A stretch of DNA of 64,000 nt. Source: Octopus sinensis (Eukaryota). The notes under the pieces were generated by a model. That model had not been told where the DNA came from and did not search any database. It worked only from the letters and a program-made list of their open reading frames with translations. This document shows positions 1 through 64,000 of this stretch, piece by piece. Location: the NCBI RefSeq assembly GCF_006345805.1, contig NC_043008.1:43586001-43650000 (forward strand), read 5' to 3'. Positions within the stretch are counted from its first letter, which is position 1; every line of letters begins with the position of its first letter. The position numbers were made by a program, and so were the translations under genes.

Positions 1-41
1 TCTGGTTGTTCTTGGAGCTTACTACGGCACCGGAAATAAAG
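1..41 (+). CDS. LIG3: DNA ligase III, 3' end of an upstream coding exon (partial, runs off window start)
   Basis: Codons from nt 2 read LVVLGAYYGTGNK+G, matching LIG3 DLVVLGAFYGxGxKGG as I recall it. GT donor at 42 (G|GTATTT) is phase 1 and joins the exon at 960 to make GGT. Not in the ORF track. Confidence 0.9.
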
Positions 42-564
42 GTATTTCAAAAAGTTTTTCAATTTAGTTTTTGTTTAAATTTTTTACGTCTGTGATTCCC
101 CCCCCCCCTGAATTCCTTTATTTGTTTGTTTACTAAATTTCAGTCTTTTGGGCTGTGGCCATACTGGAACACCACCTTCAAGGGTTTTTGTGAATTATAT
201 TGGTCCCTTGTTCTCCACCCAGCATGTCATCTGAAATTTATTCTGTTCATGAAACAAAACACAATAAACCAGTAAAACATAAAAATAAATAATCTTTTTT
301 TTATTGGTGGAACTTGAATTCGATAAAGTTGTAAATAATAGCTTGTAGAATATTGAGCTCAAAAACCCATTGGAGAATACAGTGGGATAATGTCCAAGGG
401 ATGATGGGTTAGGCATAGCGATTAGTGTGGTGAAAGGCTTGTTGGACAGACCAAGGATAGCAGTTTTCCTGTCACCAAACATTTTACTCTCTCAAATGGG
501 TGTATTTCATTAGATCACCAGCACTGTGAACTGTTTAATCTCACAGTCATGCCTCTATTCATAT

Positions 565-866
565 CACCGTGACTGATCAGGCTATCAGATGTTGCTACAC
601 ATCGCTGGTCACAATGCGCTTTGCATTGTTTTAGCCTTCAAGTGATGCCACCCCGCTGGCTAAGCAAGCAGGCCAACAGAAGAAAGAGTGAGAGGAAGTT
701 TTGGTGAAAGAGTACAGCAGGGATCGCCACCACCCCCTGCTGGAGCCTCATGGAACTTTAGGTGTTTTCGCTCAATAAACACTCACAATGCCCGGTCTAG
801 GAATTGAAACCGCGATCCTACAACCGCGAGTCCGCTGCCCTAACTACTGGGCCATTGCGCCTCCAC
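565..866 (-). mobile_element. tRNA-headed SINE family A, tail type 1
   Basis: Reverse strand begins GTGGAGGCGCAATGGCCCAGTAGTTAGGGCAGCGGACTCG, with Pol III A and B boxes. TSD TCTATTCATAT at 554-564 and 867-877. Confidence 0.85.
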
Positions 867-959
867 TCTATTCATATAGTCATCTTTAAACAGTTCTGTT
901 TTACCGTTCTTTCATGTATTCTGGAACTTATGTTTTATTGCACTTCTCTTCTCTGCTAG

Positions 960-1324
960 GTGGACTTATGTCGGTGTTCTTAACAGGAGTATACAATCCA
1001 TTCACCAAAAAATGGTGTACCGTTAGCAAAGTTGGTAATGGTTTCGATGACAAAACCTTAGACCGTTTGCAGAAGGAGCTGAAGATGGTAAAAATTAGCA
1101 AGGATGTTCAGAAAGTACCATCTTGGTTAAATATAAAAAAGAGTGTCATACCAGATTTTATTGTTGAGGACCCACATCAGGCGCCAGTCTGGGAGATCAC
1201 CGGAGCAGAATTTAGCAAGGCTGAAATTCACACAGCTGATGGGATTTCCATCAGGTTCCCTCGTCTCACCAAAATACGAACAGATAAAAGCTGGAAAGAA
1301 GCAACTGACCTACCAAGGCTTAAG
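960..1324 (+). CDS. LIG3: DNA ligase III exon, OB-fold domain
   Basis: GLMSVFLTGVYNPFTKKWCTV...VWEITGAEFSKAEIHTADGISIRFPRLTKIRTDKSWKEATDLPRLK. WEITGAEFSK and GISIRFPR are LIG3 signatures. Pyrimidine tract with AG at 958-959; donor AAG|GTGAGT at 1325. Confidence 0.96.
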
Positions 1325-1389
1325 GTGAGTTTGTCAATGAAAGTAAGCTCCTTTCCATTTTCTCCACTCACTCCGTGAGTATAGTGTGT

Positions 1390-1530
1390 GCTTTTTACGT
1401 GCCAGGGGAGGCTGGAAACAGCCACGATCGGTTGGTGGTTTTTACGTGACAGGTGAGACTGGAAACGGCCACGTTCAGTTGGTGGTTTTTACGTGCCACC
1501 AACACGGAAGCCAGTCAAGGTGGCGCTGGC
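1390..1530 (-). mobile_element. RTE-type LINE 3'UTR fragment with internal TTTTACGTG repeats
   Basis: Same GGTGxTTTTACGTGCCAC motifs as in the longer copy at 9743-10185. Confidence 0.6.
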
Positions 1531-1589
1531 TTTATTAGATGGAAATTGAAAGCAGTTCATCGTATATTATTATCTTCATCATTATTTAA

Positions 1590-1810
1590 CCCTTTAGTGT
1601 TCGCATTATTTTGCCAAAATTAATGCTTCTTTATCCTAATTGTTTTGAATTAATCAGGCATTATCTTGTAGCTATGAGATTTTGATGAGGTAGCTGTTAA
1701 TTTTTTAAACAATATTGTAGGGTTGGTGTGAGAGACCAGATATGGCCAGTTTGAACATAAAACAGGCAGAATACTTTTGGCCGGATATGGCCGGTTTAAA
1801 TGCTAAAGGG
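1590..1810. mobile_element. Non-autonomous piggyBac-like MITE
   Basis: TTAA|CCCTTTAG ... CTAAAGGG|TTAA: CCC-starting TIRs with TTAA duplication at 1586-1589 and 1811-1814. Confidence 0.85.
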
Positions 1811-1995
1811 TTAATGTCCATTTGCCATACTGGCATGGGTTGGATGGTTTGACAGGAGCTGGCAAGCCAGGGAGTTGCACCACGCTCCAATTGTCTGATT
1901 TGGTAAAGTGTCTATAGCTTGATGCACTTCCTACACCAACCACTTTCCAGACTGTTCTGGGTATTTTTTATGTGGCACGAGCATAAGTGCTTTTT
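1811..1995 (-). mobile_element. RTE-type LINE 3' end (antisense), interrupted by the piggyBac MITE
   Basis: CATCATTATTTAA (1577-1589) continues as TGTCCATTTGCCATACTGGCATGGGTTGG, the reverse complement of the recurrent CCAACCCATGCxAGCATGGAAA...TTAAACGATGATG tail. Confidence 0.7.
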
Positions 1996-2065
1996 GCATA
2001 TATTTAATCGTCTTGAAATGTATTATAATTCTTACTTTTTCTGTTATTTTTGCTTGTTTCAAAAG

Positions 2066-2368
2066 GAACTTTACAAGTCATCAAAAGAGGTGTCCGACTT
2101 TCCAAATCTCGTTACTCCGAAGGTCTCACCTGCAGATGACTCTTCTAAAGAAAATGACTTCAAAGGAGATGCGGAGCAAAGCAGCGATGAGCACAAGAAC
2201 AGCCAGTCGTCCCCGCAAAAGACTCCGGTCAAGCGGAAAATTCCGATGAAAGAGGAGCAGGAATCACCAGGACAATCTTCGAAAAGCAAAGCACGGAAAA
2301 TTGATGAAATGTTTCAGAAATCTCGTTCGGATAATGAGGGAGGGGACAAAAAATCCTCAACATCAAAG
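2066..2368 (+). CDS. LIG3: DNA ligase III exon, end of OB-fold plus Ser/Lys/Glu-rich linker
   Basis: Begins ELYKSSKE, continuing LK|ELY as in LIG3. AG at 2064-2065; donor AAG|GTAAAG at 2369; 303 nt, phase 0-0. Contains TPK, SPQK and TPVKRK (CDK/NLS-like motifs). Confidence 0.88.
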
Positions 2369-3058
2369 GTAAAGAAATTCTGTCAGGCTGCTGTTGTTGT
2401 TGTTGCTGCTGTTGTTGTTACTGTTGTTGTTGTTTAGACATCTCTGTAGGAGAAAGGGAACTCTTGATGTAACTCCTGTGATGTTGCATCCGATGATGTA
2501 GACTAGATCTTTTTTTCAGGGCAAATGCATTCATTGTTTAGGATGTAGCATTAGACCCTGTGCAAGACCTTTTCTCACTATAAAAAGCAATGCCTGTGCT
2601 TGATTTTTAATATCTCTGTTAACTTCTCTATGCGTGCTATTGCTGGCTGTGGCCTAGAACAGCAAAAGCACTCAATGCTGGAATGAAAGTATGTGTCAGC
2701 ATGGGTTGCAAGCTCTCTGAACACCAGCTGCGAGAGGCACCTGCTATTGCGAAAGAGTGTAGGTCCCTAGCAAGGCTGGAAATCAAAATCAATATTTCTG
2801 TATTTGAGCCAATGAAAGGACCTGTTCGGGGTTGTTTGTCCTGCTAAAAATATCTGCTGAATCTCCTTCAAATCAAAGCCAGCTGTCTTTAACAATAAAG
2901 GACACATCAAAAGAAACACCCTACTTACTCCTGACAGGAATACTTGTGTTCATATACCTGGACAATACAGTTTGACCTGGGGCTAAATAACAATACTTTT
3001 GTATGTTTTGTGATTTTTTTTCTTTTCAGTTAAAATTGAATTAATTTTCTGTTTGCAG

Positions 3059-3169
3059 GAGAAGAAACCAATGTGTAAATATGGCAGTGGTTGTTACCAA
3101 AAGAATCCTCAACATTTGGCAGCTTTTGACCATTCTACATCTTCCAGTGGTGCTGCCAGTACTTCTGTG
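3059..3169 (+). CDS. LIG3: DNA ligase III exon encoding a PBZ (PAR-binding, zf-CCHH) zinc finger
   Basis: TTTGCAG acceptor at 3057-3058. Reads EKKPMCKYGSGCYQKNPQHLAAFDHSTSSSGAASTSV, with C-x5-C-x6-H-x5-H spacing and CxYG and FxH positions. Donor GTG|GTACAA at 3170; 111 nt, phase 0-0. Confidence 0.88.
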
Positions 3170-3339
3170 GTACAAAATATTTCTTGTTTTACTGTTTAAT
3201 CTCCAGATCAACGAATTCAAATCCTAGTGAAGTTAAAAATTTGTAGCTTTAGATTACCCATACAATTCTGCCAAGAAAAATAGTTTTAATATTCTGCGGA
3301 CTTATGTTTATGCCAAAAATCATTAGTTAACATGGTTAA

Positions 3340-3745
3340 TTAACCATGTTAATTAATAATTACATGGTTAATTAGGAATTACATGGTTAATTCATAATTA
3401 TACTAAATTAATGATTACATTGTTAATTATGCATTGCATGGTTAATTGATAATTAATTTGTTAAGTAAAGGTTACTTTCTTACTTAGTGATTACATAGTT
3501 ATCACATCAATAATTACTTTGTCAGTTAGTGACTATTTGGTTAATTAATGATTGCTTTGCTAATTATAGCTGTTGTGATTAATTAGTAATTATTTGGTCA
3601 ATCAGTGATTTCATGATCAATTATTGATTACATAGTTAGTTACTGAATACATGGTTAATTAGTGATTGCATATTTAATTAGTAATTATATAGTTAATTAG
3701 TAATCACATAGTTAATTAGTAATTGCATAGCTAATTAGTGGTTGG
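3340..3745. repeat. Degenerate ~20-22 bp AT-rich minisatellite (core AATTACATGGTTAATTAG)
   Basis: Many visible imperfect copies of TTACATGGTTAATT / TTACATAGTTAATTAG. Confidence 0.7.
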
Positions 3746-3828
3746 ATGGTTGCCATGGGTAGGTTGTTCTTATTGTTCTCTTCCATTTTGTGTTCATTAA
3801 AATGGATATGTGTCTTGAGAGTCTATAT

Positions 3829-3990
3829 CAGGGATTCTCAGTCGTGGCTCCCAGGGCTGCATGTGGCCCTCAAGCAACCTTTGGGTGGCCCCTAGTGGTC
3901 TCCCCTCTATAAATGTAATAGTTTTTCTTTAATTGATTTGTGTTTTACTTTTTTTGGTGTGGCCCCTTTAAAAAAATCCAGGTTTTGGAT
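3829..3990. mobile_element. Possible hAT-type MITE fragment
   Basis: Starts CAGGGATTCTCA and carries repeated GTGGCCC subterminal motifs. The second TIR is not clear. Confidence 0.3.
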
Positions 3991-3994
3991 TTGA

Positions 3995-4340
3995 CCCTAG
4001 TGTATCTGGAAAGGGTAGACCGAGGAAGATGTGGGTTGAAGTGGTGAGAAAGGATCTTTGGATGTTGGGTCTCACTTAGGAAATGACAAAGGGCCAGGGG
4101 ATGTGGTGATTTGCTGTACTTGATAAGACACACCAAGCTAATTAAAATCGCTGTCTTCAACACATACAGGTGTGTCCTTTCAGGTGTCGGTGCCACTTAA
4201 GAAGCACCTGTGCTAATGCTGCTTTATTGCACCCATGCTGGGGCTGCGTAAAGATACCTGTGCAAGTGGCACATAAAGAGCTTGTCAAACCATCCAACCC
4301 ATACCTGCATGGAGAATGAACTTTAAATGATGATGATGAT
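3995..4340 (+). mobile_element. RTE-clade LINE 3' end with decayed ORF C-terminus
   Basis: From 4014 reads GRPRKMWVEVVRKDLWMLGLT*EMTKGQGMW*FAVLDKT (GRPRKxW motif), followed by a UTR and a (GAT)n tail. Confidence 0.75.
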
Positions 4341-4464
4341 TGAAAAAGGTTGAAAACCACTGGTCTCCACGGCTGGTGGGTTCTTGGTATGTTGCTACCA
4401 TCACCTCACCATCCAACCCATGCCAGCATAGAAAACACGTCATATGATGATGATGATGGTTAAT

Positions 4465-4680
4465 TAGTCATTACAAGGCGGCAAGCTGACAGAACTGTTT
4501 GCACAACAGGCAAAATGTTTAGCAGCATTTCGTCTGTCTTAACATTCTGGGTTCTGCTGAGGGTAATTTTGCCTTTCATCCTTTAGGGGTCAATAAAGCA
4601 AGTACCATTTGAACACAGGGGTCAATGTAACAGACTCACCCCTCCCCCAAAATTGCTGGCTTTGTGCCAAAATTTGAAAC
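4465..4680 (+). mobile_element. SINE family C, old copy with alternative tail
   Basis: AAGGCGGCAAGCTGACAGAA...TTTGCCTTTCATCCTTT...GTGCCAAAATTTGAAAC. The same tail occurs at 51338-51526. Confidence 0.7.
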
Positions 4681-4752
4681 TAGTTAGTGATTACATAGAT
4701 ACTAATAGCACAATGATTAATGAGTGACCTTTCTTTATTCGTACCTCTTCAG

Positions 4753-4844
4753 TCAGATCCTCTGCCCAATGTGTTCCGTAACATGAAGATTTACCTCCCT
4801 AAAAACATGGAATCCTACAAGAAACTGAAGAGATTCATTATTGC
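4753..4844 (+). CDS. LIG3: DNA ligase III exon, BRCT N-terminal part
   Basis: CTCTTCAG acceptor at 4751-4752. Reads SDPLPNVFRNMKIYLPKNMESYKKLKRFII+GC, similar to the LIG3 BRCT (L.DIF.G..LYLP....F..L.RYFVA). Ends at the U12 donor ATATCCTTT. Confidence 0.9.
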
Positions 4845-5745
4845 ATATCCTTTTATGGTTACAATGCTGGATGTTTGTTGTTGTTATTGTTTAACCCTTG
4901 TTTAGCCCTGATCCTGCAGGACCTATGATCAAAAGTGTCCCAACTGTGGGCCATCTTGTTTTTTTAAATATATCGTCCAACCCATGCTAGCATGGAAAGC
5001 GGACATTAAACGATGATGATATGTTTGCCAGGACATTGTCTAATGTGCTCTTCTCTTTTTGGAAAGAAGATTTAGCTGCTATTTCTAGTAGGTACAGTGG
5101 CTACACAGAAGCTATCTAATAAACTTGACTCTGTTATTGTTGCTGTTGTTTAGCCCCTGGTCATCTCTGATCCAACAGGACCTGTGATCAAAAATGTGGG
5201 CTATATCCCATTCACTGTCTGAATGTTTTTTTGAAATATGAAATGTAGGTTTCAAGAGAATGCTTATCCTTATGTCCTTTTGTCTAAAAACCTTTGTGAA
5301 CAACACCTGCAAAAATCGCTGCTCCAGTGTTACGCTTTTGATTTCATTTCAGGTTTTTGTGTTAATATTTTCATAAACATCATAAATTCTCTACAATTGA
5401 AGTCATGAAATTGTGTTGCTGTTTAAGCAATGTTCCAAAATAATACCTTCTATTAATACTAAGTACCATTTATGCAATTACAAGCCTCTTTGAATTTCAT
5501 TCTGGTCCAGAAAAAAACATTGATTTTCAAAATGTTTTATAGATTTTATTGATATATGTTTTAATGTGTGTATGTGTGTGACACTGTAGAATTGAACCTA
5601 AAACCCCTTTGCTTCAAAGTGAACATTGCAAACCACACAACCATATTCTTGCGTATTATTATAATTAAATATTTTGTGCCATTTTTACTCGTATTTAGTT
5701 CTAGTTGTCTGTGTCTCTCTAATTGTTTTCCTTAATTAATCGCAC
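4845..5745 (+). other. U12-type AT-AC intron (901 nt)
   Basis: 5' end ATATCCTTTT, branch-like TTTTCCTTAAT at 5726-5736, terminal CGCAC at 5741-5745. Splicing yields GC+T TTC GAT GGA = A-F-D-G, restoring the BRCT AFDG motif. Confidence 0.9.
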
Positions 5746-5818
5746 TTTCGATGGAGAAATATTGCCGGACCATGACATCTCCAACGCCACCCACCTTGTC
5801 ATTGTCAAAGACCTCAAT
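5746..5818 (+). CDS. LIG3: DNA ligase III exon, BRCT middle part
   Basis: T+FDGEILPDHDISNATHLVIVKDLN, resembling LIG3 FDGDLV.EFD...ATHV. Donor AAT|GTAGGT at 5819, phase 0. Confidence 0.88.
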
Positions 5819-6218
5819 GTAGGTTCAATCAAGATATTTTATTCAATTATTGTTATTGATATTAGCATGGATCAACGTATTTCTTATTTGTTTCTACCCT
5901 CAGATCAGCTCTAATCCAGCCAACCCCTGGTCAAAGAAGTGCCATGACCATCCAGTTATATTTTGATTTAAATGAATTATTTTTACAGATGTGTATAGGT
6001 GCTGGGTTGGCTGTGTGGTAAGAAGTCTTCAAAGGACAATGTGCTCGGGTAAACAGCGATCGGCAGGTGTTGCTTGTTGCCTCATTATTATCATATTGTT
6101 TATCATTTCATTTCATTATGTCTTCGTCCAGCCTGCAGCTTTCTTTCTTTGTAAGGCCCTTGTGGCCAATCTAACGAATAAAAGAAGTCTTCTTCTTGGT
6201 CATAAAAAAAAAAGAAAA

Positions 6219-6451
6219 AAAGGCGAGTTGGCAGAAACGTTAGCACGTCGGGCAAAATGCTTAGTGGTATTTCATCTGCCGTTACGTTCTGAGTTCAAAT
6301 TCCGCCGAGGTCAACTTTGCCTTTCATTCTTTCGGGGTCGATAAATAAAGTACCAGTTACGCACTGGGGTCGATGTAATCGACTTAATCCCTTTGTCTGT
6401 CCTTGTTTGTCCTCTCTATGTTTAACCCCTTGTGGGTAATAAAGAAATAAG
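6219..6451 (+). mobile_element. tRNA-headed SINE family C
   Basis: GGCGAGTTGGCAGAAACGTTAGCACG...GAGTTCAAATTCCGCCGAGG...CCCCTTGTGGGTAATAAAGAAAT. Homologous to 44871-45066 and 49640-50050. Confidence 0.85.
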
Positions 6452-6826
6452 AAGTCTGATCTCTCTGTTTATGACCTATGTAAGACTGATCACACTGTTT
6501 ATGACCTATGTGAGACTGATCACACTGTTTATGACCTATGTAAGACTGATCACCCTGTTTATGATTTATGTAAGACTGATCACCCTATTTATGACCTATG
6601 TGAGACTGATCACACTGTTTAAGACCTATGTAAGACTGATCACACTGTTTATGACCTATGTAAGACTGATCACCCTGTTTATGATCTATGTAAGACTGAT
6701 CTCTCAATAATCTATGTAAGACAGATCACCCTGTTTATAATCCATATAAGACTGATCTCACTATTTATGATAGCTCTACAAGACTGATCTTTCAGTTTAT
6801 GATATCTATGTGAGACTGATCTCTTA
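6452..6826. repeat. 30-bp minisatellite (ATGACCTATGTAAGACTGATCACACTGTTT), about 8 good and about 4 degenerate units
   Basis: Exact 30-nt periodicity in 6452-6703; translates as repeated FMTYVRLITL. Confidence 0.95.
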
Positions 6827-7494
6827 TGGTATTTAAATAGACATTAAAATGATGATGATAAATTTTCAAACTTTTCTTTTCCCAGCTTTTTCTATAAAAT
6901 GTTCTTAACATCTTTTATTTACAACATTTTGGTGTTGTTTATGGAAATAGATTTTTTAAAAACTATATTTCTAAAGTTTTGTAAAAATTTGTTACATTTT
7001 GTTGTTTATTGTGTTTGTATGAATGTGTGTATATATATATATATGTATGTGTGTGTATGTGTATTAGCATTAATGTATGTATAAACTGTGTGTGTATGTG
7101 TATGTGATTTTATGCTTAGCATATTAATAATTTTATAGTTTAAAATACCTATATGTGTGTGTGCATATGTGTGTCTTAATATGTATAAATGCATTAAAAG
7201 TTATACAGATTGTATGTGTGTGTGTGTGTTTTAGTATGTTTGTTTTAGTATGTATAGATGTATTAATGTACATACAGATTGTGTGTTTAGATATACCAGT
7301 GCATTTAGTTTTAGCAAACATGTATGTTAGTATGTATACATGTGTTAATGTTCATATATATTGTATGTGTTAGCATATATATTTTTTGCACACACATTGT
7401 GTGTGTGTGTGTTGGTGTGGTGTGTGGCTGTAGATATAACTTTTAAAATGTTTTTATTATTTCGGTATAGAGTAATATTATGAAAACTATATTA

Positions 7495-7525
7495 TATTTG
7501 AAGATTATTATTATTATTATTATTA

Positions 7526-7557
<32 letters not shown>

Positions 7558-7760
7558 TTTGTTGTTGTTGTTATTATTATTATCATTATTATTCTTATTA
7601 TTATTATCATTTTTTATTATTATTATTGTTATTATTTTTGTTATTATTTTTGTTGTTATTATTATTATTTTTATGATTTTTATTATTGTTGTTATTATTA
7701 TTATTATATTATTATTATTATTATTTTTATGATTTTTATTATTGTTGTTGTTATTACTAC
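7495..7760. repeat. (ATT/GTT)n trinucleotide microsatellite
   Basis: Directly visible in the sequence. Confidence 0.95.
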
Positions 7761-7898
7761 TGCTATATCTTGTTTCTTGTTGTAACTTCAAGTTTTCCAA
7801 AAACTAAAACTTTTTATTTTTTGTTTAATTCCATACACAAAAACCACCACCACCACCACCTCCAACACGACAATAACAACAACACCAAAATCCCTCAG

Positions 7899-8015
7899 GA
7901 AAGTGATGTCAGCTCAGCTTCGCCTTCGGCTGTCTGTATAACGTCCGAGTGGCTGTGGAAGTGTATTAAGAAGAAGCAGTGTGTACCAACACAAAAGTAT
8001 GTCTTCACTGCCTGA
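7899..8015 (+). CDS. LIG3: DNA ligase III last coding exon, BRCT C-terminus and stop
   Basis: CCCTCAG acceptor at 7897-7898. Reads ESDVSSASPSAVCITSEWLWKCIKKKQCVPTQKYVFTA*, containing the BRCT alpha-3 motif EWxWxCI. TGA at 8013-8015. Confidence 0.9.
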   Translation, partial: ESDVSSASPSAVCITSEWLWKCIKKKQCVPTQKYVFTA

Positions 8016-8139
8016 CAACGTCTTCATTACGAGCTGCATGCTTCCAGCTGCAGAGGAGGTAGACACACGGAAACTCTTTTATTTCATAGAAACTGTCTTT
8101 CTGATTTGTTTATAATTCTCTGATATTTACTTGCACACA

Positions 8140-8195
8140 TGCACACACACACACATGTGAATACATATATACATACACACTTATATATATATGTG

Positions 8196-8255
<60 letters not shown>

Positions 8256-8464
8256 CACACATATATATACACACATACATATATATATTGTACATACACA
8301 CATATATATACACACATACATATATATATATGTACATGCATACATATATATACATACATACACACTTATATATATATTATATATATATGCATATATATAT
8401 ATCATCATCATCATCATCATCGTTTAGCATGGAAAACGGACGCTAAACGATGATGATGATGATG

Positions 8465-8497
<33 letters not shown>

Positions 8498-8986
8498 AGT
8501 GTGTATGTATGTATACATATATGTATGTATATATATGTATGCATGTACATATATATATATGTATGTGTGTATATATGTGTGTATATATATATGTGTGTAT
8601 ATATATATATATGTGTGTGTATATATATATGTGTGTGTATATATATATGTGTGTGTATATATATATGTGTATATATCTATATATATATATATGTATATAT
8701 GTATGTGTGTATGTATATATGTATGTGTGTATGTATATATGTATGTGTGTATGTATACATATGTATATGTGTATATATATGTATGTGTGTATATGTATGT
8801 GTGTGTATATATATATATATTATATATATACATGCAGATGTATATAAGTATATGTGTGTATGTAAGTATATGAACGTCTGCATACAAAACTTTTTCTATC
8901 TTCATATATGTTATTAAATATATATATTTGTATGTAAAATATGTATTCACGTGTGTGTATGTATATATTTATATATTTGTGTGTGT

Positions 8987-9022
<36 letters not shown>

Positions 9023-9075
9023 GGCTAGATAGATATATACATACATACATATTTGTGTGTGTGTGTGTATGTGTG
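8140..9075. repeat. Compound (TA)/(TG)/(CA) microsatellite block containing a large palindrome
   Basis: Directly visible; the arms around 8435 are reverse-complementary. Confidence 0.9.
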
Positions 9076-9742
9076 TCAATAGAGAGAACTGAGGACATTC
9101 AATATTTTGTTTCCCCCACCCTTAAATAAAAAAAAAAAAAATTTCTCCCCACCCATTCCTTCACTCCCCCCCCCCACTTCGTCCGTCTCTTTAGTCTGAA
9201 TATCTTATTGTAAATATCTTTATAAGTTGCTGCCATACCAGCTCTGCATGTGTGTGTGTGTGTGTGTGTGTGTTATTAATTCTATAGAAATTCTTTTAAT
9301 GCACTGACAGAAAGTAAATGCAGTTTGTTTTGGTTTGTTTTTTTTTTACCTTCATTGTTGTTGTTTTTATGCATAAAAAATTGCCCCTCCCCCCTCTCTC
9401 CCGTTCCCACCCACTTTCACTAAAAAAAAGAAAAAGACAGAAAACGAAAACCCAAAAAAAATGTTGTTAAATTGTCCTTTAAAATGATATATAAATTTTT
9501 AAAAAATTTATATGTATATAATATATATATACATATATATATATATAGATATATATATACACATTTATATATGTAAGTGTGTGTATATGTATAAGAGTTA
9601 AGTGGAGGAATATTAGGAAAATGGTTTGTTATTGAAATGAATTCAAATTTTTGCTAATTCTAAAGAGAAAGTGAATAGAAATTATGATAATGCAATTTGC
9701 ATTAGGATTCCTAATATAAACATACAAATATGATGTATATAA

Positions 9743-10185
9743 CATCATCATCATCGTTTAACATTCGCTTTCCATGCTGGCATGGGTTGGACGATTTGAC
9801 TGAGGGCTGGCGAACCAGATGGCTGCACCAGGCTCCAATCTCAATCTGGCAGTTTCTACAGCTGGATGCACTTCCTACCAGTAACCACTCCAAGAGTGTA
9901 GTGGGTGCTCTTACACGCCACTGGTACGAGGGCCAGTCAGCCGATATTGGCAACGGCCACGCTCGAATGGTGTTTTTACGTGCTACCTGCACAGGAGCCA
10001 GTCTTGCGGCACTAGCAACGACCTCGCTCGAATATTTTTTCACGTCCCACTGGCACAAGTGCTAATATAGCGACGCTGGTAACGATCCCACTCGAATGGT
10101 GCTTTTTATGTGCCACTGGCACGAAAGCCAGTCAGCTGCCCTGGCAATGATCACAGTTGGATGGTGCTCTAAGGGCTCCACTAAG
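9743..10185 (-). mobile_element. RTE-type LINE 3'UTR (antisense)
   Basis: Starts CATCATCATCATCGTTTAACATTCGCTTTCCATGCTGGCATGGGTTGG, the reverse complement of the tail seen at 4290-4340, 4975-5020 and 11770-11820. Confidence 0.75.
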
Positions 10186-10284
10186 TTAGATAAAGTTAAG
10201 TACCAGTTGCATACTGGGGTTGATCTAATCCACTGGCCACCTCCCCAAAACTTTTGGGCCTTGTAACAGATTTAGGTAGGTTAA

Positions 10285-10480
10285 CCCTTTAGTATTCAAA
10301 CTGGCCATCTCTGACCAAAATATACCTGTTTTATCCTTAAACTGGCCACATCTGGTCTCTCGCACCTACCCTACAATGTCAGTTTAGAAACAAACAATTT
10401 CATTTACAAAATCTGAAAGCTTCAAAATAATGCATTTTTAATCAAAACAATGTAAATAAATAAACAAGCATTACATTTGC
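10285..10480. mobile_element. piggyBac-like MITE, inverted partial copy of 1590-1810
   Basis: TTAA|CCCTTTAG at 10281-10292; the body matches the reverse complement of 1630-1810; the other TIR is absent. Confidence 0.65.
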
Positions 10481-11559
10481 CAAGACATCATCAAATGTGT
10501 CCTTCACTTTCAGAGAGATGATTTAGCTGCTATTTCTAGTGGGTTCACTGAATGCACAGACACTCTCTAATATACTTGGCTCTCTTATTATTATTTTTGC
10601 ATCCACTTCTCCATTCTGTAATGAATTGGATGAGTCTTTCAATAAAGTATTTCTCTTGTCTCAGTTCTTTGTATGAACTAGTTTTTGGTCAAGCCACGAC
10701 AACAAAAGATTTTAATTGTTTGCCTCCTAGAATTTGAGAATACAAGTGAAAGGCGTCAATTGTCTTACCAAATGCCAATATCTGCTCAGGTTTCCTTACA
10801 ACCAATTCCATACTAACATGTTTTCTAACGCATCTTCTCTTATTCTTTGATTTTTTTTTTCCCTCTTGTTTTGCAGGAATTGTTACAAAAGACAAAAGAA
10901 AAAAAAAAACTAACAAACAGAAAAACAAAAAAACAAAAAGACCTTTGAGAATAAACCAAGACTTTTCTGTTGGTGTTCCTACATTGCAGCCCCACCCTTG
11001 AGAAGCACCACAGGCACATAAGTGGAAGACGGGGGAGGGCATCCGTATGAATTATTTCTCTTTTATTATGGCACAAATGAATTTTAAACAAAAATAACAA
11101 AAATTATTAAAAAATCTTTTTTTTTTCTTTATTTTTGGTTTCTCAAAGGAAGAACATTTATAATGAGATTTGCAAAGTAAAAAAAACAAAAGCCAAGCAA
11201 AAAATATGAAAAATAAATCTGACTTCTTTTGCACAATGCTGTTGTTGTTGTTGTTGTTTATTTCTTTAGCCTTTAACCATTGAAATTAGTCTTTCAAATG
11301 TAATGCTTGTTTGTCTTTTCTTCTTTTTTTTACTTGTTTCAGTCTTTGGACTGCGGCCAGACTGGAGCACCGTCTTAAAAAAATTTTTTTTTTTAGCAGA
11401 AAAAACCAGTCCCCAATGTGTGCTTCTTTAAAGCTTGGTATTCTAGCCTCCTTTTGCTGAGCCTCTAAGTCACTGGAACATAAACAAACTGACACCAGTT
11501 GTGAAGCCTAGTGGCGGTGGCAAACATACACATACACACACACACAGTTAAGAAAGCTT

Positions 11560-11825
11560 CCAGTCCACACTGTGAAGTGGTTGGCTTTGAAAGGACATCC
11601 AGCTGTAAAACCGATGCCAAAGCTAATCTCGCCTGTGCTGGTGCCACATAAAAAACACTCCGACCACTCTGTGGAGTGGTTTGGTGTTAGGAAAGGTTTC
11701 CAACCATAAGATCCCTTCCAAAACAGATACAGTAGCCTGGGATAGTCTTCTGCCTGGCTGGCTCCTGTCAACCATCCTACCCATGCCCACATGGAAGATG
11801 GACATTAAACGATGATGATAATGAT
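11560..11825 (+). mobile_element. RTE-type LINE 3'UTR (sense)
   Basis: Contains CATCCAGCTGTAAAACC and ends CCCATGCCCACATGGAAGATGGACATTAAACGATGATGAT. Confidence 0.65.
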
Positions 11826-12273
11826 GTGCTGGGCTTTTTCCAGTTTCCACGAAAAGATAGCTTAAACTGTGCTCTAAATGGAAGTGTAGTCAAATCCTAT
11901 TTTATGGACTCAGCCATGTTCTAAAATAAGTTGAAATGTAAGCTACTACAAATCGGCACGAACTTTCCGGACAATCCGATATATATATATATGTATACGT
12001 GTATCTGTGTGCTACTGCCTGCTTGCCCTGCTTGGACATTAAATGATGATGATAATGATGCGCTGGGCTTTTTCCAGTTTCCATCTACAAAATCCACTCA
12101 CAAGGCCTTGGTCATCCCAGAACTATAGTAGGAGACACTTGTTCAAGGAGCTGCACTTTAGGATCAAATCCAAGACTACGCAGTTTGGTTGCCACCTTTT
12201 GTATTACACATTCTGCCTATAAAAAGTGAGATATTTACAGTACTTAGGTTTTCCAAACAGTCACCCATCTAAA

Positions 12274-12672
12274 TCTCTATATAAATAAAGCTGAAGTTGT
12301 CTGTGTATGGCAGGTTTGGTAGCCTTCAACTAACACTATCTCCTCTGAGACCCTGCAGTGCAAGTTGACCAAAAATGAGAGTATGATACAAGAAGGCTTG
12401 CTCTACATTCCGTAGAAGAAAAAATTCAAATCGGACCATGTTAACACCAAAAATTATTTACATCAAAAAGGTGCTTTTTTTCTATGAAAATCCCTAATCT
12501 TTTACGATTTTTTGACTGCTGTGTTGCCATTTTTCGGTGTATTTCAACCAGAAAAATGTTCACTTAAAGAGAATAACAAGCTACATAACGCAACATTTTT
12601 ACTTTTCAAAAATTCCAATTCTAAAAGGTCAAAAAGAAAACAAGCCTGAGCAGCGCTGGGCGATACTGCTAG
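12274..12672 (+). mobile_element. Non-autonomous Helitron-like element (399 bp)
   Basis: 5' TC after A (A|TCTCTATATAAA), 3' CTAG before T, and an imperfect GC hairpin GCCTGAGCAGCGCTGGGC (12644-12661) a few nt before CTAG; no TSD. Confidence 0.7.
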
Positions 12673-12967
12673 TTCTAACTAAGCTCAATATTGTTTAACA
12701 CTTTTGAAAGCAATCCACCTTAAACTGCCCTAGTTTGGATGTTAGAAATTTTGTTTTAATTAAATTAAAAGTTTCCATTAAAATTTCATCTTCATTTACA
12801 ATCCAAACATTTTCAAACTTAATTGAAACAAAGTTGGTGCATGTTGACTGGAATATGGTAATAAAAGAGTTAACTTTGGTGTTTGGACAAGAACCAGTGC
12901 TTTCAATGTGATATGGTCATAAGCATTGTTCACAGTCATCATCATCATCATCGTTTAGCGTCCGCTT

Positions 12968-13099
12968 TGTTTTGAATTAATCATGCATTATCTTGTAGCT
13001 TCAAGATTTCAATGTTTATATTTAGAATCACATTGTAGTGTAGGCGTGAAAGGCCAGGTCTGGCAGGTTTGAACATAGGACAGGTTGAATGCTAAAGGG
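12968..13099. mobile_element. piggyBac-like MITE, 3' partial copy
   Basis: Ends GCTAAAGGG|TTAA (13100-13103); the body matches 1645-1810. Confidence 0.65.
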
Positions 13100-13210
13100 T
13101 TAACTAGGTTCCTTTCATCAAATAAATGGGCTGTGGCCATGCTGGGCTCCCACCTACAAGTCTTGACCTTTGACCCTCAATACTTGTTTAAGTATGATAT
13201 ATATATATAT

Positions 13211-13241
<31 letters not shown>

Positions 13242-13329
13242 CACACATATTCATGTATCTATACATATTTGTTCATTTGTGTGTACATGTATGTATGTAT
13301 AATGAGTGTATATATATATATGTGTGTGT

Positions 13330-13550
13330 CCGATCCCCATATACTGCATTAATATTCCTCGCACTTTCTGTTGCGTTGTTGCATTAATTGAACTCATAAA
13401 GCAAAATATGCCGAATATGCTCCTTTGTCATTTCCATTATAGCTTTGAAAAAATAGCAAAATAACTGTTAAAATCCAACTACACTCTTCAAAACTTGCAC
13501 TAAGAATGAGTACAAGGTAACATTACTACCTGCTTTTATAGTGAATTGAT
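13330..13550 (-). mobile_element. Mariner 5' fragment, same family as 53183-54375
   Basis: Closely matches 54175-54375; the reverse strand reads MEMTKEHIRHILL.EF. Confidence 0.75.
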
Positions 13551-13631
13551 ACAGGTAATTTTATCCTGTCCCCCTCATGCAATTGAAAAAAAAAAGCACT
13601 TTATTTATGGGAGATCCAGTATACATACATG

Positions 13632-13669
<38 letters not shown>

Positions 13670-13673
<4 letters not shown>

Positions 13674-14462
13674 AAGTGGGGCTGAAAAGTCAATAGATTG
13701 ACTATGAAGGAATGATGTCAGAGCTGTAAGATCCTCCATGTGTTAATTTCAACACTTTTTATTAATAACGTCATTGTTTCCTCCCAGGTAAACTGACACC
13801 TGACTGTTCAAAGAGGACTTCAAAAACAACTACTGGCGACTTCTCTTGAAAATGGCCAAAATCTGGCATCGCGCTGTTATGAAGTAATTGTAGATAAAGG
13901 GTAGCCCCCCAAGGACATTCATACTGACATGGTTGCCACATTAGGGGCTGATACTCCAGCTTTATCAGCATTGCAAAAGTGGGCAGTTGAATTTAGGACA
14001 TTGGCCGTGTTTGCCACAAAGTGAAGTTTGGCAGGCGAATGACTATAAATGAAAATCGCCACTGCTATTAGCATATCCTGTGAGAGATTTGAGAATATTC
14101 TACCCAATGGACTTGGCATGAAGAAGGTTTCTGCTCGCTGGTGTCACGTCTTCTGATAGCAGATCACATCACGGGAAAATCTGACACTGAGGCAGATCCA
14201 GCTGATTTCCTTGAACATTTTCTTAAGCCAAGATCACTGTTGGCTTCATCACTTTGAGCCAGAGACAAAGAGACAATCCACGCAGTGGAAACAATCCTCC
14301 TCACCAACACCAAAGAAGGCCAAGGTAGTTTCATTCGCAGGGATGGTGATGGCCTCGGTTTTATGGGATGCAAAAGGCATTGTGTTTATTGACTATCTTG
14401 AAATGGGACACACCATCAAAGGGGAGCACTATGCTGATTTGTTGAGGCAGTTTCACACCAAC
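13670..14462 (+). mobile_element. Degenerate mariner (DD34D-type) transposon, 3'-truncated
   Basis: From 13852 MAKIWHRAVMK*...KDIH.DMVATLG (HTH region). ORF 14211-14471 reads QDHCWLHHFEPETKRQS.QWK...PTPKKAK...VMASVLWDAKGIVFIDYL. Stops and frameshifts are present. Confidence 0.85.
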
Positions 14463-15159
14463 ACCATTTAGTTTTAGAATGACATTGCAGGATAGGTATG
14501 AGAAGACAGATCTGGTCTATTTGAATATAAAACAAGTCGAATATTTGAGCCGGATCTGGCCAGTTTAAGGGCTTTCTATCCTTCCTTCTCTCTATTTGCT
14601 ACTTTCTATTTTCTCTTTCCTTTACACCTTTCCTTCCTTCCTTTCTTTCTACCTTCCTTCCTTCTTTCCTTCCTTCCTTTCTTTCTTTCTCCCACTTTAT
14701 CTTTTCTCTAACCCTCTTCCTTCCATTTTATTATCATTGTCTTTTTTTTTACATTTTCCCTCATTTCATTATTTTTCCTTTATTTTAGCTTTCAACTCTT
14801 TGTTTCTTTGTTCTTCTCATTCATTCGCCTCCCCCGCCCACCCACACGCTTTCTTACCTGTTTATTTCTCCCTCTCTCTCTCTCTCTTTCTCCCTCCCAC
14901 ACATTCTAAATTATCCGAGTAACATTTTACACAATGTCCACCTAACACTGGTGTCACTAATGAAATAGCAATATCCGGTCAACCTACACACTACACACAC
15001 ACACACACACATATATATACATATATACACGTATGTATGCGTGTATATGTGTGTGTATATACACACAATACACACATTTATATACATATACACATGTATG
15101 TGTGTGTATGTATATATATATATATATGTCACACATATATATATATGTGTGTGTGTATG

Positions 15160-15200
<41 letters not shown>

Positions 15201-15611
15201 ATGTATATATGGTACACAGACATATATAGTTTGTATATATTGTTCCCGCTGTCTCCATCCCTCTGTTCTCCACCCACGAACCATTTCCTCTCCTGGTTCT
15301 GTATAGAAATAAGTAAAAAACACAACAGATCTCTTTCATTCCAAATAACATCGTTACAACAACAACCACAACATCAGTACGAACAACAAGCACAGCAGCA
15401 ACACCAATTCTAAAATCTACATCAACAAAGACAAGAGAAACACTAAGAAGAACGGCAGCAGCAACAACAACAACATCGTCAGTTACTACGAGAACCGTAA
15501 CCGCGGTACCACCATGACCACCACCAACAAAAACAACGTCAATCCAAATAGCAACGACAACAACAGCAATATCAATGATATGATGAACATCCACAACAGC
15601 AGCAGCAACAA

Positions 15612-15969
15612 GTGGAGGCGCAATGGCCCAGTGGTTAGGGCAGCGGACTCGCGGTTTCGATTCCCAGACCGGGCGTTGTGTGTGTTTATTGAGCGAAAAC
15701 ACCTAAAGCTACATGAGGCTCCGGCAGGGGATGGGGTGGCGACCCCTGTTGTACTTTTTCGCCCCAACTTTCTCTCACACTTTCTTCCTGTTTCTTGTCC
15801 CCGACTTCCTATGCAACCGCTGAGCCTGGATGCGCATTCATCCATCCGTCGATGCTCTCGGTGTCGGGGGTTGACCTGCTTTCTCTTCTGCGGGTCTTAC
15901 GAATAGCAAAGGACCACGTTTCGGACTTCTCCCATCATGCGAGCTCTGGGACGAAGACCGTTCGCTCAA
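15612..15969 (+). mobile_element. SINE family A, tail type 2
   Basis: Same tRNA-like head and core as 565-866, with a different 3' half. Near-TSD CAGCAGCAACAA / CAGTAGCAACAA (15600-15611, 15970-15981) within a CAA/CAG tract. Confidence 0.8.
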
Positions 15970-16420
15970 CAGTAGCAACAACAACAACAACAGCAGCTGC
16001 GACAGTCACGACAATAAGAGCAACAACATCATATCAGCGACAAATACAGCAGCAACAGCGATGATAATTTGGTTACACAAATATGAGTAAATAAAACAAT
16101 AGTTTTCTCGGAATATTTTCCGTTTGGTTTAGAACCGAATTTTCGTGAAATTTCTTTCACAGATATAGATATAGATGCTAATTATGAAAACCACATTAAT
16201 TTTTGTGAGGAATTAATATTGGTTTCCGATGTAAGCATAAAGCCAGGCGCTAGTCGATACCATTGATTCCAGTACTTGACTGGTACATTATTTTATCGAT
16301 TTGACTATAGAACGTACAGTGTCGGATCAAATAGTACGATACATTTCATCCGAGGTTCCAAAGATTTCGTCAATCCACCGCTCTGACGACAATACTACTA
16401 CTACTAATAATAATAATAAT

Positions 16421-16998
16421 TGCCTTGATGCAGTACCAGGCAGTAGCTCTCATGGCTTCTGATCTTAACTGATTGGAAGTGTTATCATGTACATTGTTTT
16501 GCCTTGGTATAAAAGATGGGCTATAGCAAATATTCTGCTCAATACCACAGATTTGCTTGTCAGTTGCTTGACCTTAACCAGTTGAGCATGTCCCTTACTG
16601 TCTGACGATATGTGCATCACTGATCACGAGCAGAAGTAGTGGGGGAGCATCAGAGCCATGTGTTGAGAAGGATTCTTTGGGGGTTTGAATAATTCACCCT
16701 TGGAACATGGGTGTTTCGTTCAACATCCTTAAACAACCCTTATTCAGGGACCTTTTGAGCGGGATGGGCTACTCGACCTGAAGAAAATTCTAACTGGGCT
16801 CCACCTGCAAGGTCATGCGCTGTTTATTTTGATATGAGATCACCTTGTCGCGAACATTTGGTTGTGATGCATGTGCCTAGTGTACCCTTATCAGACGGGT
16901 AATCATGATGAGTATACTGGGCTTCGTATATTTTACCCCAGTGTCACTTTGATGGCTTGAACTGCTCTCTCACTCAATAATAATAATAATAATAAAAT
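16421..16998 (+). mobile_element. Family D: 5'-truncated non-LTR 3' end with (AAT)n tail
   Basis: Homologous segments at 20313-20647, 38195-38542, 39090-39171 and 50372-50420 with different 5' truncation points. Ends CTCTCTCACTC(AAT)n. Confidence 0.75.
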
Positions 16999-17046
16999 AA
17001 GAACAGGCGTAGGCATGGGTGTGTGCTTAAGAAGTTTCTTTACTAG

Positions 17047-17188
17047 CCACAAGGGGATAAACATAGAAAGGACAAACAAGGACAGACGAAGGGATTAAGT
17101 CGATTATATCGACTCCAGTACGTAACTGGTACTTATTTAATCGACCCCGAAAGGATCACAAGCAAAGTCGACCTCGGCGGAATTTGAA
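17047..17188 (-). mobile_element. SINE family C, 5'-truncated
   Basis: Reverse complement of the 3' half of 6219-6451. Confidence 0.8.
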
Positions 17189-18697
17189 ACGGAGAAAATA
17201 AACATCAGCACCAACCACAAAGCACAAGAACGGCACCACTATCAACCTCAGTAACAAGAAAAACAACAAAAACCAGTCCACCACCACCACTACCATTATA
17301 TCCAACGGCAACAACAATAACAACAACACTTTGCAATACAATATTGGTAAGTTAATGGCACTTTGCACGATTCAGCTGACGTTTTTCTAAGTTCTTAATT
17401 ACATCTCATCTCATTTCTTTGACACTTCAGTGACGACACATGTTTGCATTTGATTCAACTCTCTCCGTCTCCCCAACAACAACAACGAACAATGAACATT
17501 TTAAGTATTATTTCTCTCTTTTACGTGTATGCATGTGTGTGTATGTATTTATATGTTTGAATGTATGTATGTATTTGTATATATTTTATTCTCTCTGTTT
17601 CATTTTCTTTCTCGTCTTCACTTTAATTTTAAAAACAAAAGTTTTCCGAAAGAATTTCTCCAATACTATAGCTAGGAATAACACTTTAGAAAGAAAAATA
17701 TCAAATTCAAGAGGAACTCTGCAAAAGAAATATTTATTCATTCTAAATTATTGCTATTGTTGTTATTATCATTGTATGGTGAAGTGTGTCGACGTGTCTG
17801 AGCTCGCTTCGATTGCGTGGAGATATTTTTGTCAGCCAAAATAAAAAAAAATAAAATTCTTCTACGAATTATCTACGACTAGAATATTCTTTCGAATTCG
17901 CCGAGTTTACCTAATATCGAGATAAACTCAAGGTCGGGTCTGTTGCTACATAACAGTTTTATTTTCATGTCTTATCACAGTTACATCCCACCCCTTAAGA
18001 TAACTCACAATTAACTAAACGTAGTTCACAAGCAGAAGAAAAAAATGAGAATAGTAATTTAATTGTATAGCAAAACTTTAAGCGTGAAAAGTCATTTGTT
18101 AACAGCTGTGAAACACCTGCTTAAATACTTCGTGCGATGATGTTAGGAACAACAACAACAACAAAATCAACAGCAGCAACAACAATAACAATAGAAACAT
18201 CAATAACAACGACAATTGTATCCAGTCTTTTCTAAATGAACATTTTTTTTTTGATAATTTGCATGTCAAATGGCAGCTTCGCTGGTGTCGTAAGCAAAAA
18301 GAAGCAAAACAGTTTTTAATGAATATTTTCGCACAGAAAAAAGCCAACTTGATACAGACACATCGCAAAGAATAATGCTTCTTTACCTGACTACTAATGC
18401 ACAGGAGCAAGTGAAAAAATATTTTTTCCGAATGCATGCCACTGAGTACAAATACAATGCAAAGATGTATTAATGGTATTCTCGATGGCGTAGAGGGAAA
18501 ATTTTGGTATCAAAACTTCAACACTGCAAATTACCATCTAACTTGATGAATCAACTTTCAGTGGTTCAAATAATCGTTAGGCCCACGTGAGATATTGTAG
18601 ACCAAGTCTTAATGTCACATCTTAAAGATGATGCGACAGTTTTTCAATGGTTGATGGATTAACTGAAGGAATGTCTACACACTTCAAATAATATTAC

Positions 18698-18822
18698 AGC
18701 TGTGCATGCTGACGGTACCCTTGTAATGGTGGCCATCACAGAAGATTTTCATACTTAAGGAAAGGACTTCGATATACGTAGTGTTCATTGTATGCTGTAC
18801 TGTCACCATCTTGCTTATAAGA
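18698..18822 (+). mobile_element. Possible decayed hAT (Charlie/Buster-like) transposase fragment
   Basis: Reads AVHADGTLVMV...*...SVHCMLYCHHLAYK, resembling the TDGAxxMxG and HCxxHxxxLAxK motifs; contains one stop. Confidence 0.4.
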
Positions 18823-19416
18823 AGATCTGTGGGGAACTGCCTGGCCCTCCAAAAGTATGTAAGATATCAAACAATAAAATTATAGGGCCTACACTCATCT
18901 AGGTGTTTAGGCCTTTCTTTATAGGCTAGATCACATGGTTGTAATACTATCAGATGGATATTGGTAGAATGGTGGCGTCACTTTGGTGACAGGTTGCAGC
19001 AAAGTATATTCAGCAAAGCTAACCAATTGAAGCTTAAACATGTAGAAGCCACCTTGAATTTTCCTGAAAACCTCCACTCTGCTCCTAGCATTTGGTGAGA
19101 TGGACGTCTCTTAAGCCCCCATGAAACTTTAAGTCATGTGGAACTGGTGGAGGGTCAAACTATTATGAAAACTATTTGTAATTCCTACAAAATGTTTTGA
19201 ATGCTACTTTCTTTCGTTTCTTCACTCGTATTTTATGTCTGTATGTATATATCTACATACACACATACATACATGTACGTGTGTATCTGTGTGTATGCAA
19301 ACGGAAGCCCAGCATGATATCTCTTGAAGTGTGTAACAAGCATTAAAAAGAAAAAAATCGAAAAATGGAGATCTTTTAAGACTTCACCAAACTAGAAACG
19401 ATGTACTCTTTGATTG

Positions 19417-19460
<44 letters not shown>

Positions 19461-20312
19461 CACACACACACACACACACACTCATTGCACACACGGCACG
19501 CACGCACACAAACTTGTTTGAGAAATCTTAATTCCTGATTTTATAAACGATTTGACTCGGTCTACTCAGCCACTTACAAGATTGTTGTTGTTTTTTTAAT
19601 CGTGTCTAAAATCGAAACATTTATTTTGATTGTATCATATGGAGCACAATTCCTCCGTTCAATGGATTTTTATCAATCTCCGAAATTTCAAATACTTGAA
19701 CATATTTTTATACTCGATGCCTCGATATCTCTTCCAATTAGAAATTCATCTCAGATCTTTTCCATTATTTTTTGGTTCTAATGATTCTGCAACTGGAACC
19801 AGAACTAAAAGCATTATCTTTGAGTGGAATTTTTTAAGGGAATGTTTCAAGTATGAAGAACACTTCTTGATTTTGTTTTCGTTTAGTTTCCTATCAGCAT
19901 TTATTATATTGCTTCGAGCTTCCCTCCTACATACACCCAACTAACAAAGAATACGCATCACAGAACATACTATTTTCTAGAATGCTTCTACAGCATCCAT
20001 TGATTAATCTATCATTTAGAATTTACTTTCTGCTTCAAAACAACAAGTTTTTTTTTCCTCAGACTTCGGTCTGGGAAACTCGGCAGCTCCCTTCGAAAGT
20101 TTTCGCCCCTATTTAATGCTTTGCGAATGATTAAAACACCGACAAGAGGGGGAGTATCTCCATTTCTCTGACCAATGCTGTAGTCATTAGTTCAGGCTCT
20201 TCGGTTAATTTCCTTAACTCGACATTTGACGTCGTTTATGATTTGATGCTCGAGATAAATTAGTTAGTTAGTTAGTTAGTTAATTTGGCTCAAAAGCAAA
20301 TAGCAAGGCCAT

Positions 20313-20647
20313 GTAGGGGGGTAGCATCACAGCCATGGTGGGGGAGCATCACAGCCATGAGTTGAGAGGGATTCTTTGGGGCTTGAATAATTCACCGCTG
20401 GAAACATGGGTGTTTCGTTCAACATCCTTAAACAACCCTTGTTCAGGGACCTTTTGAGCGGGATGGGCTACTCGACCAGAAGAAAATTCTAACTGGGCCT
20501 CACCTGCAAGGTCATGTGCTGTTTATCTTGATATGTGATCACCATGTCGCGCACATATGGTTGTAATGCATGTGCCTAGTGTACCCTTATCAGACTGGTA
20601 GTCATGATGGGTATACAGGGCTTCATATATTTTACCCCAGTGTCACT
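20313..20647 (+). mobile_element. Family D fragment
   Basis: Matches 16640-16948; has a short tandem duplication at its 5' junction. Confidence 0.75.
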
Positions 20648-20891
20648 TAAAAAAAAAAAAAGACAGACTTATGAAGAACACACACACACACACACACAGA
20701 GTTTTGTCTTCCAAATTTCGCATATACTATGATTCTATGTCTTAATATAAAAATCTCTTGTTTAAGAGTCTGTGCCATGACTGTAATCGAACTCACAAAC
20801 CTAGGTACGTTAAAAAAATAAATGAAGGTTGAATGTGTATGAAAGCTGATAATAATACGAAAGAAAAACGCCACCGACGTAAATTATACCA

Positions 20892-20938
<47 letters not shown>

Positions 20939-20948
20939 ATATCTATCT

Positions 20949-23900
20949 GTAGTGGCACCGCGGTACTTTTCCACAAGAGTCTGGATCTCAAAGTAAGGAC
21001 AATATTCGTAGACCCGGAGGGTAGACTGGTCGTCCTGGATGTCGACGGCAGCAATGGGTGCGCTTTTCGACTCGTATCAGTCTACGCACCGCCCTTAACA
21101 GGTCGGGCGGATTTCTTTCAACGTCTAGAAGTATTCTTGGGAACGTCTCGTCCTTTACTCTTAGTGGGGGGGTTGGAATGCCACCTTGGACACGCATGTA
21201 GACTACGTGGGTAGAGATAGGAATAGACGGGGATGCAAATGCCTCAGAGACCTGCTCAGACGCTTTCAACTGTCTGACAGGTTCCGACTAGACCACCCGA
21301 ATGCGCCAACGTGGACATGGAGCAACCGCATCGGGTCGTCGAGATCGTATCTAGATAGGATACTGTGTAGGACAGTAGACAGAGATAGCATAGGATGTCC
21401 ACAATTCCACATAGTCAGCTACACGGATCACAAACTTGTGACATGTACGCTAGACTTAGATAAGACACTTAGGCAGGGTCCCGGATACTGGAAACTAAAC
21501 GCGTCTTTCCCACCGAGACAGGTTTTCAGAGACCGGATTAGCACACTAGTAAAGAGGGCTTTGACGGGAGCCATCATCAACAACAAATGGTGGTTTACCC
21601 TCAAGAGAGCAGTAAAAGCAGAAGCGATTAGGTACAGCAAAGCACTAGCCATAGATAGAAATAGAGTAGAGGGTGAGCTAGTTAAGAAGCTAGAAGAGGC
21701 AATTAGAAGCGGCATCACATCCGACGTTTTGGCGGCGAGGTTGGCCCTCGACCAACACTTCAACGCCAAACACGAAGGATGTGCTGTCAGAGCTAGGATG
21801 CGTGCTCTAAGGAACGAAGGTGTTGGAGCCGCGAGAGAGGCCCGGGTGGCAGAGGCGCAACAGGGCAACAAAGCCACCATTCGGTCACTGGTAGATGAAC
21901 AGGGGCGCGAATTGCTCGAGCCAAGTAAAATGTGTGAGGCCTTTCAGCAGCATTTTGCCCGACTGTTCGGAACGAGTGGAGGGCAAGAACGTAGGGTGGA
22001 CTTCAGTGCCTACCTACATAGCCTACCACGACTCTCGACAAGAAAGGCAGGGTGCTGCGAAGGTGCCATCACGGCGGCGGAAGTGCAGGAAGCGATGGCA
22101 GAATGCTCGGGGGACAAATCACCGAGTTTGGATGGTCTACCCTACGAGCTTTACAATTGTATGCCAGACTTGTTTGGAGACCTCTTGGCGGCGGTGTACT
22201 GCAACTGGCAGCAAAACGGGAGCATTCCTGGTTTTGTGAGCCGAGGAGCCGTAACACTGCTGAAGAAAGATCTAAACAAGGGAAACATTATAGATAACTT
22301 TAGGCCCATCACTCTGCTTAATGCAGACTTGAAAATTTTGGCCAAGGTGCTAGCCAAGAGGTTGGCGCTTGTCATCGAGAAACTGGTCGACAGGGCGCAA
22401 ACATGCGCCGTGCCAGGCCGGACCATCCATGACAACCTCCACCTGATGCGCTACATCATAGACAGGGTAGTTAACGAACCTGGCATGGGTGGGGCGCTGA
22501 TCAATTTGGATCAATCGAAAGCTTTCGATAGGGTGGACCATCGATACTTGGAGGCGGTCCTCGGAGCGGCTGGCTTCGGTCCCGTCTTCCGCGGCTGGAT
22601 AGCCGCTTTGTACAGAGGCATCCGTTCGGTAATTCGCGTGAATGGACATCTATCGAGACCCTTCGACATAGCACGTTCGGTCCGTCAGGGATGCCCCCTC
22701 TCGTCGCTTCTATACGTATTGACTCTCGAGCCATTATTGCGGAAGCTGGCAACCTTGAGAGGCATCCCGCGAGAACTGGGATGCGGGACGAGCGTGTCTG
22801 CATACGCGGACGACGTCACCGTCATAGTGTCTAGCCACGAGCACATCGAGCAGGTCGGCGAGACACTGAAAAACTACGAAGCGGTGACAGGAGCAAAAAT
22901 CAACCGGGAAAAGTCAGTGGGCTTGCGACTCGCAGGACCTGGAGAGCAAGCCCATGCCGTCCACCAGCGCCTCCGTGTGGGACGCTGGACCGACGGCCCG
23001 GTTGAGTTGCTCGGGGTCTGGTTTGGTCCGGACCTCCAAGTGGAGAAGAACTGGAACGAGATAACGAGTAGGGTGGTCACTCTCGCCCGGCAATGGACCG
23101 AGAGGAAACTGTCCCTAAAAGGTCGGGCGGAGGTGGCGAACACGTACATCGCGTCCGTCATCTACTACCGCCTGACCGTCGTACCTTGTCCCGACCCTAC
23201 CATCACCAAACTACAACGCATTCTCTTTCGCTTCTTGTGGAAAGGATGCGTCCCGATGGTCAGGCGATCCATTTGTCAACACCCGTTTAAAAGGAGGGCT
23301 GGGCATGCAGTGGTGGTTGATGATGCGCAGACACGCGCTGAGACTGCAATATCTCTGGCTCTATGTAGACGACGGTGAACAGGTGTGGTCGCCGTTTGTG
23401 AGGCACGCTTTCCCGCAGCTCGTTCCATGACCGAACTGCAGTCGTGGATCAAAAAGAGGCCGAGAAGAAGGGCGAATGGCACCGCGAGTGTCGCGTTGCT
23501 CTCAAGCAACTCTGCTGTCCTGGGTCGACCTTGAGTGACTTCAACACAACCAAAGCATTCTATAGGGGTTTAGTGGAGGGGAGGTACGACGACGAGCTCG
23601 GGGCGAACCTGGACGTCGACGAGGAGTACCTGACCCGCCTGTTCAGGACGACTTTCGGGCCAGGGCCCATGGACAACTTCCAGAGATCCCTGGCCTGGCA
23701 GTGCTACGAGAAGCGCTACCCGTTCGGGATAAGCTCTACAGACACGGCTCGAGAAACACGGGGCCGATCTGCCCGAGATGCGGTCAGAGCGACGAAACCG
23801 TTCTGCACGCACTCGTGCAGTGTCCAACAATTTCCGACCTGTGGGCTTGTGTCGAACAACTGCTGTCACGTGTGGGACGAGTCGGTTTATCAGCTGAGTC

Positions 23901-24560
23901 TATCGTTAATATTGTCACGCCTCCCTCCTTCAAACGGGAAGGAAGAGCTATTTTCATCATCCTTGTGGCTATGGCGAAAGAATGTATCTGGTGGACGCAT
24001 CTGAAAGGATTGGAGACAAACACTTTCCTCTCTGGTCAATCTCTCATCAACTTCTTCAAGTACCACTTGAAAAGGAAAGTGAGAGTAGAGAGGCAAGTTT
24101 TTTCTAGCGAATGTTTTAAAAAAAGATGGGTGAATGTAGCAAGAATGGCACGTATGAATGACGAAGCCACCTTGAGCATGATCCTATGAACCCAGAAATT
24201 GAAAACAGAGAGTTGCTTATTTGCAAAAAAAAAAAAAAAAAGAAATATAACATGTGACTCCATTGACCGAGGTACCGTGGTCTTTTCCGTAGGCTTTTAT
24301 TTCCACGGGTAAACCTCACCTGTCCTCCCCTTTACACTTCATATTGACATTCTGTGATAACGATCCCTATTGATCAATTTTTTTTTTTTTCTTTAACCCC
24401 CCTTTTTTTTGTCCTCTTTCTCTCCTTTTACGATCCCTTTTGATCGAAACTCCCCCTTCCTGTTTTCTTTTTTTTTTTTTTTTTTAAACCTTCAAAAGAA
24501 AAGCTCTACCTTGTAATTTGTTCTATCTGTGTGCAGCCCTGTGTGGCTAATAAAGAAACA
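20949..24560 (+). mobile_element. 5'-truncated Tx1/L1-type non-LTR retrotransposon (APE endonuclease part, RT, CCHC), inactivated by frameshifts
   Basis: EN remnant (GRLVVLDV, VSVYAP, G-WNA, SYLDRI, YTDHK), WKLN linker, RT motifs FRPITLLNADLKIL, LDQSKAFDRVDH, VRQGCPLS and YADD, GGLG, and CPRCGQSDETVLHALVQC. Stop at 24189; the 3'UTR ends AATAAAGAAA. Confidence 0.93.
21186..23378 (+). pseudogene. Longest intact stretch (730 aa) of the LINE ORF2 endonuclease/reverse transcriptase
   Basis: From the ORF track. Bounded by a +1 frameshift at ~21170 and another at ~23290; the C-terminus continues in other frames to 24189. Confidence 0.88.
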
Positions 24561-24785
<225 letters not shown>

Positions 24786-25384
24786 TACACACACATGCAC
24801 ACATGCATATGTATAGCAATCGATAGGGAGTTTAGCATGGAAGATAACTACGTTAGGTGTAATTCAAAGGAGATTTGGCTGTTATTTCCACCGAGGAAAT
24901 CTGAATGGCTAAGGTTCAAGTTCTCCGGGTGGGAACTGAAATCAAGACACCTCGAAAATGGTCTTCAATCTCATTCGATAAACATCTGTATATCCCATTG
25001 CTCCTCCATGTGATTAAAACTAAAATTAAAGACCAACATAATTTTAAAAATAAATAAAAGAATAAAAAATACGAGCAAATGAAAATCCGGGAAAGCAAAA
25101 GCAGAACATCGCAAACAAACTATTGTTGAAGGTCAAAAGGTGCAAGCTAAAGAAATTCTGTTTGGTTGGAATCGAAACAATGTTTTTTCCCCCTTCTTTT
25201 CAAGACTCAAATATTTTTCTGTCATTCATAAATATTCTGATGAAATTATAAAATTATAAAAATTATAGAAACGAAATATATGTATATATAAAAAAAAAAG
25301 AAATCTAAAGGAAAAAAAAAACGCTCAACATCTACAACAACAACAACAACTACAACAATTATAAAACAAGATCAGCATCAACAT

Positions 25385-25427
25385 CTGAATTAAATGCAAC
25401 AGTAGTAGTAGTAGTAGTAGTAGTAGT

Positions 25428-25461
<34 letters not shown>

Positions 25462-25980
25462 CAGCAGCAGCAGCAACACTACCCCATCATCATCACCGCC
25501 ACTACCACCACCAACTTTGCCGCCGCCACTACTCCATCACCATCATAGCCATCATCGCTATCATCAACATCACTACCACCATCATCTCAGTCAGCGCCAG
25601 CACCGCCGCCACCACTGACTCCGTCATCATCATCACCACCACCACCACCAGCAGCACCAGCACCGCCGCTGTCACTTCATCCATCACCACCATCATCATC
25701 ATCATCATCACCACCACCACCACCATCACCAGCACCGCCGCCGTCACTCCTCCACCACAACCACCGCCACCACCACCACCATCACCACCACAACCACCAC
25801 AACCAGTACCAGCACCAGCACCGCCACTAACTCCATCGCCATCATCACCACCACCACCACCACAACCAGCACCGCCGCCCCACCACCAGCACCACCACCA
25901 CCACCACCATCAGCACCGCCACCACCACCACCACCACCACCACCACCACCACCACCACCACCACCACCACAACCATCACC
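25385..25980. repeat. (TAG)n then (CAC/CAT/CAG)n trinucleotide low-complexity tract
   Basis: Directly visible in the sequence. Confidence 0.9.
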
Positions 25981-26579
25981 AAGAGGAATATCAGAAGCAT
26001 TAATAAACCTCCTTGAAAATCCTCAAAGATACAAAAAAACAAAAACAAAACAAAAAAACAAAAAACAAAAAACAAAATATTGGAAGACTTTCTTACAAGG
26101 GATATTTCGTGTCATGCAATTTGGAAATCTTTTTCTTTTCATGATCATATTTCGAAATTTTCGCCAATATTTTCAGATTTTGTTACATTTTCGATATTTT
26201 CTGCTCTTAAAATATGGTAATACATTCCGAAAGTTTTTGGCTAGTTTATAATTAGCAACAAAAATTGCTTATTTTTTTTTGGTTTTTGTTTTAGTACAAG
26301 AACAAGACGGACAAGTTTTTTTTATCGAATTGGAATAATGAAATCTTCTTCAAAATTTGTTTCAACAGTATGTCTATACGTTTGTGTTTGTTCAAAACAC
26401 CCCTCCCCCTACACACACACACACACGCATTTATACACAGTTGTATATACATAAATGTATGCATGTATGCACATATACATATATACTCAAAAACCATATA
26501 TTTGTGCGTACGTGTATACACACACACATACACACACATAGTTAATAGATACATACATGCATACATACATATATATATA

Positions 26580-26610
<31 letters not shown>

Positions 26611-26648
26611 TAGAGAGATAGATATATAGGTAGATAGATAAATAAATG

Positions 26649-26694
<46 letters not shown>

Positions 26695-26877
26695 ATATAT
26701 AAATAGATGCATGCATACATACATGCATACATATATACATAGAAAATGCATACATAGATGTATATGCATATATATACAGATATATATAATATAAATAAAA
26801 TATACATACTTACATATATACATACAAGCAAACATACATATATATATACATGCATACATGCATACATACATACATAT

Positions 26878-26908
<31 letters not shown>

Positions 26909-27056
26909 CATACATACATATATACATACATACATATATGTATATATATCCTTTGCATCATGTTTTTATTTTGATAAATATACTCTATCACCTACACCAC
27001 TAAATGGCATATACAGGTGCTTACAATTATCACGTATTCACCCTGAATTTTTTATG

Positions 27057-27100
<44 letters not shown>

Positions 27101-27269
27101 TATATGCATATGTGGGTACAGGACGTCAACACGAAATACGAACACAAATGAGTTCAATACGCAAAGAACGAGAGAAACGAATGGAAAACAGGGCAAGTAA
27201 CTACGAAATACGGTTACGCATTTCGCCCGGCCTGCTAACGTTTCTGCCAGCCCCTCGCCGCCTGAAGGA

Positions 27270-27700
27270 CTAGCGATAGTTACTGTTGAGAATAAAGTCC
27301 ACAAAGTTATCATATTTTGGACATACACGAGTCCTTGCCCCGCAAGACCACCCTCACACGAGTCCTTGCCCGCAAGACCACCCTCACACGAGTCCTTGCC
27401 CGCAAGACCACCCTCACACGAGTCCTTGCCCGCAAGACCACCCTCACACGAGTCCTTGTCCGCAAGACCACCCTCACACGAATCCTTGCCCGCAAGACTA
27501 CTCTCGCAGGAAGTGTGCAGAGGAAGAGAAAAAGAAGCGGCGAAAGGCGTTTGTAGATCGACGATATCAAAGAAAGGACTGGAATTTAGAGCTTGGCTTA
27601 TTGTATGCATAGCAGCACAACACAACACAGAAGGCCTTGGAGAATCTTCTCAAGCTGGACCATAGACAGAAAGCGGGCATCTGATCGATGACCGATGAAA
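27270..27700 (+). mobile_element. RTE-like LINE C-terminal remnant with internal tandem expansion
   Basis: Reads LRIKSTKLSYFGH...LARKTTLAGSVQRKRKRSGERRL*IDDIKERTG, resembling the RTE motifs KLxYFGH, GxVxGKRxRGR and DDIKEWTG. Confidence 0.65.
27325..27506. repeat. 30-bp GC-rich minisatellite, 6 units (ACACGAGTCCTTGCCCGCAAGACCACCCTC)
   Basis: Exact 30-nt periodicity; the first unit is 31 nt. Confidence 0.95.
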
Positions 27701-28601
27701 CCATGTTATACTTCGATCAAAAGATCTGGGATTGCGCCTAGGTCTTTCGTCCAACTGCTTACGATAGGTCAGCTTAATCAGAGGTGAACTGGAGCCACAA
27801 GGTACCAACTACTGGTTATACATAGTATATAAGGTTAACGACATATTTCGCCTCCCGGATAGCATGCAAGAACTTTGCAAACTGACTTCTCTGGTAAAAT
27901 TACATTGTGCCACATGACATGTGATAGGCTATTCCCTTGAACGTAGTTTTAGTGAGGAATACATGTAGTTGTTGTTGCCTGTCTCAGTTTAGTCTTGATT
28001 GAGCATAACCTATGATTAAAAGCATTCCAGCTGTGACCATTTCTGATTCAGAAGAAAAATCTAGGACCGCACCGACTAATTTAATTTAAGAAAGTTCGCT
28101 GTGATCTGAGAGAGAAAGAATCGGTTGTTATACTTTGCAACTTCAGCGACAACATCAAGGTTCTATCTTTGATTCGTCAGAACACACCACGTGATGGACA
28201 TTCATGATAACAGATCACGTGGGTTACCGGCTAATCTAAACAATCATGCTACCATTTCCCTTAAATTTCAGCATTCTTCCGTGATTCTTTGACCCTTTAA
28301 TCACAACCGTTTCTGTTTTAGTAATGCTTTAGGTAAAAAATAAAATAAAATAAATAACTAAAATAGATGAGGAAAAACCTACATCAACGACCGTTGGGCT
28401 ATTCGAAGCTTAGGAAAGGAATTAAAACATTGTTTCTAATGAGAAGAGAACGATTGCTGCCATGAACAGGTCACGTTACACAGAACAGCAACAAGATTAA
28501 GACAAGTCTCGATATAAATAGACAACATTTTAAAAAAACTTAGAAATACTTCCGTCATTCATGATATAAAAACGAGCGGCTGCACTTAAAAGATTAAGAA
28601 C

Positions 28602-28650
<49 letters not shown>

Positions 28651-28851
28651 ATTATATATATATATATATATATGTGTGTGTGAGAGAGAGAGAGAGAAAG
28701 AAGATAGTATATATTTTATTTATTTGTAGTTAGGTTATTCAAACTAGATGACGTTTTGATGGATAAATGGTTTTAAATATTAAGTTAAAATATAAAAAAA
28801 TGTCATGTGTATAAATGGCATTTTTATGTAATATCTTTTCTCCTGATAGCG

Positions 28852-28947
<96 letters not shown>

Positions 28948-29136
28948 ACACACACACCACACACACACACATATATGAATGTATGTAGGCATGTATACTG
29001 GTATGGTTATGTGGTTAAGAAGTTCGCTTTGCAAGTACGAGGTTTCGTGTTCAGTCTCTCTGTTCGGCATCTTGGGCTTTAACAAGAGATCCGGGCCTTG
29101 GGAATGAATTTATTAGACGGATACTATGTGAAAACC

Positions 29137-29203
<67 letters not shown>

Positions 29204-29244
29204 CATACCTACATATATGTATGCATATATACGTATATATACAT

Positions 29245-29279
<35 letters not shown>

Positions 29280-29599
29280 CACACGTACATAATATTCAAC
29301 AAGACATGTTACCCGATGCTCTAACGGCTCCACCTTTGAATGGAAATATGGTGGCACCAGATGTTGTCATAACGGTTAGCAATTTTAGGGGTAGGTCGAG
29401 TCTATCACATAGACCCAAGTACCTCGATTTTTTACTACTTTATTTTATCGTACCAAAAAAGATGAATAAAATTCATGAAAAATGCATATAAAACTACATT
29501 CAAGATATATATGTATTAGCTGTATTAGGAAATGTAAATAGATATTGTATATAGACTTTGTTCCTATTCTCAAACTGTCCCATTTTATAGATGCAAATA

Positions 29600-29710
29600 T
29601 AACAAATATAAAAATACTCTGATATCCGAAAACTCCAAATTCCGCAATACTTTCAGTATTAATTTCGGATAAGGGATTAATTAATTTCGGATAAGGGATT
29701 ATCGACTGTC
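29600..29710. mobile_element. Possible Tigger/pogo-like MITE end
   Basis: ATCCGAAAA...TTTCGGATAAGGGATTATCGACTGT resembles a Tigger-type TIR; 22-bp local tandem duplication. Confidence 0.4.
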
Positions 29711-31665
29711 CTAATATTTTTATAATGCTATTAGATAGTAAAATCTATGACGGAATTTGAAATAAGAAATTCAGAAATCCGTTATTCATATTCAGTGTTG
29801 TGTGGTGATGTTTATGGTCAAGATTCTCCAGAGTCCGAGTGGCATTAATTCGAATTTCATTTTAGATCCGTTTTCTGTGTTTTGTCATTGTTAGCGAAGT
29901 CAAAAACTTTGTAGAATTCTGTAGTTTTTCTCTGGTTTTTAGGGCTGAAGTTATTTGTTATTGACAGTGTGGTCGGAGCAGAAGTTATTTAGTAAGTTAA
30001 TAAAACTGACCACCCATAACTGGATATTCTCTGGTGATGAACGGTTGAATGCGTACTTAATCCGTCATTTGACATCATCAGCCGACCGGTGCCAGACCAG
30101 TATGGATACCTTTAACAGAGTCCAATTAGTTGCAATCACTCAGTCTAGATTTTTCCATCTGGATATAAATCGATATCTCGATTCACTATTTCTCATTGTG
30201 GTAAGACATGGCTTGTGGCTTTTTCTTCCTCTTTTTTTTTCTATCCAGCAATCTTGAAATCCCCACAAACGATCATGGATAATACCTTACCCCTACTCGT
30301 ACTAAGCCATACACAAATTTGACAACTGAAAGATTACCTAAAGATGAATGCGAAGATGGAGCAATCAATAAGAGATATTTTCAAATGCAGCCAACAGCTT
30401 TTGCTTTTTTTCCCAAAGATTTCTAATTATCGTTTGGTGCTACATTTACAGATTATCAACAAACAGAAAGACACAGTGCGCATGACTGAATCAGCAAGGT
30501 GCTAGACGATCGTAGGTGATCGACGGAGCGGTCACCTACGGCATGCTGGTGTTCAATCTCATTTGCATCAATCAAGTTGATCGATCTGAGTTTTAGTACG
30601 GGCTTTGTGCCAAATATGGCCTCTTTTTATGCAATGCAACTTTTCTTTTACTCTGTTTTCGACACAAAAATAGTAATTTCGATTCAAGTACGGGATTTGT
30701 GTCAAACATGGCCTGTTTTCATGACAACAGCTTGCGTTTTCTCTGCTTTCAACACAAAAATAGCAACTTCGATACAAGTTTTTGTTTTATCAGACATACT
30801 AGCTGCTTCCTTTATTTTGACTTGAGATTCAAAATCGATGAAACTCCTGAGATAGTTTCATAAACAAGAAATCGAAGAACCAATCAAATCAATAAAGAAA
30901 AGAAAATCAAGGGATTGAATATAAAATAGTAAAAAAAAAAACCCCTCGAAATATACATCTGAATTGAAATCGAAATTCAATAAATGAAAGACAACAACAA
31001 TACGGATTTAAATCGGTAATTTTAAAGATTTTCGATTTCAGTTCGAATTTCGGTTTTACATCAGATTCGATGGCGATCGTCTCCTTCAATTATGGACCAT
31101 TTGATGATTATACTTCTTAAAGAGCAACGGTAACGGAAGATATAGCAGTGAGGTTGACCGGAGTATTTAACACCTCTTTCGCCCATGCTACACCTTCCAC
31201 GGGCCAGGCCCACAAGAGCAAGGAGACTACGAAAGTGGCGGTATTTCATCGTCGCAAGCAGACATAATACTCCGACCGCCATAACATCAATCATCACCCC
31301 TAACGCCCAAGGCCCACGCCTCAGATTGTTGCAGACACCCACACAATGTGACCTAGTTGTGGGGTCGGAAGATGTACAGTTCCAAGCATTACTATATTTG
31401 TTGTGAAGAGAGAAAATCCCCGTAGAACGGACGACAGAAGAGATTTGGTACTTTCTCACATTGTCAAAAAAGCCGCTGGTAATTCAGTCTTTGGAAACGT
31501 TTTAAAGGCAACCACCATAAATTGTTTTTCTTACGAATATACCTTTCTAACCATTTTTCTTCCTCTAGTCGCCCATAAATTAGAAGGACGTTGTAGATGT
31601 GTCACCTTAACCACGACAAGGTAACCTTATGTAACAGTGCGAGACAAATGTTCTGATCAGAAAAT

Positions 31666-32051
31666 GGATGGAAGCACTCCGTCGGTTACGACGACGAGGG
31701 TTCCGGTTGATCCGAATCAACGGAATAGCCTGCTCGTGAAATTAACGTGTAAGTGGCTGAGCACTCCACAGACACGTGCACCCTTAACGTAGTTCTCGGG
31801 GATATTCAGCGTGACACAGAGAGTGACAAGGCCGGCCCTTTGAAATACGGGTACAACAGAAACAGGAAGTAAGAGTGAGAGAAAGTTGTGGTGAAAGAGT
31901 ACAGCAGGGATCACCACCATCCTCTGCCGGTGCCTCGTGGAGCTTTAGGTGTTTTCGCTCAATAAACACTCACAACGCCCGGTCTGGGAATCGAAACCGC
32001 GATCCTATTACCGCGAGTCCGCTGCCCTAACCACTGGGCCATTGCGCCTCC
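31666..32051 (-). mobile_element. SINE family A, tail type 3, full length
   Basis: TSD GATCAGAAAAT at 31655-31665 and 32052-32062. Confidence 0.9.
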
Positions 32052-33886
32052 GATCAGAAAATAAAGGACACATCGTTACGAAAGTAGTTTTATAGCGCCT
32101 CTCTTTCACCGACAGATCTTCTAGTCCAGCTGGCCGTCTAGTAGCTCTTTTCATCATCAGGTTAGTGATTTAGTCGTCGTCGATCCAGTTATGTAACAGG
32201 TTATACTGGATTATATATTACGAGAGGTACGCAAAGCGATCTAATACTATACACGCATACAGATATATAAACATAGGTCTACGTACTTATACATGCAAAC
32301 CTAATGATATACAGACACACTCGCAGGTAGAGGTACACGTGCAAGCATGTATGCCCACACAACACCCATAGATGCGTACAAACATGCAGGCGTTTGTGTA
32401 AATAGATCTATACATACAAACATATACACATACACAGATGTATGTATAGCCCCCTGTGGGTAATAAAGAAATCATACACAGATGTATGCACACACATATA
32501 CACAATATATACATATAAACATACACACGTATAAACGTATATACATGTGCACAAATATCTCCACACATGTGATATTGTGCTCACAATGACATCCATACAT
32601 GCGAAAACGCATATAACTACACACACACACACACACACACACGTACATCTATAATAGATACATGCATTCATACATGTGATCTATGCATATATACATATAG
32701 ACTCATATAGACTACCATCTAATTGATATTGCCAAAATAGTAATGAAAGAACCTTGGTTTTGGTTTGGAGTCTTGTTCTTTCTCTATTGGCGAGAAATTT
32801 GACATCTATAACCAACAGAACATACATACATACATACATACATACATACATACATACATACATACATACATACATACACACATGCACGTGCGAGCGCACA
32901 TATGTACACGAACATATATACATTTAAATCTCAGATAGCAATAACATGGAAGCTATTCTGTTCCATAGCAACTATAACAGAGATGACAGAAATAGCACCA
33001 ATTTCAATCAGATCCTTTAGATGGATTTTCCTTTCAGTTACAAAATTTCAAATTCTCTTTGAATTTCCTCTTTGGTTTTAATGTTATTGTTTAATATGAA
33101 CTTTCTTTCCATTATATTGGTAAAAAAATATGCATAAAAAAAAACCTAAAAAAAAAGCCCGCAGTTCTGTGCAAAAGTTCTGCAACAAAAGATTTTTTTT
33201 CATAATGCTTTTTTTTTCTTTCTCCATAATTTTGCACAATTTTCACAAAATATTTCATCATTGAATTAAAAAAACAAAAAAACATCGAGTTGGATTTAAA
33301 CAGGTAATCTTTTATTTCGAATATTTCGAAGCATAATTTACACAAGAATTTTTTTTTTTAAAAAGAAATCGGAAAATATATTGTGGAAAAAGAATTTGAC
33401 GTAAACATGATATACACCGTGTTATTTAAGCGTCCGATTGTACATGAATAAAAAATATTTTATTAATAAGAAATATAAAATTAAAATAATGTTCTAATGC
33501 AGACTTTTATCAAAATTGTATTTTAAATCTTATAAGTCATCGGAAAATGTTGAATAAATCAATAAAGAATATTTATAAAATATTCTGGAATTATGTAAAG
33601 TAATATTTTCTCAGATTTGGCAGAAAGTCTCATATTTTTGAGAAAGGAGACAAGTCGACCTAATCGTTCCCAATACATAACTGGTATTTATTTTATCGAC
33701 CTTGAGAAGGAATTTGAAATTTGAACGTAATTAAATTCGCCAAAGCCATTAGAGAGAATCTACTGATTCTACCACTCTTTGATTAAGATATTCCATAATA
33801 AGAATATATAGTCATTACACATTAATATACATATATCAATACATGTATGAGCGTATATTATTTATGTGGATGCTAGTTGTTTGATA

Positions 33887-34269
33887 GTGGAGGCGCAATG
33901 GCCCAGTGGTTAGGGCAGCGGACTCGCGGTCATAGGATCGCGGTTTCGATTCCCAGACCGGGCATTGTTAGTGTTTATTGAGATAAAACACCTAAAGCTC
34001 CACGAGGCTCCGGCGGGGGTGGTGGTGAACCCTTCTGTATTCTTTCACCACAACTTTCTCTCGCTCTTTCTTCTTGTTTCTCTTGTACCTGTATTTCAAA
34101 GGACCAACCCTGTCACACTCTGTGTCACGCTGAATCTCCTCGAGAACTACGTTAAGGGTGCACGTGTCTGTGGAGTGCTCAGCCACTTGCGCGTTAATAT
34201 CACGAGCAAGCTGTTCCGTTGATCGTATCAGCTGGGACCCTCATCGTCGCAACCGACGGAGTGCTCCTA
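33887..34269 (+). mobile_element. SINE family A, tail type 3, full length
   Basis: TSD TAGTTGTTTGATA at 33874-33886 and 34270-34282. Confidence 0.9.
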
Positions 34270-34548
34270 TAGTTGTTTGATATCACAAGAGTGAGTTTTT
34301 GTTTCTTTGTATATTATTATTTTGAGAAACTGCCATTCTAGTCATGAAGAGTGAAAGGTTTCTGAATTTACAAGCTGGTTTTTGGTGAGGGGTTGTCTAG
34401 TTGCATTCTCGGTTTATGGTTGAGGTCTTGGAATTACTGTTCCCTGGACAAGAATATTGAAAATATTGAAAATTGGAAGCAAAGTTATTGAGACAAGAAT
34501 AATTAAGCATAATAATATTAATATTGGAGAGATTGTCGATAACTGTAC

Positions 34549-34684
34549 GAGTAGCTGTGTGGTAAGTTCAGTCCCACTACGTGACACCTTGGGCAAGTGT
34601 CTTCTAAAATATAGCCTCGGACCGACCAAAGCCTTGTGAGTGGATTTGGTTGACGGAAACTGAAAGAAGCCCGTCGTATATATG

Positions 34685-34715
<31 letters not shown>

Positions 34716-34856
34716 ATATATATATATGTTTGTCCTCCCAACATCGCTTGACAACATTTCAGCACCACCATCCCCTCGCACACTCTTTACTCTTTTACTT
34801 GTTTCAGTCATTTGACTGTGGCCATGCTGGAGCAAATCGACCCCAGGACTTATTCC
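34549..34856 (+). mobile_element. tRNA-headed SINE family B with internal (TA/TG)n, internally deleted
   Basis: GTAGCTGTGTGGTAAG...GGCAAGTGTCTTCT...GAAACTGAAAGAAGCCCGTCGTATA; homologous to 61553-61948. Confidence 0.8.
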
Positions 34857-34986
34857 TTGTCGGAGCTTCGTGGAGCTTTAGGTATTTTCGATCAATAAAC
34901 ACACACAACGTCCGGTCTGGGAATCGAAACCGCGATCTTCCGACCGCGATTTCGCTGCCCTAACCACTGGGCCATTGCGCCCCCAC
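34857..34986 (-). mobile_element. SINE family A head only
   Basis: Reverse complement of the first ~130 nt of 33887-34269. Confidence 0.8.
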
Positions 34987-35929
34987 CATTAGTTTTATAC
35001 TACATTATACTGGTCTATCGTCAGTCATAATATATACTTGTATATTCGTGACTAACATTAGACCAGCACAGATATTAGTATATCTGTGCTGGTCTATCGT
35101 TAGCCTCTTGTTATACCAGTATACTTGATCTTGTTTATTTCCAGTTATATCTACTGGTCTATTATTAATCGTAAGCTATACTGATATATTTCCTTCGACA
35201 AACTGAAGTTTATTTCACTCGAAGCTCTTTATGTCTTTAAGTTTAATTTTCTCAAGAGAGATAATAATTTCAACTTCTCAGTCATAATTTTCCTCTTTAA
35301 TTAGTGTGACTACTAATAAGATACAATATATTAATCATTAGGGAAGTAATACTTTATTAATCAGCAGGCATTATATATATATAAATAATTCGGTGTACGT
35401 AGTTGAGACAGCATTACAGTAAAATTGCTATCTATGTATCATATTTAAAGTATATACATCGCTGCGAAGCATGGTGTTGTGCTATTTGTCTGAGAAAAAA
35501 TCTTTTCAAAACCACAACATCATGCCTTTAAATGGTGAATTAACATTAAGTATGAGACACAGATGTCTATTTTAATTTAATATTGTTGCACTTGCGTACA
35601 ACGAATTTATATTCCGCTAGATAGACTTTTAGCAATATCAGTGAAAGTATTTTTTTTTTACTGTGATTAGCGAGTACATAAGTGACAGACGGAAGTTGTA
35701 ACTCATTATGCACTTCAAGCTGGTTAGGGCTGCGCCCCGCTGATTACGTCTTTGGATTATAGGGATAAACGATCATATAATACGGGGACCACTCGGAGGT
35801 CTCCGCAAGGAGTGAGCGCCTGGTGACAGGCAGAAACGAGATGACCAGTAAACATATGTAGGTGCAGATTTTGCATCAGAGTGTCCTTCTCCTAGAAGGG
35901 CCCGTGACAACAGCTAAGGGTCCGTCGCT

Positions 35930-36122
35930 CCGAGTCTGGGACATTTATCCCTCATGGACAATAATCCCACCAAGGACAATTACCCTTGAGGACAACAGAT
36001 GATGATTTAAAACTTCTTAATATACTGGAATGGGGGTAATTAACTAAGGGGGAGGGGTAATTGTCCTAGAGGGTAGTTGTCTTTGGAGAGGGGATTGTCC
36101 TGGGGTAATTGTCCTGATACGG
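35930..36122. mobile_element. MITE-like element with inverted GGACAATTACCC subterminal repeats
   Basis: The left half has GGACA(A/T)TTA(C/T)CC copies and the right half has GGGTAATTGTCC copies; imperfect CCG...CGG termini. Confidence 0.5.
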
Positions 36123-36159
36123 TTGCTCACAGTAATTTTACTGCTTGTCCTGACGCCAA

Positions 36160-37040
36160 CCATGTGTGTATATATGTTCAGGATATGACATACATACATA
36201 TATGCACACATGCATACATCCATACGTACATACGCACATATACGCACACATGTATGCATATATACGCACACATGTATGCATATATACGCACATATATTTT
36301 GAGTGGTAATTTGATTCAGTTCCTCATGTTTAAAGTTTAGTGGACGTGAAAGCACATCCATCGCTTCGGACATATCTATGTACGTGTATATGTGTGTATG
36401 TGTGTATATGTGTACAAGTGTGTATGTGTGTATGCGTATATGTGTATAAGTGTGTATGTGTATATGTGTGTATGTGTATATGTGTATATGTGTGTATATG
36501 TGTATGTGTATATGTGTACAAGTGTGTATGTGTATATGTGTGTATGTGTGTATGTGCATATGTGTATATGTGTGTATATGTGTATGTGTATATGTGTATA
36601 TGTGTATATGTGTGTATGTGCATATATGTATTTGTGTATGTGTATATGTGTATATGTGTATGTGTGTATCTGTATATGTGTACATGTGTGTATGTGTATA
36701 TGTGTATATGTGTATATAGGAACATGTGCATATGTGTATATATGTGTATATGTGTGTATATGTGTGTCTATATATATGTATATATATATGTATGTGTGTA
36801 TGAATGTTTGAATGTATTTATGTATGTATGCATAAATGTACAGTGTATGTATGAATGCATGTATGTGTATAATGAATGTATGTATGTGTATGTATGAATA
36901 TATGTATGCATGCGCACACACATATATATGCATATATATATATGCATATATATATATATATACATACATATATATATACATATATATATGTATGCATGTA
37001 TGTATATATATGTGTATGTATGTATGTATGTATATATATA
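36160..37040. repeat. Compound (TATGTG)n / (TA)n / (TATG)n satellite
   Basis: Directly visible in the sequence. Confidence 0.9.
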
Positions 37041-37744
37041 TACTAATCAAGTTCCTATTCCGACGTAGGCATTAAACGCCTCCTCCTCCCACTTGAATTG
37101 TATACGGCAGAGCAAGTACAAACAAGAGAAAAAAAACCGCCAGCCTCCACCTTCATACAGAAAATAACAACAACAACAGCAACAACAACAACAAAAACAA
37201 ACTCCGAAAAGCCGAAGAGAACCATTGTGTGTCGGTGTTGGTGCGGCAGCAGAACTAATTGTAAATTGTCGAGTAGCTTTGTGGTTTAGAGTGCAGAGGT
37301 GGACAATAAGATCATACCTATAGTTTATTCGGATGCAAAACACTTAGGGCCGGATGTGTGAAACATCTCTAATGGCAACAGCTTGCTTTGCAATTTGCTT
37401 TATGCACCAATGCTTATCACATACATCAAATTTTCCAACCCCCACATTTCATGACAAATAGATCGTTTCCGGAAATTTTGAAAAAAAAAGAAAAGAAAAA
37501 GAAAATGAGAATAAATGAAGAAAATATAAAATAATAAACTCACACATAAATACATACACACACATACATACACACGCAAATACGAAAACAAAATGGAGGA
37601 ATAACTAAGTGAAAATGATTAAAAAAAAGGCAAAAACATTTATCATTTATGGTTTGAAAATGATTACAATTCATATAACATTAATGAAGACAACAAATCT
37701 GAGTAGAGACACAGCAACATAACTGGAATTGCGGCACCAGCATT

Positions 37745-37774
37745 AATAATAATGATAATAATGATAATAATATA

Positions 37775-37817
<43 letters not shown>

Positions 37818-37861
37818 TAACGACAACAACAACGATGATGGTGATGATGATGATGATGATG

Positions 37862-37934
<73 letters not shown>

Positions 37935-38001
37935 TAACGACAACAACAACGATGATGGTGATGATAATGATGATGATGATAATGATAATGATAATAATAA
38001 C

Positions 38002-38048
<47 letters not shown>

Positions 38049-38122
38049 TGATGATAACGACAACAACAACAACAACAACGATGATGGTGATGATGATGAT
38101 GATGATAATGATGATGATAATG

Positions 38123-38165
<43 letters not shown>

Positions 38166-38194
38166 TAATGATAATAATAATAATAATAATAATA
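37745..38194. repeat. (AAT/GAT/AAC)n array with higher-order internal duplication
   Basis: The block ATGATAACGACAACAACAACGATGATGGTGATG recurs three times. Confidence 0.9.
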
Positions 38195-38542
38195 TTGTCA
38201 GTTGTTTGACCTTAACCAGTTGAGCATGTCCCTTAGTGGCTGACGATATGTGCATCTCTGATCACGAGCAGAAGTAATTGGAGAGCATCATAGCCATGTG
38301 TTGAGCGGGATTCTTTGGGATTTTAATAATTCACTTTTGGAAACATGGGTGTTTCGTTCATCATCCTTAAACAAACCTAATTCAGGGACCTTTTGAGCGG
38401 GATGGGCTACTCGACCAGAAAAAAATTCTAACTGGGCCCCACCTGCAAGATCACCTGCAAGATCACCTGCAATGATGGGTATACTGGGCTTCATATATTT
38501 TACCCCAGTGTCAATTTGATGTCATGCACTGCTCTCTCACTC

Positions 38543-38636
<94 letters not shown>

Positions 38637-38670
38637 TAATAATAATAATAATAATAATAAAATAATAATA
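38195..38670 (+). mobile_element. Family D fragment with long (AAT)n tail
   Basis: Matches 16557-16975 with an internal deletion marked by TCACCTGCAAGA x3; the tail starts at 38543. Confidence 0.8.
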
Positions 38671-38676
38671 AAAAAA

Positions 38677-38894
38677 GATAAAAAAATATTCAGACAAATA
38701 CATAACAAAAACACCAGGACTTACAAACACATATAACATACAGAAAATTGCACTACTAGGCACTGCACACATCCTACGCAGAACACTTTCCATACAATAA
38801 CCATCAGAGCATCACAACAAATCACAGCACATACCCAAGGCACACAGAGCTGCGCTCGGTAGTGAAGTGAAAGCACGCTATAAAAATAAAACTA

Positions 38895-38930
<36 letters not shown>
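38677..38930 (+). mobile_element. 3' end of a restriction-like-endonuclease (R4/Dong-type) non-LTR element with (AAT)n tail
   Basis: Reads IKKYSDKYITKTPGLTNTYNIQKIALLGTAHILRRTLSIQ* (stop 38798-38800). QKxxLLGTAxILR is the C-terminal motif I recognise from RLE-type elements. AATAAA at 38885. Confidence 0.7.
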
Positions 38931-38931
<1 letters not shown>

Positions 38932-39055
38932 GTAGTGCAATTTTCTGTATGTTATATGTGTTTGTAAGTCCTGGTGTTTTTGTTATGTATTTGTCTGAAT
39001 ATTTTTTTATCATGCCTAATGCACCTACTATGATAGGAATTGTTTCTGTTTTCAG
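38930..39055 (-). mobile_element. Inverted fragment of the same RLE-type element
   Basis: Reverse strand reads LKTETIPIIVGALGMIKKYSDKYITKTPGLTNTYNIQKIALL (PIIVGALG motif). Confidence 0.75.
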
Positions 39056-39089
39056 ATTCTATTATCATTATTATTATTATTATTATTAT

Positions 39090-39171
39090 AAAGTATACAA
39101 AGCCCAATATCCCCATCATGACTACCTGTCTGACAAGGGCACACTAGGCACATACATCACATGGTGATCTC
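39090..39171 (-). mobile_element. Family D small fragment between (TAT)n tracts
   Basis: Reverse complement matches 20535-20630. Confidence 0.65.
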
Positions 39172-39181
39172 ATTATTATTA

Positions 39182-39240
<59 letters not shown>

Positions 39241-41389
39241 TTCCGCCGAGACAAGATGGCTTGTCTGTGACTCGTTACAGATTGCATTATGTGATCATTG
39301 TTTTCAAACTTTGGATGACTTTTTTCTCTTTGAAACGTTTGGAATTAACTGAAAAGACGAGAGCAGATTTTATTTAGATTTTCTTTCATATTAAGTAAAA
39401 AAAAAAGACATTTTTTAACGGTTAATTTATGTTAGCCGTCATTCAAATGACAAAGTCATCGGGGCACGCCCTGTGAAACAGGCAAATGCTTTTGGTTTTA
39501 TGCACAAAATACACAAAATAGAAAATAAAAAGACAAAAAGAAAATATTTGAAAAACATTGGGAAGCAAAAATATTAATAATTTCAAAGCAAAAATAAAAA
39601 CTATGATTTTTCTACGAAATTCCAGTGTTGATAGCGAATCGCTTAATAACAACAAAGACGACGATGACGACGGAATTAACGACAATGATATAACAGCAAA
39701 GATTTCTATACAAACATTTCGAAAAATCCTTGGAACAGACAAAAAAAAATAAATAAATAAAAAGCTCAGCAAACACAGAAACAAACAAAAGCAACCTCCA
39801 AAAGCAAATCAAACCAAAATGTATGAAAATATTGTTGGAGAAAATATTAGCAGTTTGAAAAAACAAAAAAAAATGTTAAGACAATTCCAATCCTTTTTTT
39901 TCTGGTATGAATGTTAAGAAAGCAATGTCAACAACTCACGTAATAACAACACAAACGTAATTTTCTACTCACTTTCATAAACGTTGCACCAAACAAAGAA
40001 ATATTACACTTAAACAGAGCCTCGTTGGTGAAACAATTTTGGTAAGGGTATGTTACAAAGGAGGTTATGTCTTTGCTCGAAAATTTTATCCTAAAGAGAA
40101 ATTTAACATATCGTTACCTCATGAAAACAGGGGGTAAAAATTATTTGCTTGTCCTCTAAAGATGTTGGCATGTATGACTTGGTCTGTTGAAAGTGACAAA
40201 TCTTGTGGTTGGATCTTTCCGCTTTTCAGGATCGTCGATGATACTAAACGGTAGAGTCATACCCACATAACGGCTTGTGCTGCACGAAGTGGACCAGATA
40301 GCATTACAGTGACACCGGAGTTCCAGATCTTGACACACTTGTACAATGGAAAATAAAACGAATAGTATTGGAAATATTGATTTGAACGCAAAGCAGAGAG
40401 TATCAACCACAATGACAACATGAACAACGACAAAGTAGCATACGACAACAGTGTGCAATAGAAAGGACTTGAGCGAGCTCATGCAAAAAGAGACGAATAG
40501 AAGGGGCTTTGTGACAATAGATAGTGCTTCATCTCCCGACGAATTCATCCAGATAAGGATAAGTATGATAGTGACATATACAAATAATTAAGGACTTCCA
40601 TATGGTCTTGATCAAAGAACTGGAACAGGCCCCAGCAGATGTGTTGCGGGACGTGTACTCGATCGGGGAAGAGCATATGAGAAGCATGTACAAGGTATTT
40701 AAAACCGAAAACTAAGTGATGATACACGTCGATCTGGCGCGCCACAATGATGCTCACACGATAGCGTAAGAAAATATGAGCCTCACAAACATTCGGATCA
40801 CGGACAGATATACTAGTAGGGATCTCGAATCTTTGGCATTATGCCAGCTTTGACAAAAATACTACGGACGTGCAGTGAATACTGAATTCATCTGTAAAAC
40901 AAGGTCATGTGGGTCTGCATGGAAAATCTGCTCCTAATGACCCTTCGAACACTGCAAGGCTATTTCAGAGAAATACTTATATTCCTTTGAGAGAGCAGAA
41001 AGAATGTGAGTCGGATTGGTGATGCAGTGTACCTCTCTTCTGTAGGATAGGTTTTGTACTGTCTGCGTAGGACCTTGTGGCCAATAAAAGAATAAGGTTT
41101 ATTATTAGTTTTTCTATTCACAATTACACACACACACATAATGAAATCTAATTAATAGATAATAATGGATTTTTAAAATAATAAGCAGGGAGTGTTGCTC
41201 ATTCCATTAATTATAGAAAATCTAACAGAAAGTTGTTTTTATTTATATTCTCTGTAACTCGTCGATATATATACATACACACCACACACACACACACACA
41301 TACATACATATATGTGTGTATATGTGCGCGCATAAATGTGTGTGTGTGTGCGTGCGTGCATGTATATATATATATACGCACACACACAT

Positions 41390-41421
<32 letters not shown>

Positions 41422-41827
41422 GCGTAGAATGAGAGAGAAAGAGAGAGAGGGAGAGAGGGAAAGAGAAAATGAGAGAGAGACTTTCATAAATATATTCATA
41501 CAAAGAACCTCTCATCTGCCTGTCTTTCTCATTCTCTTTTTCTCCCTTTCTTTCCCTCTCATTCTCTCCAATTTTCCAGAAATAGTGTGTGTTTGCGTGT
41601 GGAGAGGGGGAGAGAGAGGGAGGGAGAGGGAGAAAGAGAGAGGGAGGGAGAGGGGAGAGAGGGGAGAGAGAATCCTATCTATTTGAAAGCCAATTAATCG
41701 TTAACGTTTCTAAAATGCATTTTGCTTTCACTTTCACTTTCCAAAGTCTGTCAGAGTTTCAATTTCTATTCGTTAAAAGAATGCATTTGGCTGCCTTCTC
41801 CATTTAACCATAATAAGGTTAAAGATA

Positions 41828-42983
41828 TCAGGTTGAGTCAAAAGTTTTTTCCGATTTTCACTGATTAGTTTTGTATCCCCATGTTATATCGATAATTTGC
41901 TACTTGTTCGATCGTTGCTGAATTGTTTATCTTTTATTTTCACATATAACATAAACATTAATTGTCTATTGTTTACGTTACTGCTTCGATAATGAGTGGC
42001 GAAAAATTGTTATTAGAGCCATTTTACGATACGCGTGGAAAAAGAAAGGACAGAGGACAAGGGTAGCGGCAAAAGGAATAAATGATGTAAAAGATCCGTG
42101 AACTGTCAGCAAACGCGTGGCACAAAACTGGTTCGGACGTTTTAAGGAAGGTGGCGCCAACCTCAAAGACAAAGCAAGATCAGGGAGGGCTTCTGTTGAG
42201 GAAGATGTGGCCTTGTTTAAAATGGTTGAACGCCAGCACTCGTACATTGTTGGCAGAACTTGGTTATTCACAAAGAACATCATCGACACTTCCATAAATA
42301 CGGCTTTCTGAACACGCTGTCAAGAAGCTCCTCATAAAGTGACCAATAACCAGGTTCAACGACATTTGCAGGCAACTGCTGGTAAATCCCCGAGATGTTA
42401 GTTTTCGGTGTCGAATTGTAAATGGGGATAAAAAAGAGCGGTTTGAACAAAAGGTTATGTTGTGTGTTTGGTGGAATTTCAAGAGGTGTTGCACTTTGAA
42501 CCCGTCTCAGTATCATGATGCAAAGGGAACACTATGCTTTATGCTCAACAACTGGAGCTAATATATGAAGTTTTGAAAGTCTGCTACTCGGCATTGCTCA
42601 ACCGAAGATGCGTACTCATACAGTATGATAGTGATCCAGCGCAACTTTGCAACTTTGAGAAACTTGAGAAATGGAAGTGCTGCCTAACTCTGCCTACGGT
42701 ATAGACCTCGCACCATCAGATCACCACCTTTTCCGAGCCATGGATCCTTTTCTGCACTGACGGAGGTTCAACAATATAAATGAAGTTGAAAAGGAATGCA
42801 GGTTTTGCTTCTAAGCCAGCCAAATGGTAGAAGCATGGAATTGAGTTTTTGGCACAAAAATCTCGACAGACAATAGAATATGATAGGATATATTTTGATG
42901 AGTAAATTCTTTTCGTATGTAATTCGTTTGAACCATTTATTAAAACTTGAAAAAGAAAAAAAAATCTTTTAACTCAAACTTGT
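41828..42983 (+). mobile_element. Degenerate near-full-length mariner
   Basis: TA|TCAGGTTGAGTCAAAAG 5' TIR and degenerate 3' TIR CTTTTAACTCAAAC. Remnants AQNWFGRFKEG...RSGR, KVMLCVWWN, DLAPSDHHLFRAM and IEYDRIYFDE*. Confidence 0.85.
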
Positions 42984-43609
42984 TTTTGTGAGTAGGAAAT
43001 GAGGCAGCGTTGTCGTGGTTGCTGACCAGCAAGGAATAGAGCGGAATGTCCCTCGGATTTCATTCAGATGGAAGGACACATTGAATGACTTAATCTTAGT
43101 AAAGATATTTAAGTAAAGAAAAAGGGAACCTCATCCTGGTTACTGGATCTGAAAGAAATAACAGAAATCTCGCTCAAATTTCATACAAATAGGACATATT
43201 GGTTAATGAAGTCGTAGATACGTCCCCTTCGTTCCCCCAAAAGTCGTGATGGTTATGCCAGGAACGCCTTTAATCATAGCTCTCCTTGATCCAAAATGAC
43301 TTGTGCTCAAACGATTAATTTTGTTTTTAGATTGAGTGACAACTGTTATTGCCTTGCTGGAGCAACTCTTTGACTAAATAGTTTCAAGTTGAATTCTCAA
43401 AGATTAAGACAGGCCATTTTAAAATTTCTTGTTTTGATATTAATCTGAGATAGACGACACCTTTCACTCGCAATGGTTTCTTATAAAGCTACCATTTTTA
43501 ATTTCAGTCTTTTTCATTAATTGTTTCATTTATTGATGTTGTTTAAAAGTTCTAGATCCGTTCTGATATTAAGCGAACTCATTAATTTAAAAATTAGTTT
43601 AGAGTAGAG

Positions 43610-44010
43610 CAGGGGTCGGCACACTTCTTATATCATCGACCCTTTCATGGAATCGTCGATAGCTTATCGACTCCCATTGTATACATTCCTAAAATATAAT
43701 AAGTAATTATAATTAATATACAATTTCTTGATTTTAAAAAGATAATTCCTTCGTTCTTTTCTGTTTTTACCACATTTTAGTAAGAAATATTGAAAAAAAA
43801 AAGTGAAAATACTTAAAGATAAGTTTTTTTACTATCAGCGAACCCTTTCTAGATGGTCTTTTATCTTTGCAGCTTTCATGGCATTATTACGTACAGTTTT
43901 TTTTACATAACAGGCACACAGGCATTGTTTATTGGTAAATGATGGCATAATTCCGAATTTTAAATATTCTTGCGAATACTATCGACACTTCTTACTGTCG
44001 GGTGTTGCCG
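43610..44010. mobile_element. Possible hAT MITE (CAGGGGTCGGCA terminus)
   Basis: TAGAG|CAGGGGTCGGCA start, internal ATCGAC repeats and GTTGCCG near 44007; the 3' TIR is incomplete. Confidence 0.4.
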
Positions 44011-44394
44011 TAATTGGCGCTAAATTAAAAAAAAATCTAAAGTGTAAGTTCAAAAATTATCAGATAAATGAAACCATTCTGTGTAAATTGCAATAATTAC
44101 ATCACAGTATCGAACATTTCTGTTCTGATGCCTTCAGGCACTTGTCCTTAACAGACTCGCCAATTGGCCAGTTGGAATTAAATGTTTACCAGATGTACAC
44201 CAATGATGTTATATCTGATAAGATATTTTGAATTTCCATACTGCATTTCATTCCGACAATAATTCAGCACCTGTATTGCTCAGAATCGTTTCACGTGTTA
44301 TAGATCCTTTGGATAGCCAAATAGATAAAAGCGTTATGGCCATGACAATCCCTTGTTATTTTCGGACAATGTATCCACGTCCACAATGTCTAAA

Positions 44395-44439
44395 GTGGGG
44401 GGCAAACACAGAAACACAAACATACATACATACATACAT

Positions 44440-44490
<51 letters not shown>

Positions 44491-44652
44491 CGACGAGCTT
44501 CTTTCAGTTTCCGTCTACCAAATCCACTCGCAAGGCTTTGGTCGGCCCGAGGCTATAGTAGAAGACACTTACCCAAGGTGTCACGCAGTTGGAATGAACC
44601 CGGAACCATGTGGTTCGTAAGCAAGCTACTTACCACACAGCCACTCCTGCGC
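44395..44652 (-). mobile_element. SINE family B, 5' half
   Basis: Reverse complement of 61553-61760. Confidence 0.85.
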
Positions 44653-44870
44653 ATATAAAGAATATTTACGTAGTATTCAAATACAAGGGGCATTTTCCTT
44701 GTTTCTGCCTGTCTCTATTATTTACAATTGACGGGTATTTGTCCTTATCTTGCTTGTTAATACAATGTTTCGGCTGATACAGCCTCCAGCCTTCATGTGG
44801 TGAATTGGGGAAATTTCGAATCTGGGTTCTCATTCCTAAGGTATTATTCGATGTTGCTATTATTATTATG

Positions 44871-45066
44871 AAGGCGGCGAGCTGGCAGAAGCGTTAGCGC
44901 GCCGGGCGAAATGCTTAGCGGTATTTCGTCTGTCGTTACGTTCTGAGTTCAAATTCCGCCGAGGTCGACTTTGCCTTTCATCCTTTCGGGGTCGATTAAA
45001 TAAGTACCAGTTACGCACTGGTGTCGATGTAATCGACTTAATCCGTTTGTCTGTCCTTGTTTGTCC
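44871..45066 (+). mobile_element. SINE family C, 3'-truncated
   Basis: AAGGCGGCGAGCTGGCAGAAGCGTTAGCG... matches 6219-6410. Confidence 0.85.
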
Positions 45067-45244
45067 GATGCCTTAACGATTCTGCCAGCTAATAATACTG
45101 GTTGTTATTAATAATGATTTCTTTTCTCACAGAACTGTGGAACTGGAATGTTTCTAGCAAATAAAATAAAAGAATGATAAGGAATCTTTCTCCAATGCAG
45201 AAGGTCAGTTTGACTCTTGTGCAAAATAGAAACATCGTCATCGC

Positions 45245-45758
45245 TCTCACCACCACCACCACCACAACCACCACCACCACCACCACCACCGACGCCGCCG
45301 CCGCCGCCACCATTATCATTATTAATACTACTATTATTATTATTGTTATTGATATTGTTATTATTATTGTTGTTGTTGTTGTTGTTGTTATAATTATTAT
45401 TATTATTATTATTATTGTTATTGTTGTTATTATAATTATGATTATAATAATAATAATTATTATTATTAATGTTATTATTATTGTTGTTGTTGTTGTTATT
45501 ATTGTTGTTATAGTCTATATTATCATCATTCTCGGCATCATCATTATCAAGACGACGACGACCATCACCACCTTCATCACCACCAGATCATTATCACCGC
45601 CACTATCACCACCATTACCACCACCTCGATTAGGATGACGACAACCACCACCACCACCACCACCACCACCACCACCACTACCACCACCGTCATCGTCATC
45701 ACCGTTTTCATCATCATCATCATCTTTATCATTATCATCATCACCACCACAACCACCG

Positions 45759-45791
<33 letters not shown>

Positions 45792-45796
45792 CCACC

Positions 45797-45845
<49 letters not shown>

Positions 45846-45945
45846 CCACCACCATCACCACCACCACCACCACCATAATCATCATCATCACCACCACCCA
45901 CCACCACCACCACCACCACACCACCACCACCACCACACCACCACC

Positions 45946-45990
<45 letters not shown>
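45245..45990. repeat. (CAC)/(ATT)/(GTT)/(CAT)n compound trinucleotide tract
   Basis: Directly visible in the sequence. Confidence 0.92.
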
Positions 45991-46417
45991 GCCATCGTTA
46001 TATCGTCATAAATGTGCGACTGTTTATAATGTACATATGTTTATATTGTCAAGAGGTATTATTTACTAATACTTAGTCGGTACAGTTTCCAGGAATTAAT
46101 GGCTCTCTGTCTAGGCTCTACAATTTATTGTGCATACACACATACATACATACATACATGCATACATACATACATACATACATACATACATACATACATA
46201 CATACATACATACATGCATACATACGTACATACGTACGCACGCACATAGATAATACATACATACGTACGTACACACATGCATACATGTATACATAAATAT
46301 ATATGTGTGTATATATATGTGCACGTAAATTTATATATTATGTATATATATATATATGTTTATATACATACGCATATATGAGCGTGTGTGTATATGTACA
46401 TATATGTAGTTATATTC

Positions 46418-46466
<49 letters not shown>

Positions 46467-46540
46467 TATATAATTCACATATAAATATGTATATCTATAC
46501 ACATACATATGTATATATACATATACTTATATATATATAT

Positions 46541-46579
<39 letters not shown>

Positions 46580-47233
46580 CTTATATATATATACATTTAT
46601 ACACGCACACATATATATGCACATATGCATACATTTATATACATATATATGTGTGTCTGCGTACGTACGTACCTACTTGCATAATTATATAATACACATA
46701 CACGCACTTATATATGTATATTTATACATACATAAATGTCGTTTCGTTCTGTAATCGCTAATGGTAACTAGCAATTCAGTAAATATCATTGCATCGTCAG
46801 ATCATTGGCGACTAAGATGACAAGCTCCAAGATAGCCTGGCAAGGAAGACTGTTAGAAATCTACAAGAATTCTCTTCCCTTTAAATAGAACGCATGAACT
46901 CAATATTGGTTGAAGGAGATCTCAGGGAAATCGTAGGGGCTTAAAAATTCTTGTCCGAAGTATTTTGAGTGAAACAATTTTTATTCCTAGTAAAAGCCGT
47001 GAACGTTGCTGGGGTGGATATCTTGTTTCAGTTTGTCACTGTTCTTCTTGGATTTGGTATCGAGAGTTGCGGTGCCATTATGGAAATAATTTAGCGCTTG
47101 AATTGCACATAGGCATTGTTAATAATTTATTTTCTAAGTGTCATTCATGTTTATACTGGTTCAATCCAATGCAGTGACTAGTTCATATACTGTTATATAT
47201 ATTATATATATACAGATATATATACATATATAT

Positions 47234-47301
<68 letters not shown>

Positions 47302-47305
<4 letters not shown>

Positions 47306-48045
47306 CCTTTGCATTTGATTTTTTAATGTCTTTACCCCCATACTTTCGTGAGTTGAATTGAGCAAACACTATATGAGAGAGGTTTTCTTTAAGTATTAGA
47401 AATAGTTTTAAAAAAGTTTTTTAGCTACTATTTCTAATGAGTTCAGTATGCGGCAAAGTAATTTATTTTACTAAGCCCTTTTATATAATGTAATAATTTG
47501 AATTCGCCTTAAATGGTCCCTTTGCATACTGAATACTTGGTGAAATTGATTAATAATTAATTAATTTTACCCTCATTGTTGAAATTATAATTCATCTCTC
47601 TCTATTTAATGCCTCGGATTTTACCGAAAAAAGCATAGTGTTTACTGATTTTAACCCACGCTGGTGGAAAGGGGAGAGCAGAAATTCTTCGCTTGCATAT
47701 TTGAGTTTGCTGGCACTGTTAGTTTCGAGCAGATCTTCAGAAGCGATAAGAAGCCGAAAGGGTATGCTCCCACTTTCAGTGTTTTCAAATCCAAACCAAG
47801 GAGTTCTGAGCTGATGATAGAAATGTCGAGTTGACTAATCTTGAAACGTACGTTCTCAAATAACCTTTGCATTTGATTTTTTAATGTCTTTACCCCCATA
47901 CTTTCGTGAGTTGAATTGAGCAAACACTATATGAGAGAGGTTTTCTTTAAGTATTAGAAATAGTTTTAAAAAAGTTTTTTTAGCTACTATTTCTAATGAG
48001 TTCAGTATGCGGCAAAGTAATTTATTTTACTAAGCCCTTTATATA
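47302..48045 (+). repeat. Direct repeat, ~186 bp (47302-47487 and 47860-48045)
   Basis: The copies differ only in homopolymer lengths as far as I can read. Confidence 0.9.
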
Positions 48046-48061
48046 TATCTATATATATACT

Positions 48062-48121
<60 letters not shown>

Positions 48122-49639
48122 GTAGCCTCCTATATGTAGTTATATGTAGCCTCCTTTGATTATACAGCGTTGATTTTTAACATTGCATACGCTGGCCTGG
48201 GTACTAGGGATCGCCCTCACAAACACATGCCCGACAATACACACATGTATACAAATATGTACATATACAGGTATATGCATGAGTGCAGATATATATACAT
48301 TTGCATGTATGTGCATCTATAAATACATACATACACACACTTGCATATATATACACAAATATACATGTACATGTGTACATACATACTTACACACGTATGT
48401 ATATAAATGTATATATAACAGTCATAATATATGTGTATACAAATATGTATACATACATCTCTCCATATATATATGCATATATACATACACACACACGTAC
48501 ACACACTCACACATATATATACACATACATGTATGAGTTTAAATACAAAATATATACGTATGCATGCCAGTCACTTTACACACGCACAGAAATAGACATA
48601 CACACACGCATGCACACACCCATACCACTCACCCCCACACACACATGCACACGAATATACACACATATGGCACTCATTATATATTTGCGTTCATATATGC
48701 ATTTGTCAGTGTATACGTTTTCACATGTATTCATGTGTGAGTGTGTGTGTGTGTGTGTGCGTGTGTTTTTCGATGCTTGTCTGGCAATATTCTCCTGTGT
48801 TTAAAAATCAGATAATAACAATAATAAAACTAATAAAAGTAACAATAACAATTAATAAATAATAAAAAAAAGAACCGTTTTGAAAACAGAAAACTGCTGA
48901 TTTCTCTTTGTATTACTTCCATGTTGTGAACAGTTCAAACTAGTTACAAATGAGATAGCTAATCTTCAGATTAAATCTAGGGTCTTTCTCCCTAGAGGTC
49001 ACAACACAACAAACATAAAATCTCTGTTTGTTTTTTTACGTTTAGTTTCGGTTTATCTTTACGTAGATTTTTTTTGAAATTTTATTTTAATCAATAAATG
49101 TTTATGTAATATTGATTTCAAACTTTCGTAATAGCAGAAATCTATAAATTTCTAAAGAGGTTTGGTTATAATCAGTTGAATCGAGTTCAATATTTGACTG
49201 GTATTTATTTTACTTAACGTCCAACTCTCTTTCCAACCTATGCCTCAAATTGAAATAATGAAACGCCATGTTGACTGGCTTCGACGTGTATTCGAAGGAA
49301 GCAGACGATAAACGAATGCAACTAGATATTCGACAGCACATTTATCCAAATAGGGAATATGAGAGGAATTTCATGAACGGGCCCCATTGTCCTTCTTTGA
49401 GTGTTAGACCTCGTTATGCACATTTTCTGATAAATCCCTAGAAATTTCCGAGCCTGTATTTCTTCTCAACGGCATTGTTAACATCCACTGTGTTTTGTCC
49501 CTTCTTTCACCAGAAGGGTAACATCTTTGAAACCTGCCACTACCTCACTAGCGCTCTAACTTCTCTTATGACTCTTATTTTTCTTGAGGTTTGTATACCT
49601 ACAAACTGTCCGAATATTTCTGAATCGTCTGTATATCTA

Positions 49640-50050
49640 TTTACTGCCCATAAGAGGCTAAACATAGAGGGGACAAACAAGGACAAACAAAGGGATTAAG
49701 TCGATCACATCGACCCCAGTGCGAAACTGGTACTTTATTTATCGACCTCGAAATGATGAAAGGCAAAGTCGACCTCGGTGGAATTTGAACTCAGAACGCA
49801 GCGGCAGACGAAATACCTATTTCTTTACTACCCACAAGGGGCTAAACACAGAGAGGACAAGCAAGGACAGACAAACGGATTAAGTCGATTACATCGACTC
49901 CAATGCGAAACTGGTACTTAATTTATCGACCCCGAAAGGATGAAAGGCAAAGTCGACCTCGGCGGAATTTGATCTCAGAACGTAGCGGCAGACGAAATAA
50001 CGCTAAGCATTTCGCTCGGCGTGCTAACGTTTCTGCCAGCTTGCCGCCTT
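49640..50050 (-). mobile_element. Head-to-tail SINE family C dimer
   Basis: Full unit 50050-49818 plus 5'-truncated unit 49817-49640; a single TSD AATCGTCTGTATATCTA at 49623-49639 and 50051-50067. Confidence 0.9.
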
Positions 50051-50325
50051 AATCGTCTGTATATCTACCTGTCTTCTCAGATACGCATATCCTCCCACAT
50101 ACACACACAAATGTGAAGCACTATGTTTCCTCTTCTATTCAGATTCTGGTAAGTTCTTTATCATTCAAAATTCAGCTTCTATCAAATAATGAGTGTATAT
50201 ATGGCTGTATGACAGAGATTCTCTGGGGTAAGTGTCTACTAACATGCGGTTCTGGGTTCGGGTCTCCCTGGCAGGTACAGTAGACATTTCTTCTATACAG
50301 CGAATATATATATGTATATATATGC

Positions 50326-50363
<38 letters not shown>

Positions 50364-50449
50364 CACTTCCAATCAGTTAAGATCATAAACCATGAGAGCC
50401 ACTGCCTGGTATTGCATCAGGGTAATTATAGGTTTATATATTTATATGT

Positions 50450-50650
50450 GTGTTTTTGTGTCTGTGTTTGTCACTTACCATCGCTTGACAACCGATGCTG
50501 GTGTGTTTATGTCCCTGAAGTTAGCGGTTCGGCTAAAGAGACCAATAGAATAAGTACTGGGCCTACAAAGAATAAGTTCTGGGGTCGATTTGTTCGACTA
50601 AAGGCGGTGATCCAGCATGGCCGCAGTCAAATGACTGAAACGTGTAAAAG
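50450..50650 (+). mobile_element. SINE family B, 3' half
   Basis: Matches 61735-61940. Confidence 0.8.
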
Positions 50651-50972
50651 AGAAATGGAAAGAGAAATGGAAAGAGTCTTGAAAGAGTCTTGCTCGGATT
50701 CAAGAGTCTACCAACGACAAATTAACGTCTAAATGGTTGGGTATTCCAGAGATGTGTGTGTGTACCCTTAAAATAATTTTTAGTCCGATTCAGCGCATAT
50801 GATGCTGCCGTATTTTGTAGCATGGTAGATGAGGGATCGTGGAAAACACACCCTGAGTTTGGTAATGCAATTTTCAGAAAAAAGGAAAGCTTTATACTCA
50901 TCAAGCCTCCTTTTCACGATCAGACAGCGTGTAGTTCACAACGTGGTGTACCCAGCATTATACATGGGTAAG

Positions 50973-51061
50973 CGGTCTCTCTTTCTCTTTTCTCTTTTAC
51001 CGAACCGCTAAGTTACGGGGACGTAAACACACCAGCATCGGTTGTCAAGCGATGTTGGAGA

Positions 51062-51111
<50 letters not shown>

Positions 51112-51270
51112 CGTATACATATATACGACGGGCTTATCTCAGTTTCCGTCTACCAAATCCACTCACAAGGCTATAGCAGAAGACACTTTCTCAAAGAGCC
51201 ATGCAGTGGGACTGAACCCGGAACCATGTGGTTGGTAAGCAAGCTACTTACCACACAGCCACTCCTGCGT
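50973..51270 (-). mobile_element. SINE family B, 3'-truncated
   Basis: Reverse complement of 61553-61830 with an internal deletion. Confidence 0.8.
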
Positions 51271-51337
51271 TTAGTATTTTTAAAAATATAAATATACTTA
51301 CAACTATAAGAGCAGAGAATGGGCAGGATCATTATTA

Positions 51338-51526
51338 TTGCGCCGGGTTAAATGCTTCGTGTCATGTCGTCTCTCTTTACGTTCTGAATTCGAAAGCTGT
51401 CAAGCTGACTTTGCCTTTCATCCTTTCGCGATCGATAAAATAAAGTACCACATGAGCACTGGGGTCGATGTAATCGACTTGTTCCACTCCCCTGAAATTG
51501 CAGGCCTTGTGCCAAAATTTGAAACT
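51338..51526 (+). mobile_element. SINE family C, old copy with alternative tail
   Basis: Tail CCCCTGAAATTGCAGGCCTTGTGCCAAAATTTGAAAC, as at 4640-4680. Confidence 0.7.
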
Positions 51527-51731
51527 AGTAAAATGTGGTCTGTCATTTCTTGAATAAAAATGTTGATGGTTAAAAATGAAAATAAAAAATATATATAATC
51601 TAAAAAAGTAATTGCAGAGAAAAATAATTATAAAAGAAACCTCACCCACAACACACAAATACACCACACACACAAGCACGTATATATATATATATCTATA
51701 TATATATATATATACATACATACATATATAT

Positions 51732-51784
<53 letters not shown>

Positions 51785-51837
51785 ATACTATATATATATA
51801 TATATAAATACATATATATATACATACATATAATATA

Positions 51838-51880
<43 letters not shown>

Positions 51881-52271
51881 TCGCTCAAACAAATCAACAA
51901 CATTGTGATATGTCCTAAGAAATCATATTTACACACTTGATTTGTTTGTAAGATAAAAATCGATAAAAATATCAAAACACTCAACGAACACACAATCAGA
52001 GAATTTATATCATGATTCAAGAAAACGATAACACACATGAGGCAAAACAAAATCGACGTTATCAGTAGAGAGATAAGAGCAGCATCTCTTCATATATGTA
52101 CGTATATACATATATATATATATATATAGTATGTATGTATGTATAAGTACACATTTCACTAAATTTTGTACCACTTTTTCAAATCTTTCTCTTCACTCTC
52201 TCTTCACTATGTCCAGGCCTCTCTTTTTTTCTCGCCACTCCTTGATTCTTTCGTCTATCTACTTCTACACA

Positions 52272-52324
<53 letters not shown>

Positions 52325-52822
52325 CCTCTCCTTAATTCCTTTGTTCCTCTTTTTCTCTCTCTTCTCTTCTCGCGTGACCGTTGGCCGACTGCTAGCCATT
52401 TTGCGTTTGACCGTGGTCACTGCTACATCGATACTCTTCCCTCTGCTTCATTTCCATACACGCCATCTGAATTCAATTCATCCCCAGTCGAAAGACGCCT
52501 GTTGTTATGTCCTGTTATTATTATTATTATTGTTTATTGTATTTTTCTATTTATATTCTTATAACATCGTCTGTTTTTTCGTCCTTGTTTCGTATACATT
52601 CAATGCTTTTTTCCAAGAAATCTAATGCTCTTAGCTTAGTTTTTCCTTGGGGCTGGCCAGATTGGAGCAATCTCAAGATTAATCAGCCTAAATTGCGAGG
52701 ATGATCCGGTTCTTGACTGATGATAAAAGGCTTCGAATGACCCATCCGTGTTTTTTTGTATCGTCTAACTGAATGTCTAAATGAGACATTCTTGTCTCAT
52801 TTTGTATTTTATTGTGTGTATA

Positions 52823-52865
<43 letters not shown>

Positions 52866-53106
52866 TATATATATATAATACATAGATATACATTCATGCA
52901 TATTTACACACCACGTATATATAATATATGTATGATATATTTATGCATTTATGTAAAGATTGAAGAAGAAACTGAGTAGTTTTCGAAATAGCTACTCTAT
53001 TACAAATTATAGTTATCTCAGAATTCCTATAACTTGAATACAAAATCATTTTCGAAGTACACACACACACACACGCACGCACACACACACACACACAAAC
53101 ACACAC

Positions 53107-53182
<76 letters not shown>

Positions 53183-53183
<1 letters not shown>

Positions 53184-54375
53184 TGAGTCATACCATAAAT
53201 AATGCGGTTTTTTAATACATTTATGTTTCAAAGTTAAGATAAACAAAATTCTTTTTTCATCTAAAATATACTCTCCTTCATTTTCTACAATGTTCTTCCA
53301 TCTATCTGGTAGACATGCAATATTCCTCTTCCAAAATTCACTTGCCCATGACGAAATATTCTCCTCCAGTATTGTTCTGACCTCTTCAACAGAATTCATA
53401 TTTTTTTCTCGAAATGATTTTGAAGACTGCGGAATAAATGATAACCAAATGGGGCAATGTCCGGTGAATATGTTGGATGGGACATCGTTTCCCATTCAAA
53501 CTGCTTCAGCCTTTGTAATGTCATCCTCGCTCTATGTGGCCGAGCATGATCCTGATGGAAGAACGCCTTTCATTTTGAAAACAAAGACGATCGTGTTTCT
53601 TCTAGCGCTGACTTAAGCCGCTCAAGCTGCTCGCAGTAGATCTCCTTTGTTATAATTTGGTTTGGGTTTAAAAGTTCAAAGTGGATTAAGCCTTTCATAT
53701 CCCATCAGACAGATAATTACACCTTACGTGAGTGAAGACCTTCTTTAGCCTGGGGTGTTGGTGTTTCTCCTTTCCCAACCCACTGTCTTTGCCGCTCGAC
53801 ATTTTTATAGAGAACACATTTCTCGCCACCAGTCATTAAACGGTTCCCCAAAATGGTTCATTCGTGAGACGTGACAGCAAAGAAGAGCACACGTTCACTC
53901 TCTGCGCGCGACGGTACCCGGAAAGTTTGTGAGGAACACATTGACCCAATTTGCTTACTTTTCCGATGGAACGCAGGTGGCGATGAATGGTTGAATGACC
54001 AAATCCAAGCTTCTCTGCTAATTCTTCAACAGTTACGATGGGATTTTGTTCCACTAAGTTTTGCAGGATATCCTCGTCGAGCTCTACAGATCTTTCAGGA
54101 CCATGCTCATCTTCTAGGCTGTAGTTTCCGGCTTGGAATTTCTGGAGCCGACATTAACATTGGCTTACGCTTATTGTCCAATCCCCATATACTGCATTAA
54201 TATTCCTCGCACTTTCCGTTGCATTTGTTGCCTTTATTGAACTCAGAAAGCAAAATATGCCGAATATGCTCTTTTGTCATTTCCATTATAGCTTTGAAAA
54301 AATAACTGTTAAAATTGAATTGTACTCTTCAAAACTTGCACTAAGTATAAGGACAAGGTAAAATTACTACCTTGT
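53183..54375 (-). mobile_element. Degenerate mariner
   Basis: ATG at 54286 (minus strand) reads MEMTKEHIRHILL.EFNKG; also TVEELAEKLGFGHSTIHRHL.SIGKVSKLG..VPH.L and FWKRNIACLPDRWKNIVENEGEY. TA|TTGAGTCATACC at the left end; the other TIR is not seen. Confidence 0.88.
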
Positions 54376-54538
54376 ACAAATTGATGCTGGTAGTTTATCC
54401 CTATCAAATCTCCGTTCCACACACACACACACACACACACGGAAAGGTATGAACTTACACAAAAACACAGAAACACACTCATACGCTCACACATACGTAT
54501 GTGCATGGACATGTGTTTCTAATACATGTGCATGTGTG

Positions 54539-54573
<35 letters not shown>

Positions 54574-54576
54574 ATG

Positions 54577-54614
<38 letters not shown>

Positions 54615-55204
54615 TATATACTGACAGACAGACACACATACACATACACACACACACATATATATATATATACTGACAGACAGACACACACACACACACA
54701 TATATATATATGTTTATATATATATATTATATATATATAATATATTATATAATATATATATATAATATATATAATTTATATATATATATATATATTATAT
54801 AATATTATATATATATATATATATAAATATATATATTGCATATATGTATGTGTATATATATATATATATATACACATACATATATGCAATAAAATCACAC
54901 GTATTTCTATTTCTAAAGAAAAAAAAATCGATTCTTGGTAATTTATATGAGTTTAAACATATACTTGTTGGCAATTTACTTAAATTCACGAATAAAACAA
55001 GATAAAAAAAGAGAAAAAAAAACACGATGAAAAAGAAAGGAAAATATCAGAGAAACCATTGCATGAAATCGATCGGTTAACACTTGGAGGTACTTTTTGA
55101 AAATATGGTGAAGAATAAGCAGACAAAACAATTTAAGAGTATCAAAAATTTTCCAAAAAAAAAGTGCCAACAATGTAAAAATATACGGAATTAAACTGAT
55201 ACAC

Positions 55205-56107
55205 GCATGCATGTGTGTATGTATGTATGTGTGTATGTGTGTATGTACTTATGTATGTATGTATGTATGTGTGCATGTATTCATGTGTGTATGTAGGTAT
55301 GTGTGTATGTATGTGTGTATGTATGTACTTATGTATGTATGTGTGTGTATGTATGTATGTATGTATGTGTGCATGTGTTCATGTGTGTATGTAGGTATGT
55401 GTGTATGTATGTGTGTATGTATGTGTGTATGTATGTATGTACTTATGTATGTATGTATGTATGTATGTATGTAGTATGTATGTGTGCATGTGTTCATGTG
55501 TGTATGTAGGTATGTGTGTATGTATGTGTGTATGTATGTACTTATGTATGTATGTGTGTGTATGTATGTATATATGTATGTATGTGTGTGTGCATGTATT
55601 CATGTGTGTATGTAGGTATGTGTGTATGTATGTGTGTATGTATGTGTGTATGTATGTATGTACTTATGTATGTATGTATGTATGTATGTATGTATGTATG
55701 TTGTATGTATGTGTGCATGTGTTCATGTGTGTATGTAGGTATGTGTGTATGTATGTGTGTATGTATGTATATACGTACGCATGTACGTACGTGTGCATGT
55801 GTGCATGTGTGTATGTAAGTATGTGTGTATGTGTGTATGTATGTGTGTATGTATGTGTGTATGTATGTATGCATGTATGTACATGCATATGTATGCACAT
55901 GCATATACATATGTATGTATATATTTATGTTCGTACGTTTGTACACACAAATACATACACTCATGCACACACACATACATGCAGGCAAACAATTGATTGC
56001 AAGAAATATATAAGTAAAACAAAGAAAATTGTTAAGAAATTAAATGCATACACACAACATACACACAACAAACATACATACATACATACATATACATATA
56101 TATATAG

Positions 56108-56151
<44 letters not shown>

Positions 56152-56262
56152 TATATAGACATACATTTATACATACATGGATACATGCATACATCTATAC
56201 ATGCACACACACATACATCTATCATTACATACATGGATACATGCATACACCTATACATACGT

Positions 56263-56293
<31 letters not shown>

Positions 56294-56420
56294 AACGGTC
56301 GTGATGTATTAAACGCTATAGGAGCACACATGCACAAAAATACATACTCGAACATTCAGAAACACGTACGCGCGCACTCACACACACACACAGAAGCACA
56401 CATAGGCATACACACACGCA
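55205..56420. repeat. (ATGT)n-dominated compound satellite with higher-order units, then (AC/AT)n
   Basis: GTGCATGTxTTCATGTGTGTATGTAGGTATG recurs about five times. Confidence 0.9.
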
Positions 56421-57388
56421 TACATATAAAGGAATAATTCCTTATAATGTGGATAAAAGTTTTCAAAAAGTTTTCTGTGTGTACTAACAAGTGCATAACT
56501 GTTCACAGACAGATAAATGGCTGCATGCATCTTCGTATATTTGCAAAGCTGTTTAACAAGAATTTAGCGAAAATAGAAGAGCGTGTAGGTACATAAATTA
56601 CAACGAAATAGATGAAATAGCAAAAGAAAAAGAAAAAAAATGAACAAACACAAAGAACCTCCGTAAAACATAAAAGAAATATAAATCGAAACGAAAGTGA
56701 AGACTCGAAGCACATAAACCAACCCGTAGGGTGGTCGCATAAGGGTACCGTGAGTTGAATTAGAAAATGATTTGCTCTGTCGGTAAGTGTGTATGTATGG
56801 TTTATGAAAACCAATATCCGGTGAACACATGACGGTCTTTTCAGAGATATTGCAAGACATGTTAGCAATGTAGAGCGTCGCGCAGTCGGATGTCTCATTT
56901 GTTGGTGTATAATGTCTAAAAGTGATGAGGTGTTGAGGACGGGAGAAGAACGGAGGAAAGTGGAGAAGGAGAAAAAAAAACCCAGAAAGCAGAGAAAGAA
57001 AATGATGATGACGATGAAAAAGAAAAGAAGGAGGAGAAAGAAAGTAGAAAAGAAAAAAAAAATACACACCCAGTGAGCTTTAGAATTCGATCAGATTAAA
57101 GATGGAAATTCAAATAATTCGCCATGTAAACTTGTAATGTCTGCCTCTTTGGAGTAATTTAGCGCTCGCTACATGACATATGCATTCACTGTAATTAAAC
57201 GTTTGTATTGGGTATTGTAGATCTCAATTGACTTTGCATTGACTAAATATTAACTCCGTAGTGTCTCTGCGATCGCTGCGTTTCACTTGTCATTTTGGAA
57301 ACAGTTACGATAAAATTAATATACAGGGTCATACACAAGATCCTTTAGCATTTAAATACATAGTTCTCAACTGGGGTCCACTTACCTT

Positions 57389-57424
<36 letters not shown>

Positions 57425-57498
57425 GTGTGTGTGTGTGCAGAGCTATACAATTTAGTTCTCAAAAATTATGTGCGTTGAATAAGTTATACTTCTACAAT

Positions 57499-57854
57499 TG
57501 TGGCACTCCGTCGGTTAAAACGACGCCCAACAGAATAATCCCAGTCGTGAAATTAACGTGCATGTGGCTGAGAACTCCACAGACACGTGTACTCTCTCTT
57601 AACATAGTTCTCAGGGGAGGTTCAGCGTGACACAGAGTGTGACAAAGCTGGCCCTTTGAAATACAGGTACAACAGAAACAGGAAGAAAGAGCGAGAAAAA
57701 GTTGTGGTGAAAGAGTACAGCAAGATCCACCACCATCCCCTGCCGGAGATCGTGGAGTTTTAGGTGTTTTTGTTCAAAAAACATTCACAACACCCGGTCT
57801 GGGAATCGAAACCGCGAGCCCACTGCCCTAACTACTGGGCCATAGCTCCTCCAC
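57499..57854 (-). mobile_element. SINE family A, tail type 3, older copy
   Basis: TSD ACTTCTACAAT at 57488-57498 and 57855-57865. Confidence 0.88.
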
Positions 57855-58371
57855 ACTTCTACAATACACAAAATATCAACAGCACAAATTCTTTCTCTTC
57901 TTTTCTGTTTGACCTTGTCTACTTAAGATAGAAACAGCAACAAATCGTTGTCATGGATACAAATATTTCCGCATTACAGATATCAAGAATGTATGAAAAT
58001 ATGGAATAAGGGAATTCTATGCATACGGTACCAATCCCAATTTTGTACACATAAAATACTTATTCATAAATGAGAGGATCTAAAAATCGGAAAGATACCT
58101 CTTGAAATTGGAAGAGATGGTTTCATAGCAATAGGCTGAGATAATGAACAAAAATAAATTAAACAAGGAAAAGAAAAGATAACAAAAGCTATAACAATAA
58201 CTAAATTAAAAAAAAAAGAACAATCATTATCATGTTTTAATGTAATGTACGGAATGTTACTTGGGCTCATTAAAATTCGTCATAAGTCAAATCACTTCAT
58301 TAAGAGTTCCAGAATACCGTTTGTCAATGTTGCTTTATTAAACGAACAGGCTATAATAATAGCAATACCAC

Positions 58372-58437
<66 letters not shown>

Positions 58438-58590
58438 ACTGTGAAACATGGATTTGTTTTATTTTTTCGTTTATTTTCTTCTTTTATTGTCTCTTCAATG
58501 AGCTACTTTCTTGTGGTTTCGCTGGTTTTGATCGAGTGCGCATGCATGCATATATATATGTATATATATCTTCGTTCGACTCATTCTTTC

Positions 58591-58646
<56 letters not shown>

Positions 58647-58650
<4 letters not shown>

Positions 58651-58818
58651 CATTTAATAGAACTTCAGTAACCAGTAGATGGAAGAGAGAAAATTAGATT
58701 TTGGGCAGGAGGCCTGGCTTGAATGTTTATAGAAGAGTGGATGTTGCTAAAGTTATCAAAGGAGCAGACGATAGCGTTAAAATGTCTGACTGATTAAGTC
58801 TTTATCGATGTAACTAAT
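58647..58818 (+). repeat. ~172-bp direct repeat of 60865-61035
   Basis: Near-identical, with a handful of substitutions and one indel. Confidence 0.9.
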
Positions 58819-58821
58819 TAA

Positions 58822-58876
<55 letters not shown>

Positions 58877-59408
58877 CATACATATATTAGAAGGTTTGGA
58901 GATGATGTACAGGTATTTTATATTAGAAGAAATGAGGTACTCAGAAATTCGGATGGTTTTATATTTACAGATATTTATTTGTATATTACATGTTTTTATA
59001 CATCATATAACATATATCATATATCATATAATAGCACTTTCGTCCATTCTAGTGGGGTTTTCAAATTGAACCAAGTTTTTGTGGAAAATTTGACCATTTT
59101 TATAGTGTTATTGAGTGTGTAGTGGTGGGGAGGGATATGAGATAGTACAAGAGGGTGATGAATGGGGAGAAAGTGAGAGAGAGCATGTGTGTGTGTGTGT
59201 TTTTTGTATCTGAAGGTTGTGTTAAAGAAAAAGAAGGAAAGGAAGAAAAAGGGAGAGAAAGAAGAAAAAAATTTGTTTTGTTGGTCTCCTTTGTAACTAG
59301 TCAGGATGTTTATTCCAAGGGGGGCACTTTACCCCCCCCCCCCTTGGAGTAAACATTTCTTCTAATATAAAATACCTGTACATCATCTCCAATCTTTCTA
59401 ATATATGT

Positions 59409-59501
<93 letters not shown>

Positions 59502-59752
59502 ATATACATATATATATACATATATTATATATATATACATATATATATATATATCTATATATATATGTGTTTGTGTGTGTGTATGCATATATAAGGCAGA
59601 GGTTTGACTGATCGATTGATGGAACATATCTGAGCAGAGATGTTCCATCAATCGGTCAATCAAACGGTATTTGGTTCGTCCAATACATAGGATGTTGGAA
59701 AGGTTTTTTCAGTGATAGTCATGAAAAACAGAAAAAAAAAAATATTTATATA

Positions 59753-59940
59753 TTTATCCTTGCAGCGATGACAAAAGTTTTACCTTAGCTTCTTTATCAT
59801 TGCGGTGATGAGACAAATTTTAGTTTAGCTTCTTTATCGTTGCAGCGATGTCAAAACCTTTAGTTTATTTTATTTCCATTGCAACAATAAAAAAAGAAAG
59901 TTTTCGTTCAACGTATTTATCATTGCAGCAATAACAAAAG
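59753..59940. repeat. Degenerate 40-bp minisatellite, about 5 units
   Basis: TTTATC(A/C/G)TTGCAGCGATG recurs at ~59753, 59793, 59833, 59873 and 59916. Confidence 0.75.
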
Positions 59941-60420
59941 CCAAAAGCCATTCTTATTTAAGCGTTCAAAATATCACTAATGACAGACGATGGATAATAA
60001 TGAGTAACTTCCGGTCTATGATATTTATATATCCAATACGTCAGATTGGAAATAAGTAAAAGCTAATATACGATTTTAGTGAGACAACTTGCAATGTGCA
60101 CAATATAAATAAAAGAAATTGAAGGATTGTCTCCATGGTAAAGAGAGAGAGAGAGAAAATATATTCAACCTTCATTTGATCTCAGCTATTTTACGAACTT
60201 GCTGTCAAATGTAGGAAGGCAAATGAATTGTGCTATATTTGTAGCATGTATATAGAAGCAGACAGTACTCGGAGCATTGATTTCTTAGAGAAGGAAAATG
60301 TTTCACGTTTATAGAACAGGTGAGATGAATTGAGATTGTATGATGTTCATGCTTCTATCAATGTCTTTTATATTTATTTACGGCTGAATTTAGAGAAGGA
60401 AGGGCGGCATTAATGACATT

Positions 60421-60864
60421 GGATCTTTTCGGTTTGGACGGCAGTTTTTAACATAATTTCTAGGTAACTAAAAAGTTTTAAACTTCGTATACTGGTAGAA
60501 TGTGTTTATAAAACATCTTTTTCTCTTGGCTTTCTTGAGAAAATTCTATAGTTTTGTAAGATATTTGTTGTTTTCTTTTCTTCAATTTCTGCAATTTCAA
60601 CCAATCACTGACGTCTATTGAGGTAAAAGCATTCTGTGCCGTATGAATGTGTCCCTCGTTTAAGAAACAAATTGGGTTTATTTGCATTTGTGAAGAAAAA
60701 AAGATACCCTTCCCCCACCCCTAACCCTAACCCTAACCCTAACCCTAACTAACCCTAAACATAAAAAAGATTGAAATGCAATAGATCGATTCTAGGGTCA
60801 TAATTATGGGTGACAATTTCATATGACACCGCTAGAAAAACTGCCGTTCAAACCGAAAATATCC
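60421..60864. mobile_element. 444-bp MITE with ~29-bp TIRs, 8-bp TSD and internal (CCCTAA)n
   Basis: GGATCTTTTCGGTTTGGACGGCAGTTTTT / AAAAACTGCCGTTCAAACCGAAAATATCC; ATGACATT at 60413-60420 and 60865-60872. Confidence 0.9.
60719..60758. repeat. Interstitial telomeric repeat (CCCTAA)5 CTAA CCCTAA
   Basis: Directly visible in the sequence. Confidence 0.95.
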
Positions 60865-61552
60865 ATGACATTTAATAGAACATCAGTAACCAGTAGATGG
60901 AAGAGAGAAAATTAGATTTGGGCGGGAGGCCTGGCTTGAATGTTTATTGAAGAGTGGATGCTGCTAAAGTTATCAAAGAAGCAGACGATAGCGTTAAAAT
61001 GTCTGACTGATTAAGTTTTTATCGATGTAACTAATATAAAATGTGTTAAGCAAGGACACTTTTATTGTCTTGTTAGGAGGTAAAAAGGTTCAGCCGATGA
61101 CCTTTGCATCCCCTTCTTCAAAATGAGTGAGATTGATGTGGTTGACGTTCTGGGCCTGAATAGCTACACGTCAACGTCGACAGGGTGGGTCGGGGAGCAG
61201 AACAACAATACAGCCAGGAAGGGTTTTAGAGAGTTGATATACATGGAAAGGAGAAACAGAAGATAAAATACAGGATGCTGACAGGAAATTTGTTGGTACA
61301 TGGTCCGAGGAAGGTATGTAACTAGCGCGTTCAGAAGGGGCAGAGCGAGAGAGAGAGAGAGAAAACATAGAAGGGACTCTTTTCCTTTCTTATTTTTGAA
61401 TGACCTTTTTCCGGATATAACCTTGTATGTTTGCGTGTGTATCAGAAGTACTACAGCTCTCTCAAATGTACGAAAAAGTACTACATTGTGGGTAACAACT
61501 GAAGTTTGTAGAAGTACGGCAAGTAAGCAGGTTGTTATATATATATATATAT

Positions 61553-61948
61553 AGGCGTAGGAGTGGCTGTGTGGTAAGTAGCTTGTTTACCAACCACATG
61601 GTTCCGGGTTCAGTCCCACTGAGTGGCACATTGGGCAAGTGTCTTTTACTATAGCCTCGGGCCGACCAAACACTTGTGAGTGGATTTGGTAGACGGAAAC
61701 TGAAAGAAGCTCGTCGTATATACGTATGTGTGTGTGTTTGTGTGTCTGCGTTTGTGCCCTCAACATCGCATGCCAACCGATATTGGTGTGTTTAAGTCCC
61801 CGTAATTTAGCGGTTCGGCAAAAGAGACCGATAGAATAAGTACTAGGCTTACAAAGAATAATTCCTGGGGTCGATTTGCTCGACTAAAAAGGTGGTGCTC
61901 CAGCATGGCCACAGTCAAATGACTGAATTAAGTAAAAGTGTAAAAGAG
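61553..61948 (+). mobile_element. SINE family B, full length
   Basis: A-box-like TGGCTGTGTGG, B-box-like GGTTCAGTCC, internal (TA/TG)n, and 3' ...CCAGCATGGCCACAGTCAAATGACTGAA. Confidence 0.88.
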
Positions 61949-62526
61949 TATATAAATACATATATAGTGCATTGCAGCGTCTAGCTTATAGTAATAGCCC
62001 TTGATGTGATGCATTTTATATATATATAATAATTCTATACCTTGTATTAAATGTTTTCATCAGTTGGTTTTACACGCTGGTAACTTGACAAAATCTTATA
62101 TAGGTTTTATCCTTATATTTTATTGATAAATATCTAGCCAGAATATATTCAGTGCTGAATTATTCCGGTTATACGCACGTGGTCGAGATGAACAAAATAT
62201 GTATCCCTTTCATGGATATATAAGTGTGAACATTTGTATATGCTATACTGGATACTTTGTGTAAATGTTTATATTCAAATATTTTTCTGGTTATGTTGGC
62301 ACTGATGAGTGGAGAGTGTGTTATCCATTCTGACCAAGAAACCATTAATGATATACGACTAAACCCTTTTTAAAGGAATTCCTCCTATGTTCATTCCCGT
62401 AAATTCGGTGCGTGTGTATACTTGTTGAAGTAGTTTGACATTAGAGTCTCTTGACAGCGCGTGGACTTTACTTATAGGAACAGACCTTGATGTATGTAAT
62501 ATGTATTATATATATATATATATACT

Positions 62527-62579
<53 letters not shown>

Positions 62580-62947
62580 ACATATATATAGATATATATA
62601 TATATATATATACTATATATATTATATATATATATAAATTATATACTTTGTATTAATTTATTTCATTAATTGGTTTTACACGTTGGCAACTAGATAAAAT
62701 CTTATATAGGTTTTATCCTTATATTATATATATATGTCTATATATATATGAATATATATATATGTGTGTGTGTGTATCATATGTATAATAATATATGTAT
62801 GTGTGTGTGCATATATATAAATATAAATAATATGTATATGCACACATATATATACACACAACACACACACATATATATATATATATCACCATCTCTCTGT
62901 CAGTCTCTCCCCTCTCTCTCTGTATATTAATGTATTATATATATATA

Positions 62948-62995
<48 letters not shown>

Positions 62996-63102
62996 CTATC
63001 TATCGTATATATATTTGATATATATTATATATATATATATTCTATATATATATATGATATATGCATGTATATATATGCTATTATACATACATCCATACAT
63101 GC

Positions 63103-63149
<47 letters not shown>

Positions 63150-63270
63150 AAAAAGAGAAAATGGAGAAATATATCTAAATCAATCATCAACTATCAGATA
63201 ATACCGAATCATATACTTTATTAAAATACTACACAATAGCAATGAGATTAGACATTAATACAACCCCTAT

Positions 63271-63309
<39 letters not shown>

Positions 63310-63337
63310 GTATGTATGTATGTATAATAGCATAAGC

Positions 63338-63381
<44 letters not shown>

Positions 63382-64000
63382 GTACAATAGCATAAGCTGT
63401 ATTATATTATATATATATATATAGTATAATATATATATAATATATATATATATATTGTATGTATGTATATAGCATAAGCTTATTAGCAGGAAGCTTAGTG
63501 ATGGGCATCAGACATAGACGAGATGGTGAAGTGATCATTGAAAGAGCTCTTTAAAAGTAATTGACCTTTAGTTCTTTTCAGAGTATCTGTCTAGAAGGAG
63601 GATACTCTGGCATGAAAAGTTTTTTGTATGACTCTATGATTGCGAACCGAAATTATGAAGTGCAGAGTCATACCTGCACCAGTATAAACAGAATGATTAT
63701 TTTCAAGATGGACACCGCTGGTAATTTATTTCAGAATGACTATCTTGAACAAATTGTAAAAATTTACTTGTATGATGCTCAAGAAAAAATAGAATAATGT
63801 ACAGTTACATAAAGAAACGAATAGCAATAATTTTAGAACTCAAGATGATTGTTTAAAAAGAATAAAAAGAATCACAGTCTCTTTTATTCTGTGACTGAAT
63901 TACAGACAGTCAAATGATTCTATACAGCTCAGGTTAATTGTCTACGCTGTCTCAAGCAAAAATATTCAACTAAATTAGTATTTAAGAAGGTAGTGAGGTG

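What the first reader, a model, noticed from the sequence alone, without database searches (positions are those of the whole stretch)
3059..3169. DNA ligase III carries a PBZ poly(ADP-ribose)-binding zinc finger on its own symmetric exon
Seen: a 37-codon exon missed by the ORF track encodes KKPMCKYGSGCYQKNPQHLAAFDH, with exact C-x5-C-x6-H-x5-H spacing, in frame between the OB-fold and the BRCT. Known: this is the PBZ motif of APLF/CHFR. Human LIG3 has no PBZ and reaches PARylated breaks largely through its BRCT partner XRCC1 and its N-terminal zinc finger. I recall PBZ-ligase III fusions being noted in some invertebrates, so novelty needs checking. Inference: this ligase could be recruited to PAR directly. 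The phase 0-0 borders and weak GTACAA donor fit exon shuffling and allow in-frame skipping.
Basis: partly seen in the sequence, partly recalled or inferred. Interest (0 to 1): 0.75.

Follow-up and report, generated by a model that had tools for sequence, protein, structure and literature searches.

The report
PBZ zinc-finger exon in DNA ligase III

Summary
Observation confirmed. Window 3059-3169 (+) is a 37-codon, phase 0/0 exon with an AG acceptor and a weak GT donor. It lies in frame between the OB-fold/linker exons and the BRCT exons of a DNA ligase III gene. It encodes KKPMCKYGSGCYQKNPQHLAAFDH, which matches Pfam PBZ (PF10283) at 48 bits against a cut-off of 22.7, and both APLF PBZ fingers in the PDB at E 2e-13.

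The novelty claim fails. Ligase III with a PBZ between OB-fold and BRCT is found in sponge-like sequences, corals, Hydra, jellyfish, a clam, sea star, sea cucumber and amphioxus. Nematodes carry a PBZ at the C-terminus without a BRCT. Several of these are named RefSeq/GenBank proteins. Vertebrate and arthropod ligase III sequences lack it.

In coral, amphioxus and clam genomes the PBZ also occupies its own phase 0/0 exon. A clam transcript contig shows that exon spliced into mRNA. The best reading is an ancestral metazoan module, lost in some lineages.

PAR binding is inferred, not shown. The zinc ligands and both adenine-stacking tyrosines are present, but the phosphate-contacting Arg (APLF R387) is Gln, as in most ligase III PBZs. 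Exon skipping would stay in frame but is untested.

Side finding: the intron at 4845-5745 is a U12-type AT-AC intron, conserved in position (as U12 GT-AG) in clam and coral.

The parts
2..41 (+). End of an upstream ligase III coding exon (LVVLGAYYGTGNK), cut by the window start; donor AAG|gtattt
   Evidence: aligns to the conserved LVVLGA(Y/F)YGTG.KGG block of LIG3 homologues
960..1324 (+). OB-fold exon (DNA_ligase_A_C, PF04679)
   Evidence: 84% identical at protein level to an exon on contig L001
2066..2368 (+). Linker exon, Ser/Lys/Glu-rich and poorly conserved; donor AAG|gtaaag, ends in phase 0
3059..3169 (+). PBZ exon: 37 codons, phase 0/0. PBZ core is KPMCKYGSGCYQKNPQHLAAFDH at 3065-3133. 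Zinc ligands are C 3074, C 3092, H 3113 and H 3131. Weak donor GTG|gtacaa; an alternative in-phase donor sits at 3166/3167.
4753..4844 (+). BRCT exon 1 (SDPLPNVFRNMKIYLPKNMESYKKLKRFIIA), ends in phase 2 at GC|atatcc
4845..5745 (+). U12-type AT-AC intron: donor ATATCCTTTT, branch site TTCCTTAAT at 5727-5735, acceptor ...cgcAC
   Evidence: The same position holds a U12-type GT-AG intron in clam (junction confirmed by transcript) and in coral.
5746..5818 (+). BRCT exon 2 (FDGEILPDHDISNATHLVIVKDLN); donor AAT|gtaggt
7899..8015 (+). BRCT exon 3 and stop codon (…ITSEWLWKCIKKKQCVPTQKYVFTA*)

Best explanation
Window 3059-3169 is a genuine coding exon of the DNA ligase III gene. [quoted passage not shown]

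The module is an inherited, ancestral metazoan feature of ligase III. It is kept on its own phase 0/0 exon in cnidarians, molluscs and cephalochordates, and it has been lost in vertebrates and arthropods.

Inferred mechanism: after PARP activation at a strand break, the zinc-folded finger binds ADP-ribose units of PAR through its two conserved tyrosines. This tethers the ligase core to PARylated chromatin directly. It would act alongside the BRCT (probable XRCC1 partner) and the N-terminal nick-sensing zinc finger, which lies outside this window.

Shown here: the exon, the motif, its position, its conservation, and mRNA inclusion in a clam. Inferred: zinc binding, PAR binding, and inclusion in this species' mRNA.
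For: The motif scores 48.3 bits against Pfam PBZ, cut-off 22.7, and matches both APLF PBZ fingers at E 1.9e-13. The spliced frame is open with consistent phases and canonical acceptor and donor. AlphaFold gives pLDDT of about 90 for the finger (residues about 25-50 of the 154-aa query), flanked by disordered linkers with pLDDT below 50, followed by a confident BRCT that matches human LIG3-alpha BRCT 3QVG/3PC7/3PC8 at TM 0.82-0.87.

A PBZ at the same position is found in LIG3 of coral Desmophyllum, jellyfish Rhopilema, Hydra, Porites, clam Tegillarca, sea star Acanthaster (full zf-PARP/DBD/adenylation/OB/PBZ/BRCT architecture), sea cucumber, amphioxus and sponge-like sequences. The flanking linker, by contrast, cannot be aligned.

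The PBZ has its own phase 0/0 exon in coral, amphioxus and clam genomic loci. The clam transcript contig L002 aligns to genomic L005 in six blocks at 97-100% identity, one of which is the PBZ exon. Ascaris and filarial LIG3 keep a C-terminal PBZ although the BRCT is absent, which argues that the finger has a function of its own.
Against: No transcript data for this species were available, so inclusion of the exon here rests on homology. Its donor is the weakest in the gene.

The residue equivalent to APLF R387/R429, said to coordinate the PAR phosphates (PMC6264785), is Gln here. It is Gln in 18 of 31 LIG3 PBZs, while other PBZs have Arg in 166 of 229, so affinity or specificity may differ from APLF.

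A single PBZ binds PAR far more weakly than the APLF tandem, about 1000-fold according to PMC6264785. No binding data exist for any ligase III PBZ in the papers I could search.
Confidence: 0.8

Rival explanations
1. The exon is a regulated cassette. Weak-donor skipping (2368 joined to 4753) gives an in-frame ligase III without the PBZ, so the animal makes PAR-reading and PAR-blind isoforms, for example nuclear repair versus mitochondrial or germline forms.
For: Phase 0/0 borders keep the frame when the exon is skipped. The donor GTG|gtacaa matches only 4 of 9 consensus positions and has a tandem alternative GT 3 nt upstream. From general knowledge, mammalian LIG3 uses alternative C-terminal splicing (alpha and beta forms).
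Against: There are no transcript data. The weak donor is not conserved: coral has CAA|gtaagt and clam has AAG|gtattg. Every transcript-type contig of relatives that covers this region includes the PBZ (P0001, P0003, P0004; L002). I saw no PBZ-less isoform in a PBZ-bearing species.
Confidence: 0.15
2. The finger is folded and conserved but is not a PAR reader. The Gln-type ligase III PBZ has a different ligand, such as mono-ADP-ribose, another nucleotide, DNA ends or a protein partner.
For: The Arg that contacts PAR phosphates in APLF is replaced by Gln in most LIG3 PBZs from corals to amphioxus, which is a lineage-wide change rather than random decay. The sponge-like version even lacks the second Tyr (CNK).
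Against: Both tyrosines that stack on adenine and all zinc ligands are kept here. Nematode and Hydra LIG3 fingers keep CYRK. About 8% of non-LIG3 PBZs also have Gln. The functional context, a PARP-dependent repair ligase, fits PAR binding.
Confidence: 0.15
3. It is a chance open frame or decaying pseudo-exon in an intron, and the true mRNA joins 2368 directly to 4753.
For: The exon is short and is missed by a 60-aa ORF filter. The Cys/His spacing alone recurs by chance in this window.
Against: The profile score is far above threshold. Position, phase and flanking exon order are the same in three other phyla. The splice sites are in phase.
Confidence: 0.02

Closest known systems
PBZ-containing DNA ligase III orthologues of other invertebrates, e.g. 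Acanthaster planci XP_022085530.1, Hydra vulgaris XP_065679626.1, Tegillarca granosa KAJ8320539.1, Desmophyllum pertusum and Branchiostoma belcheri 'DNA ligase 3'
   Same: Same order of OB-fold, disordered linker, single PBZ and LIG3-type BRCT. Same CKYGxxCYQ-type finger. In clam, coral and amphioxus the PBZ is on its own phase 0/0 exon.
   Different: Only 40-50% identical overall. This species has one extra codon at the 5' end of the exon, a weaker donor, and an AT-AC rather than GT-AG version of the U12-type intron in the BRCT.
APLF tandem PBZ fingers (PDB 2KQB, 2KUO) and the CHFR PBZ
   Same: Same C-x5-C-x6-H-x5-H spacing. Same CxYGxxCYxKNPxHxxxFxH residues, including both PAR-contacting tyrosines.
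   Different: One finger here, not a tandem. Gln replaces the phosphate-contacting Arg (APLF R387/R429). The host protein is a ligase, not a histone chaperone/scaffold or an E3 ligase.
Human/vertebrate DNA ligase III-alpha
   Same: OB-fold and BRCT are orthologous. The modelled BRCT superposes on 3QVG/3PC7/3PC8 at TM 0.82-0.87.
   Different: Vertebrate proteins have no PBZ in the linker (P0005, P0007, P0259). From general knowledge, they reach PAR mainly through XRCC1.
Dictyostelium DNA ligase III with a macrodomain (Gunn et al. 2016, PMC5087659), and macrodomain-bearing LIG3-like proteins among the hits (PF01661 in P0075, P0082, P0091, P0094, P0104)
   Same: A ligase III orthologue fused to an ADP-ribose reader module that vertebrate LIG3 lacks.
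PBZ-bearing ligase K / ligase E of bdelloid rotifers and Mortierella (PMC6264785, PMC10665377)
   Same: An ATP-dependent DNA ligase core joined to one or two PBZ fingers in a disordered Ser/Thr-rich tail.
   Different: A different ligase family (minimal, horizontally acquired LigE/K), with no BRCT and no zf-PARP.

Membership tests
PBZ (PAR-binding zinc finger, Pfam PF10283 zf-CCHH) | C-x5-C-x6-H-x5-H zinc-ligand spacing | tested here: met
   CKYGSGCYQKNPQHLAAFDH at 3074-3133
PBZ (PAR-binding zinc finger, Pfam PF10283 zf-CCHH) | Profile match above Pfam's gathering score | tested here: met
   48.3 bits for the exon and 43.1 bits within the 366-aa product; cut-off 22.7
PBZ (PAR-binding zinc finger, Pfam PF10283 zf-CCHH) | Published consensus [K/R]xxCx[F/Y]GxxCxbb…Hxxx[F/Y]xH (PMC4030884) | tested here: met
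   K-PM-C-K-Y-G-SG-C-Y-QK-NPQ-H-LAA-F-D-H. Every specified position is met except the first of the two basic residues, which is Gln.
PBZ (PAR-binding zinc finger, Pfam PF10283 zf-CCHH) | PAR-contact residues: two Tyr (APLF Y381/Y386) and one Arg (R387), as summarised in PMC6264785 | tested here: inconclusive
   Both Tyr are present. The Arg is Gln, as in 18 of 31 LIG3 PBZs; it is Arg in 166 of 229 other PBZs.
PBZ (PAR-binding zinc finger, Pfam PF10283 zf-CCHH) | Compact independently folded mini-domain | tested here: met
   In the AlphaFold model the finger has pLDDT of about 90, between linkers with pLDDT below 50. It is too small for Foldseek to rank, so the fold match to APLF rests on sequence.
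PBZ (PAR-binding zinc finger, Pfam PF10283 zf-CCHH) | Zinc-dependent binding of poly(ADP-ribose) | not testable with these tools
   Needs a biochemical assay
DNA ligase III | ATP-dependent ligase OB-fold followed by the LIG3-specific C-terminal BRCT | tested here: met
   PF04679 at 52.5 bits and PF16759 at 77.4 bits. The BRCT model matches 3QVG/3PC7. Best homologues are named DNA ligase 3.
DNA ligase III | N-terminal PARP-like zinc finger, DNA-binding domain and adenylation domain | not testable with these tools
   These lie upstream of the window start. They are present in the full-length PBZ-bearing orthologue P0140.
U12-type (minor spliceosome) intron, AT-AC subclass: intron 4845-5745 | Donor /ATATCCTT, branch site TCCTTAAC-like 10-15 nt from the 3' end, terminal AC | tested here: met
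   GC|ATATCCTTTT; TTCCTTAAT at 5727-5735; …cgcAC|TTTC. The spliced product restores the RFIIAFDGE consensus. The homologous clam intron, GTATCCTTTG…TTCCTTAAC…cag, is confirmed by a transcript.

The most novel reading that the evidence does not exclude
Ligase III fingers form a distinct, ancient 'CYQ' subclass of PBZ, in which Gln replaces the phosphate-binding Arg and which is conserved from corals to amphioxus. On this reading the ancestral animal ligase III read ADP-ribose directly, perhaps with a different chain or mono-ADP-ribose preference. Vertebrates and arthropods later dropped the exon and handed PAR recognition to XRCC1. In this species the unusually weak donor could additionally make PBZ inclusion tunable.
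Probability: 0.3. Interest if true: 0.5.

Novelty: new member of a known kind. Interest (0 to 1): 0.3.

Why it matters
It shows how the same repair step can be wired differently. In mammals ligase III is brought to PARylated breaks largely by XRCC1. This makes invertebrate ligase III a natural test case for XRCC1-independent, PAR-dependent ligase recruitment, and for what a Gln-type PBZ binds.

For genome annotation there are two practical lessons. The 37-codon exon is easily missed. The adjacent U12-type intron makes ORF-based predictors read through into a spurious 'AYPF…' tail, as seen in two database proteins. None of this changes current understanding of the pathway.

Tried and rejected
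1. A second word-indexed protein search with the 154-aa PBZ+BRCT segment found nothing at E of 1e-3 or better. The exhaustive HMMER search replaced it.

2. I looked for the PBZ exon in L001, a genomic contig whose OB-fold exon is 84% identical. The OB-fold and linker exons were found, but no PBZ exon lay in the 5.9 kb of downstream sequence available. This is uninformative, because the introns there are longer than the flank.

3. I looked for a paper describing PBZ in ligase III. Four full-text searches and a 'zf-CCHH' search found only PBZ-ligase K/E and the Dictyostelium LIG3 macrodomain. Simsek & Jasin 2011, Ahel et al. 2008 and Eustermann et al. 2010 are not held, so I cannot say whether they mention it. 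I have an unverified memory that Ahel 2008 lists many non-mammalian PBZ repair proteins.

4. Foldseek on the two-domain model returned only BRCT matches. The finger is too small to rank.

5. Rfam and tRNA scans of the window found nothing.

6. I first tried a GT donor for the exon starting at 4753 (…AYPFM|gttaca). I rejected it because no in-frame AG acceptor precedes FDGEIL and the AT-AC signals fit exactly.

7. The species could not be identified. No protein more than 51% identical over the PBZ-BRCT region was returned.

Full report
WHAT IS THERE

The window opens inside a DNA ligase III gene on the + strand. From the sequence I built an exon chain: 2-41, 960-1324, 2066-2368, 3059-3169, 4753-4844, 5746-5818 and 7899-8015. 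It translates into one open 366-residue C-terminal product ending at a TGA.

Pfam places four features on this product, all above their curated cut-offs:
- DNA_ligase_A_C (OB-fold) at residues 14-123.
- PBZ (PF10283) at residues 239-261.
- LIG3_BRCT (PF16759, 77 bits) at residues 276-354.

The acceptor is tgtttgcag|GAG, the donor is GTG|gtacaa, and the exon has 37 codons with phase 0 at both ends. It encodes EKKPMCKYGSGCYQKNPQHLAAFDHSTSSSGAASTSV.

IS IT MORE THAN CHANCE?

The bare C-x5-C-x6-H-x5-H spacing is not significant. Three further matches occur in the six-frame translation of this microsatellite-rich window, all in low-complexity Cys/His/Tyr runs.

The whole motif is significant:
- The 37-residue exon alone scores 48.3 bits (E 9e-13) against Pfam PBZ, whose gathering score is 22.7.
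- A search of all PDB sequences returns only APLF, matching both of its PBZ fingers (E 1.9e-13).
- The match covers the entire published consensus [K/R]xxCx[F/Y]GxxCxbb…Hxxx[F/Y]xH (PMC4030884), except that the first basic residue is Gln.
- An AlphaFold model of the last 154 residues gives the finger a pLDDT of about 90, between two disordered linkers with pLDDT below 50. A confident BRCT follows, and it superposes on the human ligase III-alpha BRCT crystal structures 3QVG, 3PC7 and 3PC8 at TM 0.82-0.87.

IS IT NEW? NO.

The first homology search already returned ligase III fragments with a precomputed PF10283 hit:
- the coral Desmophyllum pertusum;
- the jellyfish Rhopilema;
- Branchiostoma belcheri;
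- filarial nematodes, Ascaris and Oesophagostomum;
- sponge-like JGI sequences;
- several transcript-sized Logan contigs.

An exhaustive HMMER search of 1.84 billion cluster representatives with the PBZ+BRCT segment, followed by name look-ups, added these:
- the clam Tegillarca granosa (KAJ8320539.1);
- the sea star Acanthaster planci (XP_022085530.1);
- the sea cucumber Apostichopus japonicus;
- Hydra vulgaris (XP_065679626.1);
- Porites lutea.

The sea-star protein is full length. Its architecture is zf-PARP, DNA-binding domain, adenylation domain, OB-fold, PBZ, BRCT.

In a multiple alignment the finger sits at the same place in all of these proteins, and the linker around it cannot be aligned. 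Frog, fish, a mammalian-type 991-aa LIG3, insects, a spider and a bryozoan cover the same region without a PBZ. Ascaris and filarial ligase III end in a PBZ and have no BRCT.

The most economical reading is that the PBZ was present in early metazoan ligase III and was lost in vertebrates, arthropods and some others.

I found no paper in the searchable library that discusses a ligase III PBZ, and the three most likely sources are not held. The principle is published, however. Dictyostelium ligase III carries a macrodomain that vertebrate LIG3 lacks (PMC5087659, PMC8529158). Ligase K/E of rotifers and Mortierella carries PBZ fingers (PMC6264785, PMC10665377).

GENE STRUCTURE IN OTHER PHYLA

I fetched genomic loci for the coral (L003), amphioxus (L004) and clam (L005) genes and mapped the proteins onto them. 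In all three the PBZ is a separate small exon of 78, 114 and 114 nt. Each has a phase-0 acceptor three to four codons before the first Cys (…cag|TC. A.G CC.) and a phase-0 donor. The 'own symmetric exon' is therefore real, but it is a shared ancient feature.

This is compatible with an old exon-shuffling gain. It also gives an easy route to loss. It says nothing special about this lineage.

A 1014-nt Logan contig from run SRR27896754 (L002) aligns to the clam locus in six blocks at 97-100% identity. One block is the PBZ exon (15273-15384), with the introns removed. This is direct evidence that the exon is spliced into mRNA in a mollusc. No transcript data for the window's own species were reachable.

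HOW IT MOST LIKELY WORKS

Shown: a zinc-finger module with all four ligands and both adenine-stacking tyrosines lies in a disordered tether between the ligase core and the BRCT.

Inferred from the APLF and CHFR precedent: PARP1/2 activated at a break build PAR, and the finger binds ADP-ribose units. This concentrates the ligase at the lesion. It would act additively with the BRCT (probably bound to XRCC1) and with the N-terminal nick-sensing finger.

Two cautions apply:
- The Arg that coordinates PAR phosphates in APLF (R387/R429; PMC6264785) is Gln here. Among the proteins collected, ligase III fingers have Gln in 18 of 31, Arg in 10 and Lys in 3. Other PBZs have Arg in 166 of 229 and Gln in 18 (counts are not corrected for redundancy). 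The Gln is therefore a conserved ligase III trait and not decay, but its effect on binding is unknown.
- A lone PBZ is reported to bind about 1000-fold more weakly than the APLF tandem (PMC6264785), so avidity with other contacts is probably needed.

SPLICING CLAIMS

Skipping the exon keeps the frame. The donor is the weakest of the gene, matching 4 of 9 consensus positions. A second in-phase GT three bases upstream would drop one Val.

The weak donor is not shared by coral (CAA|gtaagt) or clam (AAG|gtattg). Every transcript-type contig from relatives that spans the region contains the finger. Regulated skipping therefore remains possible but unsupported.

SIDE OBSERVATIONS

The intron after 4844 is not GT-AG. 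It begins ATATCCTTTT, has TTCCTTAAT 11 nt before its end, and ends in AC, which makes it a textbook U12-type AT-AC intron. Removing it restores the conserved RFIIA|FDGE junction.

Clam and coral have a U12-type GT-AG intron (GTATCCTTTG, with TTCCTTAAC or TTCTTAAC as branch site) at the identical codon position. The clam transcript confirms that junction. Amphioxus has no intron there.

Two database proteins (Rhopilema P0014 and ENA P0153), and the window's own ORF 4720-4905, read through this donor into a false 'AYPF…' tail.

The rest of the window holds the following:
- an apparently intact non-LTR retrotransposon ORF (RVT_1 and zf-RVT);
- four copies of a tRNA-derived SINE-like element;
- long microsatellite and minisatellite tracts;
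- no Rfam or tRNA hits.

VERDICT

The feature is an orthologous, database-recorded architecture common to most non-vertebrate animals, so it is a new member of a known kind, with modest interest. The open questions are biochemical (does a Gln-type single PBZ bind PAR?) and transcriptomic (is the exon ever skipped here?).

Noticed in passing
window 4845-5745 (+); also L005 18684-19350 and L003 7819-8124: U12-type AT-AC intron inside the BRCT coding region (ATATCCTTTT … TTCCTTAAT … AC). The same codon position holds a U12-type GT-AG intron in clam and coral, and no intron in amphioxus. This looks like a conserved minor-spliceosome intron with a subtype switch in this lineage.
   Followed up: partly
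window 4720-4905 (+); proteins P0014 (Rhopilema) and P0153 (ENA): ORF-based or automatic gene models read through the U12 donor and produce a spurious '…IIAYPF…' continuation instead of '…IIA|FDG…'. This appears to be a recurrent annotation error for this gene.
   Followed up: partly
window 3166-3171 (+): Tandem GT donors (TCT|GTG|GTACAA) are both in phase 0, so the PBZ exon may end at 3166 or 3169, a one-Val difference. Homology cannot decide, because this tail is not conserved.
   Followed up: no
window about 20900-24200 (+): G+C-rich island (up to 56% against about 35% around it) holding a 730-aa uninterrupted ORF with a reverse-transcriptase domain (RVT_1, E 2e-31), followed by a zf-RVT ORF. 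This is a non-LTR retrotransposon that may be recently active.
   Followed up: partly
window 821-861 (-), 15617-15657 (+), 32008-32048 (-), 33892-33932 (+): Four copies (0-3 mismatches over 41 nt) of a tRNA-like head sequence, GGCGCAATGGCCCAGT(A/G)GTTAGGGCAGCGGACTCGCGGTT, most likely a tRNA-derived SINE family. ARAGORN calls none of them a tRNA.
   Followed up: partly
window 6452-6821, 3348-3739, 7504-7756, 8182-8830: Introns of the ligase gene carry a 30-nt minisatellite (about 11 copies), a 19-nt AT-rich array (about 20 copies), an (ATT)85 run and a 650-bp TA/TATG-type microsatellite. Similar CA/TA tracts fill much of the window and create many long spurious Cys/Tyr/His-rich ORFs.
   Followed up: no
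proteins P0142, P0149 (JGI/Logan; not in the window): Proteins of 560-605 aa with two PBZ fingers followed by a LIG3-type BRCT (PF16759) but no ligase domains. This is an unexplained PBZ-PBZ-BRCT architecture of unknown organism.
   Followed up: no
proteins P0128 (Ascaris suum F1KSS3), P0088, P0100 (filarial nematodes): Nematode ligase III ends in a PBZ finger with the canonical CYRK and has no BRCT domain. This suggests the PAR reader can stand in for the XRCC1-binding module.
   Followed up: partly

What the first reader, a model, noticed from the sequence alone, without database searches (positions are those of the whole stretch)
4845..5745. AT-AC minor-spliceosome (U12) intron splits the LIG3 BRCT domain
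Seen: the intron starts ATATCCTTTT and ends TTTTCCTTAAT-TAATCGCAC, with the branch-like A about 10 nt from the end. Only this junction (GC|T TTC GAT GGA) restores the AFDG of the BRCT, and I found no GT-AG pair that does. Known: ATATCCTTT and TTCCTTAAC are the U12 donor and branch consensus; U12 introns are rare, AT-AC ones are a minority of them, and they can be rate-limiting. Standard gene predictors often mis-model them, so the annotated protein may be wrong here. Inference: retention reads on into AYPFMVTMLDVCCCYCLTLV* (stop 4903-4905), removing most of the XRCC1-binding BRCT, so minor splicing could gate that interaction.
Basis: partly seen in the sequence, partly recalled or inferred. 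Interest (0 to 1): 0.8.

Follow-up and report, generated by a model that had tools for sequence, protein, structure and literature searches.

The report
Ancient U12 AT-AC intron in LIG3
The DNA ligase III gene of this (probably octopod) animal has a real minor-spliceosome AT-AC intron inside its BRCT domain; it is a good example of a well-known intron class, conserved since the coral-bilaterian ancestor, and it causes annotation errors but is not a new mechanism.

Summary
The 901-nt interval 4845-5745 starts ATATCCTTTT. It carries TTCCTTAAT with the branch A 10-11 nt from the end, has no polypyrimidine tract, and ends in AC. Joining 4844 to 5746 gives KRFIIA|FDGEI inside a full-length Pfam LIG3_BRCT match. 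Only one GT-AG pair keeps the frame open, and it deletes 26 conserved residues.

Comparison with other species decides the case. The same phase-2 position holds a U12-type GT-AG intron in a coral, seven coral-like contigs, a stink bug and contig L061. A U12 GT donor is also present in a shrimp. The position holds a U2-type intron in a sponge, a thrips and one unknown compact genome. There is no intron there in a frog, a bryozoan or a mite. So this is an ancient minor intron that switched subtype to AT-AC in this lineage.

The mis-annotation concern holds in other species: the shrimp model reads into the intron (…AYPFMIISV*), and two other models look broken at this point.

The idea that retention gates XRCC1 binding is untested. 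The retained transcript has a stop 913 nt before the last exon junction, so decay is more likely than a truncated protein. No RNA data were available. Verdict: a new member of a known kind, of modest interest.

The parts
960..1324 (+). LIG3 exon encoding the OB-fold (DNA_ligase_A_C) region. It has an AG acceptor and a GTGAGT donor.
   Evidence: Pfam PF04679 E=1.5e-13. 78% identical to the exon in L004.
2066..2368 (+). LIG3 linker exon (ELYKSSKEV..., Ser/Lys-rich). U2-type GT-AG introns lie on both sides.
   Evidence: tblastn match to L004 14475-14732.
3059..3169 (+). LIG3 exon encoding a PBZ (zf-CCHH) zinc finger, CKYGSGCYQKNPQHLAAFDH.
   Evidence: Pfam PF10283 E=3.8e-11.
4753..4844 (+). BRCT exon 1 (SDPLPNVFRNMKIYLPKNMESYKKLKRFII plus GC of the Ala codon). 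It ends in phase 2.
   Evidence: It encodes the first 30 residues or so of the 78-position Pfam LIG3_BRCT match.
4845..5745 (+). U12-type AT-AC intron, 901 nt.
   Evidence: Orthologous U12 introns in other species.
4845..4853 (+). U12 5' splice site ATATCCTTT, a 9/9 match to the AT-AC consensus.
   Evidence: The homologous position has GTATCCTTT in Desmophyllum, Penaeus and Nezara.
4903..4905 (+). In-frame TAG reached if the intron is retained (…AYPFMVTMLDVCCCYCLTLV*).
5728..5736 (+). U12 branch-point sequence TTCCTTAAT. The branch A at 5734/5735 lies 10-12 nt from the 3' splice site, and no polypyrimidine tract follows.
5744..5745 (+). Terminal AC of the intron.
5746..5818 (+). BRCT exon 2 (T completes the Ala codon, then FDGEILPDHDISNATHLVIVKDLN). 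It ends in phase 0 with donor GTAGGT.
5819..7898 (+). Last LIG3 intron, U2-type GT-AG. It contains a 30-nt minisatellite and an (ATT)n run.
7899..8015 (+). Last coding exon (ESDVSSASPSAVCITSEWLWKCIKKKQCVPTQKYVFTA*). The stop TGA is at 8013-8015.
   Evidence: It aligns to the C-terminal part of the human LIG3 BRCT in PDB 6wh1_B.

Best explanation
Interval 4845-5745 is a genuine U12-type (minor-spliceosome) intron of the AT-AC subtype in the DNA ligase III gene. The host is probably an octopod cephalopod. The intron sits in phase 2, inside the Ala codon of the conserved KR[FY]I[IV]A|[FY]DG strand of the C-terminal BRCT domain.

Inferred mechanism, from established knowledge of U12 splicing:
- U11 and later U6atac pair with ATATCCTTT.
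- U12 pairs with TTCCTTAAT and bulges the branch A 10-12 nt from the 3' end.
- Exons 4753-4844 and 5746-5818 are joined to give ...KRFIIAFDGEI...

The intron is ancient and dates at least to the cnidarian-bilaterian ancestor. It is U12 GT-AG in corals, a stink bug and contig L061, and a shrimp carries the U12 GT donor. It switched terminal dinucleotides to AT-AC in this lineage. It was converted to U2-type or deleted in other lineages.

Its most likely role is ordinary constitutive splicing. Like other minor introns, it may be removed slowly and so limit LIG3 output.

Shown here: the sequence features, the unique frame-preserving junction, and conservation of position and class. Inferred: actual use of the junction in RNA, and the snRNP interactions.
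For: - Both motifs sit exactly at the exon edges and are spaced correctly.
- The four other LIG3 introns in the window are ordinary GT-AG introns.
- Only this junction keeps the conserved sequence.
- The spliced product gives a full-length Pfam LIG3_BRCT match, positions 1-78 of 78, E=9.7e-22. It aligns without a gap across the junction to the human LIG3 BRCT in PDB 6wh1_B, E=1e-13.
- Transcript-derived homologues read straight through the junction, for example P0001 KRYIIAFDGEIV.
- Same position and phase, U12 GT-AG: Desmophyllum ATTGC|GTATCCTTTGAC...CTTTCTTAACTTATCGTGTACTGTAG|T. Nezara GTTGC|GTATCCTTTTTT...TTTTCCTTGAC...ATATAG|A. Penaeus donor ATTGC|GTATCCTTTTATG.
- A metagenome pattern scan found seven coral-like contigs, plus L061, with complete U12 GT-AG introns. 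It also found three more GT-type donors and a second AT-type donor in L024.
- RTATCCTTT occurs only 8 times in about 218 kb of fetched orthologous loci. Three of the eight are at this codon, and two of the others that I inspected are intronic chance hits.
- The intron is in phase 2, which fits the known bias of minor introns away from phase 0. Molluscs are reported as relatively rich in minor introns (PMC10639083).
Against: - No RNA evidence from this species could be obtained. Its genome and transcriptome are absent from the searched protein collection.
- No minor-spliceosome snRNA gene lies in the window, so the machinery is inferred from the literature on molluscs.
- The closest relative found (L004, 78% identical in the OB-fold exon) did not reach the BRCT exons within the retrievable flank. 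No second cephalopod or mollusc intron could therefore be compared.
- The Nezara branch-site-to-AG distance is long, about 25 nt.
Confidence: 0.9

Rival explanations
1. Regulated switch. Slow or conditional minor splicing leaves the intron in a fraction of transcripts. These are translated into a LIG3 that ends ...KRFIIAYPFMVTMLDVCCCYCLTLV and lacks about 48 of the 78 BRCT residues, so it cannot bind XRCC1. This would be a functional analogue of vertebrate LIG3-beta.
For: - Read-through does reach a stop after 20 codons.
- It removes most of the Pfam BRCT match.
- The U12 class of this intron has been kept in several phyla.
- Vertebrates make a form of LIG3 that XRCC1 does not bind, by alternative splicing (references 40-41 cited in PMC7797052).
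- One AATAAA lies in the intron at 5118-5123.
Against: - There are no expression data.
- The stop lies 913 nt upstream of the last exon junction, which favours decay of the retained RNA.
- The read-through tails are short and share nothing beyond the YP[FL] imposed by the splice motif. They are 6 residues after the Ala in the coral, 8 in the shrimp, 11 in the stink bug and 19 here.
- The intron was deleted or converted to U2-type in many lineages without visible compensation.
- One AATAAA in 901 AT-rich bases is about what chance gives.
Confidence: 0.08
2. The major spliceosome removes the interval through cryptic GT-AG sites, or as a rare U2-type AT-AC intron. On this reading the U12-like motifs are incidental.
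For: One in-frame GT-AG pair exists (4777/5757).
Against: - That pair deletes 26 residues (RNMKIYLPKNMESYKKLKRFIIAFDGE), including the most conserved strand of the domain.
- The donor is a 9/9 match to the U12 consensus and unlike a U2 donor.
- There is no polypyrimidine tract and no AG between 5704 and 5755.
- Orthologues carry the same U12 motifs.
Confidence: 0.02

Closest known systems
U12-type (minor-spliceosome) introns of the AT-AC subtype. In my recollection these were first described in genes such as NOP2/P120 and SCN4A. AT-AC makes up about a quarter of human minor introns (PMC10639083).
   Same: It has an ATATCCTTT donor, a TCCTTAAY branch site 10-12 nt from the 3' end, no polypyrimidine tract, a terminal AC, a non-zero phase, and is a single minor intron among U2-type neighbours.
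   Different: Nothing structural differs. Only the host gene and position are not discussed in the literature I could search (0 relevant papers).
The orthologous U12-type GT-AG intron of LIG3 in Desmophyllum pertusum, coral-like metagenome contigs, Nezara viridula and contig L061. Penaeus vannamei carries the matching U12 GT donor; its 3' end was not found.
   Same: The codon position and phase are identical (after GC of the Ala codon in KRYIIA|[YF][DG]G). The TATCCTTT core and the TCCTTRAY-like branch site are the same.
   Different: The terminal dinucleotides are AT-AC here and GT-AG there. This is a subtype switch that needs a change at both ends. Lengths differ: 901 nt here against 128-365 nt in the coral-like contigs and L061, and 1565 nt in Nezara.
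Vertebrate LIG3 alpha/beta alternative splicing, which produces a form of LIG3 that XRCC1 does not bind.
   Same: A splicing decision near the C-terminal end of LIG3 determines whether the XRCC1-binding BRCT is present.
   Different: By my recollection, the vertebrate event uses an alternative 3' exon. In the frog locus the BRCT is a single exon with no intron at this site. No alternative isoform is shown for this window.

Membership tests
U12-type intron, AT-AC subtype | 5' splice site matching ATATCCTTT from +1 | tested here: met
   ATATCCTTT at 4845-4853, 9/9.
U12-type intron, AT-AC subtype | Branch-point sequence TCCTTRAY close to the 3' end (branch A about 10-15 nt upstream) | tested here: met
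   TTCCTTAAT at 5728-5736. The A at 5734/5735 is 10-12 nt from exon base 5746.
U12-type intron, AT-AC subtype | No polypyrimidine tract between the branch site and the 3' splice site; terminal AC | tested here: met
   The sequence after the branch site is TAATCGCAC, ending in AC at 5744-5745. The four neighbouring introns have T-rich tracts and AG.
U12-type intron, AT-AC subtype | The junction restores the conserved reading frame, and no canonical alternative does | tested here: met
   Enumeration of all pairs. Full-length Pfam LIG3_BRCT match. Alignment to the human LIG3 BRCT.
U12-type intron, AT-AC subtype | An orthologous intron of U12 class at the same position in other species | tested here: met
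   Coral, stink bug, shrimp donor, seven coral-like contigs, L061, and the L024 AT-type donor.
U12-type intron, AT-AC subtype | Spliced junction observed in RNA of this species | not testable with these tools
   No RNA-seq access. No same-species protein or transcript is in the collection.
U12-type intron, AT-AC subtype | Dependence on U11/U12/U4atac/U6atac, and presence of these snRNAs in the genome | not testable with these tools
   There is no Rfam hit in the 64-kb window, and the rest of the genome is not available. The literature reports molluscs as relatively rich in minor introns (PMC10639083).
DNA ligase III (LIG3) C-terminal BRCT | Match to the LIG3-specific BRCT profile downstream of a DNA_ligase_A_C OB-fold | tested here: met
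   PF16759 E=9.7e-22 covering positions 1-78 of 78, and PF04679 E=1.5e-13. The best homologues are named DNA ligase 3. PDB LIG3 BRCT chains match at E about 1e-13.
DNA ligase III (LIG3) C-terminal BRCT | Binding to the XRCC1 C-terminal BRCT | not testable with these tools
   Inferred only from homology to the human domain in 6wh1/3pc8 (PMC7797052).

The most novel reading that the evidence does not exclude
The U12 class of this intron has been kept for more than 600 million years because slow or conditional minor splicing sets LIG3 dosage. A variant of the idea is that it produces a BRCT-less, XRCC1-independent ligase (for example for mitochondria or the germ line). That would be an invertebrate counterpart of the vertebrate alpha/beta switch, achieved by intron retention.
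Probability: 0.08. Interest if true: 0.6.

Novelty: new member of a known kind. Interest (0 to 1): 0.3.

Why it matters
- **Annotation.** Any LIG3 model for this species and its relatives must allow an AT-AC junction at 4844/5746. Otherwise the BRCT is truncated or skipped. This is shown for the Penaeus vannamei model and is likely for a Batillaria and a EukProt model.
- **Evolution.** In one gene, the same site shows all the known fates of a minor intron: retention as U12 GT-AG, a subtype switch to AT-AC, conversion to U2-type, and deletion. It is useful as a marker and a teaching case.
- **Biology.** It places a DNA-repair ligase among the minor-intron genes of invertebrates but not of the one vertebrate examined. 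Effects of minor-spliceosome perturbation on LIG3 would therefore differ between these groups.

None of this changes the current understanding of minor splicing.

Tried and rejected
- A search with the 55-residue spliced peptide alone found nothing. The 352-residue C-terminal model was needed.
- No same-species or near-identical LIG3 is in the collection. The closest genomic relative (L004, ENA ERZ21867824) ends before the BRCT exons.
- The downstream BRCT exons of Penaeus could not be found within 10 kb. An assembly gap lies at L001 18244-19151. Only the Penaeus donor is documented.
- The P0033 contigs had no DNA on file. P0047 (a spider) was not on record.
- Two other RTATCCTTT sites, in the frog and shrimp LIG3 loci, were checked as possible further U12 donors. 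Both were rejected as intronic chance matches.
- Rfam found nothing in the window.
- Four metagenome contigs with U12-type donors (L024, L064-L066) ended, or diverged too far, before an acceptor could be assigned.
- Literature searches combining LIG3 or DNA ligase III with 'minor intron', 'U12-type' or 'minor spliceosome' returned nothing relevant.
- I considered and rejected four alternatives: a cryptic GT-AG pair, a U2-type AT-AC intron, a pseudogene (all six exons are open and conserved), and a chance motif.

Full report
**1. The observation**

The sequence is as described.
- The upstream exon ends ...AGATTCATTATTGC at 4844.
- Position 4845 begins ATATCCTTTTATGG.
- TTCCTTAAT lies at 5728-5736.
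- The interval ends ...TTAATCGCAC at 5745.
- The next exon starts TTTCGATGGAGAAATA.

Translations confirm the coding content.
- Exon 4753-4844 encodes SDPLPNVFRNMKIYLPKNMESYKKLKRFII plus GC.
- Exon 5746-5818 supplies T, which completes the Ala codon, then FDGEILPDHDISNATHLVIVKDLN.
- Read-through gives AYPFMVTMLDVCCCYCLTLV*, with TAG at 4903-4905.

Each motif alone is no rarer than chance in 64 kb. ATATCCTT occurs twice with 4.2 expected, and TTCCTTAAY twice with 1.5 expected. What is not chance is that both sit exactly on the exon edges fixed by homology, at the right spacing. My estimate of the joint probability is about 1e-8 to 1e-7.

**2. Gene context**

I rebuilt the C-terminal part of the gene on the + strand.

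| Exon | Content |
|---|---|
| 960-1324 | OB-fold |
| 2066-2368 | linker |
| 3059-3169 | PBZ zinc finger |
| 4753-4844 | BRCT part 1 |
| 5746-5818 | BRCT part 2 |
| 7899-8015 | BRCT part 3, stop TGA 8013-8015 |

The other four introns are ordinary GT-AG introns with pyrimidine-rich 3' ends.

The 352-residue product matches four Pfam families:
- DNA_ligase_A_C, E=1.5e-13.
- zf-CCHH/PBZ, E=3.8e-11.
- LIG3_BRCT over the whole 78-position profile, E=9.7e-22.
- BRCT_2.

It aligns to the human LIG3 BRCT in the XRCC1 complex 6wh1_B with no gap at the junction, E=1e-13. The intron falls after about 30 of the 78 BRCT residues, so "splits the LIG3 BRCT" is accurate.

A LINE reverse-transcriptase ORF at 21186-23378 has its only named relatives in Argonauta hians, at 65% and 52% identity. 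This fits an octopod cephalopod.

**3. Is another splice possible?**

I enumerated every GT-AG, GC-AG and AT-AC pair around the two exons that keeps the frame open.
- Only one canonical pair exists (4777/5757), and it removes 26 conserved residues.
- Only 4844/5746 gives KRFIIAFDGEI.
- There is no AG between 5704 and 5755.
- All three frames upstream of 5723 hit stop codons.

**4. Comparative evidence (the decisive part)**

Homologues found with the C-terminal model read ...KR[YF][IF][IV]A[FY][DG]G... without interruption in transcript-derived sequences. I fetched genomic loci and mapped the exons. The intron position is identical in every species that has one: phase 2, after the second base of the Ala, Ser or Gly codon.

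| Taxon / locus | State at this position | Sequence |
|---|---|---|
| This window | U12 AT-AC, 901 nt | GC\|ATATCCTTT...TTCCTTAATTAATCGCAC\|T |
| Coral Desmophyllum (L002) | U12 GT-AG | GC\|GTATCCTTTGAC...CTTTCTTAACTTATCGTGTACTGTAG\|T |
| Stink bug Nezara (L008) | U12 GT-AG, 1565 nt | GC\|GTATCCTTTTTT...TTTTCCTTGAC...ATATAG\|A |
| Shrimp Penaeus (L001) | U12 GT donor; 3' end not found | GC\|GTATCCTTTTATG |
| Sponge Geodia (L006) | U2 GT-AG, 65 nt | TC\|GTAAGC...TTGTTCAG\|G |
| Thrips Frankliniella (L009) | U2 GT-AG, about 90 nt | GG\|GTACTG...CAACAG\|C |
| Unknown compact genome (L007) | U2 GT-AG, 66 nt | GC\|GTAAGT...TTATTAG\|T |
| Frog Ranitomeya (L003) | no intron; BRCT in one exon | |
| Bryozoan Bugula (L005) | no intron | |
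| Mite Tropilaelaps (L010) | no intron | |

Eight ORF-called proteins stop exactly at ...KRYI[IV]A or ...KRYVIS. This is what a GC|GTAA or GC|GTGA donor would produce.

I then scanned the metagenome collection with a degenerate pattern for this exon end plus RTATCCTT. Of 63 hits, 12 are true LIG3 BRCT exons.
- Seven coral-like contigs and L061 have complete U12 GT-AG introns. The branch sites are TTTTCTTAAC or ATCTTTAAC, 13-14 nt from the AG.
- Three more contigs carry GT-type donors.
- One (L024) carries a second AT-type donor, ATATCCTTTCAC.

In the ten orthologous loci (about 218 kb), RTATCCTTT occurs only eight times. Three of the eight are at this codon. Two of the others that I inspected are intronic chance hits.

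**5. What it is and how it works**

This is an ancient U12-type intron, present at least in the cnidarian-bilaterian ancestor. Because corals, a hemipteran and a crustacean all have G at +1, the GT-AG form is most simply ancestral. The AT-AC form here is then a subtype switch.

Other lineages show minor-to-major conversion or deletion. These are the fates described for minor introns in general (PMC10639083). The same paper notes that molluscs are relatively rich in minor introns, and that minor introns avoid phase 0. This intron is in phase 2.

The splicing mechanism is inferred from established knowledge, not shown here. It involves U11/U6atac pairing at the donor, U12 pairing at the branch site, and exon joining at 4844|5746.

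**6. The functional inference**

Retention would truncate the BRCT after about 30 residues. Disrupting the BRCT-BRCT contact destabilises nuclear LigIII-alpha in mammals. The mitochondrial role of LigIII does not need the BRCT (PMC7797052). A BRCT-less isoform is therefore conceivable, but several points count against it.
- The stop lies 913 nt upstream of the last exon junction, which favours decay of the retained RNA.
- The read-through tails in four species share only the YP[FL] imposed by the motif.
- Many lineages lost or converted the intron.
- No expression data exist here.

I rate this idea at about 0.08.

**7. Annotation consequence**

- The Penaeus vannamei model P0035 ends ...KRYIIAYPFMIISV*, which is read-through into this intron.
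- EukProt P0024 carries an inserted YPFTQAFSSK at the junction.
- The gastropod Batillaria model P0034 jumps from the linker to ...LVTPDWLWKCIK, so it appears to skip both flanking exons. I could not check this against its genome.

The annotation of this species itself could not be examined.

**8. Novelty and verdict**

The kind is well known. I found no paper that links LIG3 to minor splicing. Automated intron catalogues may already list the intron. I classify it as a new member of a known kind, real and well supported at the DNA level. It has modest interest (0.3), mainly for annotation and as a clear example of minor-intron evolution. RNA evidence is the one missing piece.

Noticed in passing
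window 3059-3169 (+): The LIG3 here carries a PBZ (zf-CCHH, poly-ADP-ribose-binding) zinc finger exon, CKYGSGCYQKNPQHLAAFDH, between the OB-fold and the BRCT (Pfam PF10283, E=3.8e-11). The same domain is precomputed for the coral and several invertebrate LIG3 hits, but not for the frog, fish or mammal-like hits.
   Followed up: partly
L001 15208-15321 (Penaeus vannamei QCYY01001569.1); proteins P0035, P0024, P0034: Public gene models appear broken at this intron. The shrimp LIG3 model reads through to AYPFMIISV* and lacks the rest of the BRCT. EukProt P0024 has a YPFTQAFSSK insertion. The Batillaria P0034 model seems to skip both flanking exons.
   Followed up: partly
window 21186-24189 (+): A LINE-type retrotransposon lies here. 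Its ORF is 730 residues and carries a reverse-transcriptase domain. The best named relatives are Argonauta hians hypothetical proteins (65% and 52% identity), which points to an octopod origin for the window.
   Followed up: partly
window 6452-6821 and 7504-7756: The last LIG3 intron contains a 30-nt minisatellite (10.8 copies, 85% matches) and an (ATT)n run of about 85 copies.
   Followed up: no
window 4875-4938 and 5134-5197: A 64-nt direct repeat (80% identity) lies inside the U12 intron. Its core is found nowhere else in the window. It looks like a local duplication or two fragments of a repeat with a (TTG)n-rich head.
   Followed up: partly
window 26946-26953 (+) and 20210-20218 (+): The only other ATATCCTT and TTCCTTAAC matches in the window. 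The first lies in TA/CA-rich microsatellite DNA with no visible exon. I did not examine whether either belongs to another minor intron.
   Followed up: no
L024 4103 (marine metagenome contig OREC01013186): A second, divergent LIG3 BRCT exon (…EFKKYKRYII) is followed by an AT-subtype U12 donor, ATATCCTTTCAC. The AT-AC form is therefore not unique to this window. The acceptor was not found in the remaining 1.6 kb.
   Followed up: partly
window 7000-9100, 36000-37100, 55400-56300 and elsewhere: There are very long TA/TG/CA-type microsatellite tracts, which give spurious ORFs rich in Y, I, C, V, H and T. Apart from the LIG3 3' end and the LINE, no other convincing protein-coding gene was seen among ORFs of at least 110 residues in 8-64 kb.
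   Followed up: no
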